Assembly: GCF_018977255.1 (NCBI RefSeq)
Contig: NW_024704742.1
Span: 76,014,001 to 76,078,000, forward strand
Source: Callorhinchus milii
Taxonomy: Eukaryota
Length of the DNA stretch: 64,000 nt
Direction: 5' to 3'
This document shows positions 1 to 64,000 of the stretch, piece after piece (position 1 is the stretch's first letter; the number at the start of each line of letters is the position of its first letter). The notes beneath the pieces are model-generated. The model was given only the letters and a program-made list of their open reading frames with translations, did no database searches and was not told the origin of the DNA. The position numbers were made by a program, and so were the translations under genes.

Positions 1-302
1 TTTCATCCAATTCTGGCAGCTTGTTTTCCTTGTAAGTAAACAGGCCAGTGTTTTTCACAAGATTGGGCGGAAGGAAGTACAAATCTTAATGCTAGCACTC
101 TGAGAAGTATATGCCAAACGTCACTTATTTGTTACAAACTAAAAACAAGAGTCCTGTTTATATGACTTTAAAGGGATACATAAACCCCATTTAAAGAAAA
201 GGATTCATTTCAATAGCCTACTCATGAAATCTGTGAGAACTGTTCTAATCTGGGTGTTTATGTAATGTGCAAAATCTACTTTATAACACTGAAATGATTG
301 GG

Positions 303-972
303 GTAACATCGCCCGTAACATTGCCCGACTTCACCACTACCTCACCCCTCAGCTGAAACTCTTGTTCATGCCTTCATCACCTCCAGGCTCGACTATGCAA
401 ACTCCCTGCTTGTCGACCTTCCCAACTCCTCCCTCCAGGCTGCAGATAATCCAGAACTCTGCAGCGCGTGTCCTCTCCCGCACCAAACTCCGTGATCCCA
501 TCTCCCCCACTCTCGCCCGACTCCATTGGCTCCCTATCCTTCAGAGGATCCAGTTCAAGATCCTGGTCCTCACCTACAAAGCCCTCCATGGCCTCGCCCC
601 ACCCTACCTCTGAGACCTCCTACCCCCCTACCAACCCGCCCATTCCCTCCGCTCAGTCGGCTCTAGCCTGCTCTACGTCCCCTGACCCACCCGCCCCACC
701 TTTGGCAGGAGAGCCTTCAGCCACTCTGCCCCCAACCTCTGGAATTCCATCCCCCAATCATTCCACATCGCCCCCTCTTTAGCCTCCTTCAAGTCCCGCC
801 TCAAGACCCTCCTCTTCGGCCATGCCATCGGCCACCCCCCTTCCCCTCCCCTCCCTTAACCCCCCCCCTGACCCCAGCTTGGGTCTGAAATGCTGTACTC
901 TTTCCAGAACCTTGGGATGTCCTCCCGACATGAAAGGCGCTATACAAATGTAATCTTGTTGCTGTTGTTGTT
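303..972 (+). mobile_element. L2-clade LINE, 5'-truncated 3' end (decayed ORF2 C-terminus plus tail)
   Basis: Translates to LQIIQNSAARVLSRTK...LHWLPI..RIQFKILVLTYKALHGLAPPYL. Ends in ggcgctatacaaatgtaat followed by a (ttg)n tail. Confidence 0.9.
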
Positions 973-1449
973 GGGGTCCCATTTGCGCTCACATGACATT
1001 TAGCACATGAAATGAGCTGGAGGGGAAACCTTAATATGTTTTTTAATGGTGAAAGCTGTAAAGGCACGTGTGTGTGACTGATGGTCCTTCGACTCTCAGT
1101 TAGTGGGTCTGGCCTTTTAGCATTCACAAACTCAAAAGAACTGGGGATGATAATCTTCAATTGTGGTAAAATTTCAGGCTTAGAAAGCAGCCAATATCAG
1201 CTTGAAGGTGTAATTTGGTAATCTTTCCCCCGAGTCAAACCTGTAAAGCCTTCACACTTCACCTAAATTCTCAATGGAAAAACAAATGCTAACTAGATTC
1301 AGAGATCGTCAATTCGCTTTACAATATATTCTGTGAAGCATTTTGAGACGTTGCAAGAATGTAATAAGGCGCAATATGAAATGCAAGAATTATTATCTAA
1401 ATTACAGATTTCTCTTGCTGGTTATTCCTAACATTTGAGATAAAATTTC

Positions 1450-1680
1450 TGACCTGCTTACCCCCCAACCCACAACTCGGTGCCTCCGCTTGACTGGCTT
1501 CAGCCTTCTGCATGTCCCTCAGGCCCTCCGTTCCACCATTAGTGGCCGCGCTTTCAGCCACTACGCCCCCAAACTATGGAATATCCCTCCACCTTGCCCC
1601 TTCCTTCCCCATCTTCAGGTCATGCCTATTCAAGGTCACCTTCCCCTCCCCCCAGCTCAGCATTATGCTCCCCCACCGCT
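1450..1680 (+). mobile_element. L2 LINE 3' fragment
   Basis: Translates to GRAFSHYAPKLWN. Confidence 0.75.
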
Positions 1681-2637
1681 ACCATCACTGACTGTTCCAC
1701 CAAGTGCAAAGGTCCATTGCTGCCAGAAGACAGAAAGGATTCGGCAGTTGTTGCCTGAAGGTAAATCGGTTACTTTTTTATATAATCACAGTTACCTCCC
1801 AATGACAGGAGTGCTGTCACTAGCAGGCAAATAGAGTAAACTGGTTAAACATAACTCATAGTTGAAACTACCTATTTCTTGGCTGGAGAACTCCAGTTAA
1901 ATGTTTTAGAACATTTCTGACACTCCGCTTTCAATTAATTTCAATACCACAAGTCGCAGACCACTTATAAGGCTGACCTTTGTCTGGTTTGCCTGTCCTT
2001 GCGGTTTATCCTATAACTCTTAAATATTTACAAACGCTGGTCAGTGTAATCCAGGGTTGTGAAAAAGCTTCCTGAACCATTAATTTACAAAGCTCAACCG
2101 ATGGGAGCTGTGACACTGTCGCTGGTTATGAGGCTTACAGTGACACTTGCTGATCAGATACAGATCAAAGCTTTACCGATTGCTCTAAAGCCGCTGTATG
2201 AGCCATGCAATTATCCAGCTTGATCAACCTCTCACCATGAATTATGTTGCCTGCACAAATCCCTCTGACCTTAAACACAACCTTTTCCTCCTGAATATTG
2301 TTTTAGGCGAGAAAACTACAACAGGACACGGGAAGTCAGGGTCTGCAAATTCCACTGCATTTCCAGAAGCCGAGACAACGAGCATTCCCCTAACTACCAG
2401 GATTCCTTAGGGGGTAGCAGCCACTTCTTGCGAAGCACAGTTTTGCTGTGCTTGTATAAGACAGAATATCTAGAGCAGATTAGAAAGAAAAACGCTGAAT
2501 AATGGGCTTGCTGAGTTCAAAAGTGGGGAGGTGGGGGCTCCGGCTTCCAGAATCTATATTTTGCAATGAGTTGCATGCACCACACACATCATGTCACAGG
2601 CTTTGCTCTGTGCTTGAGACATAATTAAAAGGAAGTC

Positions 2638-2880
2638 AACCTGGCTCAGTTGTAGCATTCTCGTCTGTGAGGCAGAAGGTTGTGGATTCAAGCCCCACAT
2701 TGGCCCTTTGAGCTCACATATTCCAGGCTGATACTCAAAAGCAATGCATTGCATTGCTGGAGGTGCCGTCCTTGGGATAAGATGTTAAACTGAGGTTAGG
2801 TCTGAATGTTCAGGTGGACATTAAAAAGTCTATGGCACTGTTCAAAAAGAAAAGGGAGTTTCTCCCAATGCCTGACCAGC
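2638..2880 (+). mobile_element. Deu-domain SINE (family B)
   Basis: Same head and core: ggaggtgccgtcc...gatgttaaactgagg...ttcaggtggacattaaaa. Confidence 0.8.
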
Positions 2881-3239
2881 GCAGTCCACATTCCTTATGT
2901 GAAGAAATCTTTTCTGGCTTCACTGTTAAACCAGTTTAATGTTTACAATACAAAATTATATTTGTATAGTGCCTTTCACAGTATTTGATATCCCATCTAA
3001 CAAGCTAGGACTGTTAAAGTGATTTTTAATATTCCACTCTAGAGAACTAGTGTTGCCAATGTTCACTTGATTTTTTACTTTTTCGGTTTTGTGGTGGAGT
3101 GAAGTATAATACATTTCTTGGATTTGGTATAATACCTCATCAAGTCATCAATATGTCTCAAAGCGCTTCACAGTATTTGCTGTAGTGTAGCGACTGTGTA
3201 CTTGTAGGCGAGTGCAACAGCCAATCTGCCACAACAACA

Positions 3240-3552
3240 ATAATAATAATAATCCTTGCATTTGATATAGCGCTTTTCACGTCGGGAGGACGTCCCAAAG
3301 CGCTTCACAGAACACACTGTAAAGTGAATTGACTGTATATTTGTGGGCGAACGCGGCAGCCAATTGTGTACAGCAATGTCCCACAAACAGTCGTGGATTG
3401 AAAATGACCAATTTATTATTGTTTTTGTTTTTTTGGAGGGATTATTATTAGGCTCTGTGTGGAGTAAGGAAACTTGCCCAAGGTTTCGTCCTGCCTGGAA
3501 TTGAATTCAGGTCTCTCACTTGCAAAGCGAGCGCTCTAACCACTGAGCTACA
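3240..3552 (-). mobile_element. SINE family A, full length
   Basis: Near-identical to the reverse complement of 51603-51912. Confidence 0.92.
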
Positions 3553-3554
3553 AT

Positions 3555-3785
3555 AACCCACAACCAGCTATAAAGTGAATGACCAAATTTTATCTGGAGG
3601 TTTGTTGGTCAGGATGTTGGGAGAAACTCCTTTCTCTATTTAAATAGTGCTGTTGGGTTCTGATCAGATAGATGGGGCTTCTGTTTAACGTCTCACTTGA
3701 AGGGTGGCACCTCTGGCAATGCAGCGCTGCGCAAGAGTCAATCTATCTATGAGCTCAAAGTCCCAAACATGAGGCTTGAACCCAT
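3555..3785 (-). mobile_element. Deu-domain SINE (family B), interrupted by the young SINE at 3240-3552
   Basis: tttaacgtctcacttgaagggtggcacctc is the reverse complement of the Deu core. Confidence 0.7.
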
Positions 3786-4384
3786 GGGGAAACTATTTTA
3801 CTGATATGCTTGATTCACCAATGGTTTAGCCACTGGGAGGACACATTGTGGCAATGACCAACAGTGACATACACTAAGAGACTGTCTACTCCTTTACCCT
3901 GCAATCAACACTTTTAGTCTTTTTGGAGACTAATTGTGAGTTTTCATGTTACTTGCAATTGTATCTTGACCTCAGTTCATAAAAAGCATTTGCCACCCAC
4001 ATACAGATTACCCATAGACTGCAAGCTCAACATTTTTTCCCCCTGTCAGTGTAACCACAACCAACATTCAGGCACTTCGTAATGAATTAAAAACAAATTC
4101 CATTGAAATAGATTCATTTTCAATTTGTGCTAATGTCCAAGCCGGCTGCCTGAAATTTCCCTAATCGGGTGACATGACAGAGCCACTTTGCTGTCTCCAT
4201 CCTGTTAAGACAGCAGGTAAACAGCTATTGGTGTTGAAGCACACATCTTGCAGACCCAATCCCTGGGGAATGGAATTCTACCTGCTCGGTTCCTGTTCAC
4301 TCTGAAAGCTCTAACTGATAGTGTAACCCAATGTTCCTAGCGCTCTCAAGGGCAAGTTACATGGTTAACAGCATTCCAATACAC

Positions 4385-4590
4385 ACTTGGGGATTGTCCA
4401 AGCCTTGGCTCTTGCCAACCAACACCTAAACGTTGTGGGCTGCATCCCTCAAGGGAGTGAAAGCGCATTCCATTCCAGACACAGGAAAATTTACACGAGC
4501 GTGTGGAACTCTCAGCAGTTTAGCTGGGAGACTCTTAAGCATGGTAATGGGTTTCTCTATGTTTTAGATACCTGACCGACAAACAAACCA
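4385..4590 (+). repeat. Element X copy Q
   Basis: Blocks ccaagccttggctcttgccaacc, cattccattccagaca, tgtggaactctc and tcttaagcatggtaat. Confidence 0.85.
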
Positions 4591-4640
4591 ATAAATAAAT
4601 AGCCCCGTCTAATCATGCAGTTCAAACCAGTGCCCCTCAC

Positions 4641-4717
4641 CTGGTCCTTTTCTGGCTTGTCCGAGATGTCATTCATGCTTCCAGTAGCCATGCTGCGATG
4701 GGAAGAGCCAGGGCTGC
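4641..4717 (-). CDS. SLC4A4: SLC4A4-type coding exon, 77 nt: (G)SPGSSHRSMATGSMNDISDKPEKDQ
   Basis: Acceptor ccttacccccaccctcgcag|GC AGC, donor CAG|gtgagg. NDISDKPEKDQ is identical to NBCe1. Confidence 0.96.
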
Positions 4718-5944
4718 CTGCGAGGGTGGGGGTAAGGAAAACCAATGCCACCAGTTAAAACACGGCTCCCAACTCCTGGAGAATAACCTGCCAACTCAAC
4801 TTCAAAAGAGACATAGAAAGCATGCAGTTTTAAAAAGAGATTTAGTAAGGAAACAATGAAAAGAAAAGGGTTACAAATTCCGTGTTTTTATAATGCAATT
4901 TTGCCTTTTCCTCAAAGTAGTTTTAGTATGAAAGCATGGGGTATTTTTATGAAAGCAATGAAAAGAGAAAAGTTGGCCATCACCCGAGCTTGTTCAGGAA
5001 ACCAACAAACTATAATCAGAATGAACTCCCACTGACCATGTAAATTGCATTGATACTTCACTACAAGCTACGATAACACAGCTGCGTACTAAAAATTAGA
5101 GCAGTCAAAAATATATACTATATATTATATATATTAAACAGGTCATTTGCAGCAGCACCTCTCTGCCCTTGTGGTTTACACCCTCCCCATCAGTGTTTGA
5201 AAATGATCAAGCAAGAAATTGCTATTCAATCCTGCCTTAAAATCTCTCTTCAGCATTAAGGTGAACACAGATTTAGAACTGGGGCCACAAGCTAATGGTT
5301 CTTTCATTTTAATAGAGTGTACAGTATACATTTGTTTAGAACTTCAATTGGATTCAATTATGAGTGTCTTGTCCTTGGTGTTGTTTTAATGGTTGGGAAG
5401 CGATACTGTTTGCCTTAAATTTCCATTTCCCTCCCCACAGACACATAGCATTGGCTTATTTATTGCTCTTTGCAAAACACAGATGAGTTAAACTTGCCCT
5501 GGTGTAAATTAAAAGGTCAGAAAGACTGTGAAGGGTGGTGCTGTATTGTGAGTCAGATAGCTTGGTTTCTGTGCTCTGCCCAGGCTGAGATAGCCTTTCA
5601 GACACCCATATCTGTCTGCGTCCTCTCCAGAAACCCCTTCTGGAATTTGCATTTAAAGGGACAGTGCTGTCTGGGTAAAGCAACAGCAAAAGGCTTCATT
5701 ATACCAGAAGAAGGTGCGACACAATTGGTAGCACAAAGACATAATTATTTCTTCAATCTATCCACTGGAAATTTGTTCTTTTTATAGTTTGTTTTAAAGT
5801 AATGCCCCGCTCTCATTTCCACTTTCTTCCAGGTAGTGACTAGCCCTGAGTTACATTGGCTCAGGGATCTTCTGGTAGTTTATGGGACATTGGACACAAT
5901 TGTGCTGCCATGTTTGCCTAAAAATACACAATCAGTGCATTTCA

Positions 5945-6080
5945 TAGGAACATAGGAACAGGAATAGGCCATTCAGCCCATCGAACCTGTTCTGCCATTT
6001 AACTAGATCATGGCTGATTTATATCTTTACCAGAATTTCAAATCCAATTTCCCGCTTTCTTCCCGTATCCCTTAATACCC
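5945..6080 (-). mobile_element. CR1 3' tail (LINE or CR1-dependent SINE)
   Basis: ataggaacataggaacaggaataggccattcagcc...agatcatggctgat; same family as 34195 and 16215. Confidence 0.75.
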
Positions 6081-6821
6081 CGACACGGTAATTCACAGTA
6101 ATTCCTGTGATGCATTCTGAGACGTTCTTCTGATGTTGTAAGGCCCTTTACCAAATAAAACGATAATTATGATTATTATTATTTAACCCAAGTATCTAAT
6201 CCTCCTCTGTGTGAGATGAGAGCACGCAGTCTATCATAAAAATTGGCAACTCTGCATTATGGATTGGTAATGGGATTTTTACGGATTACTGCTTGATGTG
6301 TCCCAGTGGGCGTCAGTTAGTTATTAAACTGTGGGGACATCACAGGTGAGGCTGGTTCTGGGTTCACACATTTCAAGTGGGGAGGGGAGCAATCACTCGT
6401 TTGTGACTCTGATGACTCAGAAGTTTTTTTAAAAATGTTTGCCATGGTAGGAATTGTGTGTGCAATACAACCACGCAATGTATGTCCGATGCAACTGTAC
6501 TGCGTGTGGATAAGTATGCTGCTCGTGTGATGCAACAATGCTGTGTGTGTATATATACAGTAGAACTGTACGACTTGTGCATGATGGCGCCAAACTGTGC
6601 TCTCTGACTTGAAAGTGATAGAGTTTTGGAGCAAACTCTTCCTGTCTGTTCCAAGGACTGATGGTCCCCCCAAAAATGTAACCGGACCACCTTATAGTTA
6701 CAACCGGGTGTAAATTAATCCAATTGGCACTTGTCTGGTAAGACTTCTTATAACAACTATTACCTAATATTCTACCCACACCACCACCGTTGTATATTAT
6801 TATTGGCATATGTGGACTTAC

Positions 6822-6917
6822 TGAGCCATCCCATGCTTGGGCTCGGCTGGACTCGGAGTTCCTCATCTGAGCTGCGAAATGTTAGGCAAGGCACAGAGTT
6901 CTCAAGTGGACTGCAAG
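6822..6917 (-). CDS. SLC4A4: Putative 96-nt in-frame cassette exon: (A)CSPLENSVPCLTFRSSDEELRVQPSPSMGWL(S)
   Basis: Donor CTC A|gtaagt has a full intronic consensus. The acceptor aaag|CT is the first AG after a ~70-nt AG-free, pyrimidine-rich tract. Phase 1-1 fits between the 11795 and 4717 exons, with no stop codon. Confidence 0.65.
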
Positions 6918-7287
6918 CTTTTTGGAGGCCGTCAAAGCAAAGTGGAGTGTGATACAGCGGCAAGGCGAGGTGAAAGAGAAAGAAAAATCTAGCAATAGCA
7001 GGTGCATCAATTTAGAGCAAAAGGGACAGTGCTTGCAACTCAAAGATAAAAGAGAAATCAATAAGTGCAGTAGCTTGATCACTGGACTCTGTCATTAGAT
7101 TCACAGATATATGAAGTAGCCCATAAATTACCCTTCACCTCTGATCACAACGCTTATGACATTTTATCAACCAAGACCTTACACAAGTTGCGAGTCAAAT
7201 CTTTGCTTTCAGATACGAAAGCAAGCATGTATATGTATAAACTATAGGTAATTCCAAATGGCTTCAAAATATTTTAGTCATGATATG

Positions 7288-7430
7288 GGGAGAGTGTGCG
7301 CATTCCATTCCAGATACAGACAAATATTTATGTGTAGGAGGGAGGCATGCTTGGAGCTCTCAGTCTGGTTTGGGTACACTTAAGCATTGGTAATGGATTT
7401 CCACATGTGTCAGACACTCGGCTGACAAAG
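7288..7430 (+). repeat. Element X copy R (3' part only)
   Basis: Blocks gcgcattccattccaga, tggagctctc, cttaagcattggtaatgg and gctgacaaa. Confidence 0.8.
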
Positions 7431-9579
7431 AGAATCATAGATATTTATAAAACGTAATGAAAAAGATGTGTTGTTTGGTCTTGGTTAATAAGCTTAACAG
7501 CCCAAGACAAATTAAGATATAAAACTGTTGCATACCCTTAAGTTGAAGTACTTTACAACCACATATTGAAGTGATTAGGTTAATTTTGCAAACTAATTTA
7601 GTTAAGATACTGAAATACATTGATAAGGAATCTGATACACAATTTAGGGCTCCTTTGGATAATATGACAATAATCCTTGCATTTGATATAGTGCCTTATC
7701 ACGTCTTCAAGAAGTCTCAAAGCGCTTCACAGAATATACTGTAAAGTGAATTGACTATATATTTTGTGGGCGATAATGCAAGTATCTGGTGCCAACTCCA
7801 TACAGACGGAATCAGCTTCAAGAGCAGAGTTCCCATAGGCTGTAGGGATTTTGTATTAAGAAACCCAATTTAGAAATCATACATTTTAATTATTTGAAAA
7901 AAAATCGACTGTTTTTTTCCTAGATGTTATTAGATACATCTTTCCTGCAGTGAAGTACCCATCACACTAACAACTGAAGGATATGCAACATAAAACCGCA
8001 TATAAAAAAAACTGATCAATAGCATTGGAAGAGATAATCAACTTCAATAAAAGAGATTGAAAAGAGTGTGGTGTGGCAATGAGATACTGGTGTCCAATCA
8101 CTGTGAACAACCAGCAATGCGTCTTTTCATGTATGGCATTCATACCCAAACTGATTTCTAGGTGTTTGACTGGCTCTAAATGTTATCCCTCTAATCTGGA
8201 TAACAACTGCATGCTATAGTCCAGACTTGTTCAATGAATAAGCAATGTTCCACAATTTGATTACACTGAAGAGCTCACAGAAATATTAATAAGAAACTTT
8301 CTAACACTGGTGATACTTTACAATTTACTGTTGTTTGGTAGATTTCTTTTTTTTCTTTTTTAAAAAAAAGCCTGTGAAGCACTATTCAAAAATTTTCTAA
8401 TTTGGGCATAAAGCTGATGATTTGCATAATCTCCAGGGAAATGCGTTGGCTCAGCAGTAACTGTCGGGCTTCAGCACTTAGTTAAGTGACCATGAAAGGG
8501 AGTAAAGAGCAAATAGTTTAGAAGGATTGGTTCCCACCAGGTACAGTATTAACCTCAATGGGGTCAGTCGCAGTGGTATGGGTAAACCAGTACAGATGGG
8601 GAAAGCAGCTAGAGTTCAGGATGCCTGTTACCTGTTCTGAGGATTCATGCAGGCCCTTAAATGTCGAGGGTGGACAGGTTTGTACAATTATTACCCTGTG
8701 ACAGGGGCTGAGAGGGCATGGCCGCCATAGGAGGATTTAGAAGAATAACAACAAATTACATTTGTATAGAACCTTTCACGTTGGGAGGACACTGGACAAG
8801 AACAAGTCAGGGGTGGGTGAGTGGAGAAGAGACAGTAGATAAGAGAAACATTCAAGACTGGGACCAATTTCATCTTCATAAAGAATTAGGATTTATGGAA
8901 GGGAAAAGAAAAGTTTGATATGTCAGAGGAAACCATACTCTTTGAACCACAGGAAAACAGGCACCAAAAGAGGCCTTTCAGCACCCCAAGTCTGTTCCAC
9001 CAATTTATTAGATCTTTCCAGATCTTTTAATTCCTACCACAGTTTTAAGTCCACATAATGGTTTTAACTTGGGATAAGGGATTTTGCAAGTTAGAATTCC
9101 TGCCAGAAGCCCTTCCTGCACCAGGGAACTAAGTACACATATAATTGCCAATTTCCAGGGGTTGGGAGGGCATTATGCAAGGTGGCATTATTTAAGGCAC
9201 AGGAGGACATGTGCAATTTTACTTCAGTTCCTTTTGTAAATCAAAAGAAGGAACACATCAAGGAACGCAGCTCATTTTGTCTCTTATGTCTTTGAGCAAT
9301 TGAAAGAAGCACCATCATCCTCTGTGAAAGAGTATGAAGGAGATCAATGTTTAGTTACTCAGTCAGAGGGCAAACTTCAGTTAAAGAGTAAATAGGGCTG
9401 AATGATGAACAGAGGCGATCCTTACTGTAAGGAAGTAAAATGGGAGAGAAAGAAAGAATCCAGGGGAAACCTGGCATGATGATGAACTATTAATTACAGT
9501 ACAACATTGAGAAGAAACAAGACAACCATGAACTTTGGGAATATTGTTTGGAATTTTAGGTTCAAAATAGGCCTTCCCA

Positions 9580-9990
9580 AAGACTGCCTGGGGTGAAAGG
9601 CTGGGTAAATGTGAGTTATATTCCCCAGAGCCAAAAGGTTTTAGAGCTAACTAATTGAGGGGTCTAAAATAATGAGATAAATTGACAAGCTGCATTGGAG
9701 GAAGCTCTAAAGGAACTTTGTAACAATTTGATATGATCTTAAAATTAGAGCTAAAATAGTTCAAAGTGTGATGAGAAACCATTTTTTGACTCAAAGCACA
9801 GTGAAAATATGTATTGCACTATCCCAGAAGTGTTTGGGATTTTAACAGGAAGATGCATAGATATTTGGGATTTAGGCTATTTAACTGTATGAAAACCCGG
9901 ATGGGAAATGGGGTTAAAATATCGGGCATGATCTAATACATGGCAGATAGGCTCAATGTGCTGAATGACTAACTCCTGTCTTTATGCAGA
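9580..9990 (+). mobile_element. Old CR1 LINE 3' fragment
   Basis: Decayed 3' end gcagataggctcaatgtgctgaatgactaactcctgtc. Confidence 0.6.
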
Positions 9991-11794
9991 ATCAACCATT
10001 ATAATTATACAAGGGAGATTGATTTGTACTTGGAATTTAAGGCTACTAAAGAATTTTGGAAAAGATAGGAAGTTTGGATTAGAAAGGATAAAGAGGTGGA
10101 GCAGGCTCAATGCTTATTTCCTGTTCCTATGAAGGTTCCGATATTGTCCCCTGATCTGTGCTCAGTTAACTCACTTCAGCCATAATGATTGTGAGGTGCC
10201 AATATCTCCGTGTTAGGAAGTCCCTGGGGGAGAAACGGGGTAAAGCAAAGTTTACCGTCCAGGCTCACACATTAATTAAAATGAAACTTCGAATGTGTAC
10301 ATTTTTCTCATAATTTTAAACTTTCTATTCTATCCAATTCAGAGCCTCTTCGCTAAGTACATTCCTAGTTTAACATCAAAATCACACACTGAGGATCAGC
10401 CAGTCAATCACCCTTCAGTTTTAGAATTCAGAAATATAGTGACATGAGCTCTGAGAGAGTGATCCCCATGTCTTGGGTAATTTTAAAGCGCTTTGATAGT
10501 GTGCATTTAGAATGGAAAACCCATTAACTATAGGCAGCATAAACTACTGTGCATGCAAGCAGCCTTACTCTCGAACTTCAGAATAATGGGATGTCCCTTC
10601 CAGAGTGAAATTACTGAAGTCAATTATTAGTCAGTGAAGGGTGGAAGAGGGGCAAAGATTTATACTGTACAATTGTCCTGGAGCAACAGTGGTGAGGTAT
10701 TGGTTCAAAGGGTGCAGCACAGGAGTCTGACTAACAAAGCAGGGCAATGGGAATAATTGCAAGTCATGCTGTTTTAAGTTCACAGACGTATAACTTTTTG
10801 CTTTGCCTGCCATGAATTATTAACTCAAAGTAATAACCAATCTTCTTAAATTCTCCAGCGTCTATCTACTGAGGAGTGGCTTCAAATGACAGATATTTTT
10901 CATTTCAAAGCCATTTTACCATTTCAATTTTGACAGCAGCATTGTAATACACAATAGCCACCGATTAATTTCTGCTTATTGCTCTTCATGCTGATATTTT
11001 AGAAATAGGAGAACAGGATTAAAGCGCTCAATAAACTATTGACTCTCAGAGTGAAGACAGTGTATGACAAAGGCCATACAACTGAAGGGTGTTATCATAC
11101 AATGCACACTGGAGGTCAACTACAACCAATCTCTCTATAATAACTACAGACTATCAGTCTGTGCTTCTATTAACTGGAATAAATGTATGTAGACATCTTG
11201 CTGCAACATATGATCCACAAGTGGCATTTGTCGAGAATTTCTCATGTCAAAAGATCGCTTTTGCCCTGCCTATTTATTATGCTCAACATTAACGCTTATT
11301 CTCCTATCAGTATTTCCATTTCTTTTTTCTTCTCTTCCCCTTTTATGTTTCTCCAGGACCACGGACCGTTGCTGTCCCTAAGTATCTAGTTTACACCCCA
11401 TGGAATACAATGAACAATATAGGTCTCAGTTAAACAAAGTTTAACTTGAGGGACACAAACAAGTCGTGGTAACTCTTAATACTGGATTTTTGTCCTGTCT
11501 TCTCCCACTATCCATTCTCTCTAAATACTATTTCTGGCAATGTTGTGGGGATGGCGGTGAATGGTTAAGTGACTGAGCAATATGTAAACACTTAGACTGG
11601 AACCTGCAGGGAGATAATTTGTTAATCTAACACTTGTGCTGTTAAGTATTAGACTGAAGTTTTGACAGTAGAAGATTTCATCCCATGGTAGGAGATCATA
11701 CATGGAGTTAATGAGAGGACATTAGTAATGTGATGTGCCAAGATGTAGATGGGAGGAGAAAGAGGTGACTGCAGCAAATTGGCACCTGCATTAC

Positions 11795-11821
11795 CATTAT
11801 CTGAGGTGGAAAACAGCCTAC
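11795..11821 (-). other. SLC4A4: 27-nt (9-codon) alternatively spliced segment equivalent to NBCe1 cassette I, defined by an internal 5' splice site
   Basis: Internal donor GCA A|gtaggc with GT at 11821-11820, exactly 27 nt upstream of the main donor and in the same phase (1). Confidence 0.65.
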
Positions 11822-11974
11822 TTGCACTGGATACCGTCTTTCCGATCTCAGCCAGTGACCGTAGGTTAGATTTCTTAGTCTGGTGCCGATGCCTTCGTAA
11901 GAGAGTATACATCACTTTCTCCTTTAGGTCTGGTTTCAGAAGACCACTTTTAATCTGACTCTCAATGATCATCT
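11795..11974 (-). CDS. SLC4A4: SLC4A4-type coding exon, 180 nt: (E)[59 protein letters not shown](G)
   Basis: Acceptor tttgtttgtgttaacag|AG ATG, donor AAT G|gtaatg. [24 protein letters not shown] is diagnostic of NBCe1. Confidence 0.97.
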
Positions 11975-12259
11975 CTGTTAACACAAACAAAGAGAAAGTG
12001 TCAATATCCTTTTTAGGAAAAAAAAATCATGTTTGATTTCAGTGGAGTTAAAGCATTTGCATTAAGCACCAGCTAAAATTTTACAACTGACTCTTTATTA
12101 TACACCAGATAGAAACATAACATTTCTTCACTAATCCTCTGACCAGTTCCACCCCTCCACCACAACCCCTCCATCCACCACCCTCCCCCACCCCCAGACC
12201 ACCCACCCCGCACCCAGGCAGCACATCAGTACAAAATGTATCCACATGACCGAACGCAC

Positions 12260-12420
12260 CTATAACCAGAGGGAGAGTAGAAGCTTCCAAGTCCAGCAAA
12301 ACTGTTCCCTTCTCTATACACGTTCGAAGTTCAAATAAACTGTGCAATGATAGTGTGGCCACATGAGGCTTACTCCATCTCTCCCCGCCCTCTTCAACCT
12401 TCTCCTCAAATTTGATCCAT
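12260..12420 (-). CDS. SLC4A4: SLC4A4-type coding exon, 161 nt: [53 protein letters not shown]
   Basis: Acceptor ctctgtttttcccactag|A TGG ATC, donor ATA G|gtgcgt. Carries the SLC4 family [14 protein letters not shown] motif; phases fit both neighbours. Confidence 0.97.
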
Positions 12421-13747
12421 CTAGTGGGAAAAACAGAGAAAACAACTGTAACACTTTTAGAACTGACAAAGGACCGACTTGGCTCAGACAGGTGTCCTCA
12501 GAAAAGTTGACACAGAATTGTTTATATTTACTAATTTCACTTAACACCTTATTAATCTACATGCTATATTGTGATTTTAGAGAATCACAAAATCTTATAA
12601 TGATCCTTGCATTTGATATGGTGCTTTTCACATCAGGAGGACCCCTCAAAGTGCTTCAACAGGATTTACGGTAAAGTGCACTTTGCAAGCAAACACGGCA
12701 GCCAGTTTGCATTCAGCAATGTCCCACAAACCCCCATTAAGTGAATGGATAATACTTTGCCAGGACACAGGGAGAAACTTCCTTCTCTTTATGAAGAGAG
12801 CCACAGGCACCTCCAATATTGCATCACCCCCCCAGCACTGTACTGGAATGTCAACATCAACTGTATGAGTTCAAAGTCCCAACATGAGGCTTCAACCCGA
12901 AAGATTAACAGTATAAAAGGAGAGCATTCAGCCCATTGTGCCTGTGCCAGGTCACTGAAAGAGCATCCATTTAGCCTCACACTCTGTCTTTTCCCCAATC
13001 GTTTCCCTTTTAATATCTTTATTTTTCAAATACTTCTCAAATTTCTTTTAAAGTGTATTCCATGGATTCCTCTTCAGCCACCATTTTGGAAAGGAATTCC
13101 ATGTGCTAGTAACCCTCCATGTAAAAAAAATCTTCTAAATTCTCTCTGAATTTTTTTTTGATGGCGATTATAAATTTATTCATACTCTATTTTGTAAATA
13201 TATCAATGTCGTACCCTGAGTGGATCTATCAGTATTTAATGATTCACTCTGTAAATGTATCCGCACATTAAATGAATGAGCCTTTTCATTCTGTACTTTC
13301 CGTTGAACTGCTAAATACTCTGTACAAACACGAGAAGTGAAATACAATACGTCCGCTTCATGTTACGGAGTGTGGCAACTCAGGGCAACTCAGTATGAGT
13401 GGATTGTTTGAATGACAACTAATCACTCCTTCCCTCAACATTCAATATGTCCTACACTTCTTAATCATTAACTGTAAGTCAATTACTTTGATCAACAGGA
13501 CTTGGAATTACGTAAGTGACTGTTTGTAAAAGATCAATTGCCTTGACTGGACAAACAGGCAAATCCTACTTGTGGGCCAAGGAGAAAACAGATTTTGCGA
13601 TTGCTCCTTAAATCATGAAAGGTAAAACAAATGGCGTGCTCAACCTGTAAAGTTAAAAGCAAATCCAGCGTGATTGGAATTGAAAATAAAATAAGTCATT
13701 GCATTAAAAACAAAATAGCGTTTGACATTTGATCTGAAAATACAATA

Positions 13748-14038
13748 TAATAATCCTTGCATTTGATATAGTGCTTTTCACATCTTCTAGACGTCTCAAA
13801 GTGCTTCACAGAATACACTGTAAAGTGAATTGACTGTATATTTGTGGGTGAAATGCAGCAGCCAATTGCACCCAGCAGTGTCCCACAAACAGTCGTGGAT
13901 TGAAGTGACCAATTTATTATTGCTTTATTATTATCAGGAATGTGGAGTAAGGAAACTTGCCCAAGGTTTCGCCCTGCCAGGAATCGAACCCAGGTCTCTC
14001 GCTTGCGAAACGAGTGCTCTAACCACTGAGTTACAGGA
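13748..14038 (-). mobile_element. SINE family A, full length
   Basis: Same head, body and tail as the other family A copies. Confidence 0.9.
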
Positions 14039-14498
14039 GAACAACAACAAATAGAAAAAATGAAGCAGATTGGAGGGAACCATTGTCTGGAAGTCAGAGG
14101 GATGTTCTGCCCCAAGATTTAGTGTTAAATAATAACAACAATTTGCACTTATATAGCACCCTCCACGTAGAGTATCGTCTCAGAGCGCTTGAACACAAAA
14201 TGATGGCAGATTCTGCCATATAATAATAATCCTTGCATTTGATGTAGTGCCTTATGTCATTCAGACGTCTCAAAGTGCTTCACAGAATAAATTGTAAAGT
14301 GAATTGACTGTGTATTTTGTGGGCGAAATACAAAAATACAAAATTATGGCAGGTTCTGTCCGTATGATAAAATAGCACCAGTGGTAGTTATCTGCACAAT
14401 AGTTAAAACCTCCAAAATGTAATCCCCAACATGTATTAGACGGGAAAGCAGAGGTAATGCAAAATTACTTTTTCTTATCCTTGACCGTTCTTCCGCTC

Positions 14499-14556
14499 TT
14501 ATAATAATAATAATAATAATAATAATAATCCTTGCATTTGATATATATATATATAT
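14499..14556 (+). repeat. (AAT)n SINE-tail microsatellite followed by (AT)n
   Basis: Seen directly in the sequence. Confidence 0.9.
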
Positions 14557-14794
14557 TTTATATTTTATGATCAATCAATATAAAATTAACAAGTATAGAA
14601 CAATTTTGAGAGCATTGCAGTTTTCAACAAAACACATCCATAAAGACTCATTACCTTTGGTTTTGTTTCCATAAAACTAAATGGTTGAACAACTGCTTTT
14701 CCTAAGCCTTGTTTTTTGGTAATCAAATACAAGGCGCAGCTCAAAGCCTGCATGTCAGTCGTAAAGGGCACAACTGCTTTGTACAACTTCCAAA

Positions 14795-14890
14795 TAATAA
14801 TAATCCTTGCATTTGATATTAACATTTCACCCTGCTGGGAATCGAACACAGGTTTTTCGAGTGATATAACCACTGAGCTACAGGATTCCA
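14795..14890 (-). mobile_element. SINE family A, internally deleted (head joined to extreme tail)
   Basis: The tail taataatccttgcatttgata lies directly next to the head tttcaccctgctgggaatcgaac...accactgagctacagga. Confidence 0.7.
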
Positions 14891-15439
14891 CTATGTAGGA
14901 CCTGAATGTAACTATTTAACAAATAAGGAAGTAGTTTTAACCCTAAACAAGGAAACTGCTTAAGTGACAATACTACATTCTTTGCATTTTGCAAACTTTT
15001 TAAAGAAATTTAGTGTGTCCAATTCTTTTTTCTAAATATTCTCCCCGCTGTTTGTGCCTCTCTGCTCCTGGTCTGACTTCCTCATTCTGGGGTATGGTTT
15101 ACAGGCACTGGTTGCCCTCTGATACTCACCAAAGTGGTCTTGGCAGCGAATATCAGCAAGCCACTAGACACCAGCTGAGCCTGGCCTGACCTCTCCCCAC
15201 CCTGCTCTCCACACATAAGCACTACTAGTCCAGGGTGTCTAAGACGGACAAGGAGGAGAAATCCTGGATTTCACTTCCCTCACTCTGTGGAGGACAACTT
15301 ATCCTCCCCATGCAACCTTGACTAAAACCAGCAAACTTAGGATAGTCCAGGATTCGAGCCAGCCAGCTCCTAGTAAGTAAGCTGCAATACACCATCAGGA
15401 TTACCTAGTCCATTTTCTTAAGAGGTAAGTTATTGGTAC

Positions 15440-15572
15440 CTGGCAGTCTCTTTCCATTCCATCTCTTGTCCGTCAACAGCCAAAAGTTCATCCAGTTCTG
15501 TGAAGAGCTGAGGAGCTGGGCTCTCGTCATCTTCACCAAGGATGAAGCGGATCCTCTCAGCAACTGGAGAAA
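15440..15572 (-). CDS. SLC4A4: SLC4A4-type coding exon, 133 nt: (L)[43 protein letters not shown](R)
   Basis: Acceptor ttttcactcctgtag|TT TCT, donor GCC AG|gtacca. Near-identical to NBCe1 [45 protein letters not shown]. Confidence 0.97.
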
Positions 15573-15604
15573 CTACAGGAGTGAAAATACCGCTGATGAG
15601 TGCT

Positions 15605-15815
15605 TGAGTTTTGTTTTGGTCAGCCTGGTGGTATACACAGAAACCTATTACCATGCTTAAGATTATCCAAGCCATCGAGAGTTCCACATATGCATGAAAA
15701 TATCTTTGTCTGGAATGGAATGTGCACTCACTCCTCGGAAGGACCCACCCAACTTACCTAATCCTGGACAGTATTAGCGCAGGTTGGCAAGAGCCAAGGC
15801 TTGGGGACCCCAGAC
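15605..15815 (-). repeat. Element X copy P, inverted relative to copies Q and R
   Basis: Its reverse complement shares perfect 23-, 16-, 12- and 16-nt blocks with 4398-4548. Confidence 0.85.
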
Positions 15816-16214
15816 CCCAGAATGTACGTTGATATACTGCTGATGTCTAACCAGCTAAAACTGCATAGTCTGCCATGGTGATGACTGATTGACAAGCTGC
15901 CCACTGCTTGTCCAGCTAGGACCACTCTACCTGTTAGAGCTTTGGCTTGCAAGGTTATCCAGTGGGGGTGGCGGAGGGAGCTTCCACAACTTAGCCAAAT
16001 AGGAAGAATCTCCCAGTGACTGGTCTGCCATTCCATGTCCTACTGATGAGCCTGCCAGGCTAGCATCAAGAGTGCCCTGGACCCGCCTGAGATATAAAGT
16101 ATACAACTGTTTTTTCCGACACCCACTGTGTTAACCTACAGTATTAACCAAAACTACACACACCATTATTGTTGTATACAATTTGTAAGTTAGTTACTAA
16201 AGGAAATAAGTGAT

Positions 16215-16298
16215 AGACATTGAAGTACAGAGCAGCCATGATCTAATAGAATGGCGGAACCTGCTCGAGGGGCTGAATGGCCTACGTCTGTTCCTATC
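16215..16298 (+). mobile_element. CR1 3' tail
   Basis: cagccatgatctaatagaatggcggaac...gggctgaatggcctac..tgttcctat. Confidence 0.75.
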
Positions 16299-16729
16299 TT
16301 TGAATGACAGACAGGTCATATACTTAGATAGGAAAAAGCAAAAAAAAAGGCCCACAGAACCATGAAGGTTACTTCCAGAAGAATCTGTCCATCCGTCCCC
16401 CCACCCACCACTCCCACACAGTACTCCCCCACACATCATTCTGTAAAATGTTGCGAAGCCTTTCAGCTTGAAATATCTTATAAGGAACATGTGCAATGTG
16501 ACATATCCAAAATGATTGTGTCAAACAATATAAAAATGGTAGTAGCAAAATAATAACATTGAGTATAAATCAACAACAACTTGCATTTATGTAGGACCCT
16601 TCATAAAGGATACTGTCTTGGAGATGCTTCAAATCGTATGAGAGGCAGAGCAGAAAAATACTGGTTATTCCTAATTTATTGGAAATTTTAACTGAGAACT
16701 AGTCTGATGAGGGTGCTGAGTAGTATTAT

Positions 16730-17265
16730 TATAATAATCCTTACATTTGACATAGCCCCCTATTACATCATTGAGACGCCTCAAAACACTTCACAGAATT
16801 TACTGTAAAGTGAACAGATTGTGTATTTTGTAGGTGAATGCAGCACCAATTTGCACACAACATTGTCACACAGTCATGATGTGAATGGCCAATTTTATCT
16901 GGGGGATTGTTAGCCAGGGCACTGGAGAAACTCCCTTCACTTTTCAATAGTGCCAAAGGATCCTTACCATCCATTTGAACAGACAGATGATGCCTTGGTT
17001 TAACATCTCATTCAAAGGACAGCACCTCCAGAAATGCAGCACACCCCCAACACTACATTAGAGTATCAGCCTATGCACTCAAAACGTGTCCAATGCATCT
17101 GCATAATACAGTCAATTCACTTTACAGTGCGACGTCTCGAAGACATGAAAAGGCGCTATACCAAATGCAACGATTATTATTATTATTAATAAAGACTTGA
17201 CATGGGACCTGAGCCCATAACCTCTGACCGAGAAGCGAGTGTTACCAACTAAGCCAGCCTGACAC
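16730..17265 (-). mobile_element. Deu-domain SINE (family B), interrupted by a plus-strand SINE tail near 17105-17190
   Basis: Core ggtttaacatctcattcaaaggacagcacctcc; the head resumes at 17195-17265. Confidence 0.8.
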
Positions 17266-19159
17266 TTTAACCATAAGATGAATGAGGTATTCTCTAAGAG
17301 TGTACTTTGCTGGTGAATTAAGAGCAGTCACCTACTCCATTCCACCTACTCGCTCATAATCCAGTTTATGCAGTACAACAACACTGACCCAGATAGAATC
17401 GATATCCCAGCTGTAATTATGTGAGAGAGTAAAATCTGGAATGACAGGGCTTGTAGATGGGATTGTGTTACAAGAGCGGCTTCTCAATCGAAAGAACAGA
17501 ATTTGGCATGAATGTTTGATACACACGAACCGAGAACATAATGCCATATGCCATGAACATGTTATTATTTGATTGCTGATCTTGTTTTCGAAGAGTTAAA
17601 TTAATAGAATCATCATTGTGAAGCTTTTGAATGATGTTCGGAAATGTTTCGATTGCAAACATTGCAGATACCATCATGACGGGCGAGTAGTTTATTCAGT
17701 GCAAGAATTTCTGCTTTGCAGGCCAATAATTTCTGGATGCCAATTGTCAAGGATTGGATTAGATGCCGAGGTGAAAATGCACAACTGTTTGCACCATCAA
17801 CGGACGGAGAAACAGTAGAAGAAAACGTGTCAAAAGAGATTCCCACCCCGGTCAAAATGCGGCCATTCAATGGATGCCATGTGGGAATGATTGAGTGAAC
17901 AAGGTATTTGTATGAAACATCTATAGGGATATAATAAAATATGACATCTGGAAGATTTGAACTGGTGGTTTGACAGCCAGGAAAAATAGAGAGAACTCAT
18001 GAATTACTTTAAAACCATTCCTTCCATTTGATATGGTACATTACCATATCATTGAATCTTACCACGTCTCAAAGTGCTTCGCTACTGCACTACCCTGCAC
18101 CCCTAGGTCTCCTAAGTCTTGGTTCTTCCCAATCGGATATGGGTTGGTACTTTGAGCTCATAGACTAGGCTGACACTTGCCAGCAGTGTTAAGCAAATTA
18201 CGATGTCCTCCCAATGTGAATTGCGCTGTGTAAATACAGTATAAATGTCATTGTACTGTATTGAAGGGTTTCTGAGTGTAGAGCTGACATTGATTTCAAG
18301 ACTCTGAGGCAAAGCATGCACCACAATTTATGAGCTGGGGGTGGCTGAGGTCTTGCAAAGCTTGTTGTGGTGCTGATAAACTTGCCTCAGCAAAAACAGA
18401 TTGAACATTGCACAGAATTAGTCATCCTACGGCCAATGAATGAGAGAGGTGCTTACTTACTATAGTTACCGGCTGCCGTTTATGTATGGAATACATTTGA
18501 CTGCTCATTAGCAATTAAATGGTGTGAGAGCAGTGCGCAGACCTTCACTTTAACACCAGTCACATTCCAGTCAATTTCCAAGGTAGTGATTCCCCTATTG
18601 GAATGTTTTCATTACAAATGGAATTCCACCCAATCTGAAATCCACTGCATTAAAATCTTTCTCGGATAAGGTATAAAGCCATTTCAAACTTTGACTGTTA
18701 TTAACTGAATACCTTTGGATGTTATTCCAGTCCTTCCACAGCTAGTCAGTCGCCACATTGCAAATGCACAGAATGGAGCTGAGCTGCAGCAAGTAATAGC
18801 TCAGGAGTTACAGGTAGAAGAGTCAGATTTCTTTATGGTAACCAAGCCTGGACAGAACAACAACTGCACCTCTTAGTAACCGCATTCATAAACAAAATGC
18901 TTAGCAAGATCTCGATTTCATTAGACATTTGGAAACAAAATGCCCAATGACATTTTCTAAGAAAATATGTTCCAATAACCAGCGCTGCAAATAAACCTTA
19001 ATTCTCAAGGAGGTTATAAATGTAGTTCAAGTATGGAATGTTTTGACTGTCCTTCCCCTCCCCTCTCCCACCACTTATTCCAGTCAGGAACTGATACTTC
19101 TCACTGTGGGACAATGGCAGATTACAAAGCTATAGACATACAGTATTGTATAAAGTGCT

Positions 19160-19715
19160 GAATGCTTGGTGGCAGTGAATAAGGCAAACCAGAGGCTGGG
19201 TTGTATTAAAAGGGCAATATTCAGCTGAAATAGTGAGGTAATTTTGCCACTTTATAAATCATTGGGGAGACCACACTTGGAATACTGTGTGCAGTTCTGA
19301 TCACTGCAGTACAAAAAGAATTTTGGAGAGAATAAAGAGAGCAACCAGAATGATTGAGGGGAGGTAGGAACTGGACTATGAGAAACGATTAGCTAAACTA
19401 GGCATATTCACACTGAAGAAGAGAAGTTTGAAGGGTGATATGATTACATTTTTTAAGATTCCAAAAAGACTGGATCATGTATTGCAGATCATGATAAGCT
19501 GTTTTATCTTTTCCAGAACAGTAGAACCAGAGGACACGGCCTGCAATTGAAGGGGGTTAAATTCAAAACAAATCTGCGGAAACACTTTTTAGTGAGCGAG
19601 AAGTAAATGTATGAAACAGGCTTCCTAGGGAGACAGTGGAAACAGAATGTGTTGATTCTTTCCAAAGCAAGTTAGATAGATTTCTTTTAGGAAATAATAT
19701 CTTGGGATCCAGTAA
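19160..19715 (+). mobile_element. CR1-clade LINE 3' fragment (a second CR1 family)
   Basis: Translates to AVNKANQRLGCIKR and EVILPLYKSLGRPHLEYCVQF, with stops. Confidence 0.88.
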
Positions 19716-20174
19716 ATGTGACCCATATATCCTGACCCAACTGTCCAGCGCCTTGGGACGTCCTCGCGACGTGAAAGGCACTCTATAAATGAAATCTTAT
19801 TGTTGTTGTTGTTGTATGTAGTTTTGGACATGTGCATGCGAATGCCAGGATGGTGGAAGACAAACTGGAAGACAAACTGGATGGACTTTGTTCTTCTTTC
19901 ATCTAGCGAATCCTTATGATCTTCTGTAGAATCATAACTCAGGGCTCTGTTGTGTGTGGCGCTGAATCATACAGACCAAGAAAGACAGAGGTTTGATACT
20001 CAGACTTTGCTAACATACCTGATCTCACCAGTAGCCAAGTGTGCCATTGATCTTCATGTCTGGGGGCTATAATCAGAGTTCATGCTCCTGATCACCGCCA
20101 AGTGACTGGGTGGATATTGTGGGGTGAAACTACACTCGCATCTAGACTTACTCTATTAATGTAGCATTTTAGTG

Positions 20175-20345
20175 TGTCCAGAATTTGGTAGCTTGTTGAA
20201 TTCAGTTTTTGCTTTGAGGCCTGTTTTCTGTAGTTCTTTAAAGAATTTATAGAAAACCTGCTTTAAAACGAAGGCAGCGTTTAAGAATTTGCAAAATTCT
20301 AGCACTGAAAAATTCAACATAGATATAGTGAACTCCTGGCTTTTC
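20175..20345. repeat. Imperfect palindromic element (MITE-like)
   Basis: tgttgaattcagt pairs with actgaaaattcaaca; gttttctgta pairs with tatagaaaac; central perfect palindrome ttctttaaagaa. Confidence 0.55.
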
Positions 20346-20634
20346 TGGTATCCGGAATTATAATCTAGCATGACAGGGCCAAAAACTTGAACATTACAAA
20401 AAAAACGGGGGCCTGCACGAGCGTAGGCTCCTAAATCTCCTGGCGTGCAACAACCTGTCCTGAGCATTCTCGCCATCTTTGATGGCCTTTACATCAGTCA
20501 GGAACATCGACTCAAAATGTTTGGATCCCGCAAGCAGAAAATAAATTTGCGATCTTCAAACAATCACAATGCCTGTGCCGGGTAAAATAGCTCAAAGATT
20601 CCCAGTAACTAGGTTCATATGATTTTAGGAACAC

Positions 20635-20852
20635 AGGAAAATAGGAACAGGAAAAGATGAGAAAGGAGTGGAGGAGAGGAATGGAATAGAGAAGAGAATA
20701 AAAGAGAGGAGACAAAAGTAGAGCCGTCGAGAAGAGAGGAGAGTGAAGTGAAGAAGACAAGGGAGGAATGAAGCAGAGAGGAGTGAGCTAGAGTGGAGAG
20801 AAGAGAAGAGGAGTTGAGAGGGGTGAGCGAAAATGGAGAGAAGAGAAGAAAA
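20635..20852 (+). repeat. Purine-rich (GA) low-complexity tract
   Basis: gagag/gagga/agaag pentamer-like repeats with very few pyrimidines. Confidence 0.85.
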
Positions 20853-20857
20853 TTTTA

Positions 20858-21122
20858 TAATAATAATCCTTGCATTTGATATAGCGCTTTTCACGTCTTC
20901 TAGACGTCTCAAAGCGCTTCACAGAATATGCTGTAAAGTTAATTGACTGTATTATGCGGACGCATTGGACACGTTTTGAGTCATAGGCTGACACTCTAAT
21001 GTAGTGTTGGCGGTGTGTTGCATTGTGAATTGACCATATATTTGTGGGTGAAATGCAGCAGCCAATTGCACACAGCAGTGTCCCACAAACAGTCGTGGAT
21101 TGAAAATGACCAATTTATTATT
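20858..21122 (-). mobile_element. SINE family A 3' half, interrupted by a ~70-bp templated insertion
   Basis: Tail at 20858-20950 and body at 21024-21122, separated by sequence copied from 17034-17105. Confidence 0.85.
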
Positions 21123-21124
21123 GG

Positions 21125-22550
21125 AGTCTCAAACGACATTCTCTCTATCTGTGACCAGAGCTCCCTCTGCCTCCTTGTTCTCCTGGACCTCTCCGCCGCT
21201 TTCAAATTGTCGATCACGCCATCCTCTTCCACCGCCTTTCCTCTGTCATCCACCTCAGTGGGACAACACTCGCCTGGTTCGAGTCGTACCTCACAAACCG
21301 CCAGCAGTACATCTGCACAAACGGCTTTTCCTCTCGCTCTCACCCGGTCACCTGTGGAGTACCCCAAGGATCCATCCTTGTCCCCCTCCTCTTTCTAATC
21401 TACATGCTACCTCTTGGGGATGTCATCTGCAGACGTGGGGTACACTTCCACATGTATGCGGATGACACCCAACTCCATTTTTCCACCTCACTTTGCAACC
21501 CCTAGTCCCCTGATGTTCTGTCAGCCTGCCTGTCAGACACCAGGAGCTGGATGAGTGCGAATTTCCTTCAGCTAAATGTTGACAAGACAGAAGCCATACT
21601 CTTTGGCTCTCATTAACATATTAAATCGCATGGTTCTCACCTGCTCCACCTACCCAACCTCCCCCTAAAACTCTCCAAACCCGTACTCAAACTAGGTGTC
21701 AGGTTCAACTCCCGAACTATCCTTCCTCCCCCACATCCGGTCCCTCACCAGCACCGCTTTCTTCTTCCACCTCCGACACATCGCCCATTCCCGCCAATAC
21801 CTCTCCCAAACAGCTGCTAAAACCCTGGTCCATGCCTTTGTCACCTCTCGGCTGGACTATTCAAATGGCCTCCTCTCCGGTCTTCCCTCCACTACCATCC
21901 ATAAAATCCAGGTCATTCAAAACTCTGCCGTCCACATTCTCACCCGCACCAAACTCCGCTTCCCGATTACCCCAGTACTTGCCAGACTGGCAAAGAGAAG
22001 AGAAGACAGTCTTTACCGGTGTCCTGACCAACACTCCTCCAGATTAAATTGGGCATTCACACCATGGCTGTTTGTGGGACATTGCTGCCCCGCACCAAAC
22101 TCCGCTCCCCGATCACCCCAGTCCTTGCCAGACTGCACTGGCTGCCTATCCCAGAGAGGATCAACTTCAAGATCCTCACCCTTGTCTTCAAATTCCTCCA
22201 CTCCTCTGCACCCCCCTACCTCTCTGACTTCCTCTCTCCTCACAATAGTGCCTGTTGCCTTTGCTCCACCGGGTCTGGCCTCCTCCTTGTCCCCCAAGTC
22301 CTCCGCTCCACCATCAGCGGCCGTGCCCTCAGCCATTATGCCCCGAGTCTCTGGAACTCCCTTCCTCACTCCCTTCACCTCGCCCCCTCTTTTCCTATTT
22401 TCAGGTCTTGGCTGAAGACCTTTCTTTTTGACCGCACCTTTGGTCATCTTCCTCCCCCTCTCCCTGGTTCGGCCCTGGAATCCATTACTGTGAAGCTCTC
22501 TGAGACGCCGTCCGGCGTGGAGAACGCTATATAAATCCAAGTTGTTGTTG
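21125..22550 (+). mobile_element. L2 LINE fragment (RT domain to 3' tail), frameshifted, with an internal duplication and insertion
   Basis: Contains LVLLDLSAAF, GVPQG, FHMYADDTQL, SRLDYSN and LHWLPIPERINFKI motifs. Ends ctatataaatccaag(ttg)n. Confidence 0.92.
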
Positions 22551-23799
22551 TGTAGAGTGGAGGCAGGGAAACAACAAAAGAAAATAAGTCATGAATTGAA
22601 TTTACTGCACACAACAAATATCATTGAGGATCTGTGACTAATACAAAGAGGACGTGTACTGTGGGTACTGAGGAAAGTTTATGTTCCTAATATTATAAGT
22701 TTGATGGACCAGCCTGCAGTCATTTCTCTGGCACTGATGGTTTGATTATTTCCCATTATACCTGTGAGCAACACTAAACATAGAGCAGAGTCCTTGGTAT
22801 GGACAGCTCACACTGTTCTAGTCTTCAACTGTGTTCATTCCTACTTGTTTTATTCTGTTATCAGTCAGGATACCGGGTATGGCTATGACATTCCCATAGT
22901 GCAATGCACATGACTCATATCATGGGAAGAGCCACTTGATCAAAGTAACAACAGAAGTTAGGCATTGCTTGTGGAACCATAGCCAAACACACGGCCATCC
23001 CTTTGAGGCGGGAGGTGGGAGGGGGAGAGAAACAAACAATATTTTCTGAAAAAACCTTCTGCTAAACAAATGTGTTTTGGGACCTGCCAGAACAGGATAT
23101 TTATGGTTTCAGTTCACAGGTTAATATCCTAAATTTCCTAGCATTCTTTTAGCAACAAACAAAAAACCATATGCGTATGTAGTACATGAAACTCTCAGAT
23201 GTTTTGCTCATAATGATAATAAAATTAATTTTTGCATTTGATGTTATCATGTCATTGAGATATCTCAAAGCACTTCACAGGATTTTACTATGAAGAGGAG
23301 TGACTATATATTTGTAGGCAAACGGGGCAGCCAATTTTTACAGCAATGTCTCACAAACAGCCATAAAGTGAATAGCCAATTTTTTTATCTGGGAGATTCC
23401 TGGCCAGGACACGAGGAGAAACTCCCTTCTCTTGTGAATGTCTACCTCAGTTTATCATGCGCTGAGTCACCGGAGGAGCTTCTGTGCCATAACAGTTTAA
23501 AGAGCGGCAGAGCTTGTAGTTCTACAGCTCTTTAACACATTGAACATTCCAATGTGCATTGCAAGGTTCTCGTGACCTTTTGCAGGCAAACAGGGTTAGC
23601 CATCAAGTACATCAGCAAGTCCCACAAACAACAAGGCAAGCAATAGGAAGCATGGTTAGCCAGGAGTAATTCACCTTTTTGGGTGGAACTTTAAGATCCT
23701 CCCGAACTGGCAGACTGGGCGTAATTTGATGTCTCATCTGAAGGACAGAAGGCTTATGATAAAATTGCAAAAAAATGCAAGGGGAGCTTATAGCTCTCT

Positions 23800-23960
23800 A
23801 GATCAGGTCAGGTCACGATCTTCCAAGGTGGCGATGACGACAAGCACTTGTGATGGCCTTGAGTGTGTAGATTAAGACCAATACCAGTGCACCTTTCTCT
23901 CTCCATCAACACTAGTGAGAGCACAACTGGGAAGAGGCCATAGGCACCTTCACAGACTGT
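23800..23960 (-). mobile_element. Possible RTE-clade LINE 3' remnant
   Basis: Minus-frame CTGIGLNLHTQGHH loosely resembles the C-terminal IGLxSH motif of RTE ORFs. Confidence 0.3.
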
Positions 23961-25739
23961 AAGAGTGCCTAGATTACTGATCCCTCCTCTTGTTGGAGAA
24001 AGGATGTTACCAAGGATGGCTGGCAATAGTACAAACTCTTTGCACTGTGAAAGCAGTATGATGCCTCTTCCCACTGAACCATGGCTAATGTATGTCTGTA
24101 CACATTTGTTAGAAGCCCTCTAGTTAGTGAGCTCGCAGCTTTCCATTCTGTAGTTGCTTCATTTCATGCGGGGCTGAGAGTGCCCTGTAAACTAGCCAAA
24201 TCTCCATCCCTGCACAAAGAACACTTTGTTTCTGCCCACAAACACGTGGGATATGAAAGAAACGCTCAATTGCCAACAAAACCTTAGCTCATAATGCCTA
24301 ATATTAACTATCTGGATTAGGGACTATTTTAATGACTTTATATTCTTATTAAACTGATTGCTTTTAAAATGAATGAAAAAATAATTCATTTCAAATGACT
24401 AATCCACAATGCTTATAAAGATTATGCTAACTTGTTCCTCTTTATTGAATAAAATGCCCCGAGGGGTCTAATAATTACATCTGTGGTTGGTCATGTATAT
24501 TGTATCTAATTTATTTATGATCATTGATATTGATGTGTGTTACAATGCCAAGCTGAAAAGCGACATAAAAGAGCTACTTTCACATAGAGATTCCTCAAAT
24601 CCTTCTACGGGCTACAATCCTTACTCTAAATCGGCTTCCACACTGCCAAGCACCCGGATCCTGTAAAGTCGTGTATAACTGAGGCTGTGTTGCCTCAATC
24701 AAAGGATAATCTTTTTCAATTCAATTAAAATGTTATTAAACCTTGAGTTTATCACACAAGGCCTTGGCTTCACAGCATGGCAAATTTCATAATTTAATTG
24801 ATTGTATGAAATGAATGATGGCAATCAACAATGTGAACAAGCTGGATTAAGGCGCCTGGTAAAAAAAATTGCTACAGAAGCAGCTTTATTATTGTGTAAT
24901 AAATTGGTCTTGAAGATTTGCAAAATCTTTCATTCTCTGGTTTCCCCTATCCCTTTCCCTAATCACCCCCAAGGCATTGAATTACTGTAGCTTACATTTG
25001 AATCCTCCACGGCCTCACTCCACCCTACCTTTGCTATCTTCTGCTATCAGTAACCATACCGACCCAACCTTGCCCTTCACTCAGCCTGCTTCATGCCCCC
25101 TCCATCCAACCCACCCCACTTTGAAACGTTCTCCCAACATGAAAGTCGCTTTATGAAAGTAAATTGTATTGTATTGCTTCATTGGTGCCAGCCACTCTCC
25201 AGTGATCATTTCTCATGTGGAGCCAGGACTATGACTTTTGGCAAGTTACTGAACCAAGGGGCAGGGAGCCAAACACAATACTGTTCCTAACACCCACTTC
25301 CACTTTTAACCAGCAGTTACAGCTAGCAATCGGGAGAACCTATGCTGATTTTACCCCACCATAACCTAGACAGAATACATTTGGCAGCTATTTCTCTTCT
25401 GATAACCAACAGTAAGTGTACTGATACGTTCTCCCAACATTAAGGGTGCCATATATATGTAAGTTGTACAGTAACCCTTGCTGACAAAGGAATTATTGCA
25501 TATCATTGTTGTCCCAGATGATATTTCCTGTTGATACAGTCAATAAGTACACTTCACCGTAAATCCTGTGCAGGACTTTGAAATTAATCGATGAAGTGAT
25601 AAGGCACTATACCAAATAAATGATTATTATTGGCTATCTCAACACAGACCAGGCAATTGAGAACTTCTGGCTCAAGGCGTCTGTCTCAGTTAGGTGCAGT
25701 TGCATGTCTACGTTAGGAAATTTGTGGGTTCAAGCCACA

Positions 25740-25915
25740 TGGCCCAAGATAGATAAGAGATGGGGGGGATGAAGGGAGAACATGGCCAAACTATGCAGTC
25801 AAAGAGGTAGGTCTTGAGGCAAAATTTGAAAAGAGAAAATAGGAGGTGGAGGATTTCAGGATAGATTTCCAAAGGGAGGGAGCAAAGTGTCTGCAGGTTC
25901 GGCCGTTGATGATAC
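25740..25915 (-). mobile_element. L2 LINE 3' fragment
   Basis: Translates to FKFCLKTYLF and resembles the other L2 3' ends here. Confidence 0.6.
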
Positions 25916-27637
25916 AATAGTCAGGTACAGTAGTCTGCCTGTTCTGCAGAGCCTTCTCCAGTGATAGTATTCAAAAAAGGAACCTCTCCCAGCGTCCTTT
26001 CAACAATCCACAAGATTATTGGGTCATTAGTTTAATGGCGGATTGGGGGTAAAACAGCTACACATTTGCCTACAAAGGCAGTTACAATACACAATACAAA
26101 ATTACATTTGTATAGCGCCTTTCATGTCGGGAGAACATCCAAGGCATTGGACAGTCAGGGATATGATACTAACTACCTGTACTGTAAAGCACTTCCATTG
26201 AATTCCTATAAAAATGCAAGTTCCTTCTAAGTTACAGGAGTAAGGTGCAGCCAGAGTATACAGCAATGACAATTGTCATGTGAAGCCTTGAGCATGGATA
26301 GGATATTAAAATGCATAATGTGCTCAATTGGCAGCTGTAATCTCCACATGGCAACCTTCCTTTCTATGTATATTAGAAACAAAGCACAAACAATTCATCT
26401 CAACAATGGTTTTGATCTCTGTACCTTTGAGCTTCCTTCCCCTGTTCCTCCCAAGGTCCAAATATGCTGCTCCACACACACTTCCTCCAGTGTACATCCT
26501 TGCTGTGCTGAAATCAACGCTCATTGAGAAGTCTACACCAATGCATACTTTCTCCGGTCCTCAAGACTGTGAAACTCTTTCGGTCTTCCCTTCCTCTTAC
26601 GGTCTTTACAGACTTTAAGACCTACCCTTGGTGTCACCTAACTGCTTCTTTCATGGTTTACAAAAGCAGGTAACAGACAATGAGAGAGACACAGAGAAAC
26701 ACTGAATGCAAGATCGCCAGGAAAATCTCAAGGAACAATAAAGCATTTTTCAAAAACTAAACAAAAAGCAAACAGATGTACTGAACCACTGAAAAACGAT
26801 CCTGGGAAACTAGAATTTCAGTGCATAGAAAATCAGAGCTCTTAAATAGTTACTTCACTGAGGAACAGGAAGCAGAGTTGAACAATTCAGAAATCTGATT
26901 TCCAACAACAGCACAGAAGAGCTGAAAAGTATCCATGCAAACTTGGTTCTGGTTCCACATCAGTTGCAAACCAACCATTAAAACCAACTACTTTTGTTTG
27001 GAGAACCTGTACCCTGAGGCTTACAGGAGATGGGGAAGTGGGTAGAAATTCATGCTTTTTGACTTACAATATAATACAAATTTACTTTCACGTCACAAGA
27101 ATGTCTCAACACACTTGGCACCCTCTTGCTTTACTCGCTAGAGACAACCAGAGTGTGGGGGTGCAGAGTGCACTTGTACCTCACTCAAGTAGCCTTCACA
27201 TGGAAACTCGACGGCAAGACGTGACATTTTTCTGCACTGGAAACCAATTAAAGTAAAGTTTAAAATGTTCATGGGAAATAGCTGGAGTCACTAGAGTGGT
27301 CAATTTTAACCACATTTGTAGGAAGGAATCTCACAGATTTTGAGACGCGTCTTGATGGTGCCTTTTCTTCTCCTCCCCCACCTCACCACTGTACCCACAA
27401 CTGACACTTGCTGTGGAGGTTACACATGAGGGCTATTTGAGTGAAGTAGCAGCAGGCAGTAGAGGGCAGCAGGCAGTAAGTTTATTTTGCCACTGCCACA
27501 CTCGTGGTCTCCCATGAGTAAAGGGAGTGCATAAATTTGACTGCAAATACAATCACTCTACTTTGTAATACAACCCTGCGAAGCCCTTTGAGAAATTTCA
27601 CCAATGTGCAGTCCCGTTGTTATTTGACCATTGCCAC

Positions 27638-28000
27638 TACCCGTAGTATAGTGGTTAGAGCATTCGTCTCACAAGGGAGAGGACCCGGGTACGATTCTTG
27701 GATGGGACGAAGCTTTCGGCAAGTTTCCTTACTCCACATGACTGTTTACCTAGCAGTACGTGGGAACTTAGTCATTGGTGGATTGTCGGATTACTTTCTA
27801 GGGGTAATAATCACTCCAAAAAAAATGTGGTCACTCAATCCACGAATGTTTTGAGCGATACCGCTGTGCGCAATTGGCTGCCGCATTTCACCTACAAAAT
27901 AGACAGCTAATCCACTTTACAATATATTCTGTGAAACACTTTGAGATGTCTCAATGAAGTTATGAGGCCCTATAAAATACAAGGATTATTGTTATTATTA
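27638..28000 (+). mobile_element. SINE family A, long (older) form
   Basis: tRNA head plus the extra tgtttacctagcagta...gattgtcggattac segment. Confidence 0.85.
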
Positions 28001-28394
28001 TAATAATGTGAAAAGGCACTATATCAAATCAAGGATTACTGTTATCATTATAATAATATGATAAGGCACTATATCAAATGCTAATTATTCTAAAGGTTGG
28101 AGCAACACTGGACCATGCACACTGGAAAGCCATGGGCACACAAGGAAATAGGTTATATAATCATCCTTGCATTTGATATAGTCCTTTTCACTTTGTCGAC
28201 AGGATTTTACTACAGGCGAACCCAATAGTCAATTTGTGCAAGCCACTGTCCTGCAAACTGCCACAAATAGACATGAATGATCTTACATATCTACTAAGGT
28301 TACAAATAGATTACAAATCAAACAAGGTGACCCTATTGTTGTATTATGGGTTGGTCAAATGCCATCTGGAATAGTGCGTGCAGGTTGGCCACCT

Positions 28395-28735
28395 AATCTT
28401 AAGAAAGGATATTATTGTTCCTTAGAGACTACAGCAGCAGATAATCAGGATGATGGCAGGTCGTGTATATAAGTTGTATGGAGAGGTTAGGATGCGGGAA
28501 TTGGGGTAAACAGCAGAGAATAAGATACTACAATAGAAGGCTTTGCGATTCTGGAGAGTCGACAGGGCTGATCTAGGCAAAGTCTTCAATAATGTGAAGG
28601 TTTTATCCCCTTGCGAGAAGAGAATTCCGGGGAGTAATCGTTTTACATAAAATATGATACACTTATGCAATAAGTTACCAGGATGCCAAATGAAGACAGC
28701 AAGATATAGTTCAAAGGCCCTGGATGTGTTTCTGG
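28395..28735 (+). mobile_element. Old CR1 LINE fragment
   Basis: Contains aagaaaggatat and ggagaggttaggatgc, typical of the CR1 ORF2 C-terminus. Confidence 0.55.
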
Positions 28736-28799
28736 ATTGAGCAACATGGTGAGAAAGGAGGCAAGGTGGAAGCTATCAAAAAAGACAGACTTGTTTTGT

Positions 28800-29255
28800 G
28801 CCACTGCCCACGTTTGTCACCTCCCACCTTGATTTTTCCAATGCCCTCCTTGCTGGTCTCCCAGCTCCACCAATCAAAAAATCTATTTAATTCAAAATTC
28901 TGCCAACCTTATCCTCACCTGCACCAAATTCCATTCCTCCATCACCCAGTTCCACTGGCCCCCCCATTGCAGAATGGATCAATTTCAAGATCCTCACATT
29001 CACCTACAAATCACATCATGGCCTGGCACATCCCTACCTCTCAGATTTGCTTACACGCTATTCCTCTAGCCACCCTTCAACTCAGCTGGCTCCGGCCGTT
29101 TGCACATCCCTCACGCCCTCCACTCCACCATCGGTGGCCGTGCTTTCAGCTACTTAGCCCCGAGACATTGGAACTCTTTGACCCTTCCTTGTCTGTCTTC
29201 AGATCTTTGTTTTCAACCGTGCCTATGGTCACCCCTTTCTCTCCCTGGCTCAGGA
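28800..29255 (+). mobile_element. L2 LINE 3' fragment
   Basis: Contains ggatcaatttcaagatcctc and translates to STIGGRAFSYLAPRHWNSL. Confidence 0.8.
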
Positions 29256-30952
29256 TTGTTAAAAGCTATCATGACAATGTTAATCTATTGGTTGGGTGAA
29301 CAACCCTTAACCATATCTGTAAGAGTTTATTTTCCTAGTATGAGGAGGCTCACTATCACAAAGTTCGAGAACCCTTGCCTTGAACTAATTGCTGATGGAT
29401 TGTATTTATTGTTAAACTAGTGCGTTACATGAATGAACAAGACCAAATGAACCCAAAAACATCAGTTGCAAGAGCCTCCCTATTTCTTCCCTATGTAAAT
29501 CTTCTCCAGAAGGAGAACAGAAATCTTCTCATTCTGTTTGCTTGCTGTGCATGTGAGGGTAATCATTAACTACTTACACCCTGTGACTTTCAGCAATGTG
29601 AATTACTAAGGTGAGAATTGTTTCCTGGGAATGAACAGACACTGCTTGTGGAGGCCATTTCACTCCATACACACTCAGATGACTTTCCGAGCAGCGTTTT
29701 TGAGGATTGCCCTAAGGCCTAAGTCAACAGTGGGCACCACTAGGCATCACTAGCTACATATTCTTTTAAGAACCTAAGCTGTCTGTTCACTAGTAATGTT
29801 CAGACTCCACTGTTAAACTAACAGAGGATCCTAAATGACTAAAGTGTGGGCTATCATCCTTATTGAACAGTTATGCACAGTAGCAAAGGTTATCACTAAT
29901 ATGCCACTTAGGTGTCTGCTTGGACAACAAGGGGATTTTGATCAGAAAATTTACTGTGGGATAGTACTCTACATATGTTAGGACACCGCAGCAAAATTTG
30001 TGGAAATGTTATGGAAAGTTATTCCATTCGCTTTGTAATACTGTCTATGTGCCCTAGTACATGCTGGAGTGAACAAACATTGATCTAGTTTCAGTGACCT
30101 TATGAGGTCTTCACAATGGAATGGGTACTCAACACTTTGCCCATGTTATCAGCTCCATTTAGGTGGGTTGTCAGTCTCAGTGCAATAATGCATTATTTAA
30201 ATAGTGTAGTACACTTTTGGCAATGAAGCACCACTGAGATCATCCAGGCCTACTCTAAAACACTGTACTAAAAGTGGATATATATAATGGAATCATAGCG
30301 ATTCTCTTCATAACATAGGAGGTGACCATTCACCTGGCAAGCATAAACTGAGCTCATCCACTGGAACAAATTACACTAATCACAATTTCCTGCTTTTTCA
30401 TATTCTTCCTCTTCAATTCCATAAATCAATGATTAAATATTGCTCTAAATACAGGGCAACCCCACAAAACTCTGAACTACACTTAACAACAAATTACATC
30501 TATATCGTGTCTTTTATGTCAAGAGGACATCCCAAGGCGTCGAATTGCTTCACAGTATATTCTGTGAAGAAATTTGGGACATCCTCCTGATATAAAATGT
30601 ACTAAAGCAAATAAGTATTATTATTATTATTACACCCTTCCTCCTGTATAATGCAGATTTGTGTATATCACTTCCTCAATGTTTGCATGCGTGTATGTTA
30701 AGCACAGGAAGTGTCATTGGTGTCACTTCCTGGGCTTGAGATCCATTGTGCAGAGTTTAGGATCTTATGGGAAGCCATCTCTCAAATCAATAAGAACAAC
30801 AATTTAGATTTACTTGGCACCCTTCACACTGGGAGGACATCTCAAATCAATTTGTACAATTGAACAGGCACCCAAGCTAGTGAGGGAACCAGAGGAGGGC
30901 GGGGGAAGGGGCCTGACCAACAGCCCAATCGAAAAAATCTTAGGGTGTCCTT

Positions 30953-31273
30953 TAATAATAATAATAATCCTTGTATTTGATATAGCGCTTTTCACGTCGG
31001 AAGGACGTCCCAAAGCGCTTCACAGAACACACTGTAAAGTGAATTGACTGTATATTTGTGGGCGAACGCGGCAGCCAATTGCGCACAGCAATGTCCCACA
31101 AACAGTCATAGATTGAAAATGACTAATTTTATTATTGTTTTTGGTTTTGGAGGGATTATTATTAGGCGTGTGGAGTAAGGAAACTTGCCCAAGGTTTCGC
31201 CCTGTGCCTGGAATTGAACTCAATTGTCTCTCACTTGCAAAGCGAGTGCTCTAACCACTGAGCTACAGGACTC
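30953..31273 (-). mobile_element. SINE family A, full length, young
   Basis: Near-identical to the reverse complement of 51603-51912. Confidence 0.92.
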
Positions 31274-32134
31274 CACATAAGATGGGGAGGGAAGGAGACA
31301 AGGCATTGGCCTCTGTGATGGGATTCCCGAGAGTGGGGCAGATTGGCTGGACGCTTGACCAATGATGGGGACGGGACAGGGTGGACTGGATGAGGATATA
31401 AAGCAGGCTGGTGCTCAAGCAAATGGAGTGGCTGGGTCAGTAGGGTTGCAGGAGATCACAGATATAGGTCGGGGCAAAACCTTTGAGGGATCTGACCGTG
31501 ATATAATAATAATAATTAAGATTGAATGAAAAAAATACACAATTCTGTGCGACAAAGTGGTACTTAGAACTGAGACTGAGACCTGGCTATGACCCCCACT
31601 GGGCCCTCCCCCAGTCAAACAATCTATTGACCCCCAAAACTGGGCTCACTGGCTGCAAGGTAGGCAGTCAGCACCTGTGGGATGGTAACATGGCACAAGT
31701 TGCCGCCTTCAGGAAAGGAATTTAAAAAAAGAGTAACTCATATCAGCAATGTCATAGTTTAAACTGCTTTAAACTTTGCACAGCGGTTGCAGTTGAAGGG
31801 GGTAGGAACATTTTACTGCCCCCTAGTGATTTAAGTTCTGTAAAACAGGGTGAAACAATTACAGTAGTTGGTTCTTTGTGGACAAAGAGTTTAGTCTGAA
31901 TCATTGTGCAGAATAATCCCTACATTCTCGTGTCTCATGTGACAGCGCTCTGTAGATTTTGAAAATGATTCCTGTCTGTTCGCTTGTTATGCTCAATCAA
32001 AAGCCCTCCTGTGCTTCAGTCCATGCCACAGCACAGCTGCAGCTGCTTGAGAATATTAAAGAGAGCCTCCACCCTTTTACAGAAAGGGGTCCGGCTCCAT
32101 TGAAAGAGAAACCCAACGCTGTGTAGCAAGTCCA

Positions 32135-32330
32135 CAGGGTTCAAGCCCCACATTGAGTCTTTGATCACAGTCTTTGCTAACACTTCAGTGCTGCGCTGTA
32201 TTGTTGGAGATGTTGTCCTTAGGGGGACATGTTAAACTAAGATCTTGTCTGCCTGTTCAGGTGGACTTTAAGGATCTCATGGCACTATTCAAAAAGAGAA
32301 GGGAGTTTCTCCGGGTGTTCAAAGCAACTA
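32135..32330 (+). mobile_element. Deu-domain SINE, split by the L2 at 32340-33075
   Basis: gttcaggtggactttaaggatctcatggcactattcaaaaagagaagggagtt; the tail resumes near 33150-33290. Confidence 0.75.
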
Positions 32331-32339
32331 TCCCCCAAA

Positions 32340-33075
32340 TACAACCACAACTAAATTACATTGGTATAGCGACTTTCACGTCGGGAGGACGTCCCAAGGC
32401 GCTGGACAGACAGAGTTTTGGACCCGAGCTGGGGGTCGGGTTGGGTGAGGGCACGGGGGGGAAGTAGGGAGATCGAAAGCACAGTTGAAGAGGAGAGTCT
32501 TGAGGTGGGTCTTGAGGGTGGCAAGGAAGGGGGCGAGATGGAGGGACTGCGGGATGGAGTTCCAGAGGACGAGGGCAGAGTGGCAGAAGGCCCACCCACC
32601 AATAGTAGGACGAGCGAGGTGGGGGACGTGAAGCAAACCGGAGCCTGCTGAGCAGAGGGAGCGAACAGGGTGGTAGGGGGTTAGGAGGTTGCAGAGGTAG
32701 GTGGGAGCAAGACCATGGAGAGCTTTGATGGTGAGGACCAGGATCTTGAGCTGTATCCTCTGTGTGATGGGAAGCCAGTGGAGTCGGGTGAGGATGGAGG
32801 TGATAGGGTCGCGGAGCCGAGGGCGGGAGAGGATGCGTACTTCAGAGTTCTGGATGAACTACAGCCTATGAAGGGAGGAGTTGGGGAGCCTGACAAGCAA
32901 TGAGTTTACATTGTCAAGCCTCGATTTAAAGAAAGCATGTATGAGGGTTTCGGCGGACTGCGGTGTGAGACAGTGGCGGAGCCAGGCGACGTTGTGGAGC
33001 GGGGGGAAGGCAAAAGAGGTCAAGATGCAGAAAGGATAGCTGAGGATCAAACAAGACACTAAGGTTCTCAACTGG
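32340..33075 (-). mobile_element. L2 LINE 3' fragment
   Basis: Translates to AETLIHAFFKSRLDN and TIGGWAFCHSALVLWNSIP..LKTHLKTLLF; L2 tail near 32340-32405. Confidence 0.9.
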
Positions 33076-33479
33076 CCAAGGTTCCAGGGGTGCACACTCC
33101 ACCTTGCTAAGCCAATCCAGTTTAGCAAGGTGGATTGTGCAACCAAATAAAATTGATCACTCACTTTATAGCTGTTTGTGGGACATTGCGATGTGTAAAT
33201 TGGCTACCAAGTACACCCATAAACAAACAGTCACTACACTTCACAGTAAATCTTGTGAAGTCCTTGAGACATTTCGATATGACAATAATAATAATCCTTG
33301 CATTGGTACATCGCCTTATCATGTAAGAAGGACATCTCAATGAGCTTCACAGGATTTACTATGAAATGGAGTGACTTTGTATTTGTAGGCAAATGCAGCA
33401 GCATAGTTAACCTTCATATTCAGAGAGAGATAAGAGTGCTACCAACTGAATCAAGCTGGCACACTGCTGATAAGGTGAA

Positions 33480-33851
33480 GATAATAAAATAACCCTTGCA
33501 TTTGATATAGCGCCTTATGTCTTTGAGATGTCTCAAAGCGCTTCACAGAATATACTGTAAAGTGAAATGACTGTAAATTTTGTGAGCGAAACGCGGCAGC
33601 CAATTGTGCACAGCAGTGTCCCACAAACATTCATGGATTGAGTAACCAAATTATTATTTATTTTGAAGGGATTATTATACCCAGAAAAGCAATCTGCCGA
33701 TCAACTAATAAGCAGGTTCCTACTTACTGCTAGGTAAACAGAAGCAAGTGGAGTAAGAAAACTTGTCTAAGGTTTCACCCTGCTGTGAATCAAACCCAGG
33801 TCCTCTCTTGCTTGAGAGGCGAGTGCTCCAACCACTAAGCTACAGGACTCC
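33480..33851 (-). mobile_element. SINE family A, long form
   Basis: Head at 33770-33851, extra segment at 33680-33745, tail near 33480. Confidence 0.88.
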
Positions 33852-33864
33852 AAGATGAAAGGGA

Positions 33865-33972
33865 TACACACATGCATTGTGTGTGTATTTCTGTGTACCT
33901 GCATGAATATATACATGTGGGTGTGTATGCATGGCTTTGTGTATATATGTGCACATGTGTATGTGGGTATGT
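33865..33972 (+). repeat. Degenerate (TG/TA)n tract
   Basis: Seen directly in the sequence. Confidence 0.75.
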
Positions 33973-34194
33973 GCAGCTCTACAATTCAGGTTGTGCTAAT
34001 GGGTATCTTTTTATCACTTCTAGCAGATTTACTGTTGTCTACAAATATACAGTCACTCCACTTCACAGTAAGTTCTGTGAAGCACTTTGAAACATCCTTC
34101 TGGCGGGATAAGGCATTACCAAATACAAGGATTATTATTATTATTAGGCCATTGAAATATCACAGGATTTACTATAAAGCGTAGTGACTCACAG

Positions 34195-35715
34195 TAAACA
34201 TAGAAACAGGAGTAGGCCATTCAACTCCTTGAGCCTGTTCAGCCAGTCGATAAGATCATGGCTGATCTGTACCACAAGTCAACAACAACAACTTGCATTT
34301 ATATAGCACCCCAGAGCGCTTAAATTACCTGCCAATTACCCAACTTTGCCGGTATCCCTTAATACCCCGACCTAACAAAAATCTATCCACTTCAGTCTTG
34401 AAGATGTGAATGTATCCAGCATCCACAGCCTTTTGGGGAGAGATTTCCACGACCCTTTGGGTGAAAAACTGCCTTCTAATTTCACTCCTAAATGGCCTAG
34501 CTTGAATTTTAAGACTATGCTCTCTTTTTCTGGATTCCCCACCAGAGGAAATAGTTGATCTGTATCTACCTTATCAAATCCCTTTATTATCTTAAAAACC
34601 TCAAGCAGATCACCCCCTCAACCTTCTAAACTCAAGGGAATGGAGACTACGTTTATGCAACCTGTACTCAAAATGTAACCCTTTTAGCCCTGGTATAATT
34701 CTGGTAAATCTGTGTTGCACCCCCTCCAGAGCCAATATATCCTTCCTGGGGTGTGGTGCCCAAAACTGAACACAGTACTCCTGATCAGGTCTGATTAAGG
34801 CTCTATATAGTTGAAGTATTTATTTTCTCTCCTTTATAATCCAACCCCTTGAGATAAAGGCCAATAGCCCATGAGCCTTTTTGATAACGTTTTGTAACTG
34901 TGAACTTGTTTTTATTGTGTACGTAGACACCCAACTCCCTTTGCTCCTCCCCAGTTCTTAGTTTCTCACCATTTAGAAAACATTCTGCTTTCCTATTTTT
35001 GGATCCATAGTGGATGACCTCACACTTCCCCACATTGAATTCCATCTGCCACAGTTTTGCCTACTCACTTACTCTATCTAAGTCTTTTTTGTAACTTTGT
35101 GCTCCCATCTACACAACTTACTGTGCCTCCTAACTTTGTGTCACCTGCAAATTTGGATATAAAACTCTCTATTCCTTCATCCAAGTCATTCATATATATT
35201 TAATTAATTAATTAATTAATATTTAACAAATATATATGTATAGTGCATAATGTGTATAATATGTAATATTATATATCTAGTGAAAAGCTGAGGCCCTAGT
35301 ACAGATCCCTGGGGAATACCACTTGTCACATCCCACCAGAGAAAGTTCCTTTTATCCCTACTCTTAGTTTCCTGCCTCCCAACTAATTACCAGATCACCT
35401 CTGATTCCATGAGCTATTATATTTGCTAATAATCTCTTGTGCATCACCTTATCAAATACCTTCTGGAAGTCCGTGTAGATGAGAGTGTATAGACACTCTC
35501 TTATCTACCATGTTAGTGACCTCCTCAAAAAATTCAATTAGATTCATCAGACACGACCTACCCTTCACAAATCTATGCTGACTCTTTGATTAGCTCATAT
35601 GTGTCCAAATGCTCAGTTGCTCTGACCCTGATGAGATACCAGTAGCTTCCCCACAACTGGTTAAGCTGACAGGTCTGCAGTTATCTGGTTTCTCCCTCCC
35701 TTCTTAAATAATGGA
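34195..35715 (-). mobile_element. CR1-clade LINE, decayed 3' ~1.5 kb
   Basis: Translates to MEFNVGKCEVIHYG...QRELGVYVH. The 3' end is the reverse complement of gaatggcctactcctgtttctatg. Interrupted by an AT-rich tract near 35190-35280. Confidence 0.9.
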
Positions 35716-37074
35716 GTGATTTACTGTAAAACACAGTGCTCCCCTTTCCTGGTTAATCCACCCAACAGATTCAGCGCCAAGTGCTGGGTCCATGCCAGAG
35801 GCCTGCCTTCATACTGGAGTGAGCCTTTGATCTCCCCGGTACTTTTTTGGGTAACAGGATGGCGGTGCTCTAATGTAAACTTGCTTCCCGGTCACTGATG
35901 TTCTCTGGGTGAATGTAATGGGATTCTGAAGAGTTAGCACTGCAGACCAACAATGCAGAACTCAGACTGAGCTTGTCTGAATTACTCCAGGTGGATGTCA
36001 GTATCCACACTTCAGAACTCAATCTGGAACATGTACTGAATGGTTGGAATCACTCCAGGTGTCGATGTAAACTTCAGGCTGAATGCTGGAGTTAGCTAAT
36101 TTGGAAACACTCCAGTTACCAATATAAACACAGCAAGCTTATCACAATTTTGAAAATCAGCGCAAAATAAACCTTCATTTGTATAAGCATTGAGAGAATT
36201 CCAGACTTCCTTTTTGACCGCAGCAGAACTCCATTGCTTATGGCGCACATCAGCAACAACAGGATTTGACAAACTGAAAACAATCAAATTAGAAACACAT
36301 TCCAAGCGACAGAAATGGAGGCAAATATAAACGGATGCAAACAAGCGGGATAGACTCACTCATAGAATAAAACGCATAATGAACATTTCAGCATGTAGAT
36401 CTTTAGAACGACACAATGGACAGAAGATTGGACAGTCAGGGAAGTAGAATTCTTGAAGACCAATGACGTTTTAGTGGGGCGGTAGTGCTAACTGTGACCA
36501 GCATCATGCCTAAACAACCCTTGCATAATCATAAGACGCCCCCAGGTGAATTCAGCACATGTCCTGTTTACAGATAAGCTTTGTGATTCAGATTGAATTG
36601 CAAACTTCTCAAGCCAGACATTAAATACCCTTATCATACAGGCTAAGCACTCGGGGAATGCAACAAAAAATTAAAATGCTGCATTTTTGTCCCACGGTAA
36701 GATTTTAATTGAGATCAGGAACACTTTGAGTACTTAGTGATGCAGTCAAGATGACGTTTAGTCCCATGTGCTTTTGATGCCTTAATTAATAATCCTTTTT
36801 CATCATCGTCATCGCTACCGCCTGCAATCATATAACTGGAAGTGTCAGTCACCATACACATTTAATTTTAACAACCCTTTCTTCGCTCTCTGCACACCAA
36901 CTTTGTTTTTTTAAAACTTAAAAATGAAATTAACCTCAGAAACTTTTAACTAGGCAGGACACGTTCATGAAATAAAACCACATCACTTGTAATTGTAACA
37001 CAATGTCAACATTCAGGGATCTGGGCACCACTTAATAAAAAGAAAGGTCTAAACTTTACAGGAGCATATGGACC

Positions 37075-37290
37075 AGAAATTCTGACTTGTTCGAGATTCA
37101 AGACTTAGCATTTCAGAGCATGCAAATTTTGGAAAATTCATAAATTCAGTCTTATGTTTCGTAGCTGGTTTTCTGCAGGGTTTTATTTTACAAAAAAACG
37201 GATCCTAAATCAGGTATGAATTTTATAACATGCCTAAAGTCTGCATGAACTGGAATGCTAAATCAGGGTATTGGACCCGACAGAATGACC
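37075..37290. repeat. Imperfect palindromic element (MITE-like)
   Basis: ttagcatttcagagcatgca pairs with tgcatgaactggaatgctaa; aaaattcata pairs with tatgaatttt. Confidence 0.6.
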
Positions 37291-38817
37291 GACTCCAGAC
37301 ATTTCAGGTTCAAATCAAATCCACTCAGTTGGTCAACTCAGACAGGACAGGCGTTGGTGCATTATAATTGACCTCAGTACCTCTGGGCACTTATGGGCAT
37401 TTGTTCAATCATTAATGTCAGTGTCAGATTACTACCTGGTTAACAAAATCATTCAGCTGTTGAAATGCACACAGAGACATTAATAAATTATTTAAGTGGC
37501 TGGACTCATTGGGTACATCATTGAATAATTCTGGTAAGAACCTAAACTGAAGCCTTTTATAATTTTTACAGAAAGACCCTGCTCTCCCACACATCTTCAC
37601 TTAACTCAGGATGACCTAAGAAAGCAGAAAATACAATAAAAAGAAGGCAGTCAAGATTCCCTCAAAGACTCAATCCAGGGAATAGCTAAACTATTCAAAA
37701 TGTGAGGGTATTAGGTTCGGGGAGCAGCTCACTGATCACAGTCAGCATACAGTTAGCACCTAGATAGTTGTGGAATCCACCATCATTAATGTAATTTCTG
37801 GCCTTGGAGGGTCATTGTGTAATCCTGTCACCTAGTTTGGAGCTGGGCTTAGTTATAGGATTTTCTAGATTCACTATCCATTTTGCGTCATGAAACTGTG
37901 AGATGAGCGGTCACTTTGTGGTAAACGCACCAGAGGAATTTCAGGGCTAAGTTGAGGGGAACTGTCAGATTCAGCCGCTCAGTGAAAGCTTCTCAGCAGT
38001 AAACTCAGGGTGGTGTTGATGGGCATATTCCATATGATTACAGCACTTCCTAGCTCAGGAGACGCAGTGAGTTTGCTCTTTGACTGGAATAACATGAGTA
38101 CTGCACCCAAGCCTCGTGAATTATTACATTTTCACACTCGTAAAGAGCTGTGAGAACATTTTATTTCTGGTGACCTGTTCACGGTGTATTTAAAGCAGCC
38201 ATAACAGAGGCGCGTGAATGCACATCAGAATCAGGCAAGGAATTAGTGCAGATTAGCTAATTATAACTGTGTGGGCAAGCTAATAAATCTGAGGATTAAA
38301 GTGGGTTAGGCTTCCAACCAGTGAGGCTGACTGCCACTCAGGTCAAGCTAATAAGAGCACAGTGCTGTTCACTGAGTATTATCTACCATCAGTGTCCAGT
38401 GGCACAGTTTTATTGTAATTTATTACTATCATTATTAAAATAATTATTACATTTGATACAGCTCCTATCACATTGGGAAGATGTCGCTTGTATATAGAGT
38501 TCAATAGAGCTGGGCTTTGGAAAAATAGTATTTTAAATTGTAAATTATGGATTATATGAAGGAAATTGAATAGGGAATTTTTGTTCTCGCTATGCACAAT
38601 GCAGGCCACACAGAAATCTGAATTGCCAGAATGGGGATTTGGTGCCAGTAGGTTTGAAAACAAAAGTAATGTGGCACACTTTCAGAGATTGTTTAATACC
38701 AATGTTTCCAATTATCCTTCATTATATGGACCTGTCACGGTACAAGCATTAAAATCAAAAGTGAGTGCCTCCCTTATCCAACTGAAAGACTTGATACTGT
38801 TAACATTCCAGATATTT

Positions 38818-39183
38818 AGTCCTGTAACTCAGTAGTTAGAGCACTTGCCTCGCAAGCGAGAGACCTGGGTTCTATTCCTGGCAGGGTGAAATTTTGGCCA
38901 AGTTTCCTTACTCCACATGCCTCTGTTTACCTAGTAGTAAGTAGGAACCCAGTTATTAGTCGATTGGCGGATTGCTTTTCTGGGGATAATAATCCTTAAA
39001 AACAAAAATTTGGTCACTCAATCCACAACTGTTTGTGGGACACTGCTGTGCGCAATTGGCTGCCATGTTTCACCCACAAATTTACAGACAATTCACTTTA
39101 CAGTATATTCTGTGAAGCGCTTTGAGCTGTCTCGAAGACATGAAAAGTGCTACAACAAATACAAGGATTATTATCATTATATT
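38818..39183 (+). mobile_element. SINE family A, long form
   Basis: agtcctgtaactcagtagttagagcac head, extra internal segment, L2-type tail. Confidence 0.9.
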
Positions 39184-39667
39184 ATCTCAAAACACTTCAC
39201 AGGATATACTGTAAAGTGTAGCGACTGTGTGTTTTGTAAGTGAACACCACAACCAATTTGCAATGCATCACAAATAGCGATGAAATGAATGACCAATGTT
39301 ATTGCGGTCGGCAGAAGGGGTTGTTGGCTAGGACACTGAGAGAAACACCCTTCTCTTTTCAAGCAATGCCATGGAATCTTTAACATCCACCTGAACAGGT
39401 AGGTAGCGGGAACATGGATCAATCAATGCAAGATGGAAACCTGGATTTTAATCAGAGAAAGGGTATGTGGCTGTCCAATGGCTCTCACACTCCCAGGCTG
39501 CTCCACATTCGGCTGCATCCTTTTCAGATTTGGTAATTACAGGCTTTATTGCAGTTAGGTACACAATAAATGCACACCACACACACTCAATTACAATCCT
39601 CAGAAACAAGTGGTAAACTATTATACGCAGTAGGACTGCTTGGTCGTAAAGTATAAAAATGATTACA

Positions 39668-39860
39668 ACAGCAAATTATATTTGTATAGCCCCTTTCACA
39701 TCGGGAACACATCCCAAGCAGCTGGAAAGTCAGGGATTTCGACCCAAGCACAGAGTTGGAATCAGGAAGGGTGGATAGTAGGGGTAGAAGGACGACCGAA
39801 AGCAAAGTCGAAGAGGAGGGTCTTCAAGTGGGCCTTGAAGGAGGCAAGGGAGGGACCGAG
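39668..39860 (-). mobile_element. L2 LINE extreme 3' end
   Basis: Reverse complement of ttcaaggcccacttgaagaccctcctcttcgac plus the L2 tail. Confidence 0.7.
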
Positions 39861-40344
39861 GCAAATTGAAGACATCACCACATACCAACATTCCCTTAGG
39901 CATGACTTGAGAAAGGCACACAAGAGGGAAGGCTAGTACTCCAGTCATCAGTGTAGACATCTGACTGATTTCACTGATATTGAATGAGGTATATGTGCAG
40001 AGGTGGAGGTCGATCTGTCCATTCCAGTGACAATAGCCTGTGTAAAGTTAAGTGTGAAAGTATCTTGTGAAGTCCTCTATTAGGAAAGAAAGGGAAAGAA
40101 AACTCACCAGGGGGTGATTTGAGGTATTTTTTTCATGTATAAGTGATATTATTATTATTATTAGTGTCTTCTTATACCTCTACAGAAGATTACTTTGGTT
40201 TTGTCTTTCTTCCTGCAAGAATGCTGCTATGTGTGTATTAGCCCTGCTAGGTTGGTAGCACTCTGGCCTCTGCAGAATTAGGGCTCTTACTGGCTTAAGA
40301 GGGGACCTTGAAGGTATGGAACATTCATCTCGGTTGTTGATGTA

Positions 40345-40647
40345 GGAGTCCTGTAGCTCAGTGGTTAGAGCACTCGCCTCACAAGCAAGAGAACTGGGTT
40401 TGATTCCTGGTAGAGCGAAACCTTGGCATGTTTCCTTATTCCACACGCCTGATAATAATCCCTCAAGAAAAAAAAACAATAAAATTGGTCAATTCAATCC
40501 ACGACTGTTTGTGCACAATTGGCTGCTGTGTTTCGCCCACAGATATACAGTCAATTCACTTTACAGTATATTCTGTGAAGCGTTGTGAAACATCTCGAAG
40601 ATTTGAAAAGCACTATATCAAATGCAAGAATTATTATTATTATTATA
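40345..40647 (+). mobile_element. SINE family A, short form
   Basis: ggagtcctgtagctcagtggttagagcac head and (tta)n tail. Confidence 0.9.
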
Positions 40648-42536
40648 TTCTTGTTGGTATCTGGGACACCAAATTTTGCTTGGACACTGTCCTTACTTCG
40701 GGACTGTGCTGAGAGGGGGCAAAGGACATCTTGGTCACTTTCTTCTCTCTTCAATGGCAAAGCCCTAAGTGGTGTGTCCAAACAGTTCTCCTTGACTGTT
40801 CCAAGCTCCTGGATATGCAGCAGAGGCATTTTTGAAGTCTAGGATCAACTAATAAGGTAGATTTATGGCAGAGAGGGAGGGCCTCTGTTGCTGAGTCAGT
40901 TTCACGGTCAACATATCAATTTACCAAAGCCCCTAACATGCGGACCTGGGTTAAGCAGCTGGTACTGAATAAGACACTATAGTACACAGCATTGGACTTG
41001 GACCTCGACAATGTCAAGGTGTCCGGCATGTCACAAATTGTCCTGGAAAGATCATCCCACCGTGCTGATGGCACATGTCCATTGAATAGTTGATGAGGAA
41101 ATTCTAAAAGTCTAGAGGTGACAGCTGCTGGAAGGCGTTACCTGGCAGTCTGGGTTCATGAACGCACGCTATATACCCAGGGCTTGGAATCCACCTTGAT
41201 TGGTAGACAGAGATCAGCAGCTATTACTCAAGCTCTGCACTTCTAACCAGTGGAACCATCGCTCAATGTTAAGTGTTTTCCAAACCAACACATCTGGTCC
41301 TTCTGAGATGAGTTTTGAGAAAGTTAACACCAAATGTAGCAGGCGCAAAAGAACACTCGTCTTGATGGAGGCAAGAGGGACGGAATGTGTAAAGTTACGC
41401 TGGGACATAAGCAAATAGTTGACAATGTCTAACTAAAACTTTGACAGCTCCACAGGATATTTTTAATGCCAACCAAAGCCTCTGGAATTTCTTGTTATCA
41501 AAAGAAGAACACACTGTGTAACTCTTAAAATTGCGGCATCAACTCCTCTGTCATCCCAATGTGATTTGGGGCCCATAAATCTCCTTCTGGTCACAGCGTC
41601 CTGTCTAATTTTTATGCCAGCAGCGCTGGGCTCATTCTATGTTATTTGTTATCTCTACCTTTTGTCCTCCGTTCCCGCCACACACCACCAAAAAGAAATT
41701 TGAATTATCAGTTGAAAGCAAGTAAAATAACTTCTTATTTTGTTGAGAAACTTTCTTAAGATTCACACGGGAACATTTTGTGCTCATTTTGTCACAGAAG
41801 AAATGGACGGATAGCTCCATCAGTGAGTGTGAGGGGCAAGTCCTCTAAGAACTGCTCACCTGTGTGGATATAACTATGTTAAAAGAATTCGAGTGTCAGT
41901 GAAGGCGATACTTGATGGCCTGAGCTGCAAGTATGCACAATTTCAAAACCACTCCTTGTTTCTGCATTCTTACACATAATAATCAACTATATTCCAATCT
42001 GTTCAAAATTGGCTTAATTAATGTGTCTAGGTCTGCAAAGAATAATGGAAGCATATTTACAGCACGTTATATTAATTTGCTATTGAATGTCTGTGTACTC
42101 TGTCTGTTCTTAGGTGGGAACAGCAAAAGAATTTTCCACTGTGAACAGAGATTTGGCAGTGTGCTGGCTCCAGTTCCCACTAGTGGAATATTCGTATCTC
42201 CTGCAATCTCTTCTGAACAGCCACTTGCCTCCGTTCCGGAGGGATTAGCAATTACTGCACACCAATTATTCTGGGAGGATGATCATGTGCATCACTTAAT
42301 AAACACTCCACAAAAGACCAGTAGTTTACAGGCTAAAGACATGTACTGACATTATTTACATTGGAACATAACTGCTATTGGCACAATATCTTACAGTATC
42401 AAAACAAAACCCTTAAGATCATTTAACCATTTATTCAACTCGGTCCTTTATGGGCTGCACATTTTAGTTTGGGAATGCTTTTTAAAGGGTACCAAAAGGC
42501 TGTGTTTTTTTTCTCTATTTCTCTCTGTTCAATAAC

Positions 42537-43053
42537 TTTACATAGCATTTATATTTCCACTGAATTTTAATACCTTGGTGGATTCTTCCCTTGCATGAGA
42601 CCTGTGCTCTGAGACACTACCCCACACAAAAGGCACTTTATAAATGCAAGTTATTGTTATTGCTCTTAAATACAGCAACAGACTGACAAAGAGTTCCTTC
42701 GATGGGTCGCAAGCAGAACCTCTCCTTCTTAGAATTTCAGTAGAACATTATTAACATGTTCACTTATCTGCATCATGACCAAATGTAGAAATGGACGGGG
42801 ATGTGAGACACCAGCAAAATAGTCCAGTTGCATGTAATCTCACTGAACGACTGTGAGCCAATGGCATGAGTAAATTACGGGCCTAGTAACCATTCACGCG
42901 GTGAATTATTTACATAGCATTTATATTTCCACTGAATTTTAATACCTTGGTGGATTCTTCCATTGCATGAGACCTGTGCTCTGAGACACTACCCCACACA
43001 AAAGGCACTTTATAAATGCAAGTTATTGTTATTGCTCTTAAATACAGCAACAG
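42537..43053 (+). repeat. 145-bp direct duplication (42537-42681 and 42909-43053) around a 227-bp unique spacer
   Basis: The copies are identical except one substitution (ttcccttgc vs ttccattgc). Confidence 0.95.
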
Positions 43054-43071
43054 GTGAAAATTATAGTTAGG

Positions 43072-43195
43072 GCGAGAGAGAGTGTGTGATAAATCATGGA
43101 AAGAGAGAGAGAGCGATAGTGACAAAGGGATGGAAAGTTAGAGAGAGTGAGAGAAACCGAAAGAGACTCGGAAGAGTGAATGACAGAAAAAGTAA
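43072..43195 (+). repeat. Degenerate (GA)n tract
   Basis: Seen directly in the sequence. Confidence 0.75.
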
Positions 43196-44119
43196 AGAAC
43201 TGGCCCAGTGTGGTGTTTCAGTGACAATATAACTACTGAGATTTTTTTTTAATTGGCACTGTAGTCAATTTGTATTTTGTGCAATGTCCAATTATCCACA
43301 TTGTCTGTTTATCCACCATGGAACCACTCCAAATTAGTGCAGCTAATCATCTCACTACTGTACACCTTTTTCAGGTCCAAAATGATTTCTCTATGAAGTC
43401 AGTATCTTACATGGATTTTGAAATAACGATTTCTCTATTCTGTACTTTCTGCAATTAAACTCATTAATTTGAGCATGAGGCAATGCTAGGCCAGACTGAG
43501 CAAGCAGTTCATACACATTAGCATTAATAGCATTAACCACATCCATCAGGCTAGACATTCAATGCTGATGTCAATTTCATTCATAAATCACCATTCAATA
43601 ATTACGTCAGACTTCTAGCAGCTCTTTGATCATAAATGACAAAGAATACAAAGATATCTGCCTGATTAATGGACCATAGCAATCCTAAATCGTCGCAGTG
43701 AGCGCAAGCAGTGAGTGTTGGCAGCTTGTTCAGCAGTGGGGAATAATTCAGGCAAGCTGCATCCTGCCTCTAGACCAGATGAAATGGACAACCCAGGGAG
43801 ACAGTGGAGGCAGAATGTGCCATTAAATTCAAGAGAGAATTAGTTATACCAATAATAACTCTCATATTTGAAAAATTTGGAGGATGCCTCAAAGTACTTC
43901 AAAGGATATACTGTAAGGTGTATTTTGTAGTCAAGGGTAATTTGAAGTTAGTTATTTAGGAATGAAATAAATTGAGGTATATGAGATCGATATAGGATTT
44001 TTTTTAAAAAAAGTTTTTATAAACGTTGGGACAAGCCTGATAATATTCCCTTCTGCTCCTGTACATTCCTATGCTGTGAGGAACAAGAGTGGCTACAAGC
44101 CATCATCTTCAAAGAGCGG

Positions 44120-44445
44120 TGTCAGGCTGGCTCAGTTGGTAGCACTTCTGCCTCCGAGTCAGAAGGTTGTGAGTTCAAGTTCCACATTGAACTTAGAACT
44201 CATATCGTGAAGCTATAGCACCCTTCACGTTGGGAGGACGTCTCAAGGCGGTGGACAGTCAGTGCTGGGAATGTGCTGCATTGTTTGAAGCACCATCCTC
44301 CACCATAATAACACCGTCAGTCCCTCATGGCGATTTGTCAGATCTTGCTTGCTCGTGCAAAATGGTTGCCATGTTTGCTTACAAAAAAAACTACACTTTA
44401 TGGTAATTACTTATGGAGTACTTTCAACATGATAAGGAACTATCA
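44120..44445 (+). mobile_element. Deu-domain SINE (degenerate) with a nested L2 tail
   Basis: Head ggctggctcagttggtagcac...agaaggttgtgagttcaagt. Confidence 0.7.
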
Positions 44446-45351
44446 AAATCCCACTTCCTTCCTTCCTGAAAGCATAGTTTCAACCCGCAAGTAACCTGAA
44501 AGATTTAATTTTAGTTATCTGATACCCAAAGACTGTATCACTCGCTGCTAATGGAAACTAAAGCCTAATTAAGGAGCAAAAGCAATGGTTTATCAAGAGT
44601 GTTTCAATTGGCAGCTTTTACTTGAGTTTTGTTGGTAAAAGAATTTAGTGTTCACACTGTACATAAGTAATGCCACTACAGGAAGATGCACAATTAAAGT
44701 ATGTTAATACTCCACACAGAGTAGTGAATCTATAGATACAGCACCCAATAGCACCATTGGTCCCATTAACATGAAACCACATAACGTCCTAATTATGGTC
44801 AATGTCTCTTGTAATGCAACTATCGGGTTGAAAAGATAGATCAGGAAACACCAGCGTAAACAACATTTTGACTCCAGAAAAAGAGCTGTAAAACGCGTCC
44901 ATCCCATGTTGGTCACACTCATCAACACCGTGATCTTGGGAGTCAGTGTGGCACATGTGGAGTGCCCTGCAGGATGTACTTTATTCCATTGACACACTCT
45001 CCCCAGAGTGTTTTTTCTAGCCTTGAGATAAGGGTTTTGTTGTCATTTTACCATTGCTTTCAGATACTCTATTAAATGATTTTGATTCTCTTCGCAGCAG
45101 CTCAAAGCAATGCCTTTGCACCTGGTGTACTTCGGGGAAAGCCTTGAAATTCCACCACATCTTAGCCTGTAAATTAAAGATCCTGCAAAATTGTGGAAAA
45201 ATTCTTAAATTCAATCTTAACTCAGAAAATGTTGTTTTACTAACCATTGCTTTTTCAGAGCAAGAGCACAGTAGGTGATTGAGTGTGACATACATGGGAT
45301 AGTGTCCATCCCTGAAAGAATTTACTGCTGTTAAGAATTGATTAAAATAAT

Positions 45352-46295
45352 ACAATACAAAATTACATTTGTAATGCGCCTTTCATTTTAGGTGGATGTC
45401 TCAAGATGCTGAACAGTCAGGAATTAGGACCCGAGCGGGGGTGGGGAGTTGGGATCAGGGAGGGTGGAGGGCAGAGAGTGTAGGAGGGGGGGGCCGAAGG
45501 CACGTTTGAAGTGGAGGATCTTGAGGTGTGCCTTGAAGGAGGCAAGGAAGGGAATCAGGTGAAGGGAATGTGGGATGGAGTTCCAGAGGGTGGGGGCAGA
45601 GAAGCTGAAGGACTGACCGCCGATGGTGGGGTGGGCCGAGCGGGGGACATGGAGCAGGCCGGAGCCTGTAATAAGGGACAAGTTGATAAGAGATTAGCAG
45701 GTCGGAGAGGTAGGAGGGGTCAAGGCCATTGAGGGCCTTGAAGGTGAGGACAAGAATTTTGAACTTGATCATCTGAGGGATGGGGAGCCAGTGGAGCCAG
45801 GCAAGGGTAGGTGTGATGGGGTCACGGAGCCCAGTGCGGGAGAGGACATAGGCTGCAGAGTTCTGGATGATCTGCAGCTTGTGGAGAGAAGAGTTGGGAA
45901 GGCCGACAAGCAAGGTGTTGGCACTGTCGAGCCTGGTGTAATGAAAGCATGTATGAGAGTTTCAGCGGCTTGAGGGGTGAGGCAGTGGCGGAGTCGGGTA
46001 ATGTTGCGGGGTGGGGGAAGGCAAAGTAGGTCATGCACAGGTGGCACAGGAGGGGGAGACAGGTTTGAAGGTGTGGAGGGAGGGATGGGTAGAGGGCTGG
46101 AGTGTGAGGGAGAGATAGGGAAGGAGTGGCGGTTGGGAGGGTGGAAGCAGCTGAACGGATCCCCTTGAGTTTGGTCTCAAGGAAATCCATCACCTCCTCA
46201 CAGTTGGAGTTGGAAGAGAGGATGGGCGAGGCTTGAGAGGGTGGACGGAGGAGCCGGTTGGTAGTGGAGAAAAGAAGCCTGGGGTTGTCGTTGGC
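45352..46295 (-). mobile_element. L2 LINE fragment with a large internal deletion (upstream ORF2 segment joined to the 3' end)
   Basis: NPRLLFSTTNRLL...EEVMDFLETKL joins directly to RNITRLRHCLTPQAAETLIHAF and LQIIQNSAA..LHWLPI..KFKILVLTFKALNG. Confidence 0.9.
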
Positions 46296-47950
46296 CAGCC
46301 ACATGAAATGAATGGTCAATTTTGTCTAGTGGATTATTGGTCAGAAAAATGCACCGTTACCACTGGGCCATCTTGATGGCTCTGAAGACCAGTTTCTTAA
46401 TGTGATGATTAAGCCGCAGTCATTCCTTCGCGCATGTTCAATTTCCATAATAGCGTGCACAATCTTGACAGGTCCCACTCTGTGTGAGCTTCACACGCTG
46501 ACCAGTTACATTATAATCAGACCAGAATTTCTCACAAGTGGGAAATAGATACATCTTTGCATTTTATATAGCACCTTATCGTATCATTGACACGTCTCAA
46601 AACACTTCACAGGATATACTGTAAAGTAAGGTGACTGTGTGGATTGTGGGCAAATGTCCATATTATCTGGCACCATTCACTTCATGGCTGTTTGTCAGCC
46701 ATTGCTGTGTGCATGTTAGCAGGTCTGCCTCAAAATTCACAGTAACTTCACTTTACAGAAATCGCCAGTGAAGTGTTTTTTAAATTCTGCGCACTATATG
46801 AAATGCAAGAATTATTATCTACTGTGCCACCTTCCTTCTAGATTAGAATACATCAGTCATTAAACTTAGCTTGAACTCCTGCATTTTGACCATGAATTCC
46901 CCACTTTCATATTCCATTAATAAAAGAGAAAAACAGCTCAGCAACTTGTTCGACCCTCAAGACACACCTCCTTACACTGACACCAGCTTTGCAGCTCTTT
47001 ATCATCCTTCATAATCTGTCAAAATCGTTCCCACTCTTGCTGTGCTTGCAATGGGCCAGGGTTGAGTGGAAAGTTATTCCGAAAGCATAAATATACAATG
47101 AACTATAATAAGGAGGTTTTTGGCACCACGAGTAGGATTTTTTCTTTCCTCTTATGAGACAACAGTGGCTGTTGTCAGCCTAAAATTCAGATGTGCAAAG
47201 TGGGGAATTCACAGTCAAAATGCAGGAGTTCAAAGCAAGTTTAATGACTGATGTATTCTAATGTAGTAGAAGGGAGAGCAGGAAGCACTCAAATGGGGAG
47301 GATGTGGGATGCATATCAGGGTAAAATGTTTCTGTCTCAGAGAGTTTATGAATCTGGAGCGCTTTGTCTGGCAGGCCAAGGAGGTCATTGGTTGGTCTGT
47401 CCCCCTCACCCTGGAACACAGTTCAAATTGTGCAGAGAGTTCTGGCTTATTCAAGGAATCTGTGCACTATTATACTGGCACTTACAAACCTACCATTCAA
47501 AAAGATATGTGCAAGACTGTCTGAAGCAGTTTGGAGACTGGACAGGCAGGTAACACACATTCTGACTGAGGAATCACTTGAGGAAAGTAGGCAGAGAAGG
47601 AAGAAGTGAGAAGGAAAAAAAGGAAGGAGGGAGTGAGGAAGGAATGGAGGAAACTGCATTTTTTTAGCACTGTTTCACGTCAAAATTACTCAGCCCTTCA
47701 AGTATTTACTGTCAAATGCATTGACTGTTTTGTATGAAGACAGCAGATAATTCCACCAGCGAGGTCTCATAAACAGCCATTAATTAAATTTTTGGGGCCA
47801 AGATATTCACTGGAAGAAACTCTTCTCACATCGTGCAAACTTTAACAATTTACCTCAACCGACATCGGTTTTAACATCACATCCAAAAAATAAAAAGGAT
47901 GTAAAGAACTCAGTGAACTGGCTGAGAACACATAATAGTATTGTACTCAC

Positions 47951-48127
47951 GAAGAGGTTTAAGAATGTGCCCATTGGTCGGGTCCTCATTATTTTCAGTG
48001 TCAGAGGCCTCGGCTGTCTTATCCCGTTCTTTGCTTCTCTCCTTTTGTGCAGACGTACGTCTTCTGTGGCGGCGCCGCCTCCGATAGCTCTTAGGGACGT
48101 GAACTCCAATGTAGACAGTGTGGTGGC
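47951..48127 (-). CDS. SLC4A4: SLC4A4/NBCe1-type coding exon, 177 nt, phase 1-1: (G)[58 protein letters not shown]
   Basis: Minus strand: acceptor ttctgcttgcag|GC CAC CAC, donor CTT C|gtgagt. Translation matches the NBCe1-B/C N-terminal [21 protein letters not shown]...ILKPL. This frame is absent from the ORF track. Splices in frame (C|TT) to the 15572 exon. Confidence 0.95.
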
Positions 48128-48289
48128 CTGCAAGCAGAACAAAGATGAACTCTCACAATGTCGTAATGTAAAGGCAAACCATACAAAACTTACACATGTG
48201 TTATATTACCTTGTCTTCCTACACACCTTATACAGATATTATATTACCCTGTATTCATACACGCCTTATACAGATGTTATATGGCACAG

Positions 48290-49256
48290 TCTTGTGTGTG
48301 TTCCTCAAGGCTCTGGCCTCAGTCCCCTCCACTTTAACCTCTGCATGCTCCTCCTTGATAACATCGTCTGCAGACATAGGGTCAACTTCCACATGTATGC
48401 GGATGACATCCAACTCTATCTCTCTGCCTCCACCCTTGATAACTGACGTCCTGACAGACTGTTTCTCAGACATCAAGTCCTGGATGAGAGCTAACTTTCT
48501 ACAACTTAATGTCACCTCCTGAATGGCTCGCGCCAGCGCCTCCGCTCCTCAGGCGCTGACATCAGCTTCCACAGATGCACACTCCACCTCATCAAGCCAG
48601 TCAGAAACCATCTTGTTTCTGAAACAAGAAACCATCTTGTTTTTGAGCATCTTGTTCGATGCTCAACTGTCCTTTCTCCTCCACATCGGTCCCATGACCC
48701 GCTCTGCCTTCCCCCACCTCCGCAACATTGCCCAACTAAGCCACTGTCTTACCTCTCAGGTCGCCTAAACCCTCATACACACATTCGGCACCTCAAGGCT
48801 CGACTATGGAAACTCCCTCCTTGTCGGCCTCCCCAACTCTTCCCTCTACAACCTGCAGATCATCTAGAACTCTACAGCTTGTGTCCTCTCCCGCACCAGG
48901 CTCCGTGACCCCATAGCCCTCACCCTTGCCCGGCTCCACTGACTCCCCATCCCTCAAAGGATAGTTCTCAAAATCCTCATCCTCACTTTCTCTTGACCCT
49001 CCTACCTCTCTGACCTGCTGACCCCCTAACAACCTGTCTGTTCTCTCCGTTCAGCAAGCTACGGCCTGCTCCAGGTCTCCCGCCCGACCCGCCCTACCAT
49101 CGGCGGTGGGCTTTCAGCCTCTCTACCTACCTCTGTGCCCTCCCTCATCTTAACCCTGCCCCTGCACACTCAGGTCCTGATCCCTGACTGTTCAGCGCCT
49201 TGGGACATCCTCTCGACGTAAAAGGCACTTTACAAATGTAATTTTGTTATTGTTAT
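48290..49256 (+). mobile_element. L2 LINE fragment (RT to tail) flanked by a 31-bp direct repeat
   Basis: Translates to VPQGSGLSP...FHMYADDIQLYLS. Tail aggcactttacaaatgtaat(ttg). Flanks 48242-48272 and 49257-49287 are identical. Confidence 0.92.
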
Positions 49257-50049
49257 TATTACCCTGTATTCATACACGCCTTATACATGCGCAACACTCT
49301 TTTCAGACTCCACATTGGATAATATGATAGCTTGAGGATGGGGGAACGTTGGCTTATGAAATAGACACAATGAACAACAAGTGATATAGCCTTCACTGTG
49401 CGTTCTCTGATCTTTTATTTAGTTTACTAGATTTAGTACAAATGCGGAGAAAGCTTTAACACTCTCCGTTATCTTATCAAAAGATCACAAGACACATTTG
49501 GACTTCAGTCTGTTGAATCTCATCCTCCATAATAAACTATTCTCCTATTGCACCAACATAATCTGTTCATCAATGAGCCCAGTGTCCTGGCCTCCACCAC
49601 GCTTCCAAATAATCTGTTCCAATTATCCTGTGTTATGACAGCAGTCTCCTGTCTATGCCTGTGTGCTGACAGCGTCCATGCTCAGATTATATAGTGCTAA
49701 GAGGACTTGCGGTGACTATAATGTAATGTAACCATAATTGGATGTTAGCCACAAACTAGTTCTCAGATACAGCCTTCTCTCCCAACCAAATTGCAAGAGA
49801 GCAAAAGTATAACAAATTAGATCTCTCACAGGTCAGATGAGGTTAGATGATAAAACTGATCAATACGGTGTACCTTTCATGGCCCATTTAATTTGACTAT
49901 TTCCCCTCTTGATTTTGTGTGCAATTAATTTAATTAAGCGAGAGAGAGTGTGATCACATGGAGTGTGCGAAACTAAAGGGGCACAAGGTGAAATCAGGCC
50001 TGTTCGGCACAGGGTTGAAAGATGGGGGATTTGAAGTCCAGATTTTGCA

Positions 50050-50597
50050 AAATTGGTTCCATCCCTCTGCCTTCTCTTCCTAACATGTCTCTGCCTCTGT
50101 TTCCCCTCATCTGGTCCCCGACTAGGACCGTCTTCCTCCACCAGCCTCACATTGCACGCCTCCAACTGTACCTCCAACCCCCAGACGCACACAATTCTAG
50201 CTAGGCTCCACTGGCTCCTGATCGCCGAATGGATCAATTTCAAGATCCTTGCACTCATTTTCCCTTCATACCCTGGCACCTCCCTACCTCTCCGACCTGC
50301 TTACTTCCTAACTGACTACCCACTGCCACCATTCGACTAGCTCCAGCCTTCTGCATGTCCCCGGGATCTCCATTCCACCGTCGGTAGCCATGCTTTCAGC
50401 CACTATGCCCCGAAACTCTGGAACAATCTTCCTCTATCCCTCCGCCTTGCCCCTTCCTTCCCCATCTTCAGATTGCGCCTCTTCGACAGTGCCTATGGTC
50501 ATCTCTCCCTTCCTCCCCGGCTCGGAGTCATGTTCCAAGTGCTCTGGGACGCAACCCTGTATGAGGAGCGCTCTGTAAATGCAAGTTGTTGCTGTTG
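50050..50597 (+). mobile_element. L2 LINE 3' fragment
   Basis: Translates to LARLHWLLIAEWINFKIL; tail gcgctctgtaaatgcaag(ttg)n. Confidence 0.8.
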
Positions 50598-50949
50598 TTA
50601 TAACTCCTAATGGAACAATTCTTTGGTTAGCATTGCAGCCGGTTAGTACTTGGCGCACTTATCTGCACTGTTTATTTATCCTCAAAAGGGCCAGTCTCAA
50701 TTAGTGCGGATAATCGGTTCTCTTCTGAATTAATCTAGCGAATCGCCACTGGATGCTGTCCAAAGTTTATATATTATTCGTTGACTCAAGCGCCCAAAAT
50801 AGGACACAATATTCCAAATGAGGTCTGGCCAGTTCTCTATGTAACCAAGCAGCAATTTTGTGCTGACAAATGAGTTTCACAACATATAGAATAGGACTCC
50901 TAAGTTCTTTGTTCATCTACTCCTCCTAGTATTTCCCCATTCCTCTCAA

Positions 50950-51225
50950 ACTTGTCAACCAGCGAACACCCGTATGCTCCATGTAACCCATTTAATCCGC
51001 CGCATCATTGGTGTCCAGGCTTTCAGTTTATCTACCCCACTCTCTGGAACTCCATGGGAATCCTGTTGACTAGCCCTTCCCTCGCTTCCTTCAAGGTCCG
51101 TTTCAAGACTTTCCTCTTTGATCACATCTTTGGCCATGTTGTCCCCCCACCCCCCCTCAACTCAGGTGTCAACCACCTTGCAATTTCCTCTTGACGTAAA
51201 AGGTACTATATGAATATAAATTTGC
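50950..51225 (+). mobile_element. L2 LINE 3' fragment
   Basis: Translates to PTLWNS...SLASFKVRFKTFLF. Confidence 0.7.
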
Positions 51226-51584
51226 ATTGGATTTAGAGCATATTCGCAGCAGCCATTCTTGCATCCAAAGTTTACTCTCTCACACTTTGTAATGTCAAAC
51301 TCCATTTACCACATTTCGGCCACTAGCGTTGCAATTTTCTCTTGTCTTCACAATTTACAACACCTCTGAGCTAAGTGTCATCAGCAAACTTAGAAATACT
51401 TCCTCTATTTCTATATCAAGGACATTTTTAAATATATATTGATATATAATATATATATATATAGAGAGAGAGAGTGAATATTTTAATTCCATTATGTTTA
51501 ATTGGTACTTTTTAGAAGGGACTTTGCTTTCTAAAAATCCATACAAATTGCTTCCATCAATCCACATTTATCCACATCCACGTG

Positions 51585-51912
51585 AAGTCCTGTAGCTCAG
51601 TGGAGTCCTGTAGCTCAGTGGTTAGAGCACTCGCTTTGCAAGCGAGAGACCTGAGTTCAATTCCAGGCACAGGGCGAAACCTTGGGCAAGTTTCCTTACT
51701 CCACACGCCTAATAATAATCCCTCCAAAAACAAAACAATAATAAATTGGTCATTTTCAATCTACGACTGTTTGTGGGACATTGCTGTGCGCAATTGGCAG
51801 CCGCGTTCGCCCACAAATATACAGTCAATTCACTTTACAGTGTGTTCTGTGAAGCGCTTTGGGACGTCCTCCTGACGTGAAAAGCGCTATATCAAATGCA
51901 AGGATTATTATT
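51585..51912 (+). mobile_element. Young tRNA(Ala)-derived SINE, family A short form, with L2-type tail
   Basis: A box tagctcagtgg, anticodon arm ctcgc-tttgcaa-gcgag, B box gagttcaattcc, tail aagcgctatatcaaatgcaagga(tta)n. The first ~18 nt are tandemly duplicated. Confidence 0.92.
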
Positions 51913-53992
51913 ATCTATACTTCTACGGTTCAGTCAAAGAACTCCATTAGGATTATGACAAATGATTTTCCTTTCACAAAACCATGTTGACTCTCCCCGA
52001 TTTAGGCAAATTTATCCAAATGCTCAGTTTTCTGTCTATAATGATCAATTCCAGTAAAACTGCTGTTAGACTCGTAGTTACTTGATTTGTTCTTTCTTTC
52101 TTGAATGATGGCATCACATTCTCTATCTTCCAATCTGCTCGGATAATTCCCAAATTTGAGGTTTAAATTTAGAAATTTCTCAAGGATTGAAACATGAATT
52201 ACCTGAATAGCAGACCTACTCTAACCCCTTCCCAAACTGTTCTCAATTGTGGTGTCAATGAACCAAGTTGTCCTTTTATCTCCTGACTCATGGATAGTGG
52301 GATAGAAGCTTTGCTCTGAGATTTATGATAAGAAAAAAGCAGAAACCCGGTTAACTAGTAATCCAAAGCCTTGACTCTTTCGAAAATGTGTAACCAGGCT
52401 TCACAGACATCAGTGTAGAGGGCAGTGTAAGGAGATCACCACACCCCAGCACAAATGGGTAATACATCTGTCCACACGTTTATGGAATTGAAAACCACTG
52501 TTAAACCCCATGACATATATACAATTGGCAAAATGGACAATAAGGTAACATAAAACACTGGGCTATTTGTTGCAAGGCAGAGTCTGGCTGGGAGTCTGGT
52601 TGGCCAATGTCAGCCCAGCCAAAGCATTTGCCTGCTGTCCCATGTCTCAGTTCGCCACCTTACGAGTGGAGTCAGGGAGCATCGGAGAGTGCTGGGGAGA
52701 AAAAAAAGAGGTGCGAGAGGGCAAAATAAGAGGTGAAGAGGAAAGGAGGAAAGGTTGGGACCTCACTTTTGTTGGGTCACTGGCAATGACATGTCAGGGA
52801 TCCCCAGAGCTCAGAGCTCTCACCTGCTCAAGTGAAGATCCTCCATCACAGGCTGTTATTTAGCCAACTTAATTTCTCAATGTGAGAGAATTAAATGAAG
52901 TTGTTCTAGTCAGTGTGTGGATAAGCATTGGTTTTATAGATTTGCCCACAAAACACATAGTCACTACAATTGATGTGAAAGGTGCTACACCAATGTAAGG
53001 ATTATTATTAATATACTATATTAAATCCTGCTGGTACCAGATGTGTGTCACATGGATGCTCCAGAACAAACCTGTGCAGATCAGGTTTCCAAAGATGGTC
53101 TATATTCACTGCTTCCAGCATAACGCTCAAACCACTGGTGAAAGTACACCAGGTTGTTCTGGTTGTGAATAACCTGCACAATATCAAGGTTATACAGAGT
53201 TACTGGGTTTCTTTTATAGGTAATCTGACTGTCAGATATTGCTTCTCCAACTAGCAAAGTGTTGTTGTAGGCATTTAAATATACTGTGCATGGTTGGTCT
53301 GAAGATGTCCACATTAATGATTTAAAGCCACATGCTATGATGCACTTAGTTGAGACATATCTTTTCAAGACTGAAGAGCCCTAGGTTCGCAATGGACTGC
53401 AAGTTCCAACAACAACAACTTGCATTTATAAAGTGCCCTTCACATGGCATAACGTCTTGGATCGCTTAACAATAGCGTAATTTGACTCTGAGCTGTGAAG
53501 AAAAGGGAGGTGACCATAGGCACAGTCAAACAGAAAAGGCCCCAGGTGCGATCTGAAGACAAGCTCAGTTTACTTCTCAGGAACTTGCATCGTGCCTTAC
53601 ACTGATCCGTAGGACTTCCAAGCTTTGCAAAGCACCCTGTTTTGAATTGTGCGGCTAAATAATTTGAGTGTTGAAGCAACTTTGGCAGAGTTCCAGATTA
53701 TTGCAGGAAATGTGCTTCCAGCACTAGCTCACGCCACTCAATCACTTAGAAACAGCAGGCAGAAATGTTCCTGAACAGATAGTCAAAACCAGCCTGATGG
53801 TTAGACAAGGTGCTGTTAAAAGGCAGGTCTTCTTCCCAGATGCACATCACTCCTATATTTGGGACTGCTCAAGATCCTCTCTTTTGATTTGCAAGTGACA
53901 TTTCTTGGAAAAGAGCAGAAATTAGTGCTAAGGATCCTGAAAAAGACTGCGAGTATATGTTTTCAGGTAAATGCAGCAGCCAATTTGCACAC

Positions 53993-54301
53993 AATAATAA
54001 TAATCCTTGCATTTGATATAGCACTTTTCATGTCTTCTAGACGTCTCAAAGCGCTTCACGGAATATACTGTTGAGTGAATTGACTATATATTTCTGAGCG
54101 AAATGTGGCAGCCAATTGAGCACAGCAGTGTCCCACAAACAGTTGTGGATGAAGTAACCAAGTTATTATTGTTTTTTTTCTTGAGGGATTATTATCAAGC
54201 ATGTGGAGCAAGGAAATTTGCCCAATGTTTTGCCCTACCGGGAATCAAACCCCGGCCTTTTGCTTGCAAAGTGCGTGCTTTAACCACTAAGCTACAGGAT
54301 C
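53993..54301 (-). mobile_element. SINE family A, short form, nested in an older SINE
   Basis: Reverse-complement match to family A. Confidence 0.88.
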
Positions 54302-55319
54302 CTAACACTGGAATGTCAGTCTGGACCATGAGTCTTGGATCAAAAAACAGGGACTTGAACCCATAAGTTAACTTCCTGACCAAGGAACAAGAGTGCTAAC
54401 TACTAAGACAAACTGATATCTATAGAACAGGCTTAAACCAGAATACGATTTAAGATAGCGAACTTTATAGCTTTTGTTATCACAGGATCATGTTTATCAC
54501 ACTCCAGATGTAGTAAATAACAACTCACTAACGTATCAAATGTTTGCTCATAGGACAGAACCGAACTCATACGTACTTAGATAATTTCACGCACATATTA
54601 TTTATTTTATTCTCAGCTCTGTGTTTCATATACTATTTGCTGGTGCATTGGACGTTGGACTCATCAAACATGAACTGACGTCAGTGTCTCTGCTCTGCCA
54701 ACTCATGAAACAAGCCTGTTTGTCCCATGACATACTGCAAAACACCAGGTAGGAAACAACAAATGCCATTTATAATCCTTGCAATTGATACAGTGCTTTA
54801 TCTTGTATTGAAACATCTCAAAGTGCTTCACAGTATTCATTGTAGTTTCATGACTGGTATTTGTCAGCAATGCAGTAAGTATTTCTACATTTATTTCAGA
54901 CTCCTAATAACAACGGAATGCGTTCAGCTAAAAAGAGTTTTGTGATTGTTAGCTAGGTTAGGTGTCCAACACCTTGGGATGTCCTCCCAATGTGAATGAG
55001 GTCTGAAATTCCACCCGTTTTCCACCTGTAAGATCATTTAACTATGTTAAATTCAGTCTTAACTTAGAAGCCAATTGTTTTTAAGAATTGAATTAAGAAA
55101 AATGTCTTCCAAATAAGAGTGAACTTAAGGATTTTCCCCAATTTCCAACGATATCTTAAATTTTAAGAGAAACTTAGTGAGAAATTCCTCCAGGGTCTAG
55201 ATCTACTCTATTTACATAGCATTGTAGAGTCTCCAGTATTTGGCAAATTGTTAAATTCAGTCTTAATTTTGAAGTCTTTTCTGTGGTTTAAAACTCCACC
55301 ACTGATATCGCTTCCAGCA

Positions 55320-55752
55320 CTAAACTCTGTACCCCATCACCCTAGTCCTTGCTAGGCTCTACTGGCTTTCTGTTGCAGAATAGATTAATTTCAAGATCGT
55401 CACACTAACCTACAAATCACTTCATGCACTCATACCTCCCTACCTTCTCATAACCCACTCCTTTCCCCACCCACTTCACTTGGCCAGCTCGGGCCATCCG
55501 CAAATCCCTCAACCCCTTCACTCCACCATCATTGACCTGGCTTTCAACTACAACGCCCCAACCTTCTGTAACTCCCTGCCTGTCAACCTCCTCTTCGCCC
55601 GTCTTCAAATCACAATTTCTTCTTTAACTGTGCCTACAGTCATCTCCCCTTTCTCCACAGATTCGGTGTCAAACTACGCCACTGATAAGTGCTCCGAGAT
55701 GTTACCCTATTTGAAGGGCATGATATAAATTCAAGTTGTTTTTGTTGTTGTT
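55320..55752 (+). mobile_element. L2 LINE 3' fragment
   Basis: Contains gattaatttcaagatcgtc, gccccaaccttctgtaactccctgcc and a (ttg)n tail. Confidence 0.8.
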
Positions 55753-55779
55753 GTATTAGTGGAAGATCTTAAAAGAAAG

Positions 55780-55885
55780 TTCTGATGAAAGGTCATCGAC
55801 CTAAAACCCCCAACTCCCTTTCCTCTCTCCATAGATGCTACATGACCTGCTGAGTGCTCCCAGCGACTTCTGTTTTCATTACAGA
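55780..55885 (+). mobile_element. Probable Penelope-like retroelement terminal fragment with a degenerate hammerhead-like motif
   Basis: ctgatga-a-aggtc-atc-gacct-aaaac followed by ctctccatagatgct..tgacctgctgagt..tcccagc. Confidence 0.5.
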
Positions 55886-56984
55886 AAACCAGCTTCAAAA
55901 TGATATCTTATAAAATTCTTATTAAAATACTTATAATACATACGGGGGGGAACGCTGTTAGAAGTCTCATTTTTTTGATGAGGTGGTAAACCAGAATTTC
56001 CCAACTCTCTGTTCAGGCGAACAATAAAGATCTCAAGGTGCTATTCAAAATGAGAGGGAATTTCTTCCAGTGTCCAGACCAACAATCTTTAAAATAAAAT
56101 GGTCCGTCATCTCATCCCTGGTCACAAATAATCACCAAATTTACTTCTACAGACAGATATATTTTACAGCAATTACAGTAATGCACTAGGAGATGTTTCA
56201 ACATGAGAAGGTATTAAAAACATAGGAGTTTCTTTCAGACTAAATGCAAGAATTGCAATAAAGTTCTTTCTACTTCCCTTCATACTGAGAGAGCCTGACC
56301 CAGTCCCTACCCGCAATTCCTGCCCCTTGTTTACATGCATAGAATACCAACTAATCATACTAAAGCAAATTCTCCCGATACAGTAACAAAAGACTAATGG
56401 GGGAAATATAGATCTAGATTTACTCTATTTCTCTAGCATTTTGAGAGTGCAAATTGTTAAATTCAGTCTTAACTTTGAAGTCAATTTACTTTGGAATTTC
56501 CTCCTGTATATGTTAAAATAAAAAATCATAATGAAGCTCAGGAAAAAGTGGTTTTAGAAGGGGTAGGTAGGTAGAGCTTAACAAAAATATCTTAAAACAT
56601 GAATTACTTATTGATTTTAATGGTGCTGAACTCTAAATGAACAAACCAAGTAATCCGAGTGGGCAGAGGATGTGGCTATTTCGGTAAACAATTTTGTATT
56701 TCATTTAATACTGATTCCTCCACATCAAGTGTAGGATGTATTATACAGTATCTACTGTTTTTTGAGAGGTGAGCATAATATTTACCAGTGGAAAATCAGT
56801 GGTGAGCTCTGGAACACTTTCCCACTCTTGCCACTCAGTATCAAGGAACAGCAGCAACTTATGTACATATGCAAGTCTTTTCACATAGGATAAAAGTCTC
56901 AAATTGATTCACAAAATGAGAAATAATTAGAAATGAAGTAAATGTTGTTTATGAAGACAATGATGGCAATTAATTTGTTCCAGT

Positions 56985-57288
56985 AATAATAATAATCCTT
57001 GAATTTGATATAGCGCTTTTCACTTCGGGAGGACGTCCCAAAGCGCTTCACAGAATATACTGTGAAGTGAATTGACTCTATATTTGTGGGCGAACGCGGC
57101 AGCCAATTGCGCACAGCAATGTCCCACAAACAGTCGTAGATTGAAAATGACCAATTTATGATTGTTTTTGGTTTTGGAGGGATTATTATTAGGTGTGTGG
57201 AGTAAGGAAACTTGCCCAAGGTTTCGCCCTGCCTGGAATTGAACTCACTTGCAAAGCGAGTGCTCTAACCACTGAGCTACAGGACTCC
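56985..57288 (-). mobile_element. SINE family A, young, with a small deletion in the head
   Basis: Reverse-complement match to 51603-51912. Confidence 0.9.
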
Positions 57289-58449
57289 GTAATGTTTTTG
57301 TACAAACGACTATGAGATAACAACATACAAAATTGGTCATTCACTTCTTGGCTGTTCCTGGGATACTGCTATACACAAACTGCCTGTCGCAATCGTCTAC
57401 AAATACACAGTCACTAGACTTGACAGAAAAATTCTGTGAAGTGCTTTGAGATATCTCGACAACATGATGAGGTATTATATCAAATGTAAAGATTATTATT
57501 ACTGTCTATTATTGTAAAAGTAACAAGAATATTTTGGAGTGAATTTGGATAAGGGAAGGATGTTAATCTGGGCAACTGAAATAGATCTTCACTTTTCTTT
57601 GAACTAGAAGCACCAAACTCCTAACAACCACCTGAATCACAAGACAGGTGGGTCCCCAAGTTAAGTACCAGAAAAGGCTAGAGACACAGAGTGGCTCTGG
57701 AGCAACATGCTTTAACCTTAGCCTCTGAAGAACACCTCTTACGGCACCAGTGTGAATGATTCCATTTCCCACACCAGCGAGACCAAAGACTACACCTAGT
57801 CTTAGCCTGATAGACCAGAATTATGGAAAATTATTTATATAATCTTAATCCAGAAGATGGTTGACATCTTTTGAAAACTGGATGCAGTCTAACCAGTGAT
57901 TTGTACAAAGTAGCATTATCACCTTGCCTTTGTACTTTGGTATAAAACCCATTAACTATTAGTTCTCTTTACAGCTTTCGCCACTTGTGATGCCATATTC
58001 AATGTATCTGCATTCCCAAATTGTTAAATAAAATCATCTTAGAGGCTAAGATTAGATGCAATTTCCACTCAGCTGAGACTTCTAATTTAGTGACAATTGT
58101 GAGCAGTGTTACACTTTTGTCATAGGCCCATTCAGCCACTGCTCAAATTTATGTTGTTTATTCTGACCCTCCTTGAGGTTCTGATGTTTTGCTGGGTTAC
58201 GATTCCACCAGCTTCTTTAGAATCTCAGCTGAGTGCCCTTTCAGACCTGATAAGGCACTATACAGGTTGCAAGGAGAAAGTTTTTCTCTCTCTCTTCATC
58301 TCTTTCTATAGGATATGAAGGTCCTATCTGTCGATCACCTAGTAAGTAAAGGCACCATTGAGTGCAACACTGGATAATCCAGGCAGATGATGGATCTGAA
58401 TCACAAGGCAGATTGGACCTAGATTAAGTGTTTCCCAAGTCAAGTACCA

Positions 58450-58985
58450 CCATTCTCAATGCCCTTGCCCCCATCACCTCCCCAACTACCTCCTACTCAC
58501 ACAACTCATCCTGGTGCACCAGCCACCATCGCTCACTCAAGGGTCAAGTGTGTGCCGCTGCACGCACCTGGCTCAAATCTGGTCTGGCAGATCCGGCTGG
58601 ACCGCATCAAGACTTACCACTCCACCCTTACCTCTGCTAAATCATCCTTCTATTCCAAGATAATCCCGGAGGCCAAGGAGAACCCCAGGCTCCTCTTCTC
58701 CACTACCAACTGATTCCTCTGTCAACTCTCTCATGCCTCTCCCATCCTCTCCTCCAACTCCAACTGCGAGAAGATGCAGGATTTCCTTGAGTCTAAAATT
58801 GAGGGGATCTGTTCAACTGCTCCACCCTCCCAAATGCCACCCCCTCCCCATCTCTCCCTCACACTCCGACCTCTATGCATCGCTCCCTCCACACCTTCAA
58901 ACCTGCCTCCCCCTCCTCTCTCACCATCACGATAACCAATGTTAAGTCCACAACCTACACCCTTGACACCATCCCTACCCCTTCC
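58450..58985 (+). mobile_element. L2 LINE internal ORF2 fragment
   Basis: Translates to YHSTLTSAKSSFYSKII...NPRLLFSTTN; homologous to 46060-46295. Confidence 0.8.
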
Positions 58986-59899
58986 ACTTTCATTGTGACT
59001 ATCTTACATTTCTTGTGACTATCTTATAGAAATGGTTAATCTATTGTTAAAAAATCCCTTTGAGTTAGAGATCCTACGTTCAATATGTACTACAACTGAA
59101 CAACCTATATGTAATAATTTCATAAATTTCTAAAGTGCTCATTCTGGTCTCCAAATAGTTACTATGGCAAGAGCTACAGTCACTTATAGATTTACAAACA
59201 GGACCTGTTTCTTTCAGTTGGGGTGAGCCTTTAATTTAATTAATTTATATAAATGCTGCCTAACAGCAGCTGAGGACGATAAGTTCTCATGAACATAAGC
59301 ATGAACATAAGCCTGCTGCTCTGACTTGTCGGTCCCAAATTGTCATCTCAGAGTGCTTCACAATGGTGAGGTTGGGTGTCGATGAAGGGAGAAGGGGAGC
59401 AAAATTCTGAACACTCTGAAATGAAACATAAACAGAGCAAATCTTAACCAGAGTGAAATCTCTCTCCGCCCATTTGCACCTCAGAGTACCTATTAAAAAT
59501 CCAGTTTTCGATCTGGTGTGTCCAACCTACAGGGCTTGAATAAGTCCCTTATGTGTTCACATGGTACTGTGTCGAGGATCAATAACTCCCATTTATGTTA
59601 CCACTGGTGCAAATTTTCTAACATGAAAGCAGCACTGCTGGTGAAGCATAAGGTCATATAAGCCAGAAGATAGCAGATGCATATTCTGGTCTGTAATGTG
59701 TTTCCCGATCTCAGCCAAGGCAGCAGTCAAGGCTACAAATAGAAAAACACCCAGGTTACAAAATAAATAATCCTCACATTGAATAATAATAATCTTTCCA
59801 TTTGATATAGCGCCTTATTGTGTCTTCGAGACATCTCAAAGTGCTTCACTGAATATACTGTAAAGTGAATTGACTGTATATTTTAGTGCCTTTCATGTC

Positions 59900-60445
59900 C
59901 AGGGAATGTCTCCAAATACTTCACAGGATATCATTTGTGGGTAACCAAGTCAGTCTAATTGTCCACAGCAATGTTCCACAATCAGGCATAAAACTAATTT
60001 TAGATGGGGGATTGCTGACCAGGACACCAGGAGAAACTCCTTTCTCATTTTCATGGGATCTTTTTAGTCCACCTCAACAGGCAGATGGGACCTTGGTTTA
60101 ACATCTCATTGAAAGGATGTTACTTCCAACAATGCAACACTCACCCAGCACAGCACTTGTGTGTCAGCCTAAACCAAGGTGTTCCAACCTTTTGGCATAA
60201 GCAATATTTTTGTGTTTTCCTTCCAAAAACATAACATTTACAGGTTATGGAGAGAGTGTGTGGGCTGGATGAAATTGAAGGAGTGGTTGGGCCCAATTAA
60301 ATCATCCCCAGGCCGGATATGGCCCACGGGCCACCAGTTGGACCACCCTGGCCTAAACTATGTGAGATTAAGTTACAACGTAGGGTATGAACCCCAAATC
60401 TTCTAAATCAGAGGTGAAGGTGCTACTATCTGAGCCAGGCTGACA
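59900..60445 (-). mobile_element. Deu-domain SINE, interrupted by a hAT MITE
   Basis: Core ggtttaacatctcattgaaagg; head ctgagccaggctgacac near 60430-60446. Confidence 0.75.
60175..60350. mobile_element. Non-autonomous hAT (Charlie-like) DNA transposon / MITE, 176 bp
   Basis: TIRs CAAGGTGTTCCAAC and GTTGGACCACCCTG match at 12/14. Perfect 8-bp TSD gcctaaac at 60167-60174 and 60351-60358. Subterminal ggccggatatggcccacgggcc. Confidence 0.9.
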
Positions 60446-60644
60446 CACAGCATCTCTATTCTCAGTTCTGCCGGTTACTGAAGGTCGCAATAGGGGCATG
60501 TCAGAGAATCTATTCTCCAACATACGAGAGGGCATCAATGAGCAAACCTGCTGCTAACCTGTTCAAGAACTCTCTTGAAAGCTCAACTGCAGGGCCCCTG
60601 ACCCTGATGGCTAATAAACTTAGACTGCTGATCTTTTTATGGTT

Positions 60645-61060
60645 CAGCCTGGCTCAGATGGCAGTACTCTCACCTCTGGGTCAGAAAGGTAAGGGTTCAA
60701 GCCCCACATCGATGCTTTGAAATTATATAGTCTAGGCTGACACTCCATTGCACTGCTGGGGATGTGCTGCATTGTCGGATGTGTCGTCCTTTGGATAGGA
60801 CATTAAACCGAGGTCCCATCTACCTGTTCAGGTGGAATTAAAGATCTCATTGCACAGTTTAAAAAGAGAAGGGAGTTTCTCATAGTATATTGGCCAATAA
60901 TTTCCAATATAAAATGGGTCATTCCCTTCATGACTGTTTGTAGGATACTGCTGTGTGCAAATTGGTTGCACATTTGCCAACAAAATACAATCACTACATT
61001 TTTCAGTAAATCCTGTGAAGCGCTTTGAGACGTCTTCCCAATATATATCAAATCAAGGAT
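60645..61060 (+). mobile_element. Deu-domain SINE (family B), full length
   Basis: tRNA-like head tggctcag...gggttcaagcc; core acattaaaccgaggtcccatctacctgttcaggtgga..aaagatctcattgcac resembles the DeuSINE (AmnSINE1/SacSINE1) domain; L2-type tail. Confidence 0.8.
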
Positions 61061-61144
61061 GACCTAATCATGCTAATGGTGATAAATCAAGATCACCACA
61101 AAACCGGAAGTGATTCCTTATTATCTTTCTTGCAGACCACCAGT

Positions 61145-61345
61145 TATAAATTCACATCTCAGTCTGTGTCAAGTTAGTTGGGCACTAGCTGGGGCACTGG
61201 TTGAGGCTACAATTGGCCTCAATGTCCCTGGGTTAAACAGGAGAAAATCAGCCGTGGATTCTGCTCCTTATCCTCAATGGAGATCCCTGATGGAAAGATA
61301 GTATATGTTGATGTTGAGTGAAAATAGGATTGAGCTTGGCTGAGA
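61145..61345 (+). mobile_element. Third SINE-like family (C); related decayed copies near 10130-10235 (+), 15065-15385 (-), 19945-20130 (+), 37305-37390 (+) and 59650-59760 (+)
   Basis: Shared motifs tctgtg.t.agttag, gctacaattggcctcaatgtccctggg, and aaaatcagcc..tgctcct.atc. Confidence 0.6.
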
Positions 61346-63239
61346 AAATAAATAAACTCTCAAACGTCAGAATGTCTCCACAGGAAAGCAATATGATTAC
61401 ACCCGCCTGTGGCCTGTCCTTGGCAGCCAGAAATTATGCGTTAAGCATTTTAAATGTGTGGTCATTACTGTAACACCAGTTATCGATTAACCAAATGACG
61501 CTCACTCATATGCTCCTTGCAAATAAAGATCCCACACTGGGCATTGTGTGACTCAAAGTTAACACCACATGCTCCTATTCTCAGACTAAAATGCAGCTGA
61601 CAGCTCAGTGGCTGAAGGCTTACTTCCCAGGGTGACATTAGTTGTTCGATCACAGGTATGCAATTGACAGATGATCCATACTCCTTGGCTGGAGGCTTGA
61701 TCCTCAACCTCCGCTGCATAGAATATACTCCAGGAGCAAAGTGTTCAATAACACACGCTGCCATTACGTGTAGTTTGAGGATAAATAGCTGAGGAAGCAG
61801 GAATGGACTAGTTTCTAGCAATGCTCCAGTGGGTAAATTTGTTGTCCTGTGTGGAACCAAATCATTTAGACCAGAAAAATCCCTGGGTTAATGGGTTAAG
61901 AACCAACTCAAATTCGATTTCAGTATGAGTATAGGGGAAAAGCAGAAGAAAGGGGTTAAACTGATAGCTTTTTCAGAGAGACAGCAGACACAATGGGCTT
62001 AATGGCCTCCTTCTTTCTGTACATTTCTACAGTTCCATCACCAATTCACACAACCAAGTGTGATTATACTTGTGAAGGGCAATTCTAGGATAGATATTGG
62101 GAAAGATTTATTTATGCCGAGGTTTAATCATCAGCTAGTTGAGGTCACCCAGGAAAGGTTATACAGCATCGGACCACTGGACGCGTTCAACAAACAACTC
62201 AATGTTATGATGGGAAGATTAGTTGGATTTGTATTGAGGGCGGATAAGATTGAATGGGGTGAAATTGATATTCCTGACCAATAACACAATTGAGTTTTTC
62301 AAACACTCTGAGATGTTATTTCCATGAAGAGGGATCCTAAACTAATAATGTTAACTCCTTGAGATACAAAAAGCAGCTGAAAAGGCATTGTAAAAAAGGA
62401 AATAAAAAACAAAAGAAAAACTTGAGAAAGAAAATCAACATCCACAACTATAAATCTTTGTATAAACTCTTAAAGGGCTGTATCCCAGTGAGAGGAAACC
62501 TGTTCCCAATTCCTGCTCTACTTCAATCGAGGAGCTTCTGCCTGACCAAGACACCCAGACCATGACTGGGAGAGATGTGTGGTTAAAGAGACAGTCCCTC
62601 TGTATTTTCTCAAGCTGAAATAATGCTCTTCGGAAACCTTCACGTCCACCCCCACCCCCCATTTCCATCTTGTTATCCAATTTTTGTTACAATTTTAGAT
62701 CAAAGCACTTTACATTAAAAGACGTCAGTTAAAAGCAGCCTTTTTGAATGAGAAATCAGAGGGAGATACCAGGTGTGGATGAAAAGGCAAGCCCAAAGGT
62801 TAGAGAAGGCACTTTGGATGAAACAGCAGGCACCGACAAAACAGCAGCTACTAACAGAAGGGAGTTGTAGGATTAGCCTGATATAGCCTGGAATTGAAGC
62901 TGAATTGGCATCATGCTGGAATTACAAAGGGTGCATAATCAGACTCGCAGATACCACGGTCAGATATAATGGGGTAAAAACAAAATATGATGATTATGGT
63001 GCAAATGGAATAAACAGCATTGTTAACATTAAAGTCATCGAAAACTACAGCATTTGTTACATCTCTCCAGTAAATGGAATTAAAGTGCATTATTGTGTCT
63101 TAATCACACTGAGATGTCTTAAAACACTTTATAGTAATGATAGCTACGTATAGTGACCTTTTTTGTAAGCAGCAGCCACTTGACTCTGATTCTCACACCT
63201 CAGAAGATGTATCAGATGTTCTATGGTCTGTGAGTCATT

Positions 63240-63450
63240 AAATGGGACATAGAACCATTGGGGTCCATGTGACTTAGAACAAAGTAAAATATATCTTCTA
63301 CCACTTTATATCTCATACCTTCATTTAACTTCATCAAATACCTGCCTAATTCCCTCTTGAATTTTCTGACCCAATTGTCCACTCTCATCCGTCTGGTAAC
63401 TTTTAGCCAGATATTCACCATTCTTTCTGTAAAGTACACATCCCTCTTCT
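63240..63450 (-). mobile_element. Old CR1 LINE 3' fragment
   Basis: Translates to YFTERMVNIW...KFKRELGRYL. Confidence 0.6.
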
Positions 63451-64000
63451 GAGCTTAGGTCTGTGACCCTATGATCTAGTTTCTCTGCTCACATTAAACA
63501 GTCATAGAGTTCAAGATAACTGTTCCATTTTGCACCTTGAATACAAGAAGATAATAATAACAATAATAATAAATAATAATGCTTATTTTATTTTCAGTGA
63601 GTACTGTGAGGAGGATTGATTCCATCATATTCAGAAAGCTTATTGTGAGCGGACAAGGAGGGAGTCAAAAAGTCCTCTACAAAAACTCCAATAGTGTAAT
63701 AATGTAACTAAGTATTTAGAGGCTAAGTGCTCTGAGACACTACTCTGCGTGGAGGACGCTACATAAGTGCAAGTTGTTGTAGAGGTTGACTGAATGAGTT
63801 AGAAAGTGCTGCTGATGATTACATTGCTGTTTCCTATTAACAGGTGCAGTATAAAGAGCTCACACAGAGCCTTGATTCTGTTAAACAACTGATCCACTTT
63901 GCACTTTCCTAACACAGCAAATTGTCACATCCATAAACATCGCCTTCTCAGGCAAACACCCACCGAGAACACCAGAGAGGAATGAACATTTGAACAAATC

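Follow-up and report, generated by a model that had tools for sequence, protein, structure and literature searches.

A docking-site/selector system was reportedly described for Dscam exon 6 by Graveley in 2005. In mammals, the dimers that flank circular RNAs (circRNAs) are mostly young transposable elements that decay without special constraint, according to the available text of PMC8516420. Old, truncated inverted MIR pairs nevertheless drive some circRNAs, and three of the six tested were MIR-dependent; ciRS-7 is a MIR-dependent circRNA (both from the available part of PMC7371899). Inverted Alu pairs can loop out and skip exons, as stated in the accessible portion of PMC13019027. Among the retroposons of the elephant shark, CmiSINE (SINE2-1_CM and SINE2B-1_CM) and SacSINE1-CM are described as old, high-copy, non-autonomous elements in and around genes in the available sections of PMC5499810.

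The locus considered here lies in a window of 64 kb, by which we mean the whole stretch of Callorhinchus milii DNA analyzed, and resembles the inverted Alu and MIR cases in carrying inverted copies of one repeat in both introns flanking an exon block, near an acceptor and a donor. As in the MIR cases, the three copies (hereafter, P, Q, and R) are old and truncated, and several partners compete. It differs in that P and Q are only ~70% identical, in species and in repeat family, and in being a candidate locus known from sequence alone. With Dscam exon 6 it shares one site that has several possible partners in mutually exclusive pairings, but SLC4A4 has neither a cluster of homologous, mutually exclusive exons nor a layout of one selector per exon, and the "selectors" here are a repeat with ~90,000 extrapolated copies and conservation not above repeat background. 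P, Q, and R are very probably independent, old, 5'-truncated insertions of an abundant non-coding retroposon-like repeat, placed by chance and neutrally decayed, any effects on RNA being unselected.

The SLC4A4 exon block and the repeat copies around it

By its protein matches, the exon block belongs to SLC4A4 (NBCe1), a bicarbonate transporter gene. Human NBCe1 (6caa) was the top PDB match of the exon translations (E values of 1.6e-26 and 7.7e-22), and a UniRef protein of Callorhinchus milii (P0002) was 100% identical to one exon. Four minus-strand exons were delimited by tblastn with P0002 and by their splice sites, i.e., exon A (133 nt, 15572-15440), which ends in KETAR, has AG and GT splice sites and matches PDB 6caa, exon B (161 nt, 12420-12260), exon C (180 nt, 11974-11795), which also matches PDB 6caa, and exon D (77 nt, 4717-4641). 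These are distinct, non-homologous, and successive pieces of the conserved cytoplasmic N-terminal domain of NBCe1. They are contiguous in all 12 annotated isoforms of Callorhinchus milii, two of which lack RLFSTSDNG owing to an alternative donor inside exon C. The upstream SLC4A4 exon (47951..48128, minus strand), ending in HILKPL and likewise located by tblastn with P0002 and by splice sites, bounds a 32.4-kb intron (15573-47950) that has copy P at its end.

An in-frame cassette exon of 96 nt with a GTAAGT donor (6917-6822, minus strand) was recognized by tblastn and splice sites, and is homologous to an insert of teleost slc4a4a isoforms. It was matched by 16 proteins in tblastn versus 100 for exon C, the best match being P0020 (62% over 42 aa, E value of 1.2e-9), and it was found in none of the 12 annotated isoforms of Callorhinchus milii. 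The summed lengths of the exons defined by these splice sites are 474 nt for A to C, 551 nt for A to D, and 647 nt for A to D plus the cassette, which are exactly the loop-out lengths given in an initial annotation of this DNA. Looping out 551 or 647 nt would lose the reading frame, and looping out 474 nt would keep it.

All three copies were bounded with nhmmer using a full-length profile of the repeat. Copy P (16088-15602, minus strand; profile positions 144-637, E value of 9.5e-96) is 5'-truncated and sense on the pre-mRNA. Copies Q (4250-4588, plus strand; 219-629, 1.1e-36) and R (7287-7438, plus strand; 481-632, 1.4e-24) are antisense on the pre-mRNA, Q being 5'-truncated and R strongly so. 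The copies have their 3' end in common, at profile positions 629-637, and 5' truncation is the sole difference between them. The A-rich 3' end of P lies 30 nt upstream of the acceptor of exon A, the tail end of Q lies 53 nt downstream of the donor of exon D, and R precedes the cassette exon by 370 nt.

What the initial annotation had read from the sequence was confirmed by alignment, profile search, and splice sites, including three copies with P inverted relative to Q and R, exon bounds, spacings of about 30, 50, and 370 nt, and perfect blocks of 23, 16, 12, and 16 nt shared by P and Q at exactly the positions assigned to them. Its bounds for the copies were too short, and a further shared 11-mer (15943-15933 / 4305-4315) falls beyond those it drew for P and Q. 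What it took for a triplet has a fourth member, which lies in the same intron and the same orientation as Q, ~1.9 kb below the window start (locus L058, 8081-8266).

Identity and background similarity of the repeat family

The full repeat unit spans ~610-620 nt (~615 nt), with both ends sharp and an A-rich tail, and P, Q, and R correspond to its 3' part. A genome search with Q returned 531 first-look candidates, and all 40 that were scored matched, at 68-93% identity and on many contigs. Searching with the DNA directly 5' of the copy at another locus (L010) returned 6783 first-look candidates, and 12 of the 12 loci fetched from these continue straight into P/Q/R sequence. In a random genome sample of 15 stretches of 10 kb (the first 15 of 40 seeded positions; 149,998 bases), a total of 20 profile matches were detected in 10 stretches and covered 4393 bases (2.9%). 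The density in this 150-kb sample is ~1 insertion per 10-11 kb, from which we extrapolate a genome total of ~90,000 family copies. The element, called otherwise unexplained when the locus was first described, is a high-copy dispersed repeat by both the genome searches and the random sample, the latter putting it at ~3% of the genome.

A total of 46 more copies reaching the 3' end, from 44 loci scanned, had A-rich ends and starts scattered over profile positions 5 to 540. The three copies at SLC4A4 fall within 11.8 kb, where ~1.1 would be expected from the sample density (Poisson P(≥3) ~0.1), and the 64-kb window holds three versus ~6 expected, so local enrichment is absent.

The 3' end of the family reads GGCTGACC and is followed by a short A-rich run. 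Several tRNA-headed, L2-tailed SINEs of other families fill the window, and their tails are ATT repeats. An Rfam scan (E ≤ 1) of eight loci with full-length copies gave no tRNA, 5S, or 7SL match on the element, nor was there an Rfam match of these three kinds on P, Q, or R; A/B-box-like motifs were seen in the element by eye only. An exact-match search for target-site duplications in the flanks of 49 old copies with imprecise ends returned two chance-looking matches of 8-9 nt. Given no target-site duplications and no tRNA, 5S, or 7SL head, the assignment to the retroposon class is drawn solely from the tail and the pattern of 5' truncation, and the family is termed retroposon-like, not a proven SINE, because a Pol III head was undetected. 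Like CmiSINE and SacSINE1-CM, the family is old, high-copy, and in and around genes of the same genome, but it is ~615 nt long, has another 3' end, and has no Rfam tRNA head. The elephant-shark SINEs in the available text of PMC5499810 are other families.

Identity to the family majority consensus is 81.9% for P, 77.6% for Q, and 85.2% for R. Among themselves, the copies are 69.8% (P-Q, 311 columns), 72.8% (P-R), and 73.6% (Q-R) identical; the background is 72.4 ± 3.0% for P versus 56 other copies and 68.4 ± 3.7% for Q versus 51 others. As judged from these alignments, the similarity of all three pairs is at family background, with no apparent conservation above the repeat level. P and Q are both off-consensus at 18 positions versus 11.7 expected, a small excess, and have the same base at 9 of the 18. 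Their perfect blocks coincide with the best-conserved segments of the family (82-85% mean identity), and perfect blocks separated by divergent spacers are the pattern left by two decayed copies of one repeat. Selection for pairing was rejected as the source of the shared blocks, since these fall in the conserved segments of the family.

We infer that placement was by chance and decay neutral. The copies would have inserted independently into SLC4A4 introns and then decayed, which is the alternative that the initial annotation itself had named (chance positions of three copies from an ordinary old repeat), and this alternative matches the data for a family occupying ~3% of the genome.

RNA pairing between the copies and its possible products

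Since P is opposite in orientation to Q, R, and the fourth copy, imperfect stems between P and any of these are possible in the pre-mRNA. Duplexfold gave -308 kcal/mol for P:Q versus -182 ± 7 for 50 dinucleotide shuffles, and -113 kcal/mol for P:R versus -87 ± 5 for shuffles; the energies are strongly negative even for shuffles (-182), so only the differences carry meaning. The cofold gain over self-folding was -103 kcal/mol for P:Q, with 187 intermolecular pairs, and -51 kcal/mol for P:R. Both duplexes are thermodynamically feasible, and they overlap on P because all copies contain the same 3' part. When P was folded with the antisense of 22 other copies, the mean was -1.01 kcal/mol per nt, and with Q it was weaker (-0.91). 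The pairing first proposed for this locus stands in its geometry, its feasible folds, and its overlap on P, but any two copies picked at random from a common repeat would show as much.

The tails of Q and P face the exon block, so that a P:Q stem would begin only 30 nt away from the acceptor on one side and 53 nt away from the donor on the other. This geometry is unusually favorable for back-splicing.

Any circular RNA or exon skipping arising from such stems would be an unselected by-product, as with inverted Alu or MIR pairs. A stronger form of this, in which a circular RNA of 551 nt (exons A to D) is measurably favored by pairing of P with either Q or the fourth copy, with no selection implied, appears rather unlikely to us. 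The P:Q duplex is feasible near both splice sites, and the part of the 32-kb intron of P that lies in the window offers it no inverted partner from any family that could compete, although 90 inverted HSPs were detected inside this intron. Precedents are the MIR-dependent circRNAs (PMC7371899) and the loop-out skipping by inverted Alu pairs (PMC13019027), each as given in the available text, but the circularizing mammalian dimers are mostly young repeats in the accessible part of PMC8516420, and P and Q are ~70% identical. Reverse-complementary sequences are present in both introns flanking the exon block by alignment, profile, and folds, and P:Q ranks only 14th of the 26 inverted HSPs between these introns, below 13 pairs from other families. 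Four other cross-exon pairs were folded and had cofold gains of -163 to -639 kcal/mol, which makes P:Q the weakest. A linear product skipping exons A to D would shift the frame and then be degraded; skipping of this block was seen in none of the 12 annotated isoforms, and the papers searched had no mention of circSLC4A4 or of three variant spellings.

Functional alternatives and significance of the locus

In other vertebrates, a kidney-type (NBCe1-A-like) alternative first exon reads directly into exon A. We find it very improbable that P adjoins a remnant of such an exon, having disrupted it or supplying a transcript start. The open frame upstream of the acceptor reads SGIFTPVV, which resembles the RSIF(T/P)(S/V)AV ending A-type N-termini (human 6caa, bird, and teleosts), and it runs on into P and has ATG codons. 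The likeness, however, spans only ~8 codons, and these double as polypyrimidine tract and acceptor. A search for a Callorhinchus milii transcript or database protein spanning them gave none (P0002 came closest, with 83% query coverage), and 20 of the 20 named cartilaginous-fish proteins among the matches listed are B-type.

Very little probability likewise goes to a selector built from the repeat, in which P, flanking the acceptor of exon A on its branch-point side, would alternate between R on the one hand and Q or the fourth copy on the other, set the balance of the two products, and couple cassette choice with circRNA output. P:R pairing would give an in-frame loop-out or circle of 474 nt ending before the 96-nt cassette, and pairing of P with Q or the fourth copy would give a circle of 551/647 nt including the cassette.

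Hardly credible is an evolved switch on the docking/selector logic of Dscam, as the initial annotation had suggested, with P as docking site and Q and R as selectors choosing a 551/647-nt or a 474-nt loop-out. In its favor, the pairings overlap on P, and the cassette exon that R precedes by 370 nt is shared with teleosts. Against it, SLC4A4 lacks the tandem homologous, mutually exclusive exons that define the Dscam system (A to D are distinct and occur in 12 of 12 annotated isoforms), a 551- or 647-nt loop-out breaks the frame, the similarity of P, Q, and R is family background, at least a fourth partner exists in a family making up ~3% of the genome, and P:R, 4.9 sd beyond shuffles, gains just -51 kcal/mol.

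Read as chance insertions of an abundant repeat, the case is an ordinary one of common-repeat copies in introns, one of them inverted, and its value is mainly that of a worked negative. To our knowledge, circRNA biogenesis has been little studied in the Callorhinchus milii lineage. If P:Q pairing does drive circular SLC4A4 RNA, the locus would be another case of repeat-mediated back-splicing, and it would be of wider interest only if R competed in a regulated way.

A high-copy repeat family in SLC4A4 introns

Alignment shows the three stretches in the SLC4A4 introns (P, Q and R) to be copies of a single element; P is opposite in orientation to Q and R. The initial annotation left this element otherwise unexplained, and genome searches and a family profile now explain it as an ordinary, very abundant old dispersed repeat. 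An alignment of 31 copies placed the 3′ limit of similarity at a short A-rich run and carried the 5′ side past the bounds first assigned, and all-against-all comparison of 12 fetched loci revealed sharp ends ~610–620 nt apart. The profile, built from 11 full-length copies, has exactly three matches in the window at E ≤ 1, i.e., P (16088-15602, minus strand; profile positions 144-637), Q (4250-4588, plus strand; 219-629) and R (7287-7438, plus strand; 481-632). All three stop at a common 3′ end but are truncated to different extents on the 5′ side, and 46 further copies reaching the 3′ end start at scattered profile positions from 5 to 540. Given that a shared 3′ end with variable 5′ truncation is a signature of retroposition, the ends suggest that the family spread in this way, its class being not fully settled. 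Some randomly sampled copies carry the 5′ half only, no target-site duplications were recovered at the flanks of family copies, and Rfam gave no match to a tRNA, 5S or 7SL head on the family. It differs from CmiSINE and SacSINE1-CM of the elephant shark, which are described as tRNA-headed and L2-tailed (PMC5499810).

A genome-wide search for copies, as initially proposed, showed the element to be high-copy. A search of 991.5 Mb in 1762 contigs with Q returned 531 first-look candidates on many contigs, and all 40 that were scored matched (68–93% identity). With the sequence immediately 5′ of one long copy as query, 6783 candidates were returned (81–84% identity), and 12 of 12 loci fetched from these continue directly into P/Q/R sequence. 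In 15 randomly placed 10-kb stretches (taken in order from the start of a list of 40 seeded positions), 20 profile matches (E ≤ 1e-3) fell in 10 stretches and covered 4393 of 149,998 bases (2.9%). Merged by eye, they represent 14–15 insertions, or one per 10–11 kb, which extrapolates to roughly 90,000 copies in the genome; another 5–6 copies lie in sequence flanking the first 29 loci. At this density ~6 copies are expected in the window, so that the three present are fewer, not more, and by our own arithmetic the Poisson probability of three copies inside the 11.8-kb span is ~0.1. The three copies are present with P inverted, as initially described, but the set is incomplete: a fourth (8081-8266, plus strand, of the flanking DNA fetched as L058; profile 443-634, E 2e-26) lies ~1.9 kb below the window start, in the intron and orientation of Q and ~840 nt from the next exon.

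The window is also crowded with other, younger SINE copies (3238-3562, 13739-14045, 30953-31277, 56981-57291 and many more), built of a tRNA-like head, a conserved core and a tail of ATT repeats. They run in either direction, and complementarity between their arms reaches 97%. An Rfam tRNA match at 13969-14040 (43.8 bits) is the head of one of them. These copies may belong to the CmiSINE/SacSINE1-CM families (PMC5499810). An open frame at 21155-21505 (plus strand), within the 32-kb intron, carries reverse-transcriptase-like motifs (…GVPQGSILVPLLF…YADDTQL…) and probably represents a fragment of a LINE. Two 59-nt stretches (42604-42662 and 42976-43034; grouped as family D18), spaced 372 nt apart, match at 100% identity and may reflect a recent local duplication within a repeat.

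Complementarity of P with Q and R

The initial observation of complementarity is accurate, and its perfect blocks are exact: 23 nt (P 15804-15782 / Q 4398-4420), 16 nt (15722-15707 / 4466-4481), 12 nt (15688-15677 / 4502-4513) and 16 nt (15662-15647 / 4533-4548), with one more shared 11-mer beyond the bounds first assigned. The perfect blocks fall within the best-conserved segments of the family (82–85% mean identity in 37–46 copies). Based on the alignment of all copies to the profile, P and Q are 69.8% identical over 311 columns, compared with 72.4 ± 3.0% for P against 56 other copies and 68.4 ± 3.7% for Q against 51. Identity to the family majority is 81.9% for P, 77.6% for Q and 85.2% for R. 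P and Q both depart from the majority at 18 positions (11.7 expected under independence), sharing the same base at 9 of these. No conservation of P and Q above the family background was found in this within-genome comparison.

Folding, also proposed initially, placed both duplexes beyond 50 dinucleotide shuffles (of Q in the case of P:Q), at −308.2 kcal/mol versus −181.6 ± 7.2 for P:Q and −112.8 versus −86.6 ± 5.4 for P:R. Per nucleotide, however, P:Q (−0.91) is weaker than the mean for P paired with 22 unrelated family copies in antisense (−403.5 ± 54.9, or −1.01 per nt), indicating that P would pair as well or better with almost any genomic copy. Among 26 inverted BLAST matches between the in-window part of the downstream intron and the upstream intron, P:Q ranked 14th by score. 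Cofold gains were −103.4 kcal/mol for P:Q and −50.7 for P:R, and −163 to −639 for four of the stronger inverted pairs. P:Q pairing is nothing special against the family background.

The SLC4A4 exons between P and Q

Exon translations identified the minus-strand gene as SLC4A4/NBCe1: they matched human NBCe1 (PDB 6caa) at E 1.6e-26 and 7.7e-22, other SLC4 members being far worse, and a UniRef protein labelled as Callorhinchus milii (P0002) matches one exon at 100% identity. Bounds set by tblastn and splice sites define exons A (15572-15440, 133 nt), B (12420-12260, 161 nt), C (11974-11795, 180 nt) and D (4717-4641, 77 nt), all on the minus strand, and the lengths of 474 and 551 nt first reported for A–C and A–D are exact. 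The preceding exon ends at 47951, giving a 32.4-kb intron closed by P, and the following exon falls outside the window, below its start (L058 7237-7076), giving an intron of ~7.4 kb for Q. Skipping A–D (551 nt), or A–D with the cassette exon (647 nt), loses the frame; the only in-frame loop-out, that of 474 nt, would remove 158 residues of a conserved cytoplasmic domain.

The cryptic cassette initially proposed is real: a 96-nt in-frame exon (6917-6822, minus strand; ACSPLENSVPCLTFRSSDEELRVQPSPSMGWLS) whose donor, GTAAGT, is strong. An insert homologous to it occurs in 16 fish proteins (teleost slc4a4a isoforms; best match P0020, E 1.2e-9), compared with 100 proteins matching exon C. All 12 annotated isoforms of Callorhinchus milii lack the cassette, which looks like an ancient alternative exon overlooked by annotation. 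Two of the 12 isoforms (P0123 and P0127) lack RLFSTSDNG (11795-11821, minus strand), implying that exon C has an alternative donor 27 nt inside it; the loss matches the mammalian NBCe1 variants with a nine-residue deletion. Just before the acceptor of exon A, and adjoining the tail of P, an open frame (15573-15600, minus strand) reads SGIFTPVV, resembling the end of the kidney-type (A-variant) N-terminus, RSIF(T/P)(S/V)AV, of human 6caa, a bird and teleosts. No A-type protein was found among Callorhinchus milii proteins or 20 named cartilaginous-fish entries.

The defining feature of Dscam-type selection is an array of homologous, mutually exclusive exons with one selector per exon. The analogy first drawn with Dscam fails here, as SLC4A4 has no such array: exons A–D are successive, unrelated and included in 12 of 12 annotated isoforms. 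The P:Q and P:R pairings do overlap on P and exclude each other as first described, which is a trivial consequence of the 3′ part shared by all copies. With pairing at background and the array absent, a competing-pairing switch is not supported.

Possible back-splicing

P:Q is the pair nearest to splice sites; other cross-exon pairs are 1–30 kb off. Both tails point toward the exon block, which would put the base of the stem at 30 nt (acceptor) and 53 nt (donor), in line with the distances initially given. No inverted partner of P, of any family, was found in its own intron within the window. In PMC7371899, inverted pairs of old, truncated MIRs were needed for ciRS-7, circCDK8 and circSPNS1; the remaining three circRNAs that were tested did not depend on MIRs, and stability of pairing mattered. 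Across five mammals, the dimers flanking circRNA exons are mostly young repeats that decay without special constraint (PMC8516420). In the literature searched, neither circSLC4A4 nor any of three variant spellings appeared. A material contribution of P:Q to any detectable circle or skipping seems unlikely to us. The inverted arrangement offers a plausible, though unproven, unselected substrate for back-splicing.

Follow-up and report, generated by a model that had tools for sequence, protein, structure and literature searches.

The question raised by this locus is whether the slc4a4 gene of Callorhinchus milii contains an optional coding exon in addition to the two cassettes, giving five variants, that have been described for SLC4A4 (2015 review, PMC4664831; 2013 paper, PMC3567025). 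In reviews and recent functional papers, a single N-terminal cassette accompanies these five variants. The main text of a 2025 paper on the phosphorylation loop (P-loop) of this transporter names cassette I alone, and the word "exon" does not occur in it (PMC12394656), while a 2026 paper lists three SLC4A4 isoforms (PMC13394549). The window analysed here is a stretch of 64,000 nucleotides from an assembly of 991.5 Mb in 1762 contigs, and positions given below are those of the window unless another contig is named. A first-pass annotation of the window had proposed a hidden 96-nt cassette exon in the region encoding the N-terminal domain, resembling a segment of the paralogue SLC4A5. Our analysis indicates that this element is almost certainly a real optional coding exon of SLC4A4/NBCe1.

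In tblastn comparisons, summed over the exons compared, the window gene shares 80% identity with three SLC4A4 proteins of sharks, 77-78% with three of ray-finned fish and 74-76% with four of tetrapods, as against 68-69% with three SLC4A5 proteins. By these comparisons the gene is assigned to slc4a4 (NBCe1), an SLC4 Na+/HCO3- transporter gene. Its upstream exon at 11795..11974 on the minus strand is equivalent to mammalian exon 6 and carries cassette I at its end (11821-11795, minus strand), independently of the 96-nt exon. The upstream exon offers three phase-1 donors on that strand, namely 11822|11821, which skips cassette I, 11795|11794, the main donor, and 11786|11785, which adds 9 nt, and orthologue isoforms of all three types were found in predicted records. 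The downstream exon at 4641..4717 (minus strand) has a phase-1 acceptor and encodes the C-terminal half of the P-loop. The splice partners foreseen by the first-pass annotation, donors 11822|11821 and 11795|11794 upstream and acceptor 4718|4717 downstream, were all found. The third in-frame donor, which lies 9 nt beyond the main one (11794-11786, minus strand), is an observation in its own right: predicted isoforms with three extra residues occur in basking shark, sterlet, reedfish, bichir, zebrafish and tambaqui, and by this range the tandem donor at 11786|11785 is judged to be old as well. The introns also contain decayed LINE-like fragments with related reading frames at 293-613, 21155-22534, 32376-32858 and 45455-45961.

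Re-reading the sequence bore out the proposed exon in all its structural details. It occupies 6822..6917 on the minus strand and has 96 nt, 32 codons and phase 1-1, as indicated by the sequence, the orthologues and the SLC4A5 match described below. An AAG acceptor (6918..6920, minus strand) lies directly 5' of it and a GTAAGT donor (6816..6821, minus strand) follows at the boundary 6822|6821, giving A|GTAAGT. The exon reads ACSPLENSVPCLTFRSSDEELRVQPSPSMGWL in the genomic frame 6918-6823 of the minus strand. It is in frame, symmetric in phase and bounded by GT-AG sites, as are the optional cassettes of the SLC4 N-terminal loop. Seven nucleotides into the exon there is a CAG (6913-6911, minus strand), which could compete as an acceptor and would then produce an 89-nt frameshifting exon.

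Other features first brought forward for the exon turned out to be less distinctive. The AG-free tract 5' of the acceptor does exist (6920..6988, minus strand; 69 nt, 72% pyrimidine) but is statistically ordinary, since 9 of 408 AG-to-AG gaps in the same intron, and 60 of 4335 on the minus strand of the window, are as long or longer. The CpG-rich island is likewise present, with an observed/expected ratio of 0.48 against 0.35 for the window, but it is weak and falls outside the top 12 of 91 bins. In a limited comparison with ~0.25 Mb of sequence, 6184-7287 came out free of repeats, but so did most of the intron. The intron contains 149 open phase-1 AG..GT candidates 60-150 nt long, and for the best donor match the cassette exon is tied with five other candidates. 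The tract, the CpG island and the repeat-free island thus carry little weight as evidence for an exon. Counts of splicing-factor motifs near the exon gave nothing convincing; 300-600 nt 3' of it (6521-6222, minus strand) there is a weak excess, one ACTAAC and 10 YCAY with 5.2 expected, presumably QKI/NOVA motifs.

What raises the exon above chance is homology, as the sequence features alone do not single it out. Among 6 candidates returned for a 41-residue query, one protein, catshark XP_072351358.1, is identical at 25 of 34 residues in the expected place, and no predicted insert-bearing SLC4A4 isoform from Callorhinchus milii itself was found among the 6 candidates of this weak search. XP_072351358.1 belongs to a 20-member cluster; of the 15 members listed, 6 contain the insert, 8 are without it and the remaining one is a fragment. 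For 71 further SLC4A4 cluster members the corresponding numbers are 19, 49 and 3, with one of the 19, missed by the pattern, counted by eye. Searching with the loop region yielded 2391 matches, and the insert is present in all 120 of the best 120, always with a length of 32 residues; the ranking favours insert-bearing proteins, so this figure describes range and not frequency. Among the matches listed, the range takes in sharks, sturgeon, paddlefish, reedfish, teleosts, frog, caecilian, lizards, turtles, birds and mammals. Predicted isoforms with the insert include human A0A8V8TNB1 (UniProt), mouse XP_006535199.1 and chicken XP_420603.3. These records rule out a fish-specific exon, and the exon can no longer be called hidden, as had been supposed, because they already contain it. 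Predicted records with and without the insert occur inside one species in at least eight cases, namely two catsharks, bamboo shark, sterlet, reedfish, chicken, caecilian and girdled lizard. All four combinations of cassette I and the 32-residue insert are found among predicted isoforms, with the insert following either upstream donor. This isoform support consists of predicted RefSeq/UniProt records, and homology can propagate such annotation from one species to another; the conservation of the cassette sequence, on the other hand, is independent of annotation transfer.

Compared with the window, the 32-mer is identical at 25 residues in catshark and reedfish, 24 in frog, 21 in zebrafish and chicken, 20 in mouse and 19 in human. 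Between window and human, the cassette (19/32, 59%) is nearly as well conserved as the constitutive downstream exon (16/25, 64%), the upstream exon standing at 45/59. A set of 45 distinct cassettes shows no variation at Cys11 and a conservation of 96-98% at Leu5, Val9, Leu12, Arg15 and Ser28 (98% for Leu12 and Ser28). All 45 keep a single frame and a single length, and their substitutions are mostly conservative. An R/K-x-x-S motif at Ser28 is found in 31 of the 45 and is missing from the window species and the sharks sampled. As judged by these protein comparisons, the exon is kept in every jawed-vertebrate class sampled, a conservation that spans more than 400 million years.

With phmmer, 13 matches were obtained in the 50% library. 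The top one, a repeat-rich unrelated protein, was dropped, and the other 12 are unspliced open reading frames from other genomes that extend across the exon, with cassettes resembling those of birds, reptiles and mammals. All 12 read through into Leu-Ser-Lys 3' of the cassette and 11 have Lys/Gln-Ala 5' of it, and the window reads alike. Such read-through residues would be expected if the AAG acceptor and the A|GTAAG donor were conserved. The agreement is read at the level of the protein, not of the DNA. The bird/reptile-type frames (P0353-P0359) also have a conserved stretch 5' of the exon in common, a hint that the intronic sequence around the pyrimidine tract is conserved.

A counterpart of the exon is present in SLC4A5. 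In the assembly of Callorhinchus milii we found no N-terminal half of SLC4A5. This gene looks incomplete or rearranged on contig C28:2398043-2420332, where the 58 kb upstream contain no N-terminal exons, one exon matched twice and one exon is also present inverted, and the 33-residue frame of the cassette matched only itself in its own genome. SLC4A5 proteins were fetched with the C-terminal exon from other species, and the cassette comparison covers fish SLC4A5. A segment occupies the same slot in rays, horn shark, eels and tarpon, and in rays, horn shark and eels it has 32 residues, the same phase pattern and, in an ungapped alignment, 9-11 of 32 residues in agreement with the window. From the ray, horn shark, eel and tarpon groups, eight SLC4A5 32-mers were compared ungapped with a profile of the SLC4A4 cassettes, and all eight reached z 5.2-6.2 (p <= 4e-5, 50,000 shuffles). 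When three SLC4A5 proteins were scanned end to end, the segment came first among 952-1114 windows in each, well ahead of the rest. With a local HMM built from the cassette, SLC4A5 scored only ~5.0 bits, compared with 4.1 for a reversed decoy, which would be insufficient alone for homology. The SLC4A5 copy keeps the ends of the cassette and the Ser-x-Glu-x-Leu core, not Val-Pro-Cys-Leu.

The segment appears to be optional in SLC4A5 as well. RefSeq isoform X3 of devil ray and isoform X5 of American eel lack it, and their junction residue changes as phase 1-1 requires. With and without the segment the loop spans 73 and 41 residues in devil ray and 71 and 39 in eel, a difference of exactly 32. All three sawfish SLC4A5 models are without it. 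Of 146 SLC4A5 records, 77 have the segment, 32 (many of them rough teleost models) do not and 37 are unreadable, so that it is present in 77 of the 109 with a readable loop; its length varies in many teleosts. Because slot, length, phase and sequence are common to both genes, the exon is probably older than the SLC4A4/SLC4A5 duplication. The ungapped SLC4A5 match and the with/without isoform pairs in both genes support the proposal that an ancestral SLC4A4/5 exon was retained as an optional cassette. The two genes differ in that the loop exon of SLC4A5/NBCe2, while sharing slot, phase and 32 residues with the NBCe1 cassette, is present in most readable records, whereas the studied NBCe1 forms are without it. 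The available text of the 2015 review does not list an optional loop element for NBCe2 (PMC4664831).

Two known cassettes of the family invite comparison. Cassette I of NBCe1 has 9 residues and arises from an alternative donor inside exon 6 (PMC4664831), and it lowers activity by 20-30% (PMC7898672). Also called cassette alpha and absent from NBCe1-D/E, it is optional and in frame like the new exon and lies in the same N-terminal loop, directly adjacent to it; the new element differs in being a separate 96-nt exon, 4.9 kb downstream, and not an alternative donor. Cassette II of NBCn1 (cassette beta, exon 7) is, like the NBCe1 cassette, a whole optional exon in a Ser-rich loop at the same slot, but it has 123-124 residues in mammals against 32. 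In the present genome, the cassette II exon of SLC4A7 (NBCn1) starts within the corresponding phase-1 intron, the one that follows the cassette-I exon. The SLC4A7-like gene, on contig C2 at ~45.615 Mb, keeps this exon with a length of ~340 nt, and a GC donor may be in use at the 3' end of the exon. No tblastn match was obtained between the 32-mer and the SLC4A7 cassette II stretch. The two cassettes have the slot alone in common, and no common descent is claimed. A third paralogue on contig C13:6290000-6319999, 59-64% identical to SLC4A4 and 57% to SLC4A5, is probably SLC4A9; in its equivalent intron no 96-nt exon was seen between the flanking exons by tblastn and reading by eye.

The position of the exon in the protein bears on its possible function. 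In the solved human NBCe1-A (6CAA) the insert is absent and Gly200 runs into Ser201; its absence from the standard variants NBCe1-A to -E, stated in the first-pass annotation, also agrees with the review literature in its available text. In the B-type proteins of mouse, human and chicken the insert begins at residue 244, where it replaces Gly244 (NBCe1-B numbering), and it falls inside the P-loop at 230-262, between both phosphosite clusters. Residues 230-262 are described as a disordered, inhibitory loop with two Ser/Thr clusters (PMC12394656), and phospho-mimics of both clusters bring activity down by 70-80% (Wu et al. 2025, PMC12394656). Between the clusters lie 18 residues, and a deletion of 236-253 lowers the inhibition from 84% to 50%; linker length therefore affects inhibition, shortening alone having been tried (PMC12394656). 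Removing the whole P-loop raises activity modestly, and the structural model of the loop was judged speculative by a reviewer (PMC12394656). An AlphaFold model of the full catshark protein has a pLDDT of ~22 over the loop and is poor as a whole (mean 40.7), which lends weak support to a disordered cassette site.

Inclusion of the exon would lengthen the linker between the P-loop clusters from 18 to 50 residues and would add 5-8 Ser/Thr and a conserved hydrophobic motif (Val-Pro-Cys-Leu ... Ser-x-Gly-Trp-Leu). Splicing of the exon could then set the strength of kinase-driven down-regulation of the transporter, under tissue- or state-specific control and with the ions carried unchanged. We regard it as reasonably probable, from the location of the exon in a loop whose length affects inhibition, that it is a regulatory cassette retuning P-loop phospho-inhibition via splicing. 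As to direction, we would guess, with only a slight leaning, that inhibition is greater when the exon is included. Phospho-mimics in the middle of the loop alone have no effect on NBCe1-A (PMC12394656), and extra middle phosphosites may therefore do little. Also against such retuning are the missing R-x-x-S in the window species and sharks, the testing of the linker by shortening alone and the internal CAG, which may compete.

The strict conservation within the cassette could reflect another role, in which the exon serves mainly as a docking module, bearing either a short linear motif to which a phosphatase, a kinase, a scaffold or a trafficking partner would bind or a Cys modification site, and linker length is secondary. 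The fixed length and the near-invariant hydrophobic residues Leu5, Val9, Cys11, Leu12 and Trp31 are more in keeping with a motif than with a passive spacer, and NBCn1 cassette II, at the same slot, binds calcineurin (PMC4664831; PMC4115197). The partner would be putative only, however, and both the SLC4A5 copy, which is without Val-Pro-Cys-Leu, and the failure of the insert to match the SLC4A7 stretch by tblastn speak against such a module, which we consider rather unlikely as the main function. The exon may alternatively be real but minor, included at a low level or in few cells, under weak selection and of little physiological weight. The named variants without it, the non-YAG acceptor AAG, the modest gain of activity after deletion of the whole P-loop and the lack of any mention in the available text of a rat-brain phosphosite survey (PMC12394656) would all fit a minor exon. 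Its identity over more than 400 million years nevertheless equals that of the constitutive neighbour, and its 32 codons are fixed throughout the best 120 of the 2391 loop matches, and we regard this possibility as improbable.

It is very improbable indeed that the segment is untranslated, either as a conserved intronic element or as a frameshifting (poison) exon that gene predictors have rendered in frame. The 89-nt out-of-frame exon that the internal CAG would yield and the 149 look-alike candidates of the intron are compatible with this explanation, but the 45 distinct cassettes, which share a single frame and length and differ mostly by conservative substitutions, argue for translation, as do the same length and frame in the SLC4A5 paralogue and the predicted isoforms that join the exon to both upstream donors. 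A regulatory cassette acting on P-loop phospho-inhibition is the reading that we prefer.

No published description of the exon was found in the literature searched, from which most papers behind subscription, the principal review of 2013 among them, are absent, and the names NBCe1-F and NBCe1-G do not occur in it; splicing atlases or RNA-seq supplements may list the exon. The predicted RefSeq/UniProt isoforms XP_072351358.1, XP_006535199.1, XP_420603.3 and A0A8V8TNB1 represent the orthologous exon itself. The exon is thus already in automatic annotation, without a variant name or functional data, and is apparently unstudied. An alternative exon is an ordinary kind of thing, and databases already hold this one. 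We tentatively propose, with slightly less than even confidence in the proposal as a whole, that NBCe1 has a third, unnamed cassette that is older than the NBCe1/NBCe2 split, intact in humans and tissue- or cell-type-specific, and that switches P-loop phospho-inhibition. If this is true, the catalogue of five variants (A-E) is incomplete, and functional work and variant calling on standard transcripts have missed a conserved regulatory exon in a gene that lies behind proximal renal tubular acidosis and, according to a report from 2026, brain oedema as well (PMC13394549). An exon kept from shark to human inside the P-loop would make the control of inhibition by loop length and isoform directly testable, a point left by the 2025 paper. 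Since NBCe2 mostly includes the segment whereas the studied forms of NBCe1 are without it, our comparison suggests that the regulation of the two transporters may differ partly by one shared exon.
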